Part shown: piece after piece, positions 1-64,000 of the stretch
How positions within the stretch are numbered: the stretch's first letter is position 1
Layout: every line of letters begins with the position of its first letter
IMG/VR virus record: IMGVR_UViG_3300026549_000041
Location: 64,001-128,000 of that record
Source: a virus
Taxonomy: Duplodnaviria; Caudoviricetes
Length of the DNA: 64,000 nucleotides
Strand: one strand, 5' to 3'
Made by a program: the position numbers and the translations under genes
Notes under the pieces: generated by a model
Told to the model about the DNA's origin: nothing
Seen by the model: only the letters and a program-made list of their open reading frames with translations
The model's database searches: none

Positions 1-2
1 AC

Positions 3-158
3 GGACATAGCAAGTACGGAATCTACAACAAACAGAAAAAGGAGTTCCAGTTCGGAATCTGCGAAGATACTCCGATGCTTGCAGAGGCTAGGCTTTTTCA
101 GAAAATCGGAGAAGATGCGAAAAAGTGGAAGTTTGAAGTGAGAGAGGTGACAACATGA
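3..158 (+). CDS. partial hypothetical phage protein (5' end outside window)
   Basis: open frame GHSKYGIYNKQKKEFQFGICEDTPMLAEARLFQKIGEDAKKWKFEVREVTT*, ATGA overlap with next gene. Confidence 0.6.
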   Translation, partial: GHSKYGIYNKQKKEFQFGICEDTPMLAEARLFQKIGEDAKKWKFEVREVTT

Positions 159-409
159 GAGCAATTGATGCGGATGCAATTTCATACGAAAGTATAGATT
201 CGTGCGACACTGGAAGACATGAGCATTATTACGGCACTGGCATTATTGCGGTGCGAAAAGAGGATATTGATGCAATGCCCACAATTCAGCCCGAACCGCA
301 CTGGATACCAGTGACGAAAGAAGAAATGTTCAAAGCAGGATATGAGGGCAGAGAAATCAGGTTCCGAGTTGACGGCAGATTATTTGCCATAAGGGAATTG
401 GCACAATAA
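155..409 (+). CDS. hypothetical phage protein containing a DUF551-type N-motif
   Basis: GAGGTG RBS; MRAIDAD...MPTIQPEPHWIPV typical of Firmicutes phage small genes. Confidence 0.7.
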   Translation: MRAIDADAISYESIDSCDTGRHEHYYGTGIIAVRKEDIDAMPTIQPEPHWIPVTKEEMFKAGYEGREIRFRVDGRLFAIRELAQ

Positions 410-421
410 GAGGATAGCAAC

Positions 422-991
422 ATGGGTAAATACAAAGACCTTACTGGAATGAAATTCCACAAATTGACAGTCATTGAACAGGCAGGAAAAGACAAGTATA
501 AAAAGATTCTTTGGAGATGCGTCTGCGATTGTGGAAATGAAACTATCACGCATGGCAGAGATTTGGTAAACGGTCACTGTAAATCATGCGGATGTATTCT
601 GAATGAAAACAGAAGAGAAAATAGTAAATTTAAAGGTTTGGCAGAGACAAGACCATACAGAATTTGGAAGGGGATGATTGCAAGGTGTGATAATCCAAAT
701 AACGAATCGTTTTCGGATTACGGCGGTCGTGGAATCGCAGTGTGTGATGAATGGCACGGAACACAAGGCTTTTTCAATTTTCTCGCATGGGCATTAAACA
801 ACGGATACGCAGATAATTTGACCATTGATAGAGTAAACAATAACGGCAACTATGAGCCGTCAAATTGCAGATGGGCAACAATGGTACAACAGGCAAACAA
901 TAGACGTAGACCTGAAAGGGTAAAAAACCAATATGGTGAATGGGATTATAAGATGCCACTGCCCGAACCTTACAAGGGGGTGACGGAATGA
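422..991 (+). CDS. HNH homing endonuclease
   Basis: [37 protein letters not shown] motifs. Confidence 0.9.
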
Positions 992-1206
992 CCGCACAAG
1001 AAGTCAAAGAATACTACGGGGACACGCCCGAACAGTTTTGCAAAACTCTTTGTCAAAGTTGCACATCTAACGACTGGTACTGCCCGACCTTGTGTAATGA
1101 GTTGGAATGGGTCATGCGGAATTTTGAAAAAGCAGTAGAGCGGATGGCAAAACTTGACGGTGACGAGGTTAAGTTCTCGCAAGGATTGAAAAGGTGGAAA
1201 GGGTAA
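988..1206 (+). CDS. hypothetical Cys-containing protein
   Basis: ATGA overlap and RBS, 72 aa. Confidence 0.7.
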
Positions 1207-1215
1207 GGTGACGGA

Positions 1216-1464
1216 ATGAAATATGTATTAGACATTTGCGAAACAGTCACAAAGTCGCATAGGGTGACTATTGATACAGACAGACCTATCGATGATATTT
1301 GTGACGGAATTGAAAGCTACACACAAAGGCTCATGAGTGTTTGGGATATTCAGTATCTTGATGGTGTGGTTGATTTAGAGATTGTTGAAGATGAAGACGG
1401 AGAGTCTGAGTTTGAAGTTGAGAGCGTGGAGAGAGATTCAGAGGATGATGAGGTGACGGAATAA
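1216..1464 (+). CDS. hypothetical acidic protein
   Basis: AAGGTG RBS, 82 aa. Confidence 0.7.
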   Translation: MKYVLDICETVTKSHRVTIDTDRPIDDICDGIESYTQRLMSVWDIQYLDGVVDLEIVEDEDGESEFEVESVERDSEDDEVTE

Positions 1465-1601
1465 TGCTTAAACTATTAAATCTGCTTATGTTCGTGGCGT
1501 GCATGATAGTTGCAGTGTTGCACTTCCAGCATGGGAATATGTGCACGGCTACAGGAATGGCATCTCTTGGCATAGTAAATTTATTACTGGGAGTGAGGTG
1601 A
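1464..1601 (+). CDS. small membrane protein (45 aa, not in ORF track)
   Basis: TAATG overlap; MLKLLNLLMFVACMIVAVLHF...GIVNLLLGVR has two hydrophobic stretches. Confidence 0.6.
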   Translation: MLKLLNLLMFVACMIVAVLHFQHGNMCTATGMASLGIVNLLLGVR

Positions 1602-1605
1602 CGGA

Positions 1606-1947
1606 ATGAGCATACTTATCAAAGGCATGGAGATGCCTACAAGTTGTGACAAATGCCGATTTTGCGTGAACGGATTTACTGACGATGCGCCGATGTACGA
1701 ATGTGCGGTGCAGAGTTACGAGAATGTATCTGTGTTAGTCGAGAGTGGGGGCAAGCCTTTTGGCTTTCGCCCTGATTGGTGCTCACTAATCGAACTGCCA
1801 CCGCACGGACGGCTGATAGCCGAAAAAACAATCACGGAAATTAGATACCACGATGCTGATGGGTATCATATAGTCAACGGCGAGCAGTTGTGCGAGTTAG
1901 AAATTGATGCAGAGACAGTAATCGAAGCGGAAGGGGAAAGTATATGA
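1606..1947 (+). CDS. hypothetical phage protein
   Basis: MSILIKGMEMPTSCDKC...RPDWCSLIELPPHGRLI, a recurrent phage small-protein pattern. Confidence 0.75.
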   Translation: MSILIKGMEMPTSCDKCRFCVNGFTDDAPMYECAVQSYENVSVLVESGGKPFGFRPDWCSLIELPPHGRLIAEKTITEIRYHDADGYHIVNGEQLCELEIDAETVIEAEGESI

Positions 1948-2036
1948 ACACAACAGAAATCAATATATTTATAACCGCCATTTGTGTAGTGGCAAATGTC
2001 GCTATATTGGTGAAAATTTGGTGGAAATTGAAATAA
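1944..2036 (+). CDS. 30-aa hydrophobic peptide
   Basis: ATGA overlap and RBS; single TM-like segment. Confidence 0.45.
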   Translation: MNTTEINIFITAICVVANVAILVKIWWKLK

Positions 2037-2054
2037 TCGAAGGGAGTGATATGA

Positions 2055-2354
2055 ATGAAAATTGAATTTTATATTCCAAAAGACGAAAAGATACCAACAG
2101 ACCTGAGACTCAAGGTGGATGGCGTTGATGTCTACTATGAGCGGATTAAAGGTGGTTTTCGATTTTATGTTTATGTCAATTCAGACGAAACGGCACTAGA
2201 GATTGTAAAAGCAATCGCAGAACAGATGATTTTTGACCATGACGAATCTCAACACGGTGTTTCGTGGCGTACCGTATCAATGGAAGTCGTAACGGATGAA
2301 TGGGGATTCCGAAGAATTGTTGATTGGAAATACAGAGTGAGAGACAGTTATTGA
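2055..2354 (+). CDS. hypothetical protein
   Basis: GGGAG RBS, 99 aa. Confidence 0.7.
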   Translation: MKIEFYIPKDEKIPTDLRLKVDGVDVYYERIKGGFRFYVYVNSDETALEIVKAIAEQMIFDHDESQHGVSWRTVSMEVVTDEWGFRRIVDWKYRVRDSY

Positions 2355-2367
2355 GGAAGGGAGAGAT

Positions 2368-2523
2368 ATGAACGAAGTACAAAATGAGTTAAATTACAGG
2401 CTTGAAGAGTTATGTTCTTGGATGTACGAGGACGATAAGAGAAAAATGCTTTTGGACTTGCTTGTTGTCATCGGATATTGGAGCGAGTTTGAGTTGAGGG
2501 AAGGAGAGACAGAATGTTTTTAA
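2368..2523 (+). CDS. hypothetical protein (51 aa)
   Basis: GGGAG RBS; open frame MNEVQNELNYRLEELC... Confidence 0.5.
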   Translation: MNEVQNELNYRLEELCSWMYEDDKRKMLLDLLVVIGYWSEFELREGETECF

Positions 2524-2909
2524 CAATTATTACAATGATAGTGGTAGCCGTGGGGGTGACTTTACTCCGCAAGGACGAATACGAAGAAAGAGTCCTTTTT
2601 GGATTAGGTCTTTTGTTTACTGTCGGCGGTGGGCTTATAGCGTTCACCATGGCAATTGGCATTATTTGCGCTCACGTAGGAGTGGATGCCCAAATCGAGG
2701 AGAACAGAATCGAATACGAATCGCTTTGCGAACGTCAGGAAATTATTAACTCAGAATATGAGGATGTGTCCAAGTCTGACGTAATCAAGGACATCGCTGA
2801 ATGGAACAAGAAAGTCTACAATCAGAAGCATTGGGCTTACAATCCTTGGACGAGTTGGTTTTACTCAAAGCGAGTTGCAGATGATATGGAGATGATTGAG
2901 AGGAAATGA
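2514..2909 (+). CDS. membrane protein
   Basis: two N-terminal TM segments, AAGGAG RBS. Confidence 0.75.
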   Translation: MFLTIITMIVVAVGVTLLRKDEYEERVLFGLGLLFTVGGGLIAFTMAIGIICAHVGVDAQIEENRIEYESLCERQEIINSEYEDVSKSDVIKDIAEWNKKVYNQKHWAYNPWTSWFYSKRVADDMEMIERK

Positions 2910-2920
2910 AGAAATAAATT

Positions 2921-3319
2921 ATGAGTGGAAGTATAATATTACTTTTAATAATAATGTGTATTTTATTGTTTTATTATTTAGATAAATTTATAACTTGGGT
3001 ATTATATTTGGACAAAACGACTCCAAAAATAACATTTAAAGCTTTTAAAAAAGTCTATTGTTTATATCCTTCTAAGTGGAGGTTAAGGGATACTTATGTT
3101 GATTACTATCCAAAAAAAGATTGTAATTATATATCTATTGATTTTAAATACTTTCATGATTATCTGTTATATTGTAGATTTAAAAAGAAAATAGAGAAAG
3201 ACCATGATTATGAAAAACAATTGAAAAATGAAAAGGAACTTATTGAATGTCTACAAAAAGATATTGATGCTTATAGGGAAGAGAATCTAAATGAAATAAA
3301 TAAAATTATAAATAAGTAA
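2921..3319 (+). CDS. membrane-anchored hypothetical protein
   Basis: N-terminal TM; first gene of the AT-rich backbone. Confidence 0.7.
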   Translation: MSGSIILLLIIMCILLFYYLDKFITWVLYLDKTTPKITFKAFKKVYCLYPSKWRLRDTYVDYYPKKDCNYISIDFKYFHDYLLYCRFKKKIEKDHDYEKQLKNEKELIECLQKDIDAYREENLNEINKIINK

Positions 3320-3386
3320 ATATTATAAGAAAAAACTAGACAAAATTTGACTCATATGTTATCCTTGCTTTAAGGAGGATTATATT

Positions 3387-3542
3387 ATGATTAAATCAAA
3401 AGAAGAATTAGCAAATAAAATAAAACCATTATGTGAAAAAGTATTATTTGATAAAAAAAATCAAATAGTATTCTTCAACAAATGCAGACTTCTTATAATA
3501 TTCCAACGAAGTAATTTGATGGTAGGGAAAAAACATGAATAA
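3387..3542 (+). CDS. hypothetical protein (51 aa)
   Basis: strong AAGGAGG RBS before ATG. Confidence 0.45.
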   Translation: MIKSKEELANKIKPLCEKVLFDKKNQIVFFNKCRLLIIFQRSNLMVGKKHE

Positions 3543-3562
3543 AAAATATTTGAGAATGGGTG

Positions 3563-3591
3563 TTGACAAATAATATAATGTGTGATATATT
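3563..3591 (+). promoter_or_regulatory. sigmaA/sigma70-type promoter for the tRNA cluster
   Basis: TTGACA-17 nt-TATATT with TG extension, followed by hairpin GTTAAGC-GAAA-GCTTAAC. Confidence 0.75.
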
Positions 3592-3697
3592 ATGTACATG
3601 TTAAGCGAAAGCTTAACAGTTACCTTCCATATTTTTTTAAAACTTTGCAAGGTCTGCCGTTGTACCTCCCGAAAGGGTCAAACAACGGAATTAATAT

Positions 3698-3780
3698 AGC
3701 GGTGTGATGGAAATGGATAGACATGACAGACTTTGACTCTGTTGCCATAAGGCTTGGGGGTTCAACTCCCCCCACCGTTG
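3698..3780 (+). tRNA. tRNA-Gln(TTG) with long variable arm
   Basis: AGCGGTG/CACCGTT acceptor; ACAGA-CTTTGAC-TCTGT anticodon arm; GCC-ATAA-GGC variable arm; GGGGG-TTCAACT-CCCCC T arm. Confidence 0.8.
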
Positions 3781-3785
3781 CTCAA

Positions 3786-3850
3786 GGGACATTAGCAGCA
3801 ATAGTTACAAGCATTTTATCAGGGGTAAAACAAGCGAAAAAGATGTCCTG
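3786..3850 (+). ncRNA. armless anticodon-stem-loop element A
   Basis: GGGACAT-TA-GCAGCAA...TTTTA-TCAGGGG-TAAAA...ATGTCCT-G. Confidence 0.6.
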
Positions 3851-3881
3851 AAATAATTATTAATTATAGGGGAGTGATTAA

Positions 3882-4418
3882 ATTGGAATAAATGAAGAGT
3901 GGAGACCTTTAATTTATAAAGATTTAGATTTATCAGATAGATTTTTAATTTCTAATACTGGTAAATTATATAGTAAAATAAGCAATAAAGTTTTAAAGAC
4001 ATGCATACAAAAAACTGGTTATGAAGCAATATGTGTTTCTCTTGGTGGAAGAGATAAAAAGAAAGTAATTAGAATTCATATAGCTGTAGCATGTATGTTT
4101 TGCGGAGGATATAAAAAAGATTTAGAAGTTAATCATATAGATGGAAATAAATTAAATAATAATAGTAATAATTTAGAATGGATTACTTATAAAGATAATA
4201 CTCATCATGCATATGCGACAGGTTTAGCTAAAGGTCACGGTGAAAGAATGATTAAACAAATTGATATAGATACAGGAGAAGAAATAGCTATTTTTAATAG
4301 TATTAAAGAAGCTCAATTATTTATTAAAGGAAAAATGACAAATAATATTTCTAATGCTGTTCATGGATATAATAAAACAGCTTATGGGTATAAATGGGAA
4401 TTTGTAGATAATAAATAA
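3882..4418 (+). CDS. NUMOD4-HNH-NUMOD1 homing endonuclease (probable ATT start)
   Basis: frame open from 3882: EEWRPL..FLISNTGKLYS (NUMOD4), EVNHIDGNKLNN..NLEW (HNH), FNSIKEA..TAYGYKW (NUMOD1). Confidence 0.85.
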   Translation: MGINEEWRPLIYKDLDLSDRFLISNTGKLYSKISNKVLKTCIQKTGYEAICVSLGGRDKKKVIRIHIAVACMFCGGYKKDLEVNHIDGNKLNNNSNNLEWITYKDNTHHAYATGLAKGHGERMIKQIDIDTGEEIAIFNSIKEAQLFIKGKMTNNISNAVHGYNKTAYGYKWEFVDNK

Positions 4419-4514
4419 TTAGAAATTGAACCTTGCAGTGAAGGTTGTAAAGGATAGAGAACATTTGATTTAGTTCCTGTTCATGAGTTAGGAAGCTGTA
4501 TTTAAAATAAAATA

Positions 4515-4618
4515 TACTACATCATGCCGTATACCATTGGGCGGTGTTATGGAGACTTGCGGTGGAGAAGTTCGAATCTTCTACTGTCCGTGGTACTGAC
4601 ATGATGTAGTAAACCGCA
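4515..4618 (+). ncRNA. long-stem RNA with tRNA T arm but no anticodon arm
   Basis: 12-bp perfect TACTACATCATG/CATGATGTAGTA; inner GGGCGGT/ACTGTCC; AGAAG-TTCGAAT-CTTCT. Confidence 0.55.
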
Positions 4619-4619
4619 T

Positions 4620-4684
4620 GGGATACGAACAGCAAATATATAAAAAAAAGACTGCAAATCTTTTACCAAGAGGTTAGTATCCTG
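4620..4684 (+). ncRNA. armless anticodon-stem-loop element B (Cys GCA loop)
   Basis: GGGATAC-GA-ACAGCAA...AAAGA-CTGCAAA-TCTTT...GTATCCT-G. Confidence 0.7.
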
Positions 4685-4695
4685 AAATAAATAAA

Positions 4696-4755
4696 GAGAC
4701 ACACATAGCAAATTTTTACAAGCACATTCTTTGAAAATGTATACTTTGTGTCCTG
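4696..4755 (+). ncRNA. armless anticodon-stem-loop element C (Gln TTG loop)
   Basis: GAGACAC-AC-ATAGCAA...ACATT-CTTTGAA-AATGT...GTGTCCT-G. Confidence 0.65.
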
Positions 4756-4760
4756 TATAT

Positions 4761-4844
4761 GGGTAGGTATGCCTAGAGGCGAGGGCGGCGGACTGTAAAT
4801 CCGTTACATCAGAAACATCGAAGGTTCGAGTCCTTCCCTGCCCA
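4761..4844 (+). tRNA. tRNA-Tyr(GTA)
   Basis: GGGTAGG/CCTGCCC; GCGGA-CTGTAAA-TCCGT; long variable region; GAAGG-TTCGAGT-CCTTC. Confidence 0.95.
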
Positions 4845-5011
4845 TTAAATGGAAGAAAGTAAATAAGAGTTTTTTAAAAAAATTATGATAATGGGTAGCA
4901 TCATAGTTCAACCTTATTTGTAAAATCTTCTTTTTGAAAAACTTATTGCCTAAAGTTACCTAATTAACTAGAGATGTTTCATTTTAAATTGAATTATATA
5001 AAGGAGATTGA

Positions 5012-5494
5012 ATGCCAATATGTGAAAAATGCAATGAAGAATTTCCAAATTGGATTAAAGTAGATGGTACAATGCATAATCTTAGCAAAAGAAAATATTG
5101 TACTAAGTGTTCGCCTTTTGGAATGCATAATACTAAGAAGTTAGTTCCTAAAAGTTACATATATAAATGTATAAAATGTGGTGATACCAATGAACAAAAT
5201 TTTTATAAAGGACGAAATACTATATGTAAAAAATGCAAGAATAAAGAAACATACGATTTATCTAGAGAGAAAAGAAATTATGCTATTGATTATTTAGGAG
5301 GAAAATGTTCATATTGTGGCTATGATAAATACAGATGTGCATTGGATATACACCATAAAAATCCAAATATAAAAGATAAGGGCTTCGCCAATATGCGACA
5401 TTGGTCTTATGAGAGAATTATAGAAGAGATAAAAGACTGTGTTCTTTTATGTAAGAACTGCCATTCTGCTCTTCATCATGGTGAATTAAAATAG
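5012..5494 (+). CDS. zinc-finger HNH endonuclease
   Basis: multiple CxxC; CSYCGYDKYRCALDIHH...CVLLCKNCHSALH. Confidence 0.85.
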   Translation: MPICEKCNEEFPNWIKVDGTMHNLSKRKYCTKCSPFGMHNTKKLVPKSYIYKCIKCGDTNEQNFYKGRNTICKKCKNKETYDLSREKRNYAIDYLGGKCSYCGYDKYRCALDIHHKNPNIKDKGFANMRHWSYERIIEEIKDCVLLCKNCHSALHHGELK

Positions 5495-5499
5495 TTTTT

Positions 5500-5571
5500 C
5501 GGGGTGTAGCCTAATGGTAAGGCACTTCGTTTGGGTCGAAGGGATTGCACGTTCAAATCGTGTCACTCCGA
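5500..5571 (+). tRNA. tRNA-Pro(TGG)
   Basis: CGGGGTG/CACTCCG; CTTCG-TTTGGGT-CGAAG; complete cloverleaf. Confidence 0.95.
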
Positions 5572-5615
5572 TTGGGGCAGTTCCCCGACATCTCTATTTA
5601 ATTTTTAAGTAGTTA

Positions 5616-5686
5616 GGGATACTGACAGCAATTATTTTACATCGCCAAATCTAAATTAGCACTTGATGTAGGTGCAGAGTATCCTG
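5616..5686 (+). ncRNA. armless anticodon-stem-loop element D (possible CTA loop)
   Basis: GGGATAC-TG-ACAGCAA...GCCAA-ATCTAAA-TTAGC...GTATCCT-G. Confidence 0.6.
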
Positions 5687-5703
5687 TCTCTTCAATTAAA
5701 TTA

Positions 5704-5779
5704 CTTCGCATAGCTCAGTTGGTTTTAGAGCACTTGACTTTTAATCAAGATGTCGAGAGTTCGAATCTCTCTGCGGAGA
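5704..5779 (+). tRNA. tRNA-Lys(TTT)
   Basis: CTTCGCA/TGCGGAG; CTTGA-CTTTTAA-TCAAG; complete cloverleaf. Confidence 0.95.
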
Positions 5780-5785
5780 TTAAAT

Positions 5786-5867
5786 GAAAGATTCAGTAAA
5801 TGGGCTGTAAATGGTTCGATTCCAAAAAACTCTTGGTGAGTAGACGGTTCAATTCCGTAATCTTTCT
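5786..5867 (+). ncRNA. degenerate type II tRNA-like element (possible Ser CGA)
   Basis: GAAAGAT/ATCTTTC; weak TGG-TTCGATT-CCA arm; ACTC/GAGT variable arm; ACGG-TTCAATT-CCGT. Confidence 0.5.
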
Positions 5868-5870
5868 TAT

Positions 5871-5958
5871 GGAAGATTGGCGAAACTAGTAGACGCAGAG
5901 GTCGCTCCTTGGAACATTAGCGCAAATGTTCGTGTTGGTGCAAGTCCAACATCTTCCG
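5871..5958 (+). ncRNA. type II tRNA-like RNA with aberrant anticodon arm
   Basis: GGAAGAT/ATCTTCC-G; D arm; GAGG-TCGCT-CCTT (5-nt loop); 7-bp variable arm; GTTGG-TGCAAGT-CCAAC. Confidence 0.7.
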
Positions 5959-5960
5959 TT

Positions 5961-6108
5961 CCCCTTGTTGGTGTATGTGTTGGGCGAATTTCTAAGAATG
6001 CCTAGGAGTTCTTATTAAATTCCATAGGAACACAGGATGGAGTTAACCACCATTTTATAGCATAACCCATGTGGTGTGGGATGGAGTAGTTCGAATCTGC
6101 ACAAGGGT
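5961..6108 (+). ncRNA. about 150-nt tRNA-like RNA with large multibranch insert
   Basis: CCCTTGT/ACAAGGG closing stem, GTAG-TTCGAAT-CTGC T arm, internal hairpins. Confidence 0.5.
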
Positions 6109-6113
6109 GTTAT

Positions 6114-6186
6114 TGGGGATTACCCAAGCGGTTATGGGGCTGTTCTTATAAAGCAGTTGCGGTGAGTTCGACTCTCACATCCCCAA
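6114..6186 (+). tRNA. tRNA-Ile(TAT)
   Basis: TGGGGAT/ATCCCCA-A; CTGTT-CTTATAA-AGCAG; GTGAG-TTCGACT-CTCAC. Confidence 0.9.
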
Positions 6187-6391
6187 CTAAAAAATCGGTC
6201 TATCTGGTCTTCGGACTCAAAAGATAGTAAAGCAAAGGATACGTCCTTAAAATATAACAATCATAAAAAACGGTAGTTGAAATACTAGTTAAGTAGACTA
6301 TTTTCACATAACACTTAATCCAGCTTGGAGATTGTTTGTGTGCCTTTATGAGTGGTATGTGAATTATATAATAGAAAGTTGGTGTTGCAAA

Positions 6392-7168
6392 TTGAGTTGT
6401 GGTATATATAAAATAGAAAATAAAATAAGCAGTAAAGTGTATATAGGACAATCAATTAATATTGAAAGAAGATGGAAGAGACATATTTCTTCAAGTAAAA
6501 ACGAAAATAATAAATATTATAACAGTGAATTATATATAGATTTTAGAAAATATAGTATTAATTCATTTAATTTTGAAATAATTGAATACTGTGAAAATGA
6601 TATAAAAATTTTACACGAAAGAGAGAAATATTGGATCGAGTATTATAAAGCATTTGAGTTTGGCTATAACAATTCGTTTGGAGCAGGAGGAACAAACAAA
6701 TTATATAAAAATTATTTTAAAATTGTAGATGATTTAAAAGATAATTTGTTAACTTATAAAGAAATTGCTAATAAATACAATATCTCAATGCAAACATTGA
6801 CCGCAATTAATACTGGAAGAGCTTGGTATCATAATATCAAATATCCTATAAGAGAATCTCATAAATCAGAATATCAAAAAATACAAGGTAAAAATGGATA
6901 TTATAAAATATGTGAAAGATGCGGAGGATATTGCGATTCACATAGTCAATCGAATTTATGCAGAAAATGTTTTAATGAAAAAAAGAAATCGTCGTTTATA
7001 AATGAATCAAAAATTGAAGAAATGAAAGAATTATTATTAACAAAATCTTATGATGAAATTGGAGTAATATATAATATCACTGAAGCTGGCGTACGAAAAA
7101 GATGTAAAATAATGGGACTCCCATTTAGAAGAAAAGATTTAAAAGAATGGCGCTTAAAAAATAAATAA
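6392..7168 (+). CDS. GIY-YIG homing endonuclease with HTH/zinc-finger C-terminus
   Basis: CGIYKIENKISSKVYIGQS..RW..H, EREKYWI, GYN; probable TTG start at 6392. Confidence 0.9.
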   Translation: MSCGIYKIENKISSKVYIGQSINIERRWKRHISSSKNENNKYYNSELYIDFRKYSINSFNFEIIEYCENDIKILHEREKYWIEYYKAFEFGYNNSFGAGGTNKLYKNYFKIVDDLKDNLLTYKEIANKYNISMQTLTAINTGRAWYHNIKYPIRESHKSEYQKIQGKNGYYKICERCGGYCDSHSQSNLCRKCFNEKKKSSFINESKIEEMKELLLTKSYDEIGVIYNITEAGVRKRCKIMGLPFRRKDLKEWRLKNK

Positions 7169-7190
7169 AATAATTTTATTGTTATATAAT

Positions 7191-7260
7191 AGAGGTGTAG
7201 TTTAATGATAGAACAATGGTTTTAAAATCATAGATGTAAGTTCAATCCTTTCCACTTCTG
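7191..7260 (+). pseudogene. tRNA-Trp-derived pseudo-tRNA with 6-nt anticodon loop
   Basis: AGAGGTG/CACTTCT-G Trp-like body; ATGGT-TTTAAA-ATCAT; D-loop GG lost. Confidence 0.6.
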
Positions 7261-7323
7261 TTAATGGCTGTACTGCTAACAGTCATTATATTGTGTTTTT
7301 TCATAATAAAGTTCCTTTCAGAC

Positions 7324-7388
7324 AATAAAGTGGTGTAATTAGGCGCATAAGCTTCAGCTTGGAGTAGGTTCGATTCCTACCTTTATTG
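7324..7388 (+). ncRNA. tRNA-like RNA with truncated anticodon arm
   Basis: AATAAAG/CTTTATT-G; D arm; AAGC-TTCA-GCTT; perfect GTAGG-TTCGATT-CCTAC. Confidence 0.7.
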
Positions 7389-7449
7389 CTATATGAAAAC
7401 ACTAATCCTTTATTAAATAAAAATATAGAAAGGAGAATTAAAATGACAT

Positions 7450-7644
7450 ATGGAATGCAAAAACTGTGGCAAGAAAATAAACCCCCACAAAGCAATTGAA
7501 GAGTGGGATGAATCGGCATCATTTTATAGTACTAAATTATTGCGATGCCCACATTGTAAAAGTGTAATTGCCATTATTAAATATGATAACGAAATAGACC
7601 TTGACATTAACAATGATATAAGATATTATAAATATAACATGTAA
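7450..7644 (+). CDS. zinc-ribbon protein
   Basis: CKNC...CPHC. Confidence 0.7.
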   Translation: MECKNCGKKINPHKAIEEWDESASFYSTKLLRCPHCKSVIAIIKYDNEIDLDINNDIRYYKYNM

Positions 7645-7674
7645 ATAATATATAATAAGAAAGGAAAGAACAAT

Positions 7675-8418
7675 ATGTATGAAGATTGTCTAGATTCTAT
7701 AACAACTAAAATTGATAGTGCAAATTTATTTAAATTTAATTCTGTAACAGGAGAATTGATGACTTCTTTTAAACCAGAAGCATGTACGACAACTACTGGT
7801 ACATTAACTACTGGTACAACAAATAATACAATTAATACAATTAATACATTAATCAATAGTGTACCTTTTGTGACATTTGATTATTATGATTATGGAAGTT
7901 ATATTAAAGCTATAGACAAATTAAATAAAAGAGAGGAAGAAAAAATGATTAAAATTACAGATGTTGATGTTAAGTATGAAAAGAAAGTATTTGTAGATGA
8001 GACAAAACGAGATGAAAATGGTAATTATTCAGTAATCAAAAAAGAAGTTCCTGTAGCTACTATTGTATATTTTGAAAATGGTAGTGTGCAGACTGCTTAT
8101 TGTGATGAAGGTGATGAGTTCAATCTTGAAGTGGGTATTTCAATTTGCGTTACTAGAGAACTTATGAAAAGATTGTATGGTATTTCTGGTGAAACAAATG
8201 TTTATAACAAAGTTATTAGACAAGGAATGAAAGCTTATAAGAATCATTGTAAATTCAAAGAAGCGGCTAAGAAATACTATACTGAAAAAGAAGCTATTGA
8301 AAAGAATAAAAAGATTAAAGAGCAGAAGCGTAGAGAGAAGAGAGCGGCTAAAAAGAAAGAACGTGAGATTGAGATTCTTGCAGAAGCAATTAAAAGAGCT
8401 AACGCAGATTCAAAATAA
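7675..8418 (+). CDS. hypothetical phage protein (alternative start at 7945)
   Basis: Thr-rich N-terminus; TIVYFENG..CDEGDEFNLEVGISIC domain; basic coiled C-terminus. Confidence 0.7.
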   Translation: MYEDCLDSITTKIDSANLFKFNSVTGELMTSFKPEACTTTTGTLTTGTTNNTINTINTLINSVPFVTFDYYDYGSYIKAIDKLNKREEEKMIKITDVDVKYEKKVFVDETKRDENGNYSVIKKEVPVATIVYFENGSVQTAYCDEGDEFNLEVGISICVTRELMKRLYGISGETNVYNKVIRQGMKAYKNHCKFKEAAKKYYTEKEAIEKNKKIKEQKRREKRAAKKKEREIEILAEAIKRANADSK

Positions 8419-8461
8419 ATAACTATTAAATAAGTAAATATAATATTAAGGAGAATTAGTA

Positions 8462-9385
8462 ATGGATAGTAATGTAAAAGAAAATAATGTAAGACAGACA
8501 AATCTTAGACAGGCAGATGCGAAAGTTACAGTAGCTGGTATTGTTTCTGACAAGAAACTTGAAATGAAGACGGAAAATGGTGTAAGAACTATTGAAGGAA
8601 CTATTACAATTAAGACCTCTGACACTAATTTTGTCCAGATGAGAGTAAGATGCGCTGACAAAAAGAAAGATGGTACTGAGAATAAGACTTTTACAGGTGT
8701 AATGACTGTTATGAATGAATATAAGTCTATTGCAGATAATGGTGCTGATGAGGCTGATAGAGTAAGAACATCTGGTCAGATTAATCTTTTTAGAAATAAT
8801 AATAATGGCAATGAGATTGTAAGTTATACAAGTAATTTCTTTAATAGAATTAAGCCTAATCAAGACTATGAACCCAAGGCTGAGTTCGAAGTAGAAATGT
8901 ATATTAAAACTCTTGTTCCAGAGATAAATAAGGATGGAGAAGAGACTGGAAGATATAAGATTGTAGGATGGATTCCTACTTTCAATGGAATTGAACCTCT
9001 TGAACTTTTTGTTCCTGAAGAACTTGCTGATGTTGTATCTAATACCTATGAGCCTAAACAGACTGCTAGATTTTACGGTGAAATTGTTCAGAATGTTACT
9101 TATGAAACAATTGAAAGACCTATGGCTTTTGGTGTTAAAAAAGAAACAAAAGCAAACTTTATCAATGAACTTGTCGTAACTGGTGGTTCTCCTGCTTATA
9201 ATGCAGAGACTGAGGAAGAAATTGTAAAGGGTGGAAATCAGATTCCTTATAATCCAGACACTATTCAGGCAGCTATTGAGGAAAGAGACAGGCGAATTAA
9301 AGAAGAGCAGAACAAGCCTAAAACAAATACTGCTAATAATACAAAACCTTCTGGCGCTAGTAGAGGAAGACAGCTTGGTTGGTAA
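8462..9385 (+). CDS. SPbeta YorF-like putative ssDNA-binding protein
   Basis: LRQADAKVTVAG N-terminus, two OB-like halves, position before AAA ATPase as in the SPbeta yorF-yorG order. Confidence 0.65.
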   Translation: MDSNVKENNVRQTNLRQADAKVTVAGIVSDKKLEMKTENGVRTIEGTITIKTSDTNFVQMRVRCADKKKDGTENKTFTGVMTVMNEYKSIADNGADEADRVRTSGQINLFRNNNNGNEIVSYTSNFFNRIKPNQDYEPKAEFEVEMYIKTLVPEINKDGEETGRYKIVGWIPTFNGIEPLELFVPEELADVVSNTYEPKQTARFYGEIVQNVTYETIERPMAFGVKKETKANFINELVVTGGSPAYNAETEEEIVKGGNQIPYNPDTIQAAIEERDRRIKEEQNKPKTNTANNTKPSGASRGRQLGW

Positions 9386-9403
9386 TTAAAAAGGATATAA
9401 TAT

Positions 9404-9589
9404 ATGGATAATGAATATATAACAATCGTTTTTCAGAATGGTGATATTTGTCATTATAAACCAAATGAATATACAGATTATAGATATGACAGGAAATATT
9501 TTATTGTAATTAAAGATAAAAGATGGATTGGTTTTTATAATCTGGATTGTATTGAATATATTGAAATTGGTGCTGAACCTGAGATGTGA
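9404..9589 (+). CDS. hypothetical protein
   Basis: RBS, 61 aa. Confidence 0.65.
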   Translation: MDNEYITIVFQNGDICHYKPNEYTDYRYDRKYFIVIKDKRWIGFYNLDCIEYIEIGAEPEM

Positions 9590-9687
9590 TTGTAATGTGG
9601 TTAATGTGCTGTTATATATACTATAACGGCACATTTTAATAAAATAATAAATATAATTTAGTAAATAATATATAAGGAGATATTTAA

Positions 9688-10689
9688 ATGGATAATTTTT
9701 CGTTAGATGCAATTCTTAACCCTCCAGTTTCTAGAGTTCAAAAAAGTGTTGATGGTTTTATTATCAGTGTATACGGTAGAGGTGGTCTTGGAAAGACCCC
9801 TGTGGCAACTAAGATGCCTAAACCTTATTATCTTGCATTTGGTAAAAGCGGTCTTTCTGGTTTGAATAATGTGCCTTTTCAGTCTATTAAATCTTGGGCA
9901 GAATTTAAAAAGTTTGTTAAAGTATTTTGCGACCCTAAGAATTTTGAACAGATTCATCAGAATTTTGAAACGCTGGTTCTTGATGAGATGGAAATTTTAT
10001 ATTCCTATTGTGAGAAGTATGTCGCAAATACTGAAGGAGTAAATAAGATTAAAGAAGGTAACGGTGGTTATGGTTTGTGGGGTGATTTAAAGACCGAGTG
10101 GGAAACCGAACTTCTCAAAGTAATTGGTTCTGGTTTCTGCGTTGTGTTTATCCTTCATACTGCGCAGGATGATACTGGTAAGAATTATCCTGTTGGAGAT
10201 GCAAAGAGAATGCTTCCTATTCTTATTAATCATAGTGAAGTAATTGGTTATGTAAAGGGTAACGGTGTTGACCCTGATACAGGAAAACCTATCCATTCTT
10301 CTTTAATGCTTGCTGATACACCAGAGTGGTTTGCTAGAACTAGAAATGAATATTTTGACCCTATGATTGAAGATTTTACAGCAGATAATCTTATTAAAGC
10401 ATATTATACTGCGATTGATAGGCAGGAAAAAGCCGAAGGAGTTAAAGCTATTACAAGAGAAGAACGTGATTCTATGTTTGAAACAAAGAAGAGACCTTTT
10501 AATGAGGTGATGGATGAACTTCAAGAAGTTGGTCAGAAAGTTGTTGAAAAATATGGAAGTAAAGAAAAGCTTACTGAAGTGGTTGAGTCTGTTCTTGGTA
10601 AAGGTGCTCTTGTTTCTAACGCAACTCCCAAGCAGCAAGAAGCCGTAGAAGTTGTGCTTAGTAATTTGAAAGATCTGTTAGATGAGTAA
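9688..10689 (+). CDS. AAA_24-family ATPase (YorG/Sak4-like)
   Basis: Walker A GRGGLGKT, Walker B LVLDE, GGYG motif. Confidence 0.85.
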   Translation: MDNFSLDAILNPPVSRVQKSVDGFIISVYGRGGLGKTPVATKMPKPYYLAFGKSGLSGLNNVPFQSIKSWAEFKKFVKVFCDPKNFEQIHQNFETLVLDEMEILYSYCEKYVANTEGVNKIKEGNGGYGLWGDLKTEWETELLKVIGSGFCVVFILHTAQDDTGKNYPVGDAKRMLPILINHSEVIGYVKGNGVDPDTGKPIHSSLMLADTPEWFARTRNEYFDPMIEDFTADNLIKAYYTAIDRQEKAEGVKAITREERDSMFETKKRPFNEVMDELQEVGQKVVEKYGSKEKLTEVVESVLGKGALVSNATPKQQEAVEVVLSNLKDLLDE

Positions 10690-11968
10690 AGCTGGAATTA
10701 ATACAAAGCCTTTTAAATTTAAAGTTGGAGATATTATTAAAACAAATTCTGGAGAGGTTACTGTTTTAAAATTATCTAGAGGTTTTTTAAAACCTAATCA
10801 GCGTTGGTCAAATAAAATAATTAAATTCAAATGTAATAAATGTGGATTTATAGATTCCAAACTTGAAAGTGTGTTATTAAAAGGTAGTGGTTGTAAAATT
10901 TGTGGTGGTAGCAGAGTGGTTGCTGGATATAATGATATAGCAACCACTCATCCAGAATATGTTCATATTTTTTATAATCCAGAAGACGCTAAAAAATGTG
11001 CTATTTTCAGCGATAAAAAAGTTGATTTTAAATGTGAAAATTGTGGTAGTAAAATTCCACAAAAACATGTTTCAACAATACAAAGAGGGATAATTTTATG
11101 TCCTTTATGTAAAGATAAAATATTATCATTGGGTGAAAAAATAATGCGGGCAGTGCTAAAAAGAGCCAACATTGAATTTTTACATGATTCTTCTACTGAT
11201 TATTCAGAAGGAAGAAGATATGATTTTATTCTTTCTGAATACAAAACAATTATTGAAATTGATGGTATGCAACATTCAATAAAACCATTTGTTGTTAATG
11301 GAGAATGTGCAAAATCAATAGAAGAAATTCAACAAATTGATAATTATAAAGAACAGCTTGCATTAAAAAACGGTATTGAAAGATATATTCACATAGATGC
11401 TAAAGAAAGTGATTATAATTTAATTATTCAAAGAATAAAAGATAATCTAAATAATATTATTCCTATTGATAGTTTAAATTGGGATTTAGTTAAATTAGAT
11501 ACAATCAAACCTGTAGAAACTCGTTGCCTTGATTTATGGAATAGCGGTATGAAGAGCACCGTAGACATTAGTAATAAATTAAATCTTGGTATTACAGCTG
11601 TTAGAAATACTTTAAAAAGATATGCAGAACTTGGAGAATGTGATTATAATCCAGAAGATGCAAGAAGATTAGTTAATAAATCTCCAGAAGAAAGAAAATA
11701 TAATAATATTAAAGCAGTAATTTGTTTAAATAATTTATATATATTTGATAGAATGATATGGGCTTCTCGATGGTGTGGAACTAAGAAAGTTTTTGATAAT
11801 TGTAAAGGTGTTAGGGGACATGCAGGAAATCATCCATTAACAGGAGAAAAGCTTCAATGGCAATATTTAGATGATTATTTTACTAATCATCCAGAAATAA
11901 AAGATAAAAATAAATTTTATAATGAGCATGTTCAATTGCCAGTTCCAAGAGAGAATGGGAAGTTCTAA
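10682..11968 (+). CDS. zinc-ribbon + PD-(D/E)XK/DUF559-like free-standing endonuclease
   Basis: CxxC repeats, VVAGYNDIATTHP, RYDF...IIEIDGMQH, HTH, NUMOD1-like tail. Confidence 0.75.
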   Translation: MSKAGINTKPFKFKVGDIIKTNSGEVTVLKLSRGFLKPNQRWSNKIIKFKCNKCGFIDSKLESVLLKGSGCKICGGSRVVAGYNDIATTHPEYVHIFYNPEDAKKCAIFSDKKVDFKCENCGSKIPQKHVSTIQRGIILCPLCKDKILSLGEKIMRAVLKRANIEFLHDSSTDYSEGRRYDFILSEYKTIIEIDGMQHSIKPFVVNGECAKSIEEIQQIDNYKEQLALKNGIERYIHIDAKESDYNLIIQRIKDNLNNIIPIDSLNWDLVKLDTIKPVETRCLDLWNSGMKSTVDISNKLNLGITAVRNTLKRYAELGECDYNPEDARRLVNKSPEERKYNNIKAVICLNNLYIFDRMIWASRWCGTKKVFDNCKGVRGHAGNHPLTGEKLQWQYLDDYFTNHPEIKDKNKFYNEHVQLPVPRENGKF

Positions 11969-11999
11969 CAAGTAAATAAAACACACAGTCACAACGAAC

Positions 12000-12059
12000 T
12001 TGACAAACACAAAAAGCGGTATTAATGTATATAAATAAAAGCATAATACCGCTTTTTGT
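12000..12059 (+). promoter_or_regulatory. TTGACA followed by a perfect 15-bp inverted repeat (operator or terminator)
   Basis: ACAAAAAGCGGTATT (12009-12023) / AATACCGCTTTTTGT (12045-12059). Confidence 0.55.
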
Positions 12060-12092
12060 TCATAATAGTAAACATAATTAAGGAATAAAAAC

Positions 12093-12584
12093 ATGAAAGT
12101 AATATTTTTAGATATTGATGGCGTGTTAAATTGTGATACATCTAAATCATATTGCCATGATGATGTATGTGGAATAATTGTTGGTATTGATTCTGATAAA
12201 GTAAAAAGACTTGCAGAAATTGTTAATGCAACTGGAGCACAAATTATTCTATCATCAGATTGGAAAATTGGATGGAATAAATATTATACTGGTCGAAAAC
12301 CGTCTCATGTTAAATATCTTGATAATCACCTTTACAAAAAAGGAAAGCTTATTATTAAAGATAAAACGCCCGATATAAACAAAGGATGGAGTAGGGGTGA
12401 AGAAATTCTTTCATATCTTAAAGCACATCCAGATATAGATAATTATGTGATTTTAGATGATACTTTTTTTGATGATTTTATCATTAAAGAAATAGAGGAA
12501 CATTTAATATTAACAGATTACAAAGTTGGATTAACAGATGAAAATGTTCAATCTGCAATTAAAATATTGAAAGGAGCACTATGA
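12093..12584 (+). CDS. HAD-family phosphatase (HAD_SAK_2 type)
   Basis: KVIFLDIDGVLN, LSSDW, YVILDD. Confidence 0.85.
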   Translation: MKVIFLDIDGVLNCDTSKSYCHDDVCGIIVGIDSDKVKRLAEIVNATGAQIILSSDWKIGWNKYYTGRKPSHVKYLDNHLYKKGKLIIKDKTPDINKGWSRGEEILSYLKAHPDIDNYVILDDTFFDDFIIKEIEEHLILTDYKVGLTDENVQSAIKILKGAL

Positions 12585-12844
12585 CGCAAGAACAATTCGA
12601 TAGAGCCAATGAACTACAAAATAAAATAAAACATTTGAAAGATAAAAATAACGCATTTGAAAGAGTAATTGACCGTTTAAAAGGCACACAAATGCAAGAC
12701 ATTCAATTTCGATTAAACGATGCTTGGGTTGCGACTCCTATAGGAACTGTTGATTATGGTGATTTAGTTAATTTTTTAGTTCAGCAAAGATTTAAAAATG
12801 AAACAAAAATACAAGAAATACAAAAAGAATTTGAAAACATTTAA
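12581..12844 (+). CDS. hypothetical coiled-coil protein
   Basis: ATGA overlap, RBS. Confidence 0.7.
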   Translation: MTQEQFDRANELQNKIKHLKDKNNAFERVIDRLKGTQMQDIQFRLNDAWVATPIGTVDYGDLVNFLVQQRFKNETKIQEIQKEFENI

Positions 12845-12855
12845 AGGAGAATTAA

Positions 12856-13056
12856 ATGAGAGACCCAAATAGACTTGATAGTTTTTATTTTCAATTAAGA
12901 GAAATTCACAAAACCCAATTTCCAGATTGGAGATTCGGTCAACTTATGTCTAATTTTTTAGGATGGGTATTTTCCGAAAAGAAAATAGACCCTTTCTTCC
13001 CAGAAGAAGATAAGATGCTTGAATATTTTAAAGAATTCGCAGGAGTTGATTGGTAA
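12856..13056 (+). CDS. YihD/DUF1040-like small protein
   Basis: MRDPNRLD..PDWRFGQL..DPFFPEED. Confidence 0.65.
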   Translation: MRDPNRLDSFYFQLREIHKTQFPDWRFGQLMSNFLGWVFSEKKIDPFFPEEDKMLEYFKEFAGVDW

Positions 13057-13658
13057 TGCCTAGAGGTAGAAAAAGAGTTTGTCTTCTATGTGGTAAACCA
13101 ATAGAAGATAATAATGATTCAGTCCCTTATAAAGGACGATATGCTCATAGCGCTTGTTTTAGAGTAGCTGTTAAAGCGGTTCATGTGGATAAAACTGAAA
13201 AGCTCGAAGAAAAAGCAGAACAAAAAGCAAAAAAGAAAAAGGGGAGACCTCCTAAGCCAAAAGCAGAATTAAAAGATTCTATTACTGAAGAACAGTACAT
13301 TCAAAAAAAATTATATTATGATTATTTAAGAAAATTTATTGGCGATAAACTTCCTGCTAAAGTGTATGCAGTTACTGAAAAATATATTCAACAATATGAT
13401 TTCACATATCAGAAAATGTATCAAACATTAACTTACATGCATAATATTCTTGAAAAAGAATTTACTGATGATATAGTAGGTCTGATTCCTTATTATTATG
13501 ATAAAGCAGAAAAACATTATCATGCAGTGAAACAAGTTGAAGAAAATAATAAAAATAAAGATATTAATGGGATGTATAAAAATAAAATAATTTATATAGA
13601 CCCAAAACATAAGAAACGAAAACAAATTGATATAACATCAATTGGAGAAGAGGAATAA
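13056..13658 (+). CDS. YorH-like replication protein
   Basis: CLLC..YAHSAC zinc finger, GLIPYYYD, immediately upstream of helicase. Confidence 0.6.
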   Translation: MPRGRKRVCLLCGKPIEDNNDSVPYKGRYAHSACFRVAVKAVHVDKTEKLEEKAEQKAKKKKGRPPKPKAELKDSITEEQYIQKKLYYDYLRKFIGDKLPAKVYAVTEKYIQQYDFTYQKMYQTLTYMHNILEKEFTDDIVGLIPYYYDKAEKHYHAVKQVEENNKNKDINGMYKNKIIYIDPKHKKRKQIDITSIGEEE

Positions 13659-15278
13659 ATGTACGAAGCATTAACAGATAAAAGAGCATATGCTAATACA
13701 TTGGGGTGTTTAATGAAAGACCCTACCCTTGTAGAAGATATAGATAGACCACTTGATAGAGAAGATTTTAATACAGAAACTTTCTATGATTTATTATTTG
13801 TGGCTATTTATAATCTTAGTATGCAAGGTTGTAAAACAATTGATGAATTTGCTATTGATTCATATCTTAGCGGTTTTAAAGACCAATATAGAATATTTCA
13901 AGAGAATAGAGGGCTTGAATATTTAAATAATATCAAAGAATTAAGTAGTCTTGAGAATTATGATTATTATTATCACAGGCTTAGAAAATATTCATTGCTT
14001 AGATATTATGAAAAGCAAGGATTAGATACTAAATTTATTTATGATACTTCAGTAGATGAATTTCATGCTAATGAAGAACAGCAGAAATTTGATAATTATA
14101 CTGAACAAGATATTGTATCAATGGTTGAATCCAGTTTAGTTATCAATCCTACGATGAAGTATTGTACAAATACTCTTACCACTGAAGTTCAAGCAGCTGA
14201 TGGTGGTATTGAATTGATTGAAGATTTAATGAAAATTCCAGATGTGGGATTACCATTAAATAATAATGGATTAAATACAGTTGCAAGAGGTGCGAGAAAA
14301 GGTTGTTTATATATGAGGTCTCTCCTTCAGGGACAGGGGAAGTCGAGGTTAGCTGCTGGAGATGCCTGTAAGATGGCAGTACCTTATATTTATGATATTA
14401 AAAAGAAAAAATATGTTTATACAGGATTATCTGAGCCTACTCTTTATATTACGACTGAGATGCCAGTTGATGAGATTCAAACTATTCTTTATGCAGCAAT
14501 CAGTAAAGTAAATGAGGAACATATCCTTTATGGAACATACGAAAAAGGTGAACTTGAAAGAGTAAAACAGGCTATTGAATATATTGAATCAAGTCCTTTA
14601 TATATTGTTCATATACCAGATTTTTCTATTGAAGATATTAAAAATATAATTAAAAAATATAATAGAGAATTTGGTGTAGAGTATTTTTTCTTTGATTATA
14701 TCAGCACTTCATTGAGACTTATGTCTGAGATTAATGGTAAATCAAGAATGGGACTAAAAGAACATCAGTTGTTACTTGTGTTTGCTACAGAACTTAAAAC
14801 AATTGCACAGCAACTTGATGTATTTATTTTCACTGCTTCTCAGCTTAATGGTGAAGCACAAATGGCTACATATAAAGACCAAAATCTTCTTGCTGGAAGT
14901 AAAGCTCTCGCCAATAAATTGGATGTGGGCATTATTTCTATGAGACCTAGCAGGTCAGAACAGGATAAACTTGAAAGTATTCTTCAAAGAAAGTTTAATA
15001 TTCCTATGCCAGATATTGGGCATTGGGTATATAAGGTAAGAAGAGGAAGATTAACACATATTATTATTTGGAGTAAGACTAATCTTGGCACAATGGATGA
15101 AGAAGCATTATTTGTAACTGATTTTGATTTTAATCTTATTGATATTGATTTCACTCAGATTGAACAGGTAGAAGCAAAAATTCAAGAACATTCTGTATTA
15201 GCAAGCAGAGTAGAAGATGCACCAGTTGAAGAGGATGATGATGAACCAGTACAAACAAAAGCAACATTTGATTGGTAA
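13659..15278 (+). CDS. DnaB-like replicative helicase (YorI-like)
   Basis: GQGKSR Walker A, ITTEM, FFDYI, ASQLN, KVRRG. Confidence 0.9.
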   Translation: MYEALTDKRAYANTLGCLMKDPTLVEDIDRPLDREDFNTETFYDLLFVAIYNLSMQGCKTIDEFAIDSYLSGFKDQYRIFQENRGLEYLNNIKELSSLENYDYYYHRLRKYSLLRYYEKQGLDTKFIYDTSVDEFHANEEQQKFDNYTEQDIVSMVESSLVINPTMKYCTNTLTTEVQAADGGIELIEDLMKIPDVGLPLNNNGLNTVARGARKGCLYMRSLLQGQGKSRLAAGDACKMAVPYIYDIKKKKYVYTGLSEPTLYITTEMPVDEIQTILYAAISKVNEEHILYGTYEKGELERVKQAIEYIESSPLYIVHIPDFSIEDIKNIIKKYNREFGVEYFFFDYISTSLRLMSEINGKSRMGLKEHQLLLVFATELKTIAQQLDVFIFTASQLNGEAQMATYKDQNLLAGSKALANKLDVGIISMRPSRSEQDKLESILQRKFNIPMPDIGHWVYKVRRGRLTHIIIWSKTNLGTMDEEALFVTDFDFNLIDIDFTQIEQVEAKIQEHSVLASRVEDAPVEEDDDEPVQTKATFDW

Positions 15279-15290
15279 GGGGGTTAAAGA

Positions 15291-16418
15291 ATGCCATATT
15301 TAGATAAGGATGCAATTCTCAATTCACTTACTAAAGAAGATATAATTAAAATTTGTACTGAGATGGGAAGTCCTGAGTATAAAGAGGATTCTCAGGGGAA
15401 TTTACTTTTTTCGACAGCAATTTGTCATGGTGGTGATAGTCCTCATAAACTAATCTATTATACTAATTCTCACCTGTTCCATTGCTACACCTGTTCAGAT
15501 AGTTATGGAATAATTGAATTGGTTATTCGAGCATCAAGATTGAAAGGTCATAATCTTACATGGTTTAAGGCACTTGCTAAGATAGCGCAGATAACTGGTA
15601 AATCATATGAAGGAACTCCAGAAGAACCTACAAAAACTATTACAGATTTTGAATGGATTAATAGATTAAATTCAATTAAAAAGAATACTAAAAATGTTCC
15701 TAATCTGACAGAGATTAATGAGAATATATTAGAGATATTTTGGTATGTCCCTTATCAGGGATGGTTGGATGAACATATAAGTCGGGAAGCTTTATCAAGA
15801 TTTGAGATTGGTTACTATGGATTAACAAATCAGATTACCATTCCTCATAGAGATATGAATGGAAGATTAATTGGAATCAGAGGAAGATATTTAAGCGATT
15901 ATGATGCGCAAGTTTTTGGCAAATATGTTCCTTTATATATAAATGGAGAATTTTTAAGTCATCAATTAGGAAGTAATCTATATGGTTTGCATGTAGTTAA
16001 AGATAAAATAAAACAATGTAAAAAGATTATGCTCGTAGAAGCAGAAAAATCTGTGTTACAAGCTTATTCTTATTTTAGAGATGATAGCTTTGTAGTTGGA
16101 TTATGTGGATTTAATATCACTTTTACTCAAATTAAGATTATACTTAAAGAATTAAAAGTGGAAGAAGTAATAGTTGGATTTGACAGAGATTATGAAGAAG
16201 CAGATTCATTTGAAGCTACAGCATATTATCAAAAGATAATTAAAAAAGTAGCTCCTTTAGTACCTTACTGTAGGGTTTATCTTGTATTAGATAAAAAAGA
16301 TAGACTTGGATATAAGGATTCTCCTACAGATAAGGGGAAAGATACTTTAATAGAACTAATGAAAGAAAAAATATTAATAACTATGAAAGATGTAAATGAG
16401 GCTTTAGGTAAGACATAA
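15291..16418 (+). CDS. DNA primase (YorJ-like)
   Basis: CH..FHCYTC zinc finger, IPHRD..GIRGR, TOPRIM VEAEKS and FDRD. Confidence 0.9.
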   Translation: MPYLDKDAILNSLTKEDIIKICTEMGSPEYKEDSQGNLLFSTAICHGGDSPHKLIYYTNSHLFHCYTCSDSYGIIELVIRASRLKGHNLTWFKALAKIAQITGKSYEGTPEEPTKTITDFEWINRLNSIKKNTKNVPNLTEINENILEIFWYVPYQGWLDEHISREALSRFEIGYYGLTNQITIPHRDMNGRLIGIRGRYLSDYDAQVFGKYVPLYINGEFLSHQLGSNLYGLHVVKDKIKQCKKIMLVEAEKSVLQAYSYFRDDSFVVGLCGFNITFTQIKIILKELKVEEVIVGFDRDYEEADSFEATAYYQKIIKKVAPLVPYCRVYLVLDKKDRLGYKDSPTDKGKDTLIELMKEKILITMKDVNEALGKT

Positions 16419-16465
16419 GCGATATTACAAATAGAGATTTATTATTAGATTTAGGATATGATGAT

Positions 16466-16690
16466 GTGATTATATTTGATAATCCATCATATGAAGGAGC
16501 ATTAATTGGAGTTACTTGGGACAACCAAGCAGTATATGATTATGATTTAATGATTAAATCATTAATGAAAGAAGATAATATGACAGAAGAAGAAGCCGCT
16601 GATTTTATTAGTTATAATGCTTCTTATCGTCAAGGACATGAATATCCAATTATTATGGATAGTATTAAAAAATGGAGGGATTATGATTAA
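16466..16690 (+). CDS. hypothetical phage protein
   Basis: ALIGV..AVYDYD..MTEEEAADFISYN; frame open back to ATA at 16415. Confidence 0.7.
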   Translation: MIIFDNPSYEGALIGVTWDNQAVYDYDLMIKSLMKEDNMTEEEAADFISYNASYRQGHEYPIIMDSIKKWRDYD

Positions 16691-16692
16691 AT

Positions 16693-17718
16693 ATGTATAA
16701 CAATATAATAGAAGCAGAATATTTAAAAGATTATGTCCGTTCTGTAACTGAAGAGGATAGAAACAAATTACCGACTTATTCACATTCAAAATTAGAGGTG
16801 TATGAGAATTGTCCGTACAGATATTCATTACAATATGAACAGGGCAAGAGATCAAATGAGACTACATTGGCTTTAGAGCTTGGCACTCTAGCACATAAGG
16901 TGTACGAAAACGCCAGTCAAATGTGGAAAGAAGGAATAGTTAATTATGAAGATTTAAAATTTTTACTTGAGTATGGTGATACTGATAAAAAAATCTCTGG
17001 TATTAAAGATTTAAGTAAAAAATATTTTGAAGAATGGTATGAACCAGATTCAGAAGGACATACATATGGTTGGAAAATGGGACAATTTGACAAAGGGTTG
17101 CATGGATATATAAATAGTTTTAATTATAATGAATGGATTCCTTTTAAAGAAGAATATGATTTTGAATTTGTTTTTAATAATAGAGCTATTATTCATGGGT
17201 TCATTGATGCTATTTTAATTAATACTGAAGGTGATATGAAGACAGTTGATTTTAAAACATCCAAAAAAATCTTCCCGAGTAATAAGATTCCAACTAGTCA
17301 ACAGTTTAGTATTTATTGTATGGGTATGTTAAATAATTTTGGTAAATTACCTGTTCAATGTGATTATAAATTTATTTTGTTAAACCAAGAACAGAATGCA
17401 CTGACTTCTGGGTTTGGTAAGAGGATTGTCAAGAAATTAAATATGGTATTAGATAATATTGATAAGAATGGTGAGAGTGGAGTTTATATACCTAGTCCTA
17501 CGCCTCTTTGTTGGTACTGCCCATATAATAAAAATAATCCTAAAAACAAAGATTTTAAAAATGAATGTGAATATTATAGCTTGTGGAGTCCCCATGAGAA
17601 AAGGTGGGACATTAATAAGCGTTTCAATGTACTTGACTTGACAAATAACAAAGATGTAAATAAAATAGAAGATAGTAATTATAGTAATGATAAGAAACAG
17701 AGAAAGTTGATTTTTTAA
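16693..17718 (+). CDS. PD-(D/E)XK nuclease (RecB/Cas4-like, four Cys)
   Basis: SHSKL..CPY, GFID, VDFKT, QFSIY, CWYCPY..C. Confidence 0.85.
   Translation: MYNNIIEAEYLKDYVRSVTEEDRNKLPTYSHSKLEVYENCPYRYSLQYEQGKRSNETTLALELGTLAHKVYENASQMWKEGIVNYEDLKFLLEYGDTDKKISGIKDLSKKYFEEWYEPDSEGHTYGWKMGQFDKGLHGYINSFNYNEWIPFKEEYDFEFVFNNRAIIHGFIDAILINTEGDMKTVDFKTSKKIFPSNKIPTSQQFSIYCMGMLNNFGKLPVQCDYKFILLNQEQNALTSGFGKRIVKKLNMVLDNIDKNGESGVYIPSPTPLCWYCPYNKNNPKNKDFKNECEYYSLWSPHEKRWDINKRFNVLDLTNNKDVNKIEDSNYSNDKKQRKLIF
17638..17666 (+). promoter_or_regulatory. sigmaA-type promoter upstream of dnaE, inside the nuclease gene
   Basis: TTGACA-17 nt-TAAAAT. Confidence 0.55.
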
Positions 17719-17732
17719 AAGTGAGGTAATAG

Positions 17733-17909
17733 ATGTTGGAAATTTTAGGAGAAGAGTGTGAACTGTTAAAGATTTGCAATTGTAAAACAGCGGCGTGTCG
17801 AGTTAGTCCACCAGATGAAGGGTGCTATTATTATAGATATTTTAAAAAAATAATTGAAAGAGTTGAAGAAATAAAAAATAAAGAAGGTAATGATACATGA
17901 GTTATTATA
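17733..17909 (+). CDS. small Cys-rich protein (58 aa)
   Basis: GAGGT RBS; MLEILGEECELLKICNCKTAACRV... Confidence 0.55.
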
Positions 17910-20900
17910 GTCTGCATTGTCATACGGAATACTCAAACATCCGTTTTCTCGACAGCACAAATAAACTAAAAGATTTAATTGACACAGCCATTTCTCTCAA
18001 AATGAAAGGAGTGGCTGTATCAGACCACGAAGCTCTTTGTGGATGGATTAAAGCAATTCAAATTCAGAAGAAACTTAAAGAACAAGGTTCTGATTTTCGA
18101 ATATTTCTTGGAGATGAAATTTATTTAGTTGATTCAATTGAAGATGTAAGAGACAACTATATTCCTAGACAAACAAAATTTTATCATTTTATTTTAATTG
18201 CCAAAGACGAAATTGGTGGTAAACAGATTCGTCAAATTAGTTCTAAAGCATGGGAAAATAGCTTTTATACTGGAAAAATGTGTAGAACTCCTATTGCGAA
18301 ACATCAATTAGAAAGCATTATTGGAGATGAAAAAGGACATATAATCGCACAGAGTGCATGTATCGGATCAGAGTTAGCACATTGGATACTTCAGGATAAT
18401 CCTATTAAGTGTTTAGAATTTATTGATTGGTGTCAGGATATCTTTTTGCCTGAAAATTTTTATTTAGAAATGCAACCTAACGATTGTGATGAACAGGTTA
18501 GAGTAAATCAGGTAATAATTAAAATAAGTGAACAATTAGATATTCCTTACATTATAACAACTGATGCTCATTATTTGTCTGCTGACCAAAGAGATGTTCA
18601 TACTGCTTATTTAAATAGTAGAGAAGAAGATAGTCGTGAGACTGGAGAATTCTATAGAACATGTTATCTTATGGATGCAGAAGAAATTCATCAATGGATG
18701 GATAAACAAATTGGTGCAGATAAAGTTGATATCGCTTTAGATAATACTTGTAAGATTGCTGATAAGATTGAATTTTTTGATTTGAATCATACTCAAATTG
18801 TGCCTAAAGTGCCTATTCCCGAATTTGAAATGAAACATTTTTTTTCAGAAGTTTATGATGAATGCGAGTATATAAAAAAATTTGCTTATTCAGATGATAT
18901 TCATGATAGGTATTTTTTATATTTAATTGAAAAAGGATGGTTGGAAAAAGAGTATAACGAAGATTTATCTAAAGAAGAAATAAACAAAATGCTGCATCGT
19001 ATTGATGTAGAATTAAAAGCTGTATGGTTATCTAGTGAAAATATACATGATAAAATTTCAAATTATTATATTACCGCATTATTTATTGAACAAAAAATAA
19101 TGTGGGAAGATGCAGAATCTTTGGTAGGTGTATCTAGAGGTTCAATTGCATCCTTTTATACAGCTTATTTGATAGGTCTTCAGCAGATAAATTCTTACAA
19201 ACAAAACATTCCATATTGGAGACACCTTAAATAATAATATTTCCTAAGTTTACTTGCCTTATAGAATGAGGTGAGTATGTTGAATGAAATAGATTTGAAA
19301 ATGATTACCATGAAGGAACTTGGGTTTAGTAGTGCAGAAATTGCGCAAATGTTTGGACGAAGTAAAAGTTCTGTCATTTGTGATGTACGTAATCAAACTG
19401 AACAAAAGATTGATAAAAGAATTTGGACAGTTGACGATTTGTTCTTTCATAATATTGATTCTGAAGCTAAAGCTTATATATTAGGTTTTATAATGGCTGA
19501 TGGGTGTATATATGATAAAAGATTAGAAATAACATTACAAGAGTCTGATAAATATATAGTGCAATTTTTCTTAAATGCGATGCATAGTAATAATCCATTG
19601 AGAAAAAATATTATTGAAGATAAAATATATTATAGTTTTGCGATACAAAGCGAACAGGTAATTGTAGATTTATATAAATTAAATGTTACAGAAAAAAAAT
19701 CTTTAACATTAAATCCTCCTCCAGATTATCTAATTCCTGATAATTTATACCATCATTTAGTAAGAGGATTTTTTGATGGCAATGGGAGTATATGGTTTGA
19801 TAAATCTGTTAACAATTATAAAATGAATATAGTATCTACAAAACAAGTATTAGAACATTTCAGAGATAAAATGGGATGGAGTCATAATACAATCAGACTA
19901 GCAAATAAAAAAGATGTACCTGTATATAGAATGGATTATAGTGGGAATAATTTGGTTGCAAAATATTTAAATCAGCTTTATGATGATGCATCTATTTATT
20001 TAAACCGAAAATATATTAAATATATAGATTGTAAAAATAGAAGTGGTAAGTAAATAAGGAAATATTATTAAGGGCTGTGCTTTGGTAACAAAGTATTGCG
20101 TAACTGGTGAACTTTTATCTAAAAGGTGTATATTCAACGCAATCAGTAAATACAGGAAATGGTATTGAATGAATATGCTAACAGGGGAAGTCTAAGTTTG
20201 AAAAAATACGATAATCCTGTGCCAAGCTTGTTTTATAACAAGAAGGTCAAACGACTATTATGTAGGGTGGAGATAGATACCATTCGAAGCGCCAGTTCTC
20301 CTTATATAAGGAGTGAGATATAGTCTAGCCTTTATAGAAATATAAAGTATAAGCGACATGAAAGTAGACCAGAAATGCCTAAGTAACATTGGGCTTTGGT
20401 GATGAACCGTGCCAACGGGTGTACAGTTTTAAATTGTGCTAACGGTATCAGTTAAATAAGCAAAGATGAATACGCTGACTAAGAGAGCCTACGGTCTTTC
20501 GTAAGATAGCAGGTAATACCGTGCGAAATAATTATCTGCTCTATAATTTCTAAAAAGGAGGAAATTATATGAATGGAGATTATAGAGTAATTGAATTAAC
20601 TAATAATATCAATAATAAAAAATATATTTTAATTACACAATCAGACCTTAAAGATGAATATTTTAAAGATGAAATACTAAAAAGATTAATTACTATTGCC
20701 CTTCCAGAAAATGTATCAGAAGAAGTATTGATATCTGGTACTAAAGAAGAATGTTATCAATATTATAATCAGTATAGAAGTGATAATAGAGTTATATATA
20801 ATCCTGAATATTACAATATTCCAGAATCACAATCTGAAATTGAAGATTATCAATTATATATTGATAAAATAAATAAAGAAAATTATAAACAATGGAGGCG

Positions 20901-23900
20901 TAATAATAATTATAAATATCAGACAGAACTTTTTAAACAACGACAAAGTGTGTATTCTAAAGGTGAAAACAATCCAATGTATGGTAAAAAGCATTCTGAA
21001 GAATCAAAAAAGAAAATGTCTGAAAATCGTAAAGGTCTTACTTGTGGAGAAAAGAATGGTAATTATGGTAATACAGGAGAAAAAGCAAAAAATGGAAAAC
21101 CTGTTTATCAATATGAAGATTCTGATATGACCAAATTAATTCATAGATTTAATACTATGGAGCTTGCTTTAGAGTATTTAGGATTAAAAGGTCATTCAGG
21201 AATAATAAAAGCAATTAAAAATAAAGAATTATATAAAGGATATTATTGGAGCAGATAAGGAAACGTGTAACGACTATTCCGTAAGGAAGTACAATCAGAG
21301 ATAGGCACTGATTGGAAGTGTCACCACTAGCACCATTAGTGCTAGGAGAGATAGTCTAGACCCGCTGTTAAATCAGCGTTAAAGTACCAAGAAATTGGGG
21401 GTGTGACAGGATGTTGATATTGATTCAGAAAAATCTAAAAGACAAGCTATCATTGAAGCAACAAGAAAGAATTTTGGTGAGGACAAGGTTCTAAATATTT
21501 GTGCATTTAGAACAGAGGGAGCAAAATCAGCTATTTTAACTAGCGCTAGAGGATTGGGAGTTAGTAATGATGAAGCCCAATATATTGCTAGTTTAATTCC
21601 TTCTGTACGTGGAAAATTAACACCGCTTTCTGTAATGGTATATGGAGATGAAGATAATAAACCAAATATAGAATTTATTAATGAATGTAAGAAATATAAT
21701 AGATTGATTGAAACGGCATTAAGTATTGAAGGAATGGTTTGTGGAAGAACAATTCATGCATCGGGAGTTATCATTTTTGAAAATCCCTATTATGAATTAA
21801 ATTGTATGATGAAAGCCACTAACGGACAGCCAACAACCCAATGGGACATGGATGATTCAACATATGCTGGTGGATTAAAATATGATTATTTAACAATAAA
21901 TAATCTTGATGCTATGCACCAATGTATGAATTTGTTAGTTGAATATGGTTATATTGATTGGCAAGGTTCATTATTAAAAACTTATAATAAATATTTTCAT
22001 CCAGATGTATTAGATTATTCTTCTGAAAAAATGTGGAAAATGGCTGAAAATCATGAGATAGTAAATCTTTTCCAATTTATGACTGACGTTGGTGCTCAAG
22101 CTGTAAAAAAAATCAAACCACGTTCACTTACAGAACTTGGTGTTGCTAATGCAGTTATGCGTCTTATGAGCGGAGAATCTGGTGGGGAACAGCCTCTTGA
22201 TATATATGTTAAATATAAAAATAATATTCAAGAATGGTATGATGTAATGGATAAATACCATCTGACCTCAGAAGAAAAAGATATAATAAAAAAATATCTT
22301 GAACATGCTTCTGGTATGTCTACTATGCAAGAAGATGTTATGAATCTTTCAATGGATAAAAATATTTCTAACTATTCGATGAAAGAAGCGAATGTTCTTA
22401 GAAAACTAATTGCAAAAAAGAAAGTTGCTCTTCATAAACAGGCAGAAGAAAACTTTTATAAAAAGGGTTTAGAAAATGGAACATCTCAAAATATGTTGGA
22501 TTATGTATGGAAAGAGTGTGTTAAACCTCAGTTGCAATATTCATTTTCTCTCCCTCATATCCTTGGATATTCAACAATTGCTGTTCAAGAAATGAATATG
22601 GCATATAAATATCCTATTATTTATTGGAATTGTGCCAATCTTATTGTTGATAGTATGTCTGACGAAGAGCTTGATGGCAGCACGAATTACGGTAAAGTAG
22701 GTATTGCAATTAATAATATGATCCAATCTGGTATTAATGTAACCCCTCCTTTAATTAATGAAGCTAAGTTTGGATTTACTCCAGATGAAAAAAATAATCG
22801 TATTATCTTTGCATTAAAAGCTATGAATGGTATTGGAGATGACATCGCTCAATCAATTATTCAAAATCGTCCTTTTAAATCTATGGAAGATTTTGCTACA
22901 AGAATGATTGATACAAAGATTATTAAAAACTCACAAATGGTTAAGCTGATAAAAGGTGGTTGCTTTACTGAGATTGATTCTGAAGATAAAACAGAAACCA
23001 TGAAGTGGTATTTGTCTAAGTATTGCATTAATCCTGTTGCTAGTTTGACGCTATCTCAATTTAATAAAATTGTAGAGCATAACCTGATACCAGAAGAGTT
23101 AAATCTTGCAGTTAAAATGGTTAATTTTAAAAAATATGTTCTCGATGATGAAGGATTATACGAAAAATGGATTGACCCGACTAAACCTAAAATTCCAAAA
23201 AAAGGTTATCATGATGGACATTATATTTTAGATGAACCTTCTCAAGAATTTTTTAAAGAACATTTTACTGAAGATAGTATTGTAGATGTAGTTGGTGGAT
23301 TTTATGTGTTATCTGAAAAGAAATTCATTAAAGAAATTGATAAGAAGATAGAACCGTTAAAAGAATGGTTTAATTCAGATGATGCTATTAATAAATATAA
23401 TCAAGCTTTATTTGACGAGGCGTGGAATAAACATGCAAATGGTACAACTGATGCTTGGTCTATGGAATCTTTAACATACTATGATAAAGACCATGAATTA
23501 AAAAATACTCCTGAAGAAATATATGGTATTGTTAATTTCTTTGAACTTCCAGAAGAACCGATTGCATATGAATTTTATACAAGATATGTGGATGGTAAAC
23601 CAAAAGCAGTACCTAAATATACTATTTTTCGTATTGCAGGAACGGTTGTTCAAGCTGATAATAATCATCATTCTGTTGCATTATTAACTACACATGGACT
23701 TGTAAATATTAAATTTAGTAAAGGTCATTATGCTTTTTATAATAAAACAATTTCAGAAATTGGTGAAGATGGTAAAAAGAAGACAATTGAAGGTAGTTGG
23801 TTAAAACGTGGAAATAAATTATTAGTAAGTGGTTATAGAAGAGGAGAACAATTTATTCCTTGGATATACAATGACACAATTTATAAGCATCGAATTAATT

Positions 23901-23962
23901 TGATTGAAAAAATAAACGAAGACGGAACATTAGAATTAAAAGCTGAAAGAGCAAAGGTATAA
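17897..23962 (+). CDS. dnaE: DNA polymerase III alpha subunit, three exons: 17897-19227, 20356-20380, 21410-23962 (1302 aa spliced)
   Basis: PHP motifs LHCHTEYS, SDH, TTDAHY; VGVSRGS; spliced junction YWRHL-HESRPEMP-DVDID restores the conserved catalytic segment; HASGV, KYDYL, YSFSLPH. Confidence 0.93.
19228..20355 (+). mobile_element. group I intron 1 of dnaE
   Basis: U.G P1 with distal TTAAGGG; AACAGGGGAAG/AATCCTGTG; P7 ACGACTA/ATAGTC; terminal G; removal restores frame. Confidence 0.9.
19277..20053 (+). CDS. intron-encoded double-motif LAGLIDADG endonuclease
   Basis: AYILGFIMADG and LVRGFFDGNG, N-terminal HTH, GAGGTG RBS. Confidence 0.9.
   Translation: MLNEIDLKMITMKELGFSSAEIAQMFGRSKSSVICDVRNQTEQKIDKRIWTVDDLFFHNIDSEAKAYILGFIMADGCIYDKRLEITLQESDKYIVQFFLNAMHSNNPLRKNIIEDKIYYSFAIQSEQVIVDLYKLNVTEKKSLTLNPPPDYLIPDNLYHHLVRGFFDGNGSIWFDKSVNNYKMNIVSTKQVLEHFRDKMGWSHNTIRLANKKDVPVYRMDYSGNNLVAKYLNQLYDDASIYLNRKYIKYIDCKNRSGK
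20381..21409 (+). mobile_element. group I intron 2 of dnaE
   Basis: P1 GCCT|AA-GTAACA-TTGGGC; GCTAACGGTAT/AATACCGTG; AACGACTA/GATAGTC; terminal G before GAT GTT GAT. Confidence 0.9.
20569..21258 (+). CDS. intron-encoded NUMOD3 protein with degenerate GIY-YIG N-terminus
   Basis: YRVIELTNNINNKKYILI, GENNPMYGKKHSEESKKKMS, C-terminal YKGYYW. Confidence 0.8.
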   Translation: MNGDYRVIELTNNINNKKYILITQSDLKDEYFKDEILKRLITIALPENVSEEVLISGTKEECYQYYNQYRSDNRVIYNPEYYNIPESQSEIEDYQLYIDKINKENYKQWRRNNNYKYQTELFKQRQSVYSKGENNPMYGKKHSEESKKKMSENRKGLTCGEKNGNYGNTGEKAKNGKPVYQYEDSDMTKLIHRFNTMELALEYLGLKGHSGIIKAIKNKELYKGYYWSR

Positions 23963-23963
23963 A

Positions 23964-26213
23964 ATGAGTGTAAAAGTTAAAGCTGAAATAGAAGGAATTA
24001 GATTTTATAGAGACCAATGGGGCATCATTGTATGCTCCATTGATAAAGTATTAAAAGGTGATTTTATCGGTGATAAAAATGGAATGATTTTTAAAGGCAC
24101 TATGCCTGAACCAGTATTGGGTGCGACTTATATAATCATTGCTGATTATGTAGAAGACCCTAAATGGGGTAGACAATATAATATTAAATCAATTTATAGT
24201 GATGTGTCATTTGATAAAAATGATAAAAGCGGTAGACAAAAATTTTTGCTCAATCTTTTTACTCCTAGTCAAGTACAAGCTATGTATGATGTATATGATG
24301 ACCCATTTTCTGTATTAGATGCAGAAGATGTAGAAAAGCTTGTGCAAATTAAAGGCTGTGGTATTAAAACAGCAGATTTGTGGATTCGTAAATTTAAAAA
24401 GAATATTAATATTGCAAGAATTTTTGTTGAGCTTGAAGATTATGGTTTAACTAATAATATGATTAAGCGTTTGATGGACAGATATAATTCACCAGATTTA
24501 ATTATAGAAAAAGTTAAAACAAATTCATATGTTCTTGTTAATGAAGTAGATGGCATTGGTTGGAAAAGAGCAGATGAAATTGCACTTGCTGGTAATATCA
24601 AACCTGATAGTCCTATGAGAATTGGTGCTTATATAGTTTATTATCTTAATTTATGTGGTGAAAATGGTAATTCGTGGATTACTCCAGATGAATTATTGGG
24701 AGCTATTCTTGATAATCTTGGGGAAGAAATCCCCGATGAAAATATTACTATGGCTATTAGAGACCTTGGTAATAAATTATGGTGGAATGAGGATAAAGAT
24801 AAGATTGGCTTATCTAAATATTATAAGATTGAATATAGAGTTGCTGAAGAGTTGATTAGAATCAGAAATGCTGAATCCAATATTTATTGTAATGATTGGA
24901 GAATGCGTATTGAGCATCTTGAAAGAGTACAAGGATGGGATTTTACTGAAGAACAGATGAATGGTATTGAAGCTGTTTTAAATAATAATGTTACTGTTAT
25001 CCATGGTCTGGCAGGAACTGGAAAAACTTCTGTAGTTTCAGGCGTTCTTGAGGCTCTTAATAATTATTCAAGTGTAATGTGTGCATTGTCTGGAAGAGCC
25101 GCTTCAAGAATGAGTGAGATTACTGATAAAACAGGATATACAATTCATAGACTTCTTGGTTATCCTAAAGGGGCAAATGAATATCAAGGATTTGAATTTA
25201 ATCAAGATAATAAATTACCTTATAATCTATATATTCTTGATGAAATTTCAATGGTCGATGCTAAAATCTTTTATTATTTATTAAGAGCAATTCCAGATGG
25301 TGCTAAATTAATTTGTCTTGGAGATTCGGGACAATTGGAAAGTATCGGATGTGGTAATGTAGCTTATGATATGATTCATTCTGCTGAAATTCCTACAATT
25401 GAATTAACCAAAATCCATAGACAAGCCGCTAAATCAGCTATTATTACACAGAGTGTCGCTGTTAGAAATAGTAAACAAATAGTACCCAAAGATTGGGTTG
25501 GCACTGAGACAAGAGGAGAACTTCAAGACCTAGAACTTCACTGTTATTCTGATAGTAGTAATACATTTTATGAAGTAATGGAAATTTTTTCTAAACTGAT
25601 GGCTCAAAAAGATTTTAATATTATGGATTGCCAAATTATTGTTCCAATTAAAACCAGAGGGGACGCTTGTACTTATAAAATAAATAATACAATTCAAGAA
25701 TTATATAATCCTGCTTCAAAGAATAAAAAAGAAATAACAAGGTTATCAAATAATAATCCTTTTATTCTTAGAGAAGGAGATAAGGTAATTAACACAGTTA
25801 ATAATTATAGACTACAAACCCCAATCTATAATGGTAATATTGGGACAATTAAATCAATCAGTTATAATGAAGAATTAGATTCAAGAATTATTACAATTGA
25901 TTTTATAGGAATTGGGAATGTCGATGTTCCCGAAGATGCATGGAATGGGATTGAACTGGGATATGCTATTACAGTTCATAAATACCAAGGCAGTCAGAGT
26001 AAATATGTGATTTTTGGTTTGGATTTTTCGTCATATGCTCTTCTCACTAGAGAGCTTGTTTATACTGGAATTACCAGAGCACAGAAAAAATGTTATCTAA
26101 TTTGTCAAACAGGGGCACTAAGATATGCAACTGCACAACAAGGTGTTTCTACAAAACAAACCCACCTTCAGGATTGTTTATATGAAGTAGCACATCCTAA
26201 GTTGATTTTTTAA
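23964..26213 (+). CDS. recD2: RecD2-like SF1B helicase
   Basis: HhH GIGWKRAD, GLAGTGKT, LDEISM, GDSGQL, IHRQA, YAITVHKYQGS, YTGITRA. Confidence 0.92.
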   Translation: MSVKVKAEIEGIRFYRDQWGIIVCSIDKVLKGDFIGDKNGMIFKGTMPEPVLGATYIIIADYVEDPKWGRQYNIKSIYSDVSFDKNDKSGRQKFLLNLFTPSQVQAMYDVYDDPFSVLDAEDVEKLVQIKGCGIKTADLWIRKFKKNINIARIFVELEDYGLTNNMIKRLMDRYNSPDLIIEKVKTNSYVLVNEVDGIGWKRADEIALAGNIKPDSPMRIGAYIVYYLNLCGENGNSWITPDELLGAILDNLGEEIPDENITMAIRDLGNKLWWNEDKDKIGLSKYYKIEYRVAEELIRIRNAESNIYCNDWRMRIEHLERVQGWDFTEEQMNGIEAVLNNNVTVIHGLAGTGKTSVVSGVLEALNNYSSVMCALSGRAASRMSEITDKTGYTIHRLLGYPKGANEYQGFEFNQDNKLPYNLYILDEISMVDAKIFYYLLRAIPDGAKLICLGDSGQLESIGCGNVAYDMIHSAEIPTIELTKIHRQAAKSAIITQSVAVRNSKQIVPKDWVGTETRGELQDLELHCYSDSSNTFYEVMEIFSKLMAQKDFNIMDCQIIVPIKTRGDACTYKINNTIQELYNPASKNKKEITRLSNNNPFILREGDKVINTVNNYRLQTPIYNGNIGTIKSISYNEELDSRIITIDFIGIGNVDVPEDAWNGIELGYAITVHKYQGSQSKYVIFGLDFSSYALLTRELVYTGITRAQKKCYLICQTGALRYATAQQGVSTKQTHLQDCLYEVAHPKLIF

Positions 26214-26266
26214 CAAGTATATAATATAATAAAATGTAGAAAGATATAGATAAGGAGTAAATTAAT

Positions 26267-27493
26267 ATGATTAAAGTAGAAAATACGGATGTATATGGTT
26301 TCCAACACGCTACAAAAGCAGCAAGAAATCCCATGAACAGTTGGAATAAAAGTGATAGCGATTATTGCGGAGATATCAAAGATTGTGACGGATGTCAATA
26401 TGCCGAATATCCTAATATTTGTAATAATCCAATTGCTGATGGAGGAGATTATGTTATTGGTAAAAATGATTTAGACCTTATGCAACGTTTGTACAAAGCT
26501 GGTACTGAGCATAGAACATATGCAAGAATGATTTATGTATGGATGGATATTATGGCACCTCTGTACTGGTGGAAAGAAATGGACAGATATACAGTTGGTA
26601 AGTCTCAAGTATCATGTAGTACTATGCATCGCCTAACAGAAAAACCGTTCGATGTTTCAGACTTTAGTTTTGAACATTTAATTGGGAAAGATGAACGTGA
26701 ATATTTTGACCCTGTTATTGATGATGTTGAAGAGGTGTGGAAAACCATAGAACAATATCCAAATTATATGGTGAGTAATTTAGGAAATGTTTGGAGTATA
26801 AGGCGCAAGAAACAATTAAAGCCCTGTGTTAATTCATCCAATTATAAAAAATATGTATTATCAGGTAAAAATGTATATGCACACCGTTTAGTAGCAGAAG
26901 CATTTATTCCGAATCCGAATAATTTACCAGAAGTGAACCATAAGGACGGAAATAAGTGGAATAATTATGTTGAAAATTTAGAGTGGGTTACAAAGAGCGA
27001 AAACGCTTTACACGCATTTGAAAATGGTTTAAGGACGATTGATGGGTATACACGATATAAGGTAGCACAGACTGCTCATAAGTTTTCAGCAAAAGATGTG
27101 GAAGATATAAAGATATTATTTGAAGATGGGTGTACTAAAAGGGAAATAGCTGAAAGATATGGTTGTTCAGATTCTGTTATTTATAATATTGTAAATGGAA
27201 ATACATATATTCAGATTGATTTATCTCCGTATGATGTTGCACGTTTAACTGTCGAACATCTAAATCAATTAAGAGATATTTATTTAGAGACAAAAGATAA
27301 AGAAGATTGGTGGCAGTTAATTCAACTTCTCCCTTCGTCTTACAACCAAAGACGCACTATTTGTATGTCTTATGAGGTTGTATTTAAAATCATCAAGGAA
27401 CGTACAGGACATAGACTTGATGAGTGGAATGAATTTGTAGAGATTCTTAAGAATCTTCCTTATGTAAAAGAAATTATGGGTATTGAAAAATGA
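26267..27493 (+). CDS. putative ThyX-fold (flavin-dependent thymidylate synthase-like) protein with in-frame NUMOD4-HNH-HTH insertion
   Basis: RNPMNSW, APLYWWKE, SCSTMH, QLLPSSYNQRRT, HRLDEW host motifs; HNH module at aa ~145-318. Confidence 0.7.
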   Translation: MIKVENTDVYGFQHATKAARNPMNSWNKSDSDYCGDIKDCDGCQYAEYPNICNNPIADGGDYVIGKNDLDLMQRLYKAGTEHRTYARMIYVWMDIMAPLYWWKEMDRYTVGKSQVSCSTMHRLTEKPFDVSDFSFEHLIGKDEREYFDPVIDDVEEVWKTIEQYPNYMVSNLGNVWSIRRKKQLKPCVNSSNYKKYVLSGKNVYAHRLVAEAFIPNPNNLPEVNHKDGNKWNNYVENLEWVTKSENALHAFENGLRTIDGYTRYKVAQTAHKFSAKDVEDIKILFEDGCTKREIAERYGCSDSVIYNIVNGNTYIQIDLSPYDVARLTVEHLNQLRDIYLETKDKEDWWQLIQLLPSSYNQRRTICMSYEVVFKIIKERTGHRLDEWNEFVEILKNLPYVKEIMGIEK

Positions 27494-27660
27494 AAATAAG
27501 AAAACCATACCAGAATGATATTGTGATTTTTATGTATATTGCTTTTGTAATATTAGCAGTGTTGATAATAATTTTTAGTATAATAGGAGCTTTTAAAATC
27601 CTTACATCAGACCTTCCATTTTGGATGAAATGGTTTTTATTAACTAGTGGAGGAAAATAA
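27490..27660 (+). CDS. small membrane protein (56 aa)
   Basis: ATGA overlap, long hydrophobic segment. Confidence 0.6.
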   Translation: MKIRKPYQNDIVIFMYIAFVILAVLIIIFSIIGAFKILTSDLPFWMKWFLLTSGGK

Positions 27661-27661
27661 A

Positions 27662-27898
27662 ATGACATCATGTAAATTTGAATTCCCTTGTAGCCCAAAT
27701 GACACAGTTTATTTAGTAACTTCATATGGGGTTGTTCGATTATTAGTTATGCAATTACAAATAGTGCGAGATATTAATAATGAACTTTCTCCTGTGGTAT
27801 GTTTTTATAATTATCCTTTTATTACATTAGAAGAAGCAAATAAGTATCTATTTGATACATATGAAAAAGCTCAGAAAGCATATGAGGAAGAGATTTGA
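27662..27898 (+). CDS. hypothetical protein
   Basis: GGAGG RBS before ATG at 27662. Confidence 0.65.
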   Translation: MTSCKFEFPCSPNDTVYLVTSYGVVRLLVMQLQIVRDINNELSPVVCFYNYPFITLEEANKYLFDTYEKAQKAYEEEI

Positions 27899-27899
27899 T

Positions 27900-28118
27900 A
27901 TGTTATTTTATATTTGTTGCGCACAAGAAGAAAATAATTGTCCTAAAAAAGAAGAATGTAGAAGATATTTAAATGCCAACGAAGGAACTAGTTGGACATT
28001 ATTTAAATATATGTGTACTGAAGAAAATGATTATCATCTTTTCATGGAAAAAGAAGAAGATAATAATATTAAAAACAAAGAACAGGAGACTGTAAATGAA
28101 GAACAGAAAAAAGATTGA
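27900..28118 (+). CDS. small Cys-rich protein
   Basis: ICC..CPKKEECRRY. Confidence 0.6.
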   Translation: MLFYICCAQEENNCPKKEECRRYLNANEGTSWTLFKYMCTEENDYHLFMEKEEDNNIKNKEQETVNEEQKKD

Positions 28119-28305
28119 TTATGATGAAATAGTTGAGATTGGATTATCTCTTTTAAAAGATGAAACAGATGTATTATATGGAACAAGTGATAAAGACAAA
28201 GCAGAATCTGTTATGAGAATGTGCGGTATTATTGATTTTTTAAATGAATTAAATAAGGCAACACTAATCTGCGAATGTGACCAAGTTTGTAAATGTGAGG
28301 AATAA
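28096..28305 (+). CDS. hypothetical protein
   Basis: AGGAG RBS. Confidence 0.65.
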   Translation: MKNRKKIDYDEIVEIGLSLLKDETDVLYGTSDKDKAESVMRMCGIIDFLNELNKATLICECDQVCKCEE

Positions 28306-28308
28306 AAT

Positions 28309-28878
28309 ATGGCACTAATTATAATTGCGGGAAAAAGCGGTTCGGGTAAAGATGCGGTTGTTAATGAACTTTGCAGACGAGGTTATAAAAGAATTAAAAC
28401 ATACACAACTCGTCCTATGAGACAACATGAATCACAGGGGAATCCATATTATTTTATTTCTGAAAAAGAGTTTAAAGAAAAAGAATCTCAGGGGTTTTTC
28501 CTTGAAACAAAAGAATATGATACTGTAAAAGGTATATGGTATTATGGTTCACCTAAAAATGAATTGCTCAGTTCTAAAAACAATAGCGAAAATCGACTAA
28601 TTATTTTGACACCTTCGGGCATAGAGGATTTTACCAAAGAGTCTCGAAGTAAAAAAATTAATGCGAAAATTATATACTTACGAGCAAATTCGGGTACAAT
28701 AAGCAAACGTCTCAAACGTAGAGGAGACAATCCTAAAGAAGTAGAGAGACGAATTGAAACAGATGAAAATGATTTTGTGGCATTTGAATATTACGCTGAT
28801 AAATGTGTTTTTAATAATAGCGGTACAGAATTAAGAGATGTTGTTGATATTATTGACGAATACATTCAAAGCTTGTAA
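28309..28878 (+). CDS. gmk: guanylate kinase
   Basis: GKSGSGKD, YTTRPMR..E..G..YYF, WYYG. Confidence 0.9.
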   Translation: MALIIIAGKSGSGKDAVVNELCRRGYKRIKTYTTRPMRQHESQGNPYYFISEKEFKEKESQGFFLETKEYDTVKGIWYYGSPKNELLSSKNNSENRLIILTPSGIEDFTKESRSKKINAKIIYLRANSGTISKRLKRRGDNPKEVERRIETDENDFVAFEYYADKCVFNNSGTELRDVVDIIDEYIQSL

Positions 28879-28937
28879 ATATTATAAGGATTAAAAGGAT
28901 TATAAAATATTATAATTTATTAGGAGGATATGATTAA

Positions 28938-29153
28938 ATGATAACATTGTATAGTACTGGGTGTTCCAAATGTCAGGTGCTTGAGAAAAAATTACATAAT
29001 GATGGGATTGAGTTTAATATTTCTGATGATATTGATACTTTAATTGAAAAAGGATTTATGTCTGCTCCTATTCTTAAAGTTGATGACAAGTTTCTTGAAT
29101 TTAAAGATGCTATTGATTGGTTAAAAAATAGGGGGAAACAAGATGAAAATTGA
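28938..29153 (+). CDS. NrdH/glutaredoxin-like redoxin
   Basis: LYSTGCSKC, SAPIL; upstream of nrdD. Confidence 0.85.
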   Translation: MITLYSTGCSKCQVLEKKLHNDGIEFNISDDIDTLIEKGFMSAPILKVDDKFLEFKDAIDWLKNRGKQDEN

Positions 29154-31062
29154 TATTAAAGTAAATAAAGACTTTGAAAAAGCTTTAGAAATGAATAAGG
29201 CTAAATATGGAGAAGATTTTGAAATACTTAATGGATTTCATGAATCTCAATTAAATTTTTCTGATTTTATTGATGGTTTTATTGATAAGAATGTTGCAGA
29301 TGTTACTATTGATGGTAATGCTAATGCTCATCATAAAGATATTTGCAGTTTATTAGGAGAAAGAGGAAAATCAGAAGATAAACTTTTCGCATTCAATAAA
29401 ATTTTTTTTGAATTAAAGAAAAAATATGGATTAAGAACTGCAAAAGAATGGCTTGAAACAGAATATTCTGGTGGATTTTATTTACATGATGCTCCTTCAA
29501 GCACTTTTAAACCGTATTGTTATGCATATGATTTGACAAGATTAGCTACTGAAGGATTGTTCTTTTTAAATGGATATAATAATCAACCGCCTAAACATCT
29601 TACTACTTTTTTGGATGATGTAATTGAATTTATTTCTTTCTTTAGTAATAGAAGTTCAGGAGCATGTGGTATTCCAAATGTTCTTTTATGGACAATGTAT
29701 TTTTGGAAAAAGGATATTGAACAAGGATATTATTTAAAAGACCCAGATTATTATATTCGTCAATGTTTCCAAAAATTTATTTATAGAATTAATCAGCCAT
29801 TCTTAAGAGTAGACCAGAGTGCATTTGTTAACGTTTCAATCTTTGATAGAAATTATTATGAAGCACTGTTTGGTGGTGTAGAATTTCCCGATGGTACATA
29901 TGCGATTGATTATGAAGAAGAATTTATTAACCATCAAAAGATTTTTATGGAGGTTGTGTCCGATATTAGGACAGATAATCTTTTTACTTTCCCTGTGTTA
30001 ACATATAGTTTGTTATTTAAAGATGGTAAGTTTGTAGATGAAGATTTCGCAAGATGGTGCTCAGACCATAATACAACTTGGAATGATAGTAATTTCTTTC
30101 AGAGTGATAATGTTGGCACATTGAGTAATTGCTGCCGCCTTTTGTCTGATACTACAAAACTTGATGCTTTTATAAACTCAATAGGCGGCACTGCACTGTC
30201 TATAGGTTCTATTAAAGTAAACACAATTAATCTTATGCGAATCGCATATGAATCAGAATTTAATGAAAAAAAATATTTAAATATTTTGAAAAAAAGAAGT
30301 CTTCTTTGTTGTAAAACATTAGATGTAATAAGACATATTATAGAAAGAAATATTGAAAAAGGATTACTCCCTAATTATTGCGATGGTGGTATTGAAATTT
30401 CCAAACAATATTGTACTTTAGGTATTTTGGGCTTATTTGAAGTAATCGAAGGATTTGGTTATACGGTAAAAGATGAATTTGGCAATGTGTCATATACTGA
30501 GGAAGGGATTGAATTTGCTGATAAGATATTTAAAGTTTTAAATGATGTGAAAGATAGTTTTACAAATGAATATTCTTTTAACATTGAATCAGTTCCAGCA
30601 GAACGAGCTGCGGTAATTTTGTGTCAAAAAGATAATTTACTTTATGAAAAGAATGAGAAATTTATTTATTCTAATCAATGGATTCCACTTTCTGAAAAAT
30701 GCACGATTCAAGAAAAACTTAGGTTAAGTTCAATTCTTGATGCTAAATGTTCGGGCGGAGCGATAGCGCATATAAATTTGGGACAAAATTTCCCCAATAA
30801 AGATGTAGCATGGGATATGTTAAATTATATTGCAAAACAAAACGTGTTCTATTTTGCATTTAATACCCGTTTAAATGAGTGTAAAAATCATCATGGATTT
30901 GTTGGTACAGATATTTGTCCAGTATGTGGAGAACCTGTATATGACACTTATCAAAGAATTGTAGGTTTCCTTGAGCCTCGTAGGTCATATTCAAAAGATA
31001 GAAAAAAAGAGTTTGATACCAGAAAATGGTATGAATATGCTCAAATGAAAACGGAGATATAA
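29143..31062 (+). CDS. nrdD: anaerobic (class III) ribonucleotide reductase, no ATP cone
   Basis: YLHD, PYC, TFPV, SNCCRL, PAE, CKNH..CPVC, glycyl radical loop RIVGFL. Confidence 0.92.
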   Translation: MKIDIKVNKDFEKALEMNKAKYGEDFEILNGFHESQLNFSDFIDGFIDKNVADVTIDGNANAHHKDICSLLGERGKSEDKLFAFNKIFFELKKKYGLRTAKEWLETEYSGGFYLHDAPSSTFKPYCYAYDLTRLATEGLFFLNGYNNQPPKHLTTFLDDVIEFISFFSNRSSGACGIPNVLLWTMYFWKKDIEQGYYLKDPDYYIRQCFQKFIYRINQPFLRVDQSAFVNVSIFDRNYYEALFGGVEFPDGTYAIDYEEEFINHQKIFMEVVSDIRTDNLFTFPVLTYSLLFKDGKFVDEDFARWCSDHNTTWNDSNFFQSDNVGTLSNCCRLLSDTTKLDAFINSIGGTALSIGSIKVNTINLMRIAYESEFNEKKYLNILKKRSLLCCKTLDVIRHIIERNIEKGLLPNYCDGGIEISKQYCTLGILGLFEVIEGFGYTVKDEFGNVSYTEEGIEFADKIFKVLNDVKDSFTNEYSFNIESVPAERAAVILCQKDNLLYEKNEKFIYSNQWIPLSEKCTIQEKLRLSSILDAKCSGGAIAHINLGQNFPNKDVAWDMLNYIAKQNVFYFAFNTRLNECKNHHGFVGTDICPVCGEPVYDTYQRIVGFLEPRRSYSKDRKKEFDTRKWYEYAQMKTEI

Positions 31063-31065
31063 TTT

Positions 31066-31572
31066 ATGATAATTAAAGGAATTATAGATGAAGATTTTGT
31101 AAATTATAAAAAACCTTCTATGTTAATTGCATTTCCTTATTGTTCGTTTAAATGCGATAAAGAATGTGGGAGGGCTGTTTGTCAAAACAGTCCTCTTGCT
31201 AATGAGTCTAATATTGAGATTGAGCATAATAAAATAATAAATAGATTCTTTGAAAATGATATTTCTGAAGCAATTGTATGCGCTGGACTAGAACCTCTTG
31301 ATAGTTTTAAAGATGTACTTAAATTATTGGCTATACTTCATCTTCCAGCTTTTGCTGTTTTTCAAACAGATGTTGTAATATATACTGGCTATACAAAAGA
31401 AGAATTACAAAACAAAATTTATAAAGATAATATTTCATATTTAGATAAATTAAAACAATATAAAAATATAATCATTAAATACGGTCGTTATATTCCAGAC
31501 CAAAAACCACATTATGATGAAGTGTTGGGTGTGAATCTTGCATCTGATAATCAATATGCAGAAAGGTTATGA
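31066..31572 (+). CDS. nrdG: NrdD-activating radical SAM enzyme
   Basis: CSFKC..CQN, GLEP, IYTGY, LASDNQ. Confidence 0.88.
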   Translation: MIIKGIIDEDFVNYKKPSMLIAFPYCSFKCDKECGRAVCQNSPLANESNIEIEHNKIINRFFENDISEAIVCAGLEPLDSFKDVLKLLAILHLPAFAVFQTDVVIYTGYTKEELQNKIYKDNISYLDKLKQYKNIIIKYGRYIPDQKPHYDEVLGVNLASDNQYAERL

Positions 31573-31576
31573 TAAT

Positions 31577-31762
31577 ATGAAAATTAAAGTAACAGAAGAT
31601 AAAGAACTTGCTAATCAAATTAGGGCAAAGCTAAAGGAGCGTAATAATCTTTGCCCCTGTAAATTTGTAGACGCTCCAGAGAATTATTGTATGTGTAAAG
31701 AGTTCCTCGAACAATCTACAGGTGAATGTCATTGTGGATTATATATTAAAACAGAAGAATGA
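31577..31762 (+). CDS. ferredoxin-thioredoxin reductase catalytic subunit-like protein
   Basis: CPC, CMC, CHCGLY motifs. Confidence 0.8.
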   Translation: MKIKVTEDKELANQIRAKLKERNNLCPCKFVDAPENYCMCKEFLEQSTGECHCGLYIKTEE

Positions 31763-31766
31763 AAAT

Positions 31767-32117
31767 ATGAATAATAAATATTATTTACCAAATCCAACTA
31801 TATATTATATTCGTCATTTAGGATTTCATTATTCAATTGATGCAGAAAATTATATCATGATATTTCCAATATTGAAATATAAAGGAAGACCAACTTTATT
31901 TTGCAAACTTATATATAATATACTTGACAATAGATTAAGTTATGATATAATCAAACCAAATAAAGACCCTTTGGCGTTATATTATAATAATAAATTTGGA
32001 AATGCTGAAGACTTTATTAAAAAAATAGATTCTATTGTTCATAGAAGAATACGAACAATGGGATTTAAAAAGAAAATGAAACATGTAAATAAAAAACAAA
32101 AGGAGAAAAAGGATTAA
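31767..32117 (+). CDS. hypothetical protein
   Basis: 116-aa open frame between co-oriented genes. Confidence 0.6.
   Translation: MNNKYYLPNPTIYYIRHLGFHYSIDAENYIMIFPILKYKGRPTLFCKLIYNILDNRLSYDIIKPNKDPLALYYNNKFGNAEDFIKKIDSIVHRRIRTMGFKKKMKHVNKKQKEKKD
31924..31951 (+). promoter_or_regulatory. sigmaA-type promoter upstream of the vWA/PurA-like triad
   Basis: TTGACA-16 nt-TATAAT with TG extension. Confidence 0.6.
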
Positions 32118-32728
32118 TGAACGGAGCAAATATTTTTAATGGAATGTTTGGTAAGATTGAAGCAGGTCTGGTAAGGTTGGATGTGCATGGCAATGTAGCT
32201 GTTAGGACTACAAATGGTTATAAATCTTATTCTACTAAGTCTAAGAGGTTGATTAACTGTGATAGTTTTGTATTTGACATTGGAGAGGAATTCTTTTTTG
32301 TAATTCCTACAAATAAAGTTGAAGTTAATGATATTATTCTTGCTACTGGTAAGAATGGTAAGAGAGTACCAAAATGTGTAATTGAAGTGAACGATACTTA
32401 TATTACAGTTATTAATTATGAAGATTCTGTAGTTGAGAATATTCTTCCTGAGCGTCATGTATTTATGGGTTCTACTTATTTCTATGGTAAGATTGTCTCT
32501 TTGTTTAATTTTAACAAAGATAAAAAGAATGGTGGATTTGAAAATATTCTTAAGTTCAAGATGATGTCTGAGATGATGGGAAATGGTTCTGGTAATAATC
32601 AGAATAATATGATGGGCAACATGATGATGTTATCTATGATGAACAATGGTGGACTTGATAACATGTTTAATTTTGATAATATGTTTTCTTTGGGTGAAAC
32701 AGAAGAGAGTAAAGAGGAGAATAAATAA
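32117..32728 (+). CDS. hypothetical protein with Met/Asn/Gly-rich C-terminus
   Basis: beta-rich N-terminus, MMSEMMGNGSGNNQNNMMGNMMM tail; TAATG-coupled to vWA gene. Confidence 0.8.
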   Translation: MNGANIFNGMFGKIEAGLVRLDVHGNVAVRTTNGYKSYSTKSKRLINCDSFVFDIGEEFFFVIPTNKVEVNDIILATGKNGKRVPKCVIEVNDTYITVINYEDSVVENILPERHVFMGSTYFYGKIVSLFNFNKDKKNGGFENILKFKMMSEMMGNGSGNNQNNMMGNMMMLSMMNNGGLDNMFNFDNMFSLGETEESKEENK

Positions 32729-33603
32729 TGGGTAGTGGAAGTTTTACAACAACTAGTTTTACGGCGTATTCAACAAGCAGAGGAAGAACTGTTGATGCTA
32801 AAGGCATGGTAACATCTGATAGTTTGCAGGATTTTTATACACAAACAAAAATTCATAAAGATTTAAAACCTTATAAAGTAGTTCGTGAATGTTGTGATTC
32901 TGAAGAGCACCCTAACACAATTCCAGTAATTATTGGTCTTGATGTAACTGGTTCAATGGGAAGAGCTTGTGTTAAAACAGCTCAGAGTCTTAATACTATT
33001 ATTACATCTCTTTATGATAAATTTAATGATATTGAATTTATGATTATGGGTATTGGTGATTTGGCTTACGACAGCGCTCCTATTCAGGCTTCTCAGTTTG
33101 AATCTGATGTGAGAATTGCAGAACATCTTGATAAGGTTTATATGGAACATGGTGGTGGTGGTAATGGTTTTGAATCTTATACTGCTGCTTGGTATTTTGG
33201 ACTACACCATACTAAACTTGATTGTTGGAAGCGTGGTAAAAAGGGTATTATTATTACAATGGGTGACGAACCTCTTAATCCCTACCTTCCTAAATATCCT
33301 CTTGAGAAAATAACAGGCGATAATCTGGAAGCTGATGTAGAAACAAGAGATTTGTATGAACTTACAAAAGAAAAGTTTGATATTTATCATATTGCAATTG
33401 ATGATTTTGATGACTGCTATCAGATTTATAAATCAAGAGTAGATAAGACTTTTAAAGATGTACTTAAAGAAAATTATAAAATTTCTACTCTTGATGAACT
33501 TCCAAGTACTATCGTAAAGTGTATTGAAAATTCTGTTAATGGTTATTCTACAGAAAATTCTGTTGAGACTACAAATAATAATTCCAATTTAATTAGTTGG
33601 TAA
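32728..33603 (+). CDS. vWA-domain protein
   Basis: MIDAS-like GLDVTGSM, GGGGNGFESY, ITMGDE. Confidence 0.85.
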   Translation: MGSGSFTTTSFTAYSTSRGRTVDAKGMVTSDSLQDFYTQTKIHKDLKPYKVVRECCDSEEHPNTIPVIIGLDVTGSMGRACVKTAQSLNTIITSLYDKFNDIEFMIMGIGDLAYDSAPIQASQFESDVRIAEHLDKVYMEHGGGGNGFESYTAAWYFGLHHTKLDCWKRGKKGIIITMGDEPLNPYLPKYPLEKITGDNLEADVETRDLYELTKEKFDIYHIAIDDFDDCYQIYKSRVDKTFKDVLKENYKISTLDELPSTIVKCIENSVNGYSTENSVETTNNNSNLISW

Positions 33604-33680
33604 GTAAAATATATAAGGGGTGTTGGTATAACACCCCGCTTAATAAAATATTAAAGATAAAAAAAGAAAGGGGTGATGAA

Positions 33681-34829
33681 ATGCCTACAAAAAATATTAA
33701 AATTATTGTAGGTTCAAATTACGGTGATGAGGGCAAAGGATTAACTACAGATTATTTTTGTAATCCTTCTGAGAAATGGCTTGGTGTATTAACAAATGGC
33801 ACATCTCAAAGAGCACATACTGTTGATACAGTTGATGGTAAACATCATGTGTTTTCTCATTTTAGTTCTGGTACTTTCCAAGGTGCAGATACTTATATCA
33901 GTGAGCACTTTGCGATTAATCCAATTACTTTCGTCAATGAATATCTCACTCTACAAAATAAATTTGATATTACACCAAACGTATATATTCATCCAGACTG
34001 TAAAATTATTACCCCTTTTGATATTTTAGCTAATTTAACTGAAAGAGAACAATCTGGTCTTCATAATACATGTGGTAATGGTTTTTGGAAAACACTTGAA
34101 AGATATAATGAAGGTTATGGAATAGGTAGAATATCATTCTTTTATAAAAAGAATGAGTTTTGGATGGAATATTTAAATAATATAGAAGAGTATTATAAAT
34201 ACAAATTAAAAAATATTGATTTAAATTTTAATGGTATTAAAGCACATTTTATAAATGACCTACAATTTGTATTAGACCATTCTTTCATAATTGGAGATGA
34301 AATTTTAAAAATATATTCAAATATCATTTTTGAAAATGGCCAAGGATTATTAATTGGAAGACAAAGTTCAAGAGTTGATTGGGATTTTTGTACACCGTCT
34401 AATACAGGAATGAAATATGCATATAATATAATTGAAAATAATATAATTAATGCAAATGTAGAAGTGTGTTATGTATCAAGAACTTATTTAACTAGACATG
34501 GTGATGGAGAACTGATTAATGAGTGTGGAGTAGAAGATATTAATAAATCAATTATTGACTATACTAATATTCCCAATGCATGTCAGGGCAGTTTAAGATT
34601 TTCTTGTTTTAATGATGAACAATTAATAAATAGATTGTATGAAGATTGGGTAAATAATATTAGTCCACCTCATTATTTCCTTAGTAAAAATAATTATAAA
34701 TGTTCTTTAATGTTGACTCATTGGAATGAAAAACAAATTGAACTAGAAAACATAAAAATCTGTAATTTATTTAATGGTAAAATTTATATTTCAGATGGAA
34801 AGACGAAAGAATCGATAAGGAGTATATAA
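33681..34829 (+). CDS. divergent adenylosuccinate synthetase-like protein
   Basis: GSNYGDEGKG, QRAHT, FENGQG, TPSNTG, RTYLTRHGDG. Confidence 0.85.
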   Translation: MPTKNIKIIVGSNYGDEGKGLTTDYFCNPSEKWLGVLTNGTSQRAHTVDTVDGKHHVFSHFSSGTFQGADTYISEHFAINPITFVNEYLTLQNKFDITPNVYIHPDCKIITPFDILANLTEREQSGLHNTCGNGFWKTLERYNEGYGIGRISFFYKKNEFWMEYLNNIEEYYKYKLKNIDLNFNGIKAHFINDLQFVLDHSFIIGDEILKIYSNIIFENGQGLLIGRQSSRVDWDFCTPSNTGMKYAYNIIENNIINANVEVCYVSRTYLTRHGDGELINECGVEDINKSIIDYTNIPNACQGSLRFSCFNDEQLINRLYEDWVNNISPPHYFLSKNNYKCSLMLTHWNEKQIELENIKICNLFNGKIYISDGKTKESIRSI

Positions 34830-34834
34830 AATAT

Positions 34835-35113
34835 ATGTTTGAACTTTTAAAATTTGCAAATGAAAAGAAAGTAAATGTAAATATCAAAGTAATGGATGGC
34901 TCATATAGACCACTAGTTGGAGAAGTAATTAATATTATAACTTTTTCTAATGTAGACAATCCTTCTAAGACCAAGCAGGTAACAATTCTTAAAACTGATT
35001 CTGATATTAATATCAAAAATAAAATTATAACTGCTTTTAATTCAGTAGTTGAAAGAGATACTAGTTATTCTGAAATGATGAAAGCTCGTGAAGAGTTCTT
35101 TAGAGGACTTTAA
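34835..35113 (+). CDS. hypothetical protein
   Basis: AAGGAG RBS. Confidence 0.65.
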   Translation: MFELLKFANEKKVNVNIKVMDGSYRPLVGEVINIITFSNVDNPSKTKQVTILKTDSDINIKNKIITAFNSVVERDTSYSEMMKAREEFFRGL

Positions 35114-35133
35114 TTTAGAAAGGAGTAAAATGA

Positions 35134-35355
35134 TTGATTAAAGATGGTACAGAAGTATTGGCAGTTTGTAACGCAATAACAGCAAAACATTTATTATCTA
35201 ATGATACTACAGGACATTTTTTCGATGTTTTGGTTATTACTTCTGTAATTGAAGGCGAGGAAGTAATTGTAATTCCTAAAGATGAATTCCTTTATTATCT
35301 TGAGCATGGCTGTTCTGATGTTCTGATTTTATTGGTGAATGAGGCATTAAAATGA
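35134..35355 (+). CDS. hypothetical protein
   Basis: AAAGGAG RBS. Confidence 0.6.
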   Translation: MIKDGTEVLAVCNAITAKHLLSNDTTGHFFDVLVITSVIEGEEVIVIPKDEFLYYLEHGCSDVLILLVNEALK

Positions 35356-35813
35356 TAATAAAAGAAGTTAAAAAAGACCTATTTACAGTTTCAGATGATT
35401 ATGCATTGGTACATTGTATCAGTGCAGATTTTAAACTAGGTGCTGGAATTGCTAAAAAATTCGATGAATTATTTGACGTACGTCAAAAACTTTTTAATGT
35501 GTTCCCCGAATCTTGGATACCAAGATGGGACAAAACGCAAGAAAGATTCAGAGGCGGTTCGATTATTCTATTTAGTGACTACACATTTTTTAATCTTGTT
35601 ACTAAACGCAACTATTGGGATAAACCGACATTAACAGCAATTGAAAACGCTTTAGTCTGGATGAAAGAACAATGCGAAGACCATTATATAACCAAACTTG
35701 CAATGCCACGCATAGGATGTGGGCTAGACAAACAAAACTGGTCTGATGTTAAACAATTAATCGAAAAGGTTTTTGCAGATACAGATATTGAAATTGTGGT
35801 ATGTAGTTTATAG
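35352..35813 (+). CDS. macrodomain protein (Poa1p/TARG1/DarG-like)
   Basis: LVHCISADFKLGAGIAKKF, FNLVTK, LAMPRIGCGLD. Confidence 0.9.
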   Translation: MIIKEVKKDLFTVSDDYALVHCISADFKLGAGIAKKFDELFDVRQKLFNVFPESWIPRWDKTQERFRGGSIILFSDYTFFNLVTKRNYWDKPTLTAIENALVWMKEQCEDHYITKLAMPRIGCGLDKQNWSDVKQLIEKVFADTDIEIVVCSL

Positions 35814-35822
35814 GAGAATATT

Positions 35823-36284
35823 ATGAAACAAATTATCATAGTTCGTAAAGATTTAAATATGTCTAAAGGTAAAATGGCTGCTCAAGTTGCTCATGCAAGT
35901 ATGGCATTCTTAACTAATGCGATAAAACATGGTGTTTGTGGAACAATGACAGATTTGTATGTTTCTCCAATAAATTATTATAAATGTTCTCTTTACATTC
36001 CGGAAGATATTTATAAAGAATGGATTTGCGGTTCATTCACAAAAATAATTCTTGAAGCCAAAAACAAGCATCAATTAGAAAAGGTGTATAAAATCGCTGA
36101 AGAAATAGGGCTTGAAGAGGGCGTTGATTATTTTCCTATAAAAGATAACTGCTATACAGAACTTGAGCCTGAAGAAGTTGACGAAAACGGTGTTGGAAGA
36201 ACACTAACTTGTGTCGGATTTATTCCATTAAAGGATGAGATTGCCAATAAAATTAGTAAAAAATATCAACTATATAAAGATTAA
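35823..36284 (+). CDS. pth2: peptidyl-tRNA hydrolase, Pth2 type
   Basis: KQIIIVRKDLNMSKGKMAAQVAHAS, KIIL, D..YTE, TCVG. Confidence 0.9.
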   Translation: MKQIIIVRKDLNMSKGKMAAQVAHASMAFLTNAIKHGVCGTMTDLYVSPINYYKCSLYIPEDIYKEWICGSFTKIILEAKNKHQLEKVYKIAEEIGLEEGVDYFPIKDNCYTELEPEEVDENGVGRTLTCVGFIPLKDEIANKISKKYQLYKD

Positions 36285-36293
36285 GGAGAATAT

Positions 36294-36449
36294 ATGAACG
36301 AAACAATTAAGATAGTAGCGCAGTGCATCTTACTAATTCCAACAATTGCAACAATAGGAGCATTTTGGTTTTTAGTATTTTCAACAATTATTAATGGGAC
36401 TTTTCCTAAAAAAATAACTGATAAAGAAATTGAGGATAAAACAAAATGA
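36294..36449 (+). CDS. small membrane protein (51 aa)
   Basis: AAGGAG RBS, TM segment. Confidence 0.55.
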   Translation: MNETIKIVAQCILLIPTIATIGAFWFLVFSTIINGTFPKKITDKEIEDKTK

Positions 36450-36583
36450 AAAATGTAATAACTGCTTTAATGACTGCGCATCTTATTTGTTATATGAATC
36501 AAAAAGAATTAATAGATGGAATCCCAAGTTTGGCTATTGCCATAGTTCTTGGAATTATATTAGTAATTAGTGATTATAGTTAA
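36446..36583 (+). CDS. small membrane protein (45 aa)
   Basis: ATGA overlap, hydrophobic C-terminus. Confidence 0.5.
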   Translation: MKNVITALMTAHLICYMNQKELIDGIPSLAIAIVLGIILVISDYS

Positions 36584-36600
36584 AGGAGTAAATAATATAT

Positions 36601-37937
36601 ATGGATGTAAAATTTAAAAGATTGAATGATTTAGCAAAGATTCCTACAAGAGGAAGTAAATTTTCAGCAGGATATGATTTGTATGCCGCTACTGACAAAG
36701 ATATTCAAATTCCTCCACATGCTACTGTAATGATTGGGACTGGTCTTGCAATGGAGCTTCCTGTTGGATGGTTTGGAGCAATCTTTGCAAGGTCTGGGAT
36801 TGCAACAAAAAGAGGATTGAGACCTGCTAACTGTGTTGGTGTCTGTGACGCTAAAGGAGATGATATGATTGGCACTAACACTAAAATGCGAATGGTGTGG
36901 TAAAGAATTTATTTGCTATCCTAAAAGATATAAAACGAGTAAACATCATTGTTGTTCAAAAGAATGTATGAATAATTTGCAAAAGCAAATTAGAGAAAGT
37001 AATCCTGATTATTTAAACTGCGTTTGTGATATATGTGGTAAAAAATTTCATGTTAAACCATCACAAAAAATGAGATATAAACATATATCTTGTTCAAAAG
37101 AATGCGATGCTGAATATAAAAGAATAAGAATGTCTGGAGAAAATAATCATCAATATGGTTTAAGAAAAGAATTAAACGCCTCATGGAAAGGTGGTAAAAG
37201 AGTTAGTTCTTATGGCTATTATTTAATATATATACCAGAGCATCCTTTCTGTAATGGAGATGGTTGTGTTTTTGAACATAGACTTGTTGCGGAAAAATAT
37301 TTATTAAATGATGAAAATTCAGTTATTGTAGATGGGAAAAGATATCTTAGTCCAGAATACGATGTTCATCATATAGATGAAAATAGATTAAACAATGATG
37401 TTTCAAATTTAAAAGTAATGCTAAAAGGAGAGCATGTGAGATTACATAATCTTGCTAGAAAACAAGAAAGAAATGACAAAGGTCAATTCATTGCGAAAGA
37501 ATAATTGGCGTCAGAAAATTGCGGGATTAAGCGGGAAGGCTAAGTTAACATGTATATAAAATAACATGATAATATGCTAATCCGAACCGAAGGCTATAAT
37601 TATTATAGTCAGGGGCAGAGCATAGGTAGTGAAAAGATATAATCTACCCACGAGACCGCAACTATACAAGATAATGTATAGAAAAGATATGCCGAACTTA
37701 TAGGAAACTATAAGAACTACAGGATAAAAAGCCAGTAGGATAACATAATTGGATTATCGTAATGAATATATTGTAGCTCTTCATAATGATACTACTGAGA
37801 CAAAAACAGTTCAGGCAGGAGAGCGTATTGCCCAGTTAATTCTTCTTCCTTATCAAACAATTGATTTTAAAGAAGTGGATGAACTTGATGAGACGGAACG
37901 TGGCGTTGGCGGATTCGGATCTAGTGGAGAGAAGTAA
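36601..37937 (+). CDS. dut: trimeric dUTPase, two exons: 36601-36852 and 37752-37937 (145 aa spliced)
   Basis: AGYDL, ARSG, spliced motif III GVCDA-DYR, RIAQL, RGVGGFGSSG. Confidence 0.93.
36853..37751 (+). mobile_element. group I intron in dut
   Basis: exon TGACGCT pairs with distal GGCGTCA (37507) giving U.G; TTGCGG/CCGCAA P3; P7 GCATA/TATGC; terminal G. Confidence 0.9.
36869..37504 (+). CDS. intron-encoded zinc-finger HNH endonuclease
   Basis: CEWCGKEF..CCSKEC repeats; EHRLVAE..VHHIDENRLNN..NL; TTG start after AAAGGAG. Confidence 0.88.
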   Translation: MALTLKCEWCGKEFICYPKRYKTSKHHCCSKECMNNLQKQIRESNPDYLNCVCDICGKKFHVKPSQKMRYKHISCSKECDAEYKRIRMSGENNHQYGLRKELNASWKGGKRVSSYGYYLIYIPEHPFCNGDGCVFEHRLVAEKYLLNDENSVIVDGKRYLSPEYDVHHIDENRLNNDVSNLKVMLKGEHVRLHNLARKQERNDKGQFIAKE

Positions 37938-37939
37938 TA

Positions 37940-38182
37940 ATGCCGAAATTTGATTATACAGATATACCATATAAACCAAAGATGAGCAGAAGAGAAGCGA
38001 TAGTAATACTGAATGATTATAGAAGCATTATCACGAATTCTGATTTTAAAGAGGCGTGTGAAGTTGCGATTTCCGAACTGGAAAAACAAGAAGATATTAT
38101 TATAAGAAACATCGAACTGACTGAATTGTGCAGTAAACTTACAAATATTCTTTCAGAGAACAAAGATACTAAGGAGAGTTAA
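37940..38182 (+). CDS. hypothetical protein
   Basis: GGAG RBS, 80 aa. Confidence 0.65.
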   Translation: MPKFDYTDIPYKPKMSRREAIVILNDYRSIITNSDFKEACEVAISELEKQEDIIIRNIELTELCSKLTNILSENKDTKES

Positions 38183-38829
38183 TGTATACAGATATAACTG
38201 TCACATTTTATGAAAAAGTTATCAACAAAGAACTACCATTAGTAAACATCAATTATATATTTAATGGCAGTCCAATTGATTTTGCCCAAGAGATGTGCGA
38301 TTGGCTTTCGGATAAAACAATTACTACAGCCAATTTTGATGTAGATTCTATTGATGTAGCCAATGGATGTGGTTGTCTAGTGGCGCAGTATATAAAAAGT
38401 CATAAGAGTGGATTTGGCGAAATGTATATTATCCCCTTTGATAAGACGTTTTATAAACACGCAAAGTTTAATTATCACATAATTATTGATGGGGATTTAT
38501 CAAAACTGTCATGCGTTGCAAATGGAATCACGACGATTAGAATGACCAAATTTGGCGGAAGCGTTCTTTTTGAGGGGAGTCCAAATGATTTACTCAAATA
38601 TATCAATAAACTAAATGATAAATATGGGACATTAATGAGTGCTAAAGAAATTCATAACCCAACCTATGAAGAAATTATACAGATGATGGACAGACACATC
38701 TCAGAACTTAAAACTCTTATGAAAACAGATCCTTTAACGGCGAAAGAATTGGCGATGCAATCTCTTATCGCAACTGGCATGTGGGATGAATACGGACACT
38801 ATATTGGATTGGAGAAGTTAAACGAATGA
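38182..38829 (+). CDS. hypothetical protein
   Basis: TAATG overlap, ANGCGCLVAQYI motif. Confidence 0.7.
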   Translation: MYTDITVTFYEKVINKELPLVNINYIFNGSPIDFAQEMCDWLSDKTITTANFDVDSIDVANGCGCLVAQYIKSHKSGFGEMYIIPFDKTFYKHAKFNYHIIIDGDLSKLSCVANGITTIRMTKFGGSVLFEGSPNDLLKYINKLNDKYGTLMSAKEIHNPTYEEIIQMMDRHISELKTLMKTDPLTAKELAMQSLIATGMWDEYGHYIGLEKLNE

Positions 38830-39581
38830 CAGAAAAACAAGCGGTAGAAGTTATGGAGAGAGCGAGAGATAGTGGTTCTCCTCTCCCCAATATTGTTGAG
38901 TATTCTGAGGCACTCAGAAAGACTTATGAAGTTTTAGGAAGTAATTATACAGAGGAACAGTTAAATAATTGGATTCTTTGTGGTAAGTATCCTTTTCTTA
39001 TTCCTAGATATGATTGGAGTGGGGAAATTATAGAAGATTACGATTACACATCTACATATCTTGATGATATTCCAATAGGCTGGAAGATTGCATTTGGGGA
39101 AATGATGTGTGAAGAAATTAAACAGGAACTTATAAGATGTAATTATCTTGATGAATTTAGAATTATACAAGCGAAAGAAAAATTTGGCGGTTTAAGAATA
39201 TATACTAATGGTGAGCCAATAGGTTGTAAAGTTCAAGAGATTATAGACAAGTATTCGACTTTATCTGAAAACATTTGTATTATCTGTGGCAAACCAGATG
39301 TTCCGATAACAAACAGTGGATGGATTAGCCCTTATTGTAAGAAATGTTTTACGACTCCAAACGATTGGTATAAAAAAGAATTTCCAAACGAAGTTGATAA
39401 ATGGATTAAAAACCACCTTGAAGATTGGGAAGAATATAACAAAGAAGAAAACAATAAAATGGTTGATTCTTATACCGTTAAAAGTTGGTCTAAAGAGTGC
39501 GGTGAGAAAACAACTACATACAATATCTCAGAAACTGCTAATAAAATTAGAGCAAAGTGGAAAAATGAACATATTAAATAA
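38826..39581 (+). CDS. hypothetical phage protein
   Basis: QAKEKFGGLRIY..CIICG..WISPYC pattern. Confidence 0.75.
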   Translation: MTEKQAVEVMERARDSGSPLPNIVEYSEALRKTYEVLGSNYTEEQLNNWILCGKYPFLIPRYDWSGEIIEDYDYTSTYLDDIPIGWKIAFGEMMCEEIKQELIRCNYLDEFRIIQAKEKFGGLRIYTNGEPIGCKVQEIIDKYSTLSENICIICGKPDVPITNSGWISPYCKKCFTTPNDWYKKEFPNEVDKWIKNHLEDWEEYNKEENNKMVDSYTVKSWSKECGEKTTTYNISETANKIRAKWKNEHIK

Positions 39582-39756
39582 ACTAATTTCATTATTTTTA
39601 AATAATAAAAAAGCGGTTACCAATACTGTCTGTTGTTCTGGTTGTAAACATTTGTTTTACTGGAATGATGGCAGTGTTGGATGTGATATTGAAAAAGAAT
39701 ATATCTGTATACCAAATGGTTTTATCTATAGAGAGGAGTCAAAAAATGATTCATAA
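39565..39756 (+). CDS. small Cys-rich protein
   Basis: CCSGC..C..C. Confidence 0.55.
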   Translation: MNILNKLISLFLNNKKAVTNTVCCSGCKHLFYWNDGSVGCDIEKEYICIPNGFIYREESKNDS

Positions 39757-40162
39757 AAATAGAGGCAATAGACGCTGGATGGATAAGCGTAAAAGAAGAA
39801 GTAAATATAATCTTTGTCAGAGGATTTGGGGAGACGCTATGTACTTCCTTGATGGTATTCTTGGTAAATATGACAAGGGTAAAATTCATGATATTGACCA
39901 TGCTGAAAAAACAAATGGTAAGGTTGCAGTAAAGAATGGTAAAGACAATGTTTCACGAGTAGGCACTCTTGGCAGACTTGGTAAGAACTACTCTCACTCC
40001 GATAAAAAGAAAATTGAAAGTTGTAATGATAAACTTAAAAACTATGAAGATGAATCTGAGTGGGAGAAGGTCGATGCAATAATCGGTACTGATGATAGTG
40101 AATCTTATTACGAATGTGTGGCAGAGAATAGTGGAGAAGCAAATGACGAATTATGGAGATAA
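39746..40162 (+). CDS. hypothetical basic protein
   Basis: GAGGAG RBS. Confidence 0.65.
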   Translation: MIHKNRGNRRWMDKRKRRSKYNLCQRIWGDAMYFLDGILGKYDKGKIHDIDHAEKTNGKVAVKNGKDNVSRVGTLGRLGKNYSHSDKKKIESCNDKLKNYEDESEWEKVDAIIGTDDSESYYECVAENSGEANDELWR

Positions 40163-40310
40163 TGAAATAAAACAATGTTGTAAGTGCGGTCGCTATATGC
40201 GTTTTAATATTAAATACATTAATGGAAGACCATTCGTAGGGTGGGAATGTGTTTGTGGATACAATGAACCTGTTATTAAGATTTTTTATTCAAATCGGAC
40301 AATCAAATAA
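40143..40310 (+). CDS. zinc-ribbon protein
   Basis: CCKCG..WECVCG. Confidence 0.6.
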   Translation: MTNYGDNEIKQCCKCGRYMRFNIKYINGRPFVGWECVCGYNEPVIKIFYSNRTIK

Positions 40311-40328
40311 TACGTATAAGGAGAATAA

Positions 40329-40751
40329 ATGAAATATCCAAATTTAGAATTGATTGAATATATAACAGATAATCTTGCTGTAGAAACTTTTGATACTTTA
40401 TATAATTCTTACACTCATCGATTTAAGATGTATGTGTTTCCTCAGACTTGGAGTTCAACCGCACTTGGATTTAGTGGATGTGGTGGACAGGCGATAACCG
40501 AAGCGTACACAACGGTTGTCGAAATGAGTTGGGATTATATAAATAAAACTGATGATATAAGAGGATTAAACCTTACAGAATCAAAAGATAGAATTTATGC
40601 AGTATTCTTTGATGGTAAGTTTGCATATATGTATCTGAATCCCAGTGAACAGTTTTTTAAAGATTTAAATAATAGATTTATGGAATCTCAAAAAGGGTCG
40701 CAAATATATGATGAAGATTATACTGGTAATGAACGATTATCCTTTTCATAA
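40329..40751 (+). CDS. hypothetical phage protein
   Basis: FPQTWSSTALGF..GGQAIT.AYT motif. Confidence 0.75.
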   Translation: MKYPNLELIEYITDNLAVETFDTLYNSYTHRFKMYVFPQTWSSTALGFSGCGGQAITEAYTTVVEMSWDYINKTDDIRGLNLTESKDRIYAVFFDGKFAYMYLNPSEQFFKDLNNRFMESQKGSQIYDEDYTGNERLSFS

Positions 40752-40822
40752 TTATATTTGTAGTGTAACAGGATTAACATGTTGTGGATGTTCTTTGTAT
40801 TGTGAACATAGGAGAGAAAAAG

Positions 40823-41017
40823 ATGACAAAGAATGAATTATTCATAACCATAATTTGGGGAATAGTAGCATTAATACTGGGTATTTTTACATTTTATATA
40901 TGTCTTGAAATGATAATTATGGGCATACAATATGGTGATATTTTAAGTATTATATCTGGAATTCCATTATCTATTATAACTTTTGGTCTTTTATGCGAAG
41001 ATTTATTCATGTTATGA
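40823..41017 (+). CDS. two-TM membrane protein
   Basis: AGGAG RBS, hydrophobic. Confidence 0.6.
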   Translation: MTKNELFITIIWGIVALILGIFTFYICLEMIIMGIQYGDILSIISGIPLSIITFGLLCEDLFML

Positions 41018-41032
41018 ACATAGAAGAGAAGA

Positions 41033-41257
41033 ATGAATGACGAGTATGTGGAACAAATCCTCAAAAATCAGTTAGCAATTATGAATGTATTATATAATAT
41101 GTATTTACCAACAGTCTCACAATATCATTGTGGAAGCGTAGAGAGAACGATTGCGACTGATAACGGTAATAGGCTTATATATAATATTGAACAGACTGTA
41201 AATCTACTTGGAAGAATGCACAATGAAGACATCAATAGAACAAATAAAAAAGATTAG
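41033..41257 (+). CDS. hypothetical protein
   Basis: 74-aa co-oriented ORF. Confidence 0.6.
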   Translation: MNDEYVEQILKNQLAIMNVLYNMYLPTVSQYHCGSVERTIATDNGNRLIYNIEQTVNLLGRMHNEDINRTNKKD

Positions 41258-41573
41258 AAATCAATACGGCTTCCCCATATGGTTAATTAATGAAGCTTTA
41301 AAATATTATAACAATGATGAAGATAAAACCGTTAAAAGATTAAAAGAAATATATTGTGCCGCTGGAGACCACCCAGATATTTATATAAAAAGAAGTATTG
41401 AAAAATTCATGAAAGAAATAAAACATCAAAAGGCTGAAGATAAAATTGATGAGATAAGATTATATCTTGATAACAATTTACATCCACTTGTTAGTCCAAA
41501 TAATTGGCAAGTATATTCTGATTTAGTTGATATGATAGATGAATTGGGCGAGTTGATTGAAGAAAATGGATAG
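41223..41573 (+). CDS. hypothetical protein with EF-Ts N-terminal (UBA-like) resemblance
   Basis: SIEQIKKIRNQYG..INEALKYYNNDEDKTVKRLK. Confidence 0.55.
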   Translation: MKTSIEQIKKIRNQYGFPIWLINEALKYYNNDEDKTVKRLKEIYCAAGDHPDIYIKRSIEKFMKEIKHQKAEDKIDEIRLYLDNNLHPLVSPNNWQVYSDLVDMIDELGELIEENG

Positions 41574-41586
41574 GAGAGAATAATAT

Positions 41587-42273
41587 ATGAGTATAACAAT
41601 AACTGCACAACAAAAGCAAGAAGTATTTGAACCAATGTTCAAGAATTTTGAGACAGAAGAAATCTTAGAATATTTTAAAGAAGTGGTAACTAAAATACCA
41701 GATGCTATCTTTTATAAACCAGCAAGTAGTTCTGGAAAATATCATAATTCACAACAGATTGGTGAATATGGGCAATTAATTCATATTTATATGTTTTCTG
41801 ATATTCTTAATATGTTTCTGGATTTGGGATATAACAAACATAGATTTTCGAATCCAATTGAAAGGGATTTAATGAGATGTACTCCTGCATTGCATGATAT
41901 GTGTAAATATGGAATGGTTGGAAGTAGAACTCATACTACCAGTAAACACCCTCTTATGGCTAAAGAAAAATTAATTGAAATTAATAATCAAAAGAATTTC
42001 AATCATCCATTAAAGGAAGACCAGCTTAAAACATTATGTGAAATGTGCGAAAGACATTCTGGAGAATGGAATGTTTGGAAGGATAAACAAGCCTCTTATG
42101 GATATTGGGGAGATATTGGCGATGAAGTAACAACTGGAGAGATGGAAAAACCACAAAACGATAGAGACATATTGATTCATGAATGTGATATGTTAGCTTC
42201 CAGAACTTTTCTTACATATGTTATACCTGATGATTTGATTGAAAGATTTGAAAAGAACATCAAAATAAAATAA
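41587..42273 (+). CDS. HD-domain phosphohydrolase
   Basis: PASSSGKYH, H..ALHDMCKYG, RHSG, IHECD. Confidence 0.85.
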   Translation: MSITITAQQKQEVFEPMFKNFETEEILEYFKEVVTKIPDAIFYKPASSSGKYHNSQQIGEYGQLIHIYMFSDILNMFLDLGYNKHRFSNPIERDLMRCTPALHDMCKYGMVGSRTHTTSKHPLMAKEKLIEINNQKNFNHPLKEDQLKTLCEMCERHSGEWNVWKDKQASYGYWGDIGDEVTTGEMEKPQNDRDILIHECDMLASRTFLTYVIPDDLIERFEKNIKIK

Positions 42274-42344
42274 CCCAATATCCAATCTCTCCTTTCTAAA
42301 GGTAATCAAAGGTAATCATAAAAGTAATCAAAAATAATTAGTGT

Positions 42345-42373
42345 TTGACAAGAACAGACCACTATGATATTAT
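42345..42373 (+). promoter_or_regulatory. sigmaA-type promoter before the tRNA-Thr relic
   Basis: TTGACA-17 nt-TATTAT with TG; preceded by AAAGGTAATC-like direct repeats. Confidence 0.7.
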
Positions 42374-42402
42374 ACATTTGTTGTCGCCAAGACAGCAAAT
42401 AA

Positions 42403-42475
42403 GCTGGCATAGCACAGTCGGTAGTGCGTCGCATTGGTAGTGCGGAGGTCACGAGTTCGATTTTCTTTGTTCTGT
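42403..42475 (+). pseudogene. tRNA-Thr(GGT) with broken 3' end
   Basis: intact D arm and TCGCA-TTGGTAG-TGCGG arm; 3' T-stem and acceptor strands mismatched. Confidence 0.75.
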
Positions 42476-42514
42476 TATTAATTGTATAAGCCAAAAAATC
42501 ACCTCCAAAAAAGT

Positions 42515-42547
42515 AAAAAAAAATAGGGAGAGTACAAGACCCTCCCA
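42515..42547 (-). terminator. rho-independent terminator of the late arm
   Basis: GGGAG/CTCCC hairpin followed by a T run on the minus strand. Confidence 0.7.
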
Positions 42548-42563
42548 TTAAATATAATATTTA

Positions 42564-42836
42564 TTACTCACCAGTAGGCTCTGTTTCTTCTTCGGGTTCT
42601 GGCGTAATAACCACATGTTTATAACACTGGTTTGCAATAGCCCTGCCATCACATGTAAGAAGAGTTGCACTATGCTGTGGCAGTTCAGAAATAGCCGCCG
42701 CCGCAAGTACCTCGTGATATTTTGATTCTGCTTTAAGTCTAGCCTTTGTTGAATCTGTATCATATGCAAAATGAACAATATGACCAAATTCACCATTTGC
42801 ATACTGTTGAATTTCAATAATATAAAATTGATTCAT
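42564..42836 (-). CDS. small tail-associated protein (possible fibre chaperone)
   Basis: AAGGAG RBS; downstream of fibre gene; acidic PEPEE tail. Confidence 0.65.
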   Translation of the reverse strand: MNQFYIIEIQQYANGEFGHIVHFAYDTDSTKARLKAESKYHEVLAAAAISELPQHSATLLTCDGRAIANQCYKHVVITPEPEEETEPTGE

Positions 42837-42859
42837 AATTTTTCTCCTTTATTTAGTTT

Positions 42860-43207
42860 TCATTCCTCGCTCACCTCTTCGGGTTCGGGTATCGGTTCAG
42901 GTGTCATGTCGGGAAATGCTCCGATGCACTCACGCATGATCTGCCGTCCGTCTGCTCTTTCCAAAGTGACCACCATCATCACACGAGTGGGGTTGGCATT
43001 CGCATAGTTGGTGGATAACTGTGCAAGATATGCGGATTTTGCCATGCTCAAGGCTTTCTCTTCATCTCCGTTCGGATTGCCGTCCGCAGAGGGATATGCC
43101 CGTGAATCGAATGTCTTGGGGAATCCCGAAACGACTGAGAAAAGCCCTTCGGGATGGGATTCTGAGGTTACTACCTGAGAGGCGTTTACGATATAGATTT
43201 GTCTCAT
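42860..43207 (-). CDS. small tail-associated protein, apparent paralogue of 42564-42836
   Basis: AAGGAG RBS; MRQIYIV...TLERADGR...PEPEE. Confidence 0.65.
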   Translation of the reverse strand: MRQIYIVNASQVVTSESHPEGLFSVVSGFPKTFDSRAYPSADGNPNGDEEKALSMAKSAYLAQLSTNYANANPTRVMMVVTLERADGRQIMRECIGAFPDMTPEPIPEPEEVSEE

Positions 43208-43221
43208 GCAGTGTCTCCTTT

Positions 43222-43587
43222 CTACTGCTGATAAAGGATTGTGTACGTGTCCCCTGCTGATGCAGTCAAAGCATACGTGTACGACCAAACCTTAGATGTA
43301 TCCGATTCATGACTGTATAAGCTGTTCCTGTACCTAGAAAATACGTTATTATTCGGATTCGCCAAATCATATGCTCCATGCACCAACTGATTATTTATAA
43401 ACGTATTCGGGTCTAAATTGTCCTTGACAATTAGTGCAAATGTCACCCCAGTGGGGAGGTTGTTTGCTATAAGCTTAGCAAATCCAGCAGCCCATTCTAT
43501 GGCATTTTGCACTGTCACCCGTTTTTGTTTCCAAACTCCACTCGCCATACTCAGCATCACTCTCCTTCTTACTTCAATCATGTCCAT
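43222..43587 (-). CDS. hypothetical tail-tip protein
   Basis: RRRVML N-terminus typical of genes following fibre genes; overlaps fibre stop. Confidence 0.65.
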   Translation of the reverse strand: MDMIEVRRRVMLSMASGVWKQKRVTVQNAIEWAAGFAKLIANNLPTGVTFALIVKDNLDPNTFINNQLVHGAYDLANPNNNVFSRYRNSLYSHESDTSKVWSYTYALTASAGDTYTILYQQ

Positions 43588-45176
43588 GACATCACCGCCC
43601 CGTAGATTCCATCAAGGATGTTAATCTCATACGTTGTATCCGCTTCTGCCACAAATGCTCCATCGGGAAATTTGACCGTACTAGGCAGAGTTACTACTGT
43701 CGGAGTTGAGCCACTCGTAAACACCACATCGCAGATGCCTGTCTGACTAGGAGTGAAATCCAGTGTAGCAACTTCTCCGCAGACGTATCTGTAATCTGCC
43801 TGTGCGGCAATGGTAGGAGTCGTGCCTGTCACGTTGACCGTCACCATGCCGTTGTGACCATCCATCACATCAGCCGTCTCCGTTCCGTCCGCATCGGTGA
43901 TAGTGATTCTGTGTCCGCCTGTGATGGGAGTTATGGTGACTGTCGGGGAGATGCCGTCAGCACCAGTGTCACCCTTTGCGCCTTGAATACCTTGCGCTCC
44001 TGTCGCACCAGTATCGCCCTTGTCTCCCTTATCGCCTTTGTCACCCTTAGGACCTCTAATACCACGGGCATCAACATTGGTATTTACGTATTCAGCGTTA
44101 CTTGCGTCCCACGCATACCAATAACCATCAACAACTTTTGGATAGTGAGTAACATTAGTAGCAGATTGATTTTTATATTGTTCTGCTTCGTTTGCAGACT
44201 GAGATGCACTATTCGCAGATTGACTTGCACTATTTGCACTTTGACTGGCAGAACTAGCGCTCTGACTAGCGCTTTGAGTATCTTCTTTAACACTATCAGA
44301 TATATCTTCAATTTCTTCAGCTGTTTCATCAATTTGATTTTTTAAAGCTTGAACATCATTTTTAAAATTTAATGTTTTATCCCTATATCCTTTTGTTTCA
44401 TCTCTATAATCAACAGTATATTGTTTTGCCTGAACAGCTTGATTCTTTACTTCTAAAGCTTCATCTCTATAACCCAATGCTTCATTGGATGCATTAGTAG
44501 CAACTTCAGATTTTTGTTGAGCAATGTTTTTAGATTCAAGAGCACTCTGAGCAGATTGTTCAGCTTGTTGGGAATAATTCAAAGCTTTATTTTCTGATGT
44601 GGCTGCGTTCTGCGCAGATGTTTCAGCTCTTCCAGAAGCATCAATTGTTTCCTGTGCTTTTTGATTAATAGTAGTAGCAGTAGAATCAATATTTTCTTTA
44701 AGAGTAATAACATCTTCTTTAATATTAGAAACAATTATTTTATCAGAATCTGTTTTATTTGCATTTTCAGTTGTTATATCAACAGCATTATTTAACTCTG
44801 CAATTGCTCTATCTATTGTAGATTGCTGTACAGGAAGAGGTTCTTCATCCGTAGGTTTGGCTCTTTTAGTTAATGGTATTCTAACTTCATATATAGTCTC
44901 ACCATCAGTTGTTTTACTATGCAGATATATCCAAGCATAAATCTGTAAAGCCCCATTCCAAAAATATTCATCGGGAATCTCAACTAAATTATCACTACCA
45001 ATTTGAGTTTTAGATTCACCTTTATCTTTATTTGAAAAATGCACTTCAAATGCTTGTGGCAAATTTAAATCTGCAAAGTATAAATATTGCCCACGATTAT
45101 ATTGATATTGTGATTTAGAGGTGACTTGGTGTTTGCCTTTAAAATATATGTAAATTATATTTTGTTTTAAAGCCAT
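43578..45176 (-). CDS. tail fibre/baseplate protein (BppU-like N-terminus, coiled coil, collagen repeat)
   Basis: SA-rich heptads, GPKGDKGDKGDKGDTGATG repeat, C-terminal TLPSTVKF..TTYEINI. Confidence 0.8.
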   Translation of the reverse strand: MALKQNIIYIYFKGKHQVTSKSQYQYNRGQYLYFADLNLPQAFEVHFSNKDKGESKTQIGSDNLVEIPDEYFWNGALQIYAWIYLHSKTTDGETIYEVRIPLTKRAKPTDEEPLPVQQSTIDRAIAELNNAVDITTENANKTDSDKIIVSNIKEDVITLKENIDSTATTINQKAQETIDASGRAETSAQNAATSENKALNYSQQAEQSAQSALESKNIAQQKSEVATNASNEALGYRDEALEVKNQAVQAKQYTVDYRDETKGYRDKTLNFKNDVQALKNQIDETAEEIEDISDSVKEDTQSASQSASSASQSANSASQSANSASQSANEAEQYKNQSATNVTHYPKVVDGYWYAWDASNAEYVNTNVDARGIRGPKGDKGDKGDKGDTGATGAQGIQGAKGDTGADGISPTVTITPITGGHRITITDADGTETADVMDGHNGMVTVNVTGTTPTIAAQADYRYVCGEVATLDFTPSQTGICDVVFTSGSTPTVVTLPSTVKFPDGAFVAEADTTYEINILDGIYGAVMSWT

Positions 45177-45210
45177 TATATTTCTCCTTCACAATTTATT
45201 TTCTAATTTG

Positions 45211-45242
45211 AAAAAAAGGAGAGTGGTTTGACTCACTCCCCT
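45211..45242 (-). terminator. rho-independent terminator after lysis cassette
   Basis: GAGTG/CACTC hairpin plus T7 on the minus strand. Confidence 0.7.
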
Positions 45243-45258
45243 CTATATTATTTACAGT

Positions 45259-45552
45259 TTATCCAACAGTAGTCTGTCCGATTTTTCCAATAAGGTCACT
45301 GACATAGTTAGAACCACGGCTCATAACAATACCAGTTAATACCATTCCAATATAATGATTAACTGTCAGTCCAAGAGGAATAAACATATCTGCATTAAAT
45401 GCAAATGCAAGACCAATACCAACAACAATTGTCACTATCTGTGTAATTGCTGTCTTTTTCTCTCCACCATAAAACATTTCAGCAATGTTTTTACCATATT
45501 CCACAAGACCTTCAATCAGAATTGCTACTGCAATAATAATCGCTATATTCAT
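45259..45552 (-). CDS. putative holin
   Basis: three TM segments, TGIVMSRGSNYVSDL; next to lysin. Confidence 0.75.
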   Translation of the reverse strand: MNIAIIIAVAILIEGLVEYGKNIAEMFYGGEKKTAITQIVTIVVGIGLAFAFNADMFIPLGLTVNHYIGMVLTGIVMSRGSNYVSDLIGKIGQTTVG

Positions 45553-45566
45553 AATTTATTTCCTCC

Positions 45567-45980
45567 TTAATTACTAACCTTAAAATTATTTTTTTCTAAA
45601 CGTTCTTGATAATCGTTCTTAATGTATTTAATTGATGCTTCAGTTTGATGATTCTTGAATTCGGGATGCTCCCTACAATAATTTAAATAATTTGTAATAT
45701 CTTGCATTACTTGCACATAGCTATCATGACTATGTTTCCATCCTTCAAGAATTTCATCCATAAATTTAAGAATACGGACACGACATGAAATTGCACTGCG
45801 CTCACTTAATTCGCCATCAAGCTTATCAATCTTTTCATCAAGTTTTTTAATCATTTCAATTATTTTGTTTGAACTATCTTCTTTATTATCCTTGCGTTGC
45901 AACAGGAATTGTATAAATCCCCACAACGCATTTGAACCTATAACAGCCACAAAAATTGCTATAATTGAATCTCTGTCCAT
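45567..45980 (-). CDS. holin-like single-TM protein
   Basis: N-terminal TM, coiled coil, YLNYCREHPEFKN motif. Confidence 0.65.
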   Translation of the reverse strand: MDRDSIIAIFVAVIGSNALWGFIQFLLQRKDNKEDSSNKIIEMIKKLDEKIDKLDGELSERSAISCRVRILKFMDEILEGWKHSHDSYVQVMQDITNYLNYCREHPEFKNHQTEASIKYIKNDYQERLEKNNFKVSN

Positions 45981-46012
45981 CGGTATATCCTCCCTATAAT
46001 TTATAATATATA

Positions 46013-49000
46013 TTATTTACGTTTTACATAGGAAGAATAGACATAGCCATACTTCCCATTGTACTTAATTAAATACCAGTCACCACTCTGACTGCATACG
46101 CCTACCTCTGTTCCTTTTCGAAGAGGACTAAAACTACAAGTATTTGCGGAAGAGTTAGGCTGAGTTCTTACATTTAATGTACCACCATTTGTATTAACAA
46201 CTCCCGTCCATTTAACCGTATGAATATCATCGGTTACTGGGTCTGGATTAGACACTTCACTTATTTTGGTTTTGCTAATATATTGCTTCTGAACATACCC
46301 AAATTTGCCATCGTATTTAATCAGATACCAATCACCTTGTTCATGAGATACACCAACTTCAGTACCTTGTTTTAAGCCACTGAAAGAGCATTCTTTTGCA
46401 GATATATTAGGCTGAAGTCTAACTGCAAGTTTTGTATTTCTGCCGATATTAACATAACCTTTCCATTTAACGCTATGCATATCATCAGACACAACAACTT
46501 TATTTGCATCAGATGTGATAGCAGTAGAAGAGTATGCTGGTCTACAGAATTTTGCATTAACATCTCTAAGGTTGTAAGTCTTCTGACAAACACCACCACC
46601 ATTAGGTACAACCGAAGATGCACCACTTGTATTACCTTCTATTGTAGTAAAAGTATTACCACTAACTGCAATGACTAATCCTGTATGAGCATATGCGCCA
46701 TTCTTCCAGAAGATTACAATATCACCAACTTGAGGAGTTGAATATTTTGTAAATAATCCAGCAAGAGTAGGACAGTAAACATATGGATAATGCTTAAGCA
46801 GTTCTTTTGCTCGTTCTTTACCTAATGCTTTTGTAAATACCCAAGTTATAAAACAACAGCACCACGGCTGACCTTGCCATTCTGGTTTAATCTCAAACCA
46901 ATGTTTGGTAGTATTTTCATCTGATGCCCCTTTTGTTTTATCATAAAGAATCTCTTTATTATTTTTATATTTAAGGGCTTTTTCAAGATATCCAAGATCG
47001 CTCTTCGCAACTTCAATAACCTTTTCAAGTTCAGATTTTTCAATCTTTACTGGCGCACTTGTTTCTATCACTTGATTAACAGAAGTTTTAACAAGATGAA
47101 AAGGCTTATATTGATATGACATATCAACGTTTCCACTAATACCGTTTACAGAACCCTTAGATGTATACTGCCACATCACATAAATGCCAGTATATTTAGT
47201 GGCATCAACACCATATTCAGCAACCCATGTATTTTCGTTTGTATCTGTAGCAAACTGACTCATATCAAGGTTGTTGTAAAGCCATGACCGTGACGCATAA
47301 ATACCAACAGGGATATCCCACTTCAGCAAATCATCACAAATAATCTTGAGCATTCTTGTTCTCTTTTCTTTAGAAAGATTATCAGAACGTCCACTCTTAT
47401 CACGTTGAACAACTTCACTATCTAAATAAACAGGCATTGCAATACCGCTTTTTATTACTTCATTTTTAATAAACAGTGCTTCTTCATGTGCCTCCGCATC
47501 TGTAATACTGCAAGGGAAGAAATAGAATCCATGCTCAATACCATATTTTTCACAAGCAGACCTGTATTCTTTATATTTAGGGTCATATGTAATAGCACCA
47601 GTCTTGCTTCCTCTATAACCAATTCTAATAATTACAGGATATCCAGTAGCTTTAACAGCACTCCAGTTTGTGACATTATTAAATTGAGATATATCAATAA
47701 CTGTTCTCTTTGTAAAAGCGGTTGTATTAGTTATCTTAGTGCCATAGCAATTATCATCGAACTGCCATGTCTCACCATCAATCTTAACTGTAACACTACG
47801 ATATGCGTGACCTTGATTTTTTCCACTAACTGGTTCAAGATAACATTTTCTGCCATTATAATCTAACCAACCAGTCTGCATATATCCATTTGTAGGATTA
47901 AGATAATACCAGTTATTATCATCATAAACCCAACTAGTCTTCATATAACCATCAGTTTTATCAAAGTAGAACCAAGACCAACCTTTACTCCACTTAAGAT
48001 ATTGCCAACCAGTAACCATATATCCATGTTCATCAAAGTAGAACCAGTTTTCGCCTTTACTCCATTTAAGTAATGCCCAACCAACAGCCCATGTACCATC
48101 TTTATATCTATACCGCCAGCCGTTAGAATCAATAACCCATCCTTCTAAATATCCACCATTATATGGGATAGTATAATTCCAAGAAGAACTGCCTTTTGTT
48201 ATTGTTGCCTTACCCATAGCAAATGTCATATTAATATCAGAACCAATGCAATCAATAACTGTAATCCCAGCCTCCTTACAACGCCTTGCACCATAAAGCG
48301 TAAAGTCATTAGTGCCAACGCCATTAGGCTCTAAATCGTTGTACCAACATAAGTTAGCACCATGAGATTTTAAACCATTTGCTTGCGATTGAGGACAATT
48401 GTTCCCATGATGTGGAATTTTAAAAAACTTGACCGTTAAGCCAAGTTTTTTAATAAAATCCCATATTCTTTCTGAACCATCACCACTTGTCCAGTAATAT
48501 AAATCGGGGAAGTATAAACACAAACTTCCGTCATTTACATAAGACCAACCATAAGTATCGTCATCTTCAACTTTACTTGGTTGTTCTCTATAGACATTAA
48601 ACTTAATATCCCCAAGTTCAACCTTATCACCATGAACAAGATATTTTACTTCAATATCTCTGTCCTTTGCTTCAGATATCATCCTATTAAGATAATCAAT
48701 ATCTTCTCTAACAGAATTACTGCCTCGATTATTACTAAGACCCTTTTTTAAAGAATTAGGGTCATAGCAATAAAAACATAAAACAGTAAAATAAGAATCT
48801 TTTATAATTTTTCTAAGACCATCCCCGTGGTCACTATGAGGATGTGTCAGTAATAAATATACTTTTTTAATATTATTTTCTTTTAAATAGGAGATAAGTC
48901 TTAATGCACATTCACCATCACCGCCATCAACAATAAAACAGATATTGTTTTTTGTGTCGATGAAGACTTGACTATCTCCATATCTCGTTTCTTTGCTTGG

Positions 49001-49033
49001 TCGTTTAAAACAAGCAACCCAACTTTTTATCAT
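46013..49033 (-). CDS. multidomain endolysin: MBL-fold hydrolase + cell-wall-binding repeats + GH25 muramidase + CHAP + 2 SH3b
   Basis: THPHSDH and PHHG; GW..WYYF repeats; IDISQFN..YLDSE..WQYTS; PWC..HTG..IEGN; two LNVR..P SH3 repeats; AGGAGG RBS. Confidence 0.88.
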   Translation of the reverse strand: MIKSWVACFKRPSKETRYGDSQVFIDTKNNICFIVDGGDGECALRLISYLKENNIKKVYLLLTHPHSDHGDGLRKIIKDSYFTVLCFYCYDPNSLKKGLSNNRGSNSVREDIDYLNRMISEAKDRDIEVKYLVHGDKVELGDIKFNVYREQPSKVEDDDTYGWSYVNDGSLCLYFPDLYYWTSGDGSERIWDFIKKLGLTVKFFKIPHHGNNCPQSQANGLKSHGANLCWYNDLEPNGVGTNDFTLYGARRCKEAGITVIDCIGSDINMTFAMGKATITKGSSSWNYTIPYNGGYLEGWVIDSNGWRYRYKDGTWAVGWALLKWSKGENWFYFDEHGYMVTGWQYLKWSKGWSWFYFDKTDGYMKTSWVYDDNNWYYLNPTNGYMQTGWLDYNGRKCYLEPVSGKNQGHAYRSVTVKIDGETWQFDDNCYGTKITNTTAFTKRTVIDISQFNNVTNWSAVKATGYPVIIRIGYRGSKTGAITYDPKYKEYRSACEKYGIEHGFYFFPCSITDAEAHEEALFIKNEVIKSGIAMPVYLDSEVVQRDKSGRSDNLSKEKRTRMLKIICDDLLKWDIPVGIYASRSWLYNNLDMSQFATDTNENTWVAEYGVDATKYTGIYVMWQYTSKGSVNGISGNVDMSYQYKPFHLVKTSVNQVIETSAPVKIEKSELEKVIEVAKSDLGYLEKALKYKNNKEILYDKTKGASDENTTKHWFEIKPEWQGQPWCCCFITWVFTKALGKERAKELLKHYPYVYCPTLAGLFTKYSTPQVGDIVIFWKNGAYAHTGLVIAVSGNTFTTIEGNTSGASSVVPNGGGVCQKTYNLRDVNAKFCRPAYSSTAITSDANKVVVSDDMHSVKWKGYVNIGRNTKLAVRLQPNISAKECSFSGLKQGTEVGVSHEQGDWYLIKYDGKFGYVQKQYISKTKISEVSNPDPVTDDIHTVKWTGVVNTNGGTLNVRTQPNSSANTCSFSPLRKGTEVGVCSQSGDWYLIKYNGKYGYVYSSYVKRK

Positions 49034-49089
49034 ATATGTCCTCCTTTTTAGACAATAAAAAAAGAACATAATGTTCTTTGAATTCTTAC

Positions 49090-52000
49090 TTATAATGCGC
49101 TTGATTTAATACACAAAACTTTAAAAGTTAATTTAATTCTAAGAGCAGAACCACCAGTATTCCAGTTACCAATATAACAAGTAATATTACTTCCAGATAA
49201 ATTTATATAGCCCATAAGCGCCCATGTATAATGAGCATAAGAGCTAGTCCAATCACTTGCATCTATAATCTGATATGAACTAAAAGCAATCGGAGTATAT
49301 CCAGCAGCACCAACCGCTATAGTTGGTGTAATACCATTATTATAACTTATGGTTAATTTATCTCTAGTTACTGTAACAATTTTAAATAATGGGTTATTAG
49401 TCGAAGAAGCATCTAATAATCTTCCATTTAGTCTAAGATTTCCAACAACCGATGCGATGCCAGTAACAGTTAAATTCTTATCAACATATTGACTATCTCT
49501 AACAACAAGGTCAGTTCCTACAATTACACTGCCGTTATTTAATACTCTAAATTTTGGATTACGATTTTCATCTTCACATAGTAAATAATCAGTGGCATTT
49601 GTGCTTTTTTTATTTATTGTAATATTTGGAATATTGTCAGCAGAACCTTCTACAATTAAACTTTTGCCAACTTCAAGGTCACCCATATTTTCAACATTAC
49701 CATCCCAATCTACATTAAATGCATTTGACCTATCGGTATCATTTGCGCCATTACCAATGGCAAAAGCAAGTGGGAAAAACTCATCATTATTTAAGTTATA
49801 TCTACCAATAGATAATTGATTATCATTATTAGCATACAAACTTTCACCCATTGTTACTGAAAACGGAGCCATTATTGCATTTTTGCCTCTTGTTCCAAAT
49901 GTCATAGCAGGGGCTTTTGTATAAGCAGAACTTTGATAAATTTCGCCATAAGCAACTTTGCTCCACAAACCCAGAAACATTGACTCATTTTCATTGTTGC
50001 CACTTGTTCTGACACATTTACCATGAAATGATGATAACGTAATTGTTATTGCCCCATCATAAGTGACTGTTTCAACAGCGGTTAAATCATACGAATCTCC
50101 AAAAATATTTACAAAAGATGCAGTAATTGTATAGGTAGTGGTTTGGGCTGTTCCATGTGTAAAAGTAAAAGGCGGTAAATCAATGGAATATTTACTTGCG
50201 TTGAAACCATAGGCAAAACCAGAAATTTGAATTGCGCTACTATTAACCGAATTAACTTTTACATTTGTTAAATTTGATTTGCAATATTCAATTGCAAATA
50301 TAGCGGTCATACTTTTATTATAAAATGTCACATCTACAGAAAAACCAGAACCAACAGTATCGAGCGTAATGGAGGTTGAAGACCACACATCGGTCTCACC
50401 AGAAGGCGCTACCTCTGCCTCTGTAACAACAGTTCCTTCTGTTGAATTAACAGAAAATACCGTTGCTCCACTATTATTAATTGATTTTATTCCGTCTTTT
50501 TCAATTACAAATCTTTGTTCATTATTCGCTCCAATAATTGCACCACTTGCGCCAAATGTAGCCAATTCTTTTTTATATATAGGGTCATAGAACCTAGTAT
50601 TATCACCAGTAAAACTGGCAAGAGTTGTTGTACCATTTCTTATATCAACAGAGTCATTGTCAATAAATACGTTTCTACCAGTTGCAGTACTGGGTGTTTG
50701 TTCACCATCTTGCATATCGGCAACCATAATACCAGTATTATCAACCGCCAAATAATTTGTCGCAACCTTTCTAGCATCTATTGCATTAGCATTTGCATCT
50801 GTCAACCCATTATCTAAAACAGCAGTTGTATCAGTTTCTGTGTTATCAGTCCAAACAATATGGCTTTTAGTCCAATAATAACAATCCTCAACATAAGGTG
50901 GAACTGTAGTAGACCACGAACCGCCAATTTGCGTAGTGTTAGATGTGGATAAATAATATTGATTAGTAATAGAAGACACTCCTTTACCAGTATCTCCATG
51001 TACGCCTTTTATATTATTTACATATATCCATTTTGCAGTAGATGCATCTCCACCTAATGTACAACGATAAGTATTATATGTGCTTGTATTAAGATACATA
51101 TCCCCTTCAACAGCAGAAGATATTCCACTTCCAGAAAAAACAGTAGCAGTAGTAGACGTTCCTGTTATAGATGTACCAGAATACCATCTGCCACCATCTT
51201 TACCATCTTCTCCGTCAAGTGCAAGACCATATGTAAATTTTTTAGTAAAAACTTTATTATCAACTGTAATTGGAACATTTAATACACCATTTTTTGCGAC
51301 CATAGATGAAGTAACACTTACCCTAAAAGCGGCATTAACCGTTCCATTGTTTAATAATGATGTAGTCATTCCTGTAGGTTGACCAGTAATCGTACCAATT
51401 GTAGCCGCTATTTGAGTTGTTCCTTTATAAGCAATAACATTACATTCAATTTCACTTGCAATAGCAGAAGTTGTATTACCAGCAAATGTATGATTTTCAT
51501 TTGTCAATATGACAGTATAAGCATCATTACCATCTACACCATCAGTAACGACAGAGATTACTTGTTGGTCGAGTAGAGTATTAGTACCACCAGATGCGTA
51601 TAAAGAACAACGAAGAGCAACAATATCATCAAGTTCTGAAAAATCTAACTCTACTGTTGGTTCATTTAAAGTCGATGTATATTGAATTTCCCAATTTTCA
51701 TTATCTGTTGTTGTTTCAATTCTAAATCTACCATGATAATTACCCATAGTATTTGTACCAGTTTTTGATTTTGCCGTTAAAGTAACATAATAAGGAGAAT
51801 AAATCCCATTTTTATCTTTTACGACTGTAACAGGAGATACAATTAATTGATATACTGTAGAAGCAAACCCTTGCCTATTACCAGCAAATACTGTCGTACC
51901 ATCAGCGGAAACAGATAATACAGTATATCTATAATAACTGTACATAATAATATCCCCAACCTTAACAGATGCATTAGAATCTCCTATTAAATTAGAAACA

Positions 52001-52101
52001 GTAAAAGTATAACTTGGATATTCTGGCGCTACAGTTGTAGTCCAAATTTGTGACCCCTCTTGCACTTCTGTTATTGTATATGTGCCATAGCTGACTGCCA
52101 T
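49090..52101 (-). CDS. tail fibre / receptor-binding protein
   Basis: DAYTVILTNENHTF, GEDGKDG, GDMYLNT, YYLSTS..WSTT.P repeats, RSNAF.VDWDG. Confidence 0.75.
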   Translation of the reverse strand: MAVSYGTYTITEVQEGSQIWTTTVAPEYPSYTFTVSNLIGDSNASVKVGDIIMYSYYRYTVLSVSADGTTVFAGNRQGFASTVYQLIVSPVTVVKDKNGIYSPYYVTLTAKSKTGTNTMGNYHGRFRIETTTDNENWEIQYTSTLNEPTVELDFSELDDIVALRCSLYASGGTNTLLDQQVISVVTDGVDGNDAYTVILTNENHTFAGNTTSAIASEIECNVIAYKGTTQIAATIGTITGQPTGMTTSLLNNGTVNAAFRVSVTSSMVAKNGVLNVPITVDNKVFTKKFTYGLALDGEDGKDGGRWYSGTSITGTSTTATVFSGSGISSAVEGDMYLNTSTYNTYRCTLGGDASTAKWIYVNNIKGVHGDTGKGVSSITNQYYLSTSNTTQIGGSWSTTVPPYVEDCYYWTKSHIVWTDNTETDTTAVLDNGLTDANANAIDARKVATNYLAVDNTGIMVADMQDGEQTPSTATGRNVFIDNDSVDIRNGTTTLASFTGDNTRFYDPIYKKELATFGASGAIIGANNEQRFVIEKDGIKSINNSGATVFSVNSTEGTVVTEAEVAPSGETDVWSSTSITLDTVGSGFSVDVTFYNKSMTAIFAIEYCKSNLTNVKVNSVNSSAIQISGFAYGFNASKYSIDLPPFTFTHGTAQTTTYTITASFVNIFGDSYDLTAVETVTYDGAITITLSSFHGKCVRTSGNNENESMFLGLWSKVAYGEIYQSSAYTKAPAMTFGTRGKNAIMAPFSVTMGESLYANNDNQLSIGRYNLNNDEFFPLAFAIGNGANDTDRSNAFNVDWDGNVENMGDLEVGKSLIVEGSADNIPNITINKKSTNATDYLLCEDENRNPKFRVLNNGSVIVGTDLVVRDSQYVDKNLTVTGIASVVGNLRLNGRLLDASSTNNPLFKIVTVTRDKLTISYNNGITPTIAVGAAGYTPIAFSSYQIIDASDWTSSYAHYTWALMGYINLSGSNITCYIGNWNTGGSALRIKLTFKVLCIKSSAL

Positions 52102-52122
52102 ATAAGCACCTCCTTTTATCCT

Positions 52123-54672
52123 TTAAATTGTTACCTTTACATCAATGGTAAGTTTTTTGTCAACTAAATCACCATCAATATAAATTACTTTTGCTCCTTT
52201 ACCACCAGCAGAAGGAGTCCCAGTAGTTGTTGGGTTTCCGTCTTTATCACGGTAATACCAATTATATGTCCCTGTATATGTATCAGTTGCAACATTCCAT
52301 TTTGTTGTATATTTATAAAGTGTTACAGTCTTTGCCGTTGAATCAAGTAAATAACAGTAATCACCATTTTTATTACCAGATGTGGGCAATGTATCTACAA
52401 ATCTTTCTGATTTAATAGGGTCAAGCTCTTTACCATTTCTATATACCATTGCATAAATAGCACCAACACCATTTCCATTAACAAGCTTGTCACCAACAGA
52501 TGAAAGAAGTGTAACTTGAATTGGGTCTTGTTTATCTAATACAGACATATACTGTATATAATCTTCATCGTTATAATGTGCTATACATTGAAAAGATGCG
52601 TAACCATCTACCATAGAGTTTGTAACAGTTAATGTTTTTGCTGTTTGCCCACTAATTGTCGAATAAGAACCATTTTCAAACTTTTTCCATATATATGTGG
52701 CTGAATTAGTTACATCAGTTGCACCATCAATTAATGCAGCTTCAATTGTTACAGTACCAGTACCATTTTCAATTATATTTCCTCCATTAGGCGTACCGAG
52801 TTGAAGAATAACTGCATTAATTCCATTCGTACCATCTTTACCTTGTCTTGCTTTACCCCAGCTATAATCATATGTAACTGTTTTATTTGCTTCTGTAAAT
52901 CTAAATGTAAACGTAATAACACCATTATCATTTGAAATAGCTGTTCCAGCTGTAATAACATATTGAATAGAACCATCAGCACTTGTTGTAGCATTTGTAA
53001 CGGTTGGTGTAATTCCAAAAAGACTTGGTGGATTAACCACTGTTGTTGCCACTTTAGTTGTTCCTTGATATCCAGCAAATGGTATAAGAATTGTATAAGT
53101 CGATGTTACTTTTCCATCACCATCTACAGGAATACCATCATAAGAATTTCCTACAATAATATTTAATGCATCAGTTCCATCATCACCTTTATCACCTTTA
53201 CCACCAGTCTGACCATCTGTTGTTACTGCAACAGTTTGTATATCAAGTTGTTTTGATGTGCCGCCAGATTCAAATAAAACACATACAATAGATGTACAAT
53301 TTTTACCTGTTACAGGAGTATAATCACGATATCCATCATTTTCGTCAGAACTTGATGTATATTTTGCTTCAGTAGATGGAGTTATATCTTTTGCTAAAAT
53401 ATTTTCATATATTTTAAATCTGCCTTTATAAATACTCTTTGTCTGATTTTGTGTTTGATACGAATAAAACCTGACAGAAGCAGGTGTAAAAGTCGGCGTA
53501 TTTCCAATAGTTTTATTTAAAGCCAATGTGCTTGGCTCAAGACTATAAACAATGGGAGATTGACCGTCAGCACCACTTTCAATTTTAATTACTGAAAATT
53601 GTTTTAAGATTGGGTCATGCCCATTCTTTGTGGCTGTAAAATTTATAGTGCCAGTTGAACCAACCATATTTGTAATTGCCACAGTATCATTCGCAACAGT
53701 TGTAGTAGAAGTATTAACAGTAAGATTATTAGTATCATAAGATACATTAATACTCCATTGACTAGTAATATCTTCCCCACTTTCATAAATAATAATTCTA
53801 GAAACTGCGTCAGAATAATCAGCAACTCCAGAAGAATTAACTGGTATCATTTGGTCTTCATTTGTTAAAACAGCAGAAATAGTATCTGTGCCAGCCGCAC
53901 CATCTCTAAGTTTTGTAATTGTATGATAATCATATATATCATTATTAGTTGTAACAAGTTTAATTACACATTTATCATTTGTAAAAACAGAATGACTTTC
54001 ATTAACAGTTAATGTTGGACTAGTTCCACTATTTGGATAAGTAGCCCAAGAACCATTAGATTGTTGATATTGCCATGCGCTAATATTTACACCAGAACCA
54101 GTTACTCTACCATTTAAAGTTATTGTTGATGTACCTTTAATTGTTCCATCACCATTATATTTAAAAACACTTTCTCCAGTAATAGTAGCAGATTTAACAC
54201 TAGAAGCCTGTTTTGTCATTGTGAATGTAATTTCACCTTGTGCAGTTAAAGCCTGACTAAGAGTCGGCTCTTGATAAGACACAGCTACAATATATGTAAT
54301 CATTGTACTATTTTCAGTAAATTTATTTTGATTTACAACGAGTGTTCCTTTAGGTATGGTTTCACCACCGACTTCCATAGTGCCATCACTAATAGTCTCA
54401 CCTGTTGTAAGAGCAGTTACAGCTCCAATTCCTTCTCGCCTAGACCAAGTTACAGTTACATTATTATCGCTTGTAGACAATTGTTCACCACCATACCAAA
54501 TAGATGGAGAGAGTATAAGATTATTTGACCCCCAGTTTGGTGTAAATGAATTTTGGTCTGGACTATATATTATACTTTGTGGCAGATTTGATTTTGGATA
54601 TATCGAAAGTTCCCCGACATCTGTAACATCCACTATTGAAATACTGCCATAAGATACAGTTGTTGTTGCCAT
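52123..54672 (-). CDS. minor tail/baseplate protein
   Basis: GSISIVDVTD N-terminus, Ig-like beta repeats, short collagen linkers. Confidence 0.75.
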   Translation of the reverse strand: MATTTVSYGSISIVDVTDVGELSIYPKSNLPQSIIYSPDQNSFTPNWGSNNLILSPSIWYGGEQLSTSDNNVTVTWSRREGIGAVTALTTGETISDGTMEVGGETIPKGTLVVNQNKFTENSTMITYIVAVSYQEPTLSQALTAQGEITFTMTKQASSVKSATITGESVFKYNGDGTIKGTSTITLNGRVTGSGVNISAWQYQQSNGSWATYPNSGTSPTLTVNESHSVFTNDKCVIKLVTTNNDIYDYHTITKLRDGAAGTDTISAVLTNEDQMIPVNSSGVADYSDAVSRIIIYESGEDITSQWSINVSYDTNNLTVNTSTTTVANDTVAITNMVGSTGTINFTATKNGHDPILKQFSVIKIESGADGQSPIVYSLEPSTLALNKTIGNTPTFTPASVRFYSYQTQNQTKSIYKGRFKIYENILAKDITPSTEAKYTSSSDENDGYRDYTPVTGKNCTSIVCVLFESGGTSKQLDIQTVAVTTDGQTGGKGDKGDDGTDALNIIVGNSYDGIPVDGDGKVTSTYTILIPFAGYQGTTKVATTVVNPPSLFGITPTVTNATTSADGSIQYVITAGTAISNDNGVITFTFRFTEANKTVTYDYSWGKARQGKDGTNGINAVILQLGTPNGGNIIENGTGTVTIEAALIDGATDVTNSATYIWKKFENGSYSTISGQTAKTLTVTNSMVDGYASFQCIAHYNDEDYIQYMSVLDKQDPIQVTLLSSVGDKLVNGNGVGAIYAMVYRNGKELDPIKSERFVDTLPTSGNKNGDYCYLLDSTAKTVTLYKYTTKWNVATDTYTGTYNWYYRDKDGNPTTTGTPSAGGKGAKVIYIDGDLVDKKLTIDVKVTI

Positions 54673-54729
54673 ATATTTTCCTCCATAAAAAAAGATTGAA
54701 AAATCAATCCTTATCCTTTTATTCTATAT

Positions 54730-57700
54730 TTATTGTTCTATTGTTACCTCACAACCAAATACCGCTTTACTAGTAACATCATCTGAATTTATTGTAATTA
54801 TATTTGAAGTTGTGTATCTTGACCAAGAGGGGTCTAAATTTCCATTTTTATCCTTTTTAGTCCATTTAAATCTAGTTATTTCTGAAGTAATATCTTCACC
54901 ACCTCTATATACAGTAGCCGTAAGAATTGTTGATATATTTTTATTTTTAAATATATTTCCAGCACTTGAATCTATTTGTATAGTAATTGGTAAAGATATT
55001 TCAACATCTTCAATTGCTTCATTTATATATTCAATAAGTGGTTTACCACCTAATGTAATTGAATTTCCTGCTATTTTTACATCGCCATCAGAATCCACAT
55101 AGATATATTTTTCTACATATGGTCTACCTTGGTCATCTACTTTTTGCTTTTGTACAACAAATAAATCTGTATTATCTTCACCGTCAATGGCAGTAACCTT
55201 TAAACCGTCATCACCCATTTCAAATTTTCCAGATTCAGAAAATATTTTAAGATTTTCACCCAATAATAATTGACCGACAATAGTAGATGCAATAATACCA
55301 TAATCTTCTTTGGTTGTTTTAGTTTCAGGGTCATAATACATAAAATGACCAAGACCAGCTTTTACTGTTTCCCAATCATCATTTGTATAATATATACCTT
55401 TATTTAATAATTTAATTTGTTCAGGACTATATTCATCATCAAAATCATTTTTAGCTCTCATTAATGCACCCTGAGAATTTAATACAAAATTTTGTGTATT
55501 AACATCATTTATAATTTTATTTTGATTTAATATAAGTCCTTGTTTTTTCTGTTGTTCAATTGTTTTATTTGCTACAACGCCCTTTTCAGCTTGTCTCATT
55601 ACTGTATTATAACTAGTTGCCATAGTACGTGCTTGAGATAGAAGACTAGCGATATCAGACATTGTATCTCCAGAATAAATAACATCAGAAAATTCAACTT
55701 CTAATTCTTCTGGTTTTGTATAATCTATTTCCCAATTAGTTAATCTTAATTTATAAACCTTATCATCAACTCTTACTCTTAACCAATTACCGCCATCAAA
55801 CAAACTAATAAATCTTTTAAGAGTCGAATCAACAAAATGAACTCCATCTCCAACATTATGAACTTCTCCATTACTATCAATATATAAACCTTCACCAATA
55901 TATTGAATTTGAGAACTATCATCACTAACAAGTATTTTTCTAAATTCTGGTAGCAAGAATAAATTATATAAAGAACAACTAATAGAATGTTGAATAGTAG
56001 AGGCTTTTATAATTTCTTCTTGTGCTTTTTTAAAATAATCTTGTGCTCTACTAATAACCTCGCTATCTGCCAATCCATCTGATATAAAATTTGAATTAGA
56101 ATATTCCGTTTCTCTTCTATATAACATTAATTCAGAATATAATTCTTCTCCAAAAAAGTTATGCATATCAAGAGTATTAATTATATCCTGTCTAACAACA
56201 TCTATATCTTCAATAACTTGTTCAACAGTTTTTATTTCTTCTTCTCGAACCGTTTCTTCTTCCATAATTAATTTTCTTTTTTTCCAATATGGATGATAAA
56301 ACTGTTCATAATATGGACTATCTACAGTGCCTTGATTAGCATCTGCTAAAATATCCATAGTAGCAGAACATAAATCATCAAGTAAGCTTAATGCATCTAA
56401 AGAATACTTTTGTAATTTAGGTTTAAAAACCGTTTCAAGTTCTTCATCAGTATAATCTTCTTGAAGAAAAGATACATCTCCAATATCTTCAACTTTATGT
56501 TCTTCCATCATTTTTTGGATTTTTTGTTTTAAAAACTGAGCACCATCATTATTAAAAATAATAGTCAAAGTTGTATTTGCAGTATCTTCATTATCAGTTA
56601 AAGAAGTTACTGTAATAGTTCCTGTCCAAATATTATTTTCATAAGTTGAATCAGTAATTTCAATTTTATATCTTGAAGTATCAACATATACTTTAGCATA
56701 AGATTCTACAGCAGTATTGGCAGCTGTTAAAGACATAGCAGAAGAGTCTTCAGTCCCAATTGGTGACATATGCTCAAGTGTAAGTTTGGCTATTTGTTCA
56801 TCAGCTGTGGTTTCAGCCACATCTGGAGACGATGGCATCATAGTTGTTTGCAAACAATCTTTAAAATTAACTGCATTATAATCATAATTAGTTAATTCAG
56901 CATATCCCTGAATTGGATTATTCATAACAGGAATATCTTCTTTAATATAGTTTTGATATTTATTAACTAATATATTATATTTATTTATATTTTCATCAGG
57001 AAGATATATACTATAATCTTTTAAATAACCATCATATATAGTTTCATATTGATTTAATTTAGTTACCAATTCATCCGACATATCTTCTTTCATTTCATCT
57101 GAAAAATAAAAAAGATAATTTGAACCATTTGGATTACAATTTCGAATAGCTGCTTCCATATATTCATCACCAGCACCCATTTTAAAAAAGTTTTTAACTT
57201 GGTCTGTATTAGATGTAAAAGATATAGAATCAGTTAGATTTTCAGCATTAATAAAAATACCAGTATCTTCTCCATAACCATTTTGAATATTGGTACTTCC
57301 ACAATTGGTACATACTCCATGAGTATAATTACCACGCTTTCCGCAATCTTCACAATAATCCATTAAATCATAAGCAGAAATTGTTCTATGAAATATATTA
57401 TCATCTGTATTATTATCAGATTCTCCAAATATAAATAAACATCCAATTTCTGGAGCAATAGTTTGATTTAAAGCATCAACAATAGAAGTTCCATTAAAAC
57501 TAAATTCTCTTTGAAGATTTTTTAATGTTTCATCTACATGAACAATTGAATAATGAGACGCTTTATCTGATAATAAACGATGTAGAAGAGAGGCTTTAGG
57601 ATGTTCAGGATTATAAAAAACAGTCCCATATTCTTTCCCATCTATAGTTATTATTTCATAATCATCTCTAGCTATATCGTTCTCTGTATTAATTTCAATA

Positions 57701-58074
57701 TTATATAATTCTAATTGCCCTAATTCTGCTTCATTAGCATGAAGACCTGTAATATGTTTTATGGTGTCATTACTTTCATCTATATTAACAGTAATTTCAT
57801 ACCATTTATATCTTGGGTCTTTTACTGATGGTAAAAATATAAATTTAAAATCTTTGATAAAATCCCAATATATATTTTTTATACCATTTACTTCTTTATA
57901 TACGTCAAAACTAATCTCACTAACATCATTTAATGGATGACTACATCGAAACTCTTGTATATTATTAATAACTCCAATTTTTCTTCCTGAACGAGTACAT
58001 AATACTACAATTGGAACTAGAATGTTCTTATCAATATCTGTTTCAATTTTATCGTTATATCTATAATCCATCAT
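54730..58074 (-). CDS. tail protein (Tal/baseplate hub-like)
   Basis: directly after Dit; 1114 aa; C-terminal IDSSAGNIFKN domain. Confidence 0.7.
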   Translation of the reverse strand: MMDYRYNDKIETDIDKNILVPIVVLCTRSGRKIGVINNIQEFRCSHPLNDVSEISFDVYKEVNGIKNIYWDFIKDFKFIFLPSVKDPRYKWYEITVNIDESNDTIKHITGLHANEAELGQLELYNIEINTENDIARDDYEIITIDGKEYGTVFYNPEHPKASLLHRLLSDKASHYSIVHVDETLKNLQREFSFNGTSIVDALNQTIAPEIGCLFIFGESDNNTDDNIFHRTISAYDLMDYCEDCGKRGNYTHGVCTNCGSTNIQNGYGEDTGIFINAENLTDSISFTSNTDQVKNFFKMGAGDEYMEAAIRNCNPNGSNYLFYFSDEMKEDMSDELVTKLNQYETIYDGYLKDYSIYLPDENINKYNILVNKYQNYIKEDIPVMNNPIQGYAELTNYDYNAVNFKDCLQTTMMPSSPDVAETTADEQIAKLTLEHMSPIGTEDSSAMSLTAANTAVESYAKVYVDTSRYKIEITDSTYENNIWTGTITVTSLTDNEDTANTTLTIIFNNDGAQFLKQKIQKMMEEHKVEDIGDVSFLQEDYTDEELETVFKPKLQKYSLDALSLLDDLCSATMDILADANQGTVDSPYYEQFYHPYWKKRKLIMEEETVREEEIKTVEQVIEDIDVVRQDIINTLDMHNFFGEELYSELMLYRRETEYSNSNFISDGLADSEVISRAQDYFKKAQEEIIKASTIQHSISCSLYNLFLLPEFRKILVSDDSSQIQYIGEGLYIDSNGEVHNVGDGVHFVDSTLKRFISLFDGGNWLRVRVDDKVYKLRLTNWEIDYTKPEELEVEFSDVIYSGDTMSDIASLLSQARTMATSYNTVMRQAEKGVVANKTIEQQKKQGLILNQNKIINDVNTQNFVLNSQGALMRAKNDFDDEYSPEQIKLLNKGIYYTNDDWETVKAGLGHFMYYDPETKTTKEDYGIIASTIVGQLLLGENLKIFSESGKFEMGDDGLKVTAIDGEDNTDLFVVQKQKVDDQGRPYVEKYIYVDSDGDVKIAGNSITLGGKPLIEYINEAIEDVEISLPITIQIDSSAGNIFKNKNISTILTATVYRGGEDITSEITRFKWTKKDKNGNLDPSWSRYTTSNIITINSDDVTSKAVFGCEVTIEQ

Positions 58075-58889
58075 GAGAAAGTCACCTTCCTTACAGGATT
58101 ATAAGAAATCTTACAATCACAACTTAAATTTGATTTAAATTTATTAACCGTATTTCCATATACATTATATATTTTAGGAAAAATCCAATTAAAATCATTA
58201 TAAATATTATGAGAATTAATAGAAGAGGATACTTGCATCAATTTATCAAATGTAATTATTTCTCCACTAGTACAACCTTTAATTTCTGTTTTTGTTTCTA
58301 CATTATTAAAAATATTGGTCAATACTAAATCACCACTTTCTTTTAATTCTATAACTACTGTTGGAACAATACTTCCTTCATCAAATGAAAAATCTGGTAA
58401 AATTAATTCTTCATCTCCACCCAATTCTTTTTCATATAAAATTTCTTCTCCAATTGCATATGGACGATTAGAAATAAAAGTAGCATTAAATCCAGCAGTT
58501 TCTTCACCAACTTTAATCCATTGTAAATTAAAAGAACCTTCCCAATATACATCTGCATATTCTACTTCATTTAATATTTTAAATTTATGAGAAGTAGGAC
58601 GATTGAGCCAATATTGTATATCTTCAATTTCTTGAATAGAAAAATATGGATTGTCCTCATTATCTTCACAATAATTTTTAGCAATAGAAAATTCAATCTC
58701 TAATCTGTCTTCAAACGTACTGGTCACAAAAGGTTGATATTTACCTCCAAATAAAGATATTGAATTAAATGTTCTTTGTGAATCAGTTGTAATATCATCG
58801 TCTTGCATACCATTAAAACTAACAATACCTAACCCCTTAGTGCTTAAAGCTATACCGTCATATTCAAAGTCACTAAATCTCACTCTCAT
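58071..58889 (-). CDS. distal tail protein (Dit)
   Basis: FEYDG..S..G, WLNRP, FN..FP.I; follows tape measure gene. Confidence 0.75.
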   Translation of the reverse strand: MRVRFSDFEYDGIALSTKGLGIVSFNGMQDDDITTDSQRTFNSISLFGGKYQPFVTSTFEDRLEIEFSIAKNYCEDNEDNPYFSIQEIEDIQYWLNRPTSHKFKILNEVEYADVYWEGSFNLQWIKVGEETAGFNATFISNRPYAIGEEILYEKELGGDEELILPDFSFDEGSIVPTVVIELKESGDLVLTNIFNNVETKTEIKGCTSGEIITFDKLMQVSSSINSHNIYNDFNWIFPKIYNVYGNTVNKFKSNLSCDCKISYNPVRKVTFS

Positions 58890-58910
58890 CCCTCCTCTCA
58901 TTTAAAATAG

Positions 58911-58945
58911 AAAACCGCCCTATTCTTTTTACGGAATAGGGCGGT
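58911..58945 (-). terminator. terminator-like hairpin after tape measure gene
   Basis: ACCGCCCTATTC/GAATAGGGCGGT 12-bp stem then TTTTCTATTTT on the minus strand. Confidence 0.7.
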
Positions 58946-58950
58946 GATAA

Positions 58951-61900
58951 TTATCGTACAATATAACTATATTTTTTATAATTATTATTACCATTAGCTT
59001 GACCTAATGTAATCTCTTGTACCCATTTTTCAAGTTTCTTATTATTCATTAAATCATTAACAAATTTATTAGCATCTTGAACACCATTAGCAATAAATTG
59101 CATATTTACAATTGGTGGTTGTCCATTAGAATTATTACTATTTTGAATAACCCTAACATCTGGAGTAGTATATTGTTTCAAATATTTAGCTGGGTCAGTT
59201 AATGCCTGATACATATTTTTCATAGCGCTATTAGGAATTACGGAATCTCCTTTGTTAAGAGGGGTGAGGATTGCCCCATCAGATTTTCTGATAATCGCTT
59301 CGGCTTTATTACCTTCGTTTGTCCAATACAATCCACTTGTTCCTACGCCAGATGTACCAGTTTTATAACCTTTCCACTTACCATCTTTCTCAAAAGTAAG
59401 CCATCCTTTATTTGTAAACCGTCTACCATTTTTGACCATAGTGCCATCACTAGTAACATAGTAAGCACCTTTTTTAGGATTAGTAGTTACTCCATTATAA
59501 TCAATCCAAGCATTAGTAAGCATTGCTTTTGTTCTAGGGTCGAAGTAATACCAATCGGTGCCATTTCCCCATCTAAGTTCAGCCCAACCACTAGCGGCTT
59601 GTCCTTCAGAATTAAAATGATACCATTTACCACCAATTTGTTGCCAACCAGTAAGCATTACACCAGAACTATCCATATAATAAGTCTTTCCAGACTCTGA
59701 ATAGAATCCAGTTTTCATAGCACCTTTACTATCTAAAAGATACCATTTACCATCAATTTTCTGCCATCCTGTTCTTGCAGAACCATCAGAATTCAAATAA
59801 TACCATTTACCATTAGCGTATTGCCATCCATTGGATAACATAGCACCACTCTTGTCCATGACATAAGTTTTGCCACCTACTGTTTGTGCTCCAGTAAGCA
59901 TTTCGCCTTTGCTATTGGTTAAATACCATTTATTATTATCTTTTATCCATCCTGTTTGGGCAGCCCCATCAGAATTCAGATAGTACCACTTGCCATTAGA
60001 GTAATGCCATCCATTAGAAAGCATTGCTCCCGAAGAATCCATGACATAAGTTTTACCACCAATTTGTTGAGCGCCAGTTTGCATGACACCCTGACCGTTC
60101 ATATAATACCATTTATTATTGTCATATAACCAGCCAGTTTTCGCAGAACCATCAGAGTTGAGATAATACCATTTACCTCCAGATTGTTGCCAACCACCTG
60201 AAAGCATAACACCATTATTACCCATGACATAAGTTTTGCCCTTAATTGTCTGAGCACCAGTTTGCATTTGACCTTGGTTATTCATATAATACCATTGCCC
60301 ATTAAGATTTTGCCAACCAGTCTGAATTTCACCTTGATTATTCATATAATAGCGTTTGCCATTTATAGTCTGCCAACCAGTTTGAGCAGCACCAGAGCTA
60401 TCTAAATGATATTGCTTACCATCAGCGGTAATAAACTGCGAACCTGTTAATTGTTTACCTTTTTCAAATCTATATTTTTTACCATTCTTTTCAGCCCATC
60501 CAGTATAATTCTTGTCCTGAGTACCATCAGACCTGAAATATCCTGTAACAGTATTGCCATTTTCATCTCTGTAAGTTTGAATGTTGCCATCATGCCTTAC
60601 AGCTTCGGTCATAGTATCTTTGGCTGCTTCTTCATTAGTTTCTTTTTGCACACGTTGATAATAATCTACTATCTTTTTAACATTATCTGCTATAGATGCG
60701 ACATTATTATTTTCAAATTGGCTACTAAAATAACTAACAAAAGAACGGCTCATATCATCAAGAGTAGATTTTAAAGTATCAGAAGGAGTATAACCATAAG
60801 AAGAAGCCAAATTATTAATTGTATCTTTAATAATTCCTCTACTTGTATTAGCAGTATCAATTGCCTCTCTTACAACACCTTCTATATCTTTTAATTTATT
60901 CTCTAAGAATTCTTCAAAACTTTCTTCAAATTTTGAAAGCATATCCTTAGTTTCGGATAAACGTCTATCATCTTGTGTTTCTTTAAGACTTTGCCTTGCT
61001 TCTTCAATTTGATTCTTTAATTGCTGTCTCTTAGTTGCAGTTTCTTCAGAATCATCATTTTGAATTGCCCTATACTGCTTTTCAAGTTTGTTTAATTCTT
61101 TTTGTTGGTCTGCAACTTTCTTAGCGTAATCAATTTGGTCTTTTTGTGTTTCAAGTAATTCCTCATAATCATCTATAAGTTTCTTTACATAATCAATTTG
61201 TTTCTTAATACCTTTTTCGGTAACATCAACAATTGAATCTTTCATCTTCTTAGCACCAGAAGCAGCATCTTGTTGTGCTTCTTTTAACTCTTTAAGTTTA
61301 TCAACTAATATTTGATTATAAGGGTCTTTTGCTAAGTCTTCTTGTACTTGATTTATTTCTTTTTGATATTCTTGAACTTCAGCAAAATACACATCATATT
61401 CATGAGCTAACAATGCAAGAGCAGTAGTACCTTGAGCAGTTATATCACCTTGTTCGGTGAACAAATCATCTTCGTTCATAAGGTCATATAAAAATTCAAG
61501 TTCATTTACAACACCATCAATACTATCATGTATTTTATCCCAACGAGTCCAATCAACCTCATTAAGAGCTTTATCGTAACTAATTAAATTATTTTCTGCT
61601 TCAGCAATAGCTGCGCATACATCTGCAATGGCAGATTCCATTTCAGACCATGCTTCAGAACCATATTCAATATAACCAGAATTTAAAGCTTGCTTTTCTC
61701 GTGTCTTCAACATTTGAAGTTCTTGATTTAATTTAACAAGTTTCTTTTGTTCTTGGTCATATTGTCTGTAAATAAGAATTTTAGAACTTAATTTTCCAGC
61801 CTCTTCAAGTCTATCAATAAAAGTATCTTGAACATCAATTTCATGCTGAATAGCTTCAACCATATTATCATAATATGTTTGAGTATTTTCAAACAATTGC

Positions 61901-63999
61901 TGATATAATTCGCCACGCTTATTAGTAAGGTCAATTAATGCTTGCTCACTCGCTACGGCTTTGTTGTAATAATTCTGATATTCCTGAATTTTATCCCATA
62001 AATCGCTATCGGTTACATCTTCAATACGGAAAGCACCATCTCTAATTTTCTGTTTCCAAGATTCGCTCAGATTAATAGAATTGGCTTTATTAATATATGT
62101 CTGATATGCTTTACGTTGGTCAGATATTTCTTGTGTAACAAGTCTTAAATTATCTATAATTGAATCATTTCTATCTTCCCAAGTATTATAAGTGCTACCT
62201 ATAATCTTATCTAAATCAGAAATTCTCGCTTCAATTCTGCCAATCAGAATCTCAACTTCATCTAATGTATTCTTAGTTTCTTTTGCATCTTTAGAAGAAG
62301 AGTTTCCTCCACCAGAGCCACCAGAGCCACCAGAACCTCTTGAACCGCCTGAACTACCACTAGAACCTCTTGAAGAACCTCCCATACCAGTAGAAGTCTT
62401 GCTAGGTCTAAGGGCACCAGAAGACGAACCATGAGAATAAGCAGTACCATTTGCAAACCCGACTAAATGTCCACGACCTTTATTAGAAGTAACATAACCA
62501 TTTTCTAATAATTCTTTACTTTGTTTATGATTAAAAACACTTTGTATTTATTTTAGTTCGCTACACTAAAACGACTGATAAACAGTCCTCTATATTTCTA
62601 CAGAGAATAGACTATATCTTTATGTAAATATTATATTCATGTTTAATTCTTCATTTATTTCATTATAAAATTTTGATTTGGTAAAATCATCCATATTATC
62701 CTCCGATTAATATATTTAAATATAATATTTACATAATCACCTTTTCCAACTACCAATCGCTTGTAGTTGTACTTCCTTGCGGAATAGTCGTTGAGCGTTT
62801 TCCTATTCGGAACTTCGCTGCTGATTGCCCATTGTTACATTTATATATTTTTTAAACATTCACATTTAGATTTATTTCATTCTTATGTTGTAGTATATAT
62901 AACTTTAGGGGTTTCCAGCAATTAAATGATTTATTTTATATACATCACTGTATATAGACACTATTTTATTAATGTCACCCTTTTTAAGATTTACAAATTC
63001 AGCACCATCATCACCAACAGTAAACCAATTACCATCACGGACAACTATCTCAGTTCCTAACTCACCTGTAAGGGCAGTTTGGTCATCGGGAAGTCCCCAT
63101 TTACCACCAGCATATGCATGATTAGAAACTACAGAGCCTTTAACAAATGCAGTACCATATGCATGAGCTGTACCATTTGCAAAATGCGCCCTATAATTTG
63201 ATGCTAATTCATTAGCTTTGTTAATAGCTGATTGAATACCAGATTTAAGAGCACTTAACCCAGAAGAAGAAAAATTAGCAACAACACTTACAGTTTTACT
63301 TTTAACAGAATCAATTGCACTTTTCATAGCTTGCGCATCATTAATTACTTGATTTTTACCTGCAAGCATAACACTAGGAGTGGCTTTTTTATTATCTAAT
63401 TCTTTTGTCTGTTTATTTACATCATCGCTACCTTTTTTAAATTCTTTTGAATCCATCCCAACTTCGGGTTTAGGATTTTGTTTATCAATTTTCTTATTCT
63501 CTTCTTGAACATGTTTTGCACCTTTATCAAAAGGAGAAGTGTCCATTGACGTAGTTACAACCTGATTAACTTGTTCTTCTGATATGGTTTTATTAATTTG
63601 TGTATTTGTTGTTGTGGTATCTTTAGGCTTGGGAGTATCGCCAGTTGTTTTTACATTTATATGAAGCTCTCCCTTTTTGGCTAATTCTAATAATTCTTCA
63701 CCAGTTGCGTCTGGTTCAAGCCCCCATTTTTGTTTAACTTCTTCAGGTAAATTAGCAATTGTGTTTAATTCTTCTTTAAACTCTTCATCAGCATCCCAAT
63801 TAAAATGAATATCTTTATGTTGAGCTGCATAATCTAATTTAGAATTAATATCATCAACAACTTTTTCAGCTGCCATAAATTGGTCAACTGTAATCGAATC
63901 ACCACTAATATTTGATTTATTTAATAAATTTACTCTATACTGTAATTGTGCTAATAATTGGTCTAAATATTGAACTTGAGTATCATCTACATTTGGACG
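58951..63999 (-). CDS. tape measure protein, 3' part; exons >63999-62972 and 62539-58951
   Basis: long coiled coil, FANGT/GELG.E motifs, spliced LKKGDI-VFNHKQS, C-terminal cell-wall-binding repeats; frame open to window end. Confidence 0.85.
59370..60510 (-). repeat. tandem ~20-aa cell-wall (choline/glucan-type) binding repeats in tape measure C-terminus
   Basis: repeated TGWQ..GKWYY..S.G.M units. Confidence 0.85.
62540..62971 (-). mobile_element. group I intron in tape measure gene (432 nt, endonuclease lost)
   Basis: P1 GACAT|TAATAAAATAGTGTC; AATTGCTGGAAAC; GGCAATCAGCAGC; CAACGACTA; AAGATATAGTC; terminal G. Confidence 0.92.
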
Positions 64000-64000
64000 T

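Follow-up and report, generated by a model that had tools for sequence, protein, structure and literature searches.

A 25-nt micro-exon between two group I introns in the dnaE gene of a rumen phage

Group I introns arranged in tandem around a very short exon are already known from Staphylococcus phage Twort (23-nt exon) and from Coxiella burnetii (34-nt exon). Twort orf142 is described as a gene with three group I introns, the short exon lying between introns 2 and 3 (Landthaler & Shub 1999, cited through PMC10136302 and PMC3073962). In Coxiella the corresponding exon lies between the 23S rRNA introns Cbu.L1917 and Cbu.L1951 (Hicks et al. 2011, cited through PMC10136302). Here, we describe a comparable arrangement in dnaE of a phage of cattle rumen with a genome of ~143 kb. 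As in Twort orf142, the host is a protein-coding phage gene, and its tandem group I introns, of IA type, are only ~23-25 nt apart. The exon that separates them has to double as 3′ exon for the upstream intron and P1 substrate for the downstream one. Unlike dnaE, the Twort host gene encodes a tail tube protein, its introns 2 and 3 are near-duplicates of one another, and exon skipping has been demonstrated there. The dnaE introns, by contrast, differ from each other in the location of their open reading frames (in P1 and in P6) and in nuclease family, and no skipping was seen in contigs. The Coxiella pair resembles the dnaE pair in that two unrelated group I introns surround a very short exon at a functionally critical site of an essential gene, although a bacterial rRNA gene, rather than a phage protein gene, is free of any reading-frame constraint.

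Two further systems are close to this locus. Known phage family A polymerase genes are, like dnaE here, replication genes with several endonuclease-bearing group I introns, and there a small internal exon was found through RNA data only. Those cases come from culture, whereas the present one concerns a C-family polymerase (DnaE, Pol III alpha) and is metatranscriptomic; our literature searches returned no group I intron described for a C-family (DnaE) polymerase gene. Fusobacterium phage Fnu1 carries an unannotated intron in nrdD (MK554696.1) with a ribozyme homologous to dnaE intron 2, but there it is a single intron in an anaerobic ribonucleotide reductase gene. The dnaE case leaves the understanding of group I introns unchanged. 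It does provide a clean natural example, backed by RNA in vivo, in which two dissimilar group I ribozymes have a 25-nt exon in common; the gene is essential, encodes a C-family replicative polymerase and is interrupted one codon away from its catalytic aspartates. How tandem ribozymes escape exon skipping could be studied on this locus.

Exons of dnaE and the joined polymerase frame

Within the window, the 64,000-nt stretch of phage DNA analysed, dnaE is divided into three exons (Table 1). Exon 1 matches the Pfam PHP family (E 5e-25) and positions 8-94 of the DNA_pol3_alpha profile, in agreement with tblastn comparisons against relatives; if left unspliced, its frame runs into a TAA stop at 19232-19234. 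Exon 3 matches DNA_pol3_alpha positions 103-259, DNA_pol3_finger and HHH_6. The DNA_pol3_alpha profile therefore breaks off at 94 and picks up at 103 with 8 residues absent, a gap that equals the size of the micro-exon. When the three exons are joined, a single frame of 1302 aa results, containing WRHLHESRPEMPDVDID / ...WRHLHESRPEMPDVDIDSEK..., and all features of a C-family DnaE / Pol III alpha are found in it: PHP domain, catalytic palm with two adjacent Asp, fingers and HhH. Inteins are ruled out, since the host frame runs into stop codons within both insertions and the first insertion also shifts it.

Intron 1 interrupts a Leu codon eight codons ahead of the catalytic motif, and intron 2 lies between the Pro codon and the first catalytic Asp codon (MP|DVDID). 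The first two Asp of the DVDID motif align to Asp463 and Asp465 of Taq Pol III alpha, and by position to residues 401 and 403 of the E. coli enzyme, which we take from Pol III alpha structures to be the catalytic Asp. Three intronless homologues (L007-L009, 73-80% overall identity) have an uninterrupted WRHLHESRPEMPDVDIDSEKSKRQ, and across both junctions the spliced protein is identical to them. An initial annotation of this DNA had proposed this segmentation, placed the spliced segment at the DnaE catalytic site and pointed to intronless phage DnaE for comparison. Its coordinates for the end of exon 1, the micro-exon, both introns and the start of exon 3 hold to the base, and the 1302-aa frame, the Pfam gap, the Taq 463/465 alignment and the identity to the intronless homologues bear out its catalytic segment. 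The agreement of the data with the predicted layout is far beyond chance.

Table 1 Features of the dnaE locus (window positions)
Feature	Positions	Strand	Description
dnaE exon 1	17897..19227	+	PHP domain and start of Pol III alpha catalytic domain
Intron 1 (group I)	19228..20355	+	1128 nt; ORF in P1 loop; preceded by U, terminal G20355
Intron 1 ORF	19277..20053	+	258 aa; probable LAGLIDADG-type homing endonuclease, HTH-like N-terminal region
Intron 1 ribozyme core P3-P9	20104..20347	+	Rfam RF00028
Micro-exon	20356..20380	+	25 nt, A CAT GAA AGT AGA CCA GAA ATG CCT; codes (L)HESRPEMP
Intron 2 (group I)	20381..21409	+	1029 nt; ORF in P6 loop; preceded by U, terminal G21409
Intron 2 P3	20398-20404/21319-21325
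Intron 2 P4	20442-20448/20516-20522
Intron 2 P6	20523-20525/21264-21266
Intron 2 ORF	20569..21258	+	229 aa; homing endonuclease with NUMOD3 DNA-binding region; AAGGAGG upstream
Intron 2 P7	21272-21277/21351-21356
Intron 2 P7.1 and P7.2	within 21278-21314		UCC/GGA and CAAUCAG/CUGAUUG; P7.2 = 21292-21298/21308-21314
Intron 2 P8	21327-21333/21339-21345
Intron 2 P9	21363-21367/21374-21378
dnaE exon 3	21410..23962	+	Remaining catalytic domain, fingers, HhH; opens with catalytic Asp codons GAT GTT GAT

Two ribozymes and their endonuclease genes

Exon 1 ends ...CAC CT at 19227, and the P1 helix of intron 1 pairs ACA-CCU|U (19222-19228) with AGGG(C)UGU (20071-20078), placing a U19227.G wobble at the splice site. 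A 13-bp extension of P1 (19233-19245/20057-20069) closes the loop that holds the reading frame. The core scores 53.5 bits against RF00028 (cut-off 50; E 5e-13; model positions 1-253), a homologous intron (L006) scores 53.7 bits, and complementarity was verified for P4, P6, P7, P8, P9 and P9.0. By inspection, the Rfam alignment contains an insertion where the P7.1/P7.2 hairpins of IA introns sit. We found no stretch beside the guide sequence that could pair with the beginning of the micro-exon (ACAUGAAAG) as P10, and the 3′ splice site would apparently be set by the terminal G and P9.0 alone. The encoded protein matches phrog_4645 'endonuclease' (E 4e-45), reaches 19.9 bits against Pfam LAGLIDADG_3, below the cut-off of 22.5, and has weak PDB matches to the intein endonuclease region in 7qss (E 0.0016) and to I-MsoI.

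In intron 2, P1 pairs AAA(U)GCCU|A (20373-20381) with UGGGCUUU (20390-20397), with a U20380.G wobble, so that the micro-exon supplies the exon strand of P1, as the initial annotation had proposed. The hairpin spanning the boundary (20368-20400) has a predicted energy of -11.8 kcal/mol (z -3.3), and a 7-bp P10 joins UAACAUU (20384-20390) to GAUGUUG (21410-21416). The micro-exon thus serves twice, as 3′ exon for intron 1 and as 5′ exon and P1 strand for intron 2. In the mechanism that we propose, each ribozyme would find its own 5′ splice site through its U.G-containing P1 helix; in intron 2, the terminal 8-13 nt of the micro-exon would form the exon strand, with P10 aligning exon 3.

The R and S consensus elements of intron 2 are GUGUAACGACUAUU and GAGAUAGUCUAG. 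Extra hairpins P7.1 and P7.2 lie between P7 and the 3′ strand of P3, a trait of subgroup IA (phage type) recognised here by inspection only. Two additional hairpins occur between P3 and P4 (20407-20418 and 20421-20439); this region departs from the textbook layout, and we regard the structure drawn there as tentative. Over a 74-nt core segment, identity to the Fnu1 nrdD intron is 86%; that intron has the same R/S elements, and P4 covaries between the two (ACGGUAU/AUACCGU vs ACAGUAU/AUACUGU). An exact search of viral contigs with a 25-nt core motif matched Fnu1 only. P6 covaries with an ORF-less homologue (L014:7130-7465; GCG/CGU vs GCC/GGU), which itself scores 26.3 bits against RF00028 (E 9e-5), under the cut-off. 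Intron 2 gave no significant covariance-model score, its 3′ half alone reaching 10.6 bits (E 1.8); it stays below the Rfam threshold because the 690-nt reading frame inside P6 blocks a full match. When five ORF-deleted relatives were aligned with MAFFT and folded with RNAalifold, the 5′ domain aligned well and the 3′ half was misaligned, so the helices were located by hand and checked singly. Assignment of intron 2 to group I is thus supported by anatomy and homology rather than by a significant covariance score. The earlier proposal of two group I introns is upheld, since each has a P1 with U.G, a terminal G and an R/S core, and intron 1 exceeds the Rfam cut-off.

The intron 2 protein scores 41.6 bits against Pfam NUMOD3 (cut-off 20.4) and matches phrog_314 'homing endonuclease' (E 2e-8); the Pfam search gave no GIY-YIG match. 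In the I-TevI-like plan, a GIY-YIG domain with a conserved Arg and Glu precedes NUMOD3 and a C-terminal HTH. The N-terminus here reads GDY...YIL without an evident catalytic Arg, and is possibly a divergent, perhaps degenerate, GIY-YIG-like domain. Its Atlas neighbours are GIY-YIG/SegE_GIY-YIG proteins, which we treat as a lead only. The Fnu1 intron differs in that its reading frame encodes a clear GIY-YIG nuclease near the 5′ end of the intron, and the BLASTP alignment between the two proteins is confined to the NUMOD3 region. An AlphaFold model built without an alignment was unusable (pLDDT 41).

Neither intron is found by an Rfam scan of the whole window at the gathering threshold or of 19100-21550 at E<=10, and scans of four related loci likewise find neither. 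Intron 1 surfaces in Rfam only if ~360 nt are scanned alone, or in an RF00028 profile search of genomes; its misses in longer stretches reflect filter insensitivity rather than absence. This is a warning for annotation: the polymerase shows up as two or three pieces alongside 'endonucleases', and both introns escape Rfam when long stretches are scanned.

Splice joints in RNA libraries

Public runs were examined as Logan contigs, not reads, and contig depths are poor measures of level. Contigs of X2 and X3, RNA libraries from one rumen sample, carry the joints 19227>20356 and 20380>21410 exactly where the initial annotation had predicted them; the former joint is found in contigs of 4 runs, and the micro-exon is present in joined contigs. 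A gene split by free-standing endonuclease genes is ruled out by the joined RNA forms together with the ribozyme cores. What is directly observed is the anatomy, the presence of both exact joints in RNA libraries and the existence of DNA alleles without introns. We hold with high confidence that dnaE contains two independent, endonuclease-bearing group I introns 25 nt apart, both removed exactly in vivo to give the 1302-aa polymerase.

The joined contigs of X2 and X3 might instead derive from an intronless strain, as its DNA or its mRNA, with the insertions breaking dnaE of the window strain. Several contigs, as well as DNA runs X10 and X16, do carry intronless alleles, and RNA libraries can contain DNA, X2 and X3 included. 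Every intronless DNA allele seen, however, is at least 3.5% from the window and has A at the last micro-exon base (20380), whereas the joined RNA retains T and its contigs continue into X2/X3 exon contigs with 0 differences from the window, indicating that the joined RNA comes from the intron-bearing allele. The depth of intron contigs in the RNA libraries is also above that of exons (164-189 vs 88-106), which fits accumulation of excised intron RNA. Moreover, an unbroken 1362-nt contig (19156-20517) in X10 and X16 spans intron 1, micro-exon and intron 2, a contiguity of DNA runs that is missing from the RNA-library graph, and a broken replicative polymerase is implausible in a phage found in 16 runs from 12 studies. 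We consider an origin from an intronless strain highly improbable.

Splicing intermediates are suggested by X2, where contigs of 1188, 1089 and 55 nt with 5-nt unaligned ends (the identity of these 5 bases being inferred, not seen) are reproduced by a k=31 graph. This graph consists of E1-ME-I2, I1-ME-E3 and E1-ME-E3 (exons 1 and 3, micro-exon and introns) and accounts for the contigs only if the unspliced I1-ME-I2 is left out. Each of the two partly spliced forms seems to occur, and removal of intron 2 seems more complete, the joint of exon 1 to micro-exon having a depth of 57 vs 113 for that of micro-exon to exon 3. The detectable I1-ME-E3 form and these depths suggest that intron 1 is slower, and would suit group I introns that are inefficient alone and need a protein helper in vivo, such as the intron 1 LAGLIDADG protein as maturase or a host RNA chaperone or helicase. 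The lack of a detectable P10 in intron 1 and the 800-nt reading frame in its P1 loop favour such a helper, as does the precedent of Bastillevirinae phages, in which half of the spliced genes are spliced in infected cells only (PMC11878797). Nothing speaks directly against it, but both cores have complete catalytic elements and contig depths measure poorly; we regard dependence on a helper as unlikely, and autocatalysis of both introns as the probable route to exact removal.

The pair could also act as a switch, with exon skipping or a forced splicing order tuning the amount of full-length polymerase, as proposed for Twort orf142. The guide sequences of the two introns, GGGCUGU and GGGCUUU, are near-identical, and each 5′ exon has CCU at its end; in engineered tandem introns, similar splice-site recognition elements favour skipping (PMC10136302), and skipping is documented in Twort, Coxiella and phage SIOphi (PMC10136302, PMC11878797). 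On the other hand, 25 nt is not divisible by three, so skipping of the micro-exon would shift the frame, as the initial annotation had also noted, and the product, lacking the catalytic domain, would have no evident use. The skipping join 19227>21410 is absent from contigs of four runs, but contigs drop rare forms and this absence weighs neither way. The apparent occurrence of both partly spliced forms gives no sign of a strict order, and we judge a regulatory switch very unlikely.

Alleles and the spacing of the introns

In DNA runs and in assembled contigs, the two introns are either both present or both absent. Where intron 1 would sit, intronless alleles have CATTTR in place of CACCTA. Both nucleases presumably act in homing. 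Nucleases of I-TevI type (GIY-YIG with NUMOD3) cut ~23-25 nt upstream of the insertion site of their own intron, and the 25-nt spacing might therefore stem from nuclease geometry, the intron 2 nuclease cutting exactly at the insertion site of intron 1. In that event intron 1 would shield the allele from this nuclease, the length of the micro-exon would be set by the nuclease, and a single break would co-convert both introns as one homing unit; the both-or-none pattern of all DNA contigs agrees with this. A CNNNG motif, as cleaved by I-TevI, is missing from the intron 1 site, so the cut-site idea lacks sequence support, and we find this origin of the spacing quite doubtful. More broadly, relatives show at least 4 insertion sites in dnaE, which makes this gene a hot spot for introns in this rumen phage clade.

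Exons, junctions and active site of dnaE

An ORF at 17897–19234 (+) encodes a PHP domain and positions 8–94 of the Pfam DNA_pol3_alpha profile, and the frame from 21410 (+) covers positions 103–259, followed by finger and HhH domains. Two ORFs with endonuclease signatures lie between these pieces. A micro-exon of the proposed 25 nt would code for eight residues, as many as the profile positions skipped, and the bases read directly agree with the boundaries predicted in the initial annotation. Scripted joining of the exons gives a single frame of 1302 aa containing PYWRHLHESRPEMPDVDIDSEKSKRQ, and the intronless polymerases of L007–L009 are letter-for-letter identical to this spliced protein across both junctions. 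The claimed active-site location also holds, as alignment of an intronless homologue with Taq Pol III alpha (2hpi, 3e0d) places the first and second Asp of DVDID at residues 463 and 465, and on the E. coli enzyme at 401 and 403, the catalytic aspartates of Pol III alpha. The first catalytic Asp codon therefore directly follows intron 2, and intron 1 lies eight codons upstream of that codon.

Features of the dnaE locus, intron 2 helices and further matches to the Rfam group I model RF00028 (window positions unless prefixed; G000 is the same phage genome)
Feature	Position	Strand	Remarks
Exon 1 end	19227	+	reads CAC CT
Intron 1	19228–20355	+	last base G
Micro-exon	20356–20380	+	25 nt, last base T
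Intron 2	20381–21409	+	last base G
Exon 3 start	21410	+	reads GAT GTT GAT
Intron 2 P3	20398–20404 with 21319–21325
Intron 2 P4	20442–20448 with 20516–20522		also in minimum-energy fold
Intron 2 P6			GCG/CGU; closes loop with 229-aa ORF and its AAGGAGG
Intron 2 P7			GACUAU/AUAGUC; within R and S consensus elements
Intron 2 P7.1, P7.2, P8, P9, P9.1			further helices
RF00028 match	62588–62981	-	50.7 bits, above cut-off
RF00028 match, outside window	G000:C1:25152–25410	-	38.2 bits
RF00028 match, outside window	G000:C1:2743–2988	-	36.9 bits
RF00028 match, outside window	G000:C1:2206–2394	-	36.7 bits

Spliced and partly spliced RNA

Contigs of two metatranscriptome runs from one rumen sample (X2 and X3) were mapped on 18800–21900. 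Both show exactly the predicted splice junctions, 19227>20356 (depth 57 and 44) and 20380>21410 (depth 113 and 64), and the exon contigs of the two runs (2.2 and 5.1 kb) are identical to the window. X10 and X16, probably DNA runs and drawn from other studies, contain two alleles: a majority allele that has no introns, is ~3.5% diverged and ends the micro-exon in A rather than T, and a minority allele with both introns, in which one 1362-nt contig (19156–20517) links exon 1, intron 1, the micro-exon and intron 2 without a break. Because the joints in the RNA libraries keep T at 20380 and continue into window-identical exons, the joined form comes from the intron-bearing strain and is therefore spliced RNA. 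Intron contigs are deeper (164–189) than exon contigs (88–106), consistent with a build-up of RNA from excised introns.

One X2 contig of 1188 nt comprises 30 nt of exon 1, intron 1, the micro-exon and 5 unaligned nt; another of 1089 nt comprises 5 unaligned nt, the micro-exon, intron 2 and 30 nt of exon 3. All combinations of the four possible molecules were simulated as k=31 unitig graphs. Only exon 1–micro-exon–intron 2, intron 1–micro-exon–exon 3 and exon 1–micro-exon–exon 3 together, without the unspliced intron 1–micro-exon–intron 2, yield the X2 lengths (1188, 1089, 55 and 55) and compositions, and the X3 set (1188, 1084, 60 and 55) is the graph result once rare exon 1–micro-exon–intron 2 words are lost. 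From this match, with the 5 unaligned bases assigned by the simulated graph, we infer that either intron can be removed first and that the form retaining intron 2 is the rarer. The fully unspliced context, which the DNA runs contain in one piece, did not appear in the RNA graphs of X2 and X3, though absence cannot be proved from contigs.

Two dissimilar ribozymes

The assignment of intron 1 to group I is borne out by its core (20104–20347; RF00028 53.5 bits against a cut-off of 50, E 5e-13), its terminal G and its P1, in which ACA-CCU↓U (19222–19228; arrow, splice site) pairs with AGGG(C)UGU (20071–20078) through a U19227.G wobble. A perfect 13-bp P1 extension (19233–19245 with 20057–20069) closes a loop containing a 258-aa ORF preceded by GAGGUGA, and the strands of P4, P6, P7 (GACUAU/AUAGUC), P8, P9 and a 2-bp P9.0 are complementary; no P10 with the micro-exon start was found. 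This ORF has a phrog_4645 match (endonuclease; E 4e-45) and weak ones to LAGLIDADG_3 and to the endonuclease regions of inteins. Between the window and L006, a related locus, the protein of this ORF (19277–20053) is only 74% identical, against 98–99% for the ribozyme parts and 95% for the exons; the ORF has either diverged at a much higher rate than the intron around it or been exchanged.

The micro-exon supplies the P1 strand of intron 2, as had been proposed: AAA(U)GCCU↓A (20373–20381) pairs with UGGGCUUU (20390–20397) through a U20380.G wobble. The corresponding hairpin (20368–20400) folds at -11.8 kcal/mol (z -3.3), and its helix takes in as many as 13 of the micro-exon's 25 bases. A 7-bp P10 joins UAACAUU (20384–20390) to GAUGUUG at the start of exon 3. 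P4 covaries relative to the Fnu1 intron (ACAGUAU/AUACUGU) and P6 relative to L014 (GCC/GGU). The structure from P3 to P4, with two unusual hairpins between, is tentative. The group I assignment of intron 2 thus stands on P1 with its U.G, P10, the P3–P9 helices and the terminal G, but not on Rfam, where the intron itself has no significant score; the relative in L014, 336 nt long and devoid of an ORF, shares 77% identity over 110 nt of core and reaches 26.3 bits against RF00028 (E 9e-5). The intron 2 ORF matches NUMOD3 (41.6 bits) and phrog_314, and its N-terminal sequence may be a worn GIY-YIG domain, a likeness that none of the tests applied bore out. In Fusobacterium phage Fnu1 (MK554696.1, ~52470–53905), GenBank annotates two separate 'anaerobic ribonucleoside-triphosphate reductase' CDSs that flank a GIY-YIG gene; since R/S elements occur in the spacer, as does a core segment with 86% identity to intron 2, Fnu1 nrdD holds an unannotated group I intron.

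Occurrence, known systems and genomic setting

Among 14 related viral loci fetched for dnaE, L007–L009 (73–80% identical) encode the polymerase in one uninterrupted ORF without introns, as do the more distant L010, L011 and L016–L019 (1300–1309 aa in all intronless loci), and L006 and L012 carry both introns at the same sites as the window. A micro-exon pattern search of metagenome and viral contigs returned only two DNA contexts, both introns (L006, L012 and, at 94% identity, the independent 4.1-kb record L024) or neither (five distinct contigs). The sequence is CAC CT↓A ... CCT↓GAT in every intron-bearing allele and CAT TTR ... CCA GAY in every intronless assembled contig, synonymous differences by which the intron-bearing alleles have U at -1 and stronger P1 partners.

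I-TevI cuts upstream of its insertion site at a distance equal to the 25-nt spacing. Similar cutting by the intron 2 enzyme at the intron 1 site would link the two introns as a single homing unit, in keeping with the both-or-none pattern; we consider this improbable, because close linkage alone also explains the pattern and the intron 1 site lacks a CNNNG motif.

The architecture is that of Twort orf142, with its 23-nt exon, and Coxiella burnetii 23S rRNA, with its 34-nt exon, for both of which passages in PMC10136302 and PMC3073962 describe exon skipping, and of Bastillevirinae phages, whose polymerase and terminase genes are reported to hold two or three introns, with a small exon between two introns and skipping dominant in one gene (2025 study, PMC11878797). 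Three points set the present case apart: its host gene is a C-family DnaE, its two introns are dissimilar and encode nucleases of different families, and rumen metatranscriptomes supply the in vivo evidence. A full-text literature search for group I introns in phage Pol III alpha found nothing relevant. The guides are near-identical (GGGCUGU in intron 1, GGGCUUU in intron 2) and both 5′ exons end in CCU, so that, by an engineering study (PMC10136302), mis-pairing could be favoured.

A different group I intron interrupts dnaE inside the GYGFNK(A/S)H motif (~window 22520) in L014 (7130–7465; ORF-less, 336 nt), L013 (6515–7704; 292-aa ORF) and L015 (7130–8092; 216-aa ORF). If its junction matches intronless L010 (TQRGYGFNKAH), as P1 (CGUGGCU/GGUCACG) and a 4-bp P10 support, its terminal base is A rather than G, which would be unusual. 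In L014 a ~1260-nt insertion (3922–5181) splits the PHP domain between window-protein residues 171 and 174, making at least four dnaE insertion sites in the clade. The L013–L015 polymerases are only ~36% identical to that of the window over residues 1–819 and 82–85% over 830–1302, downstream of their intron, a mosaic pattern that points to recombination at the intron site or close to it.

The viral record, of which the window is bases 64001–128000, spans 143.1 kb (estimated 96% complete). The public runs that contain the stretch are nearly all bovine gut or rumen metagenomes; 16 runs each have at least half of its words, and the 20 run rows with any of it represent 12 studies. With its further RF00028 matches, of which the last two tabulated (~350 nt apart, same strand) may form another closely spaced pair, the phage genome is unusually intron-rich. 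Rfam finds six tRNA genes in the window, five clustered at 3698–7260 and one at 42408–42469. GC skew flips from positive to negative near 42 kb, with local GC up to 43%, and the gene strand probably switches at ~42000.
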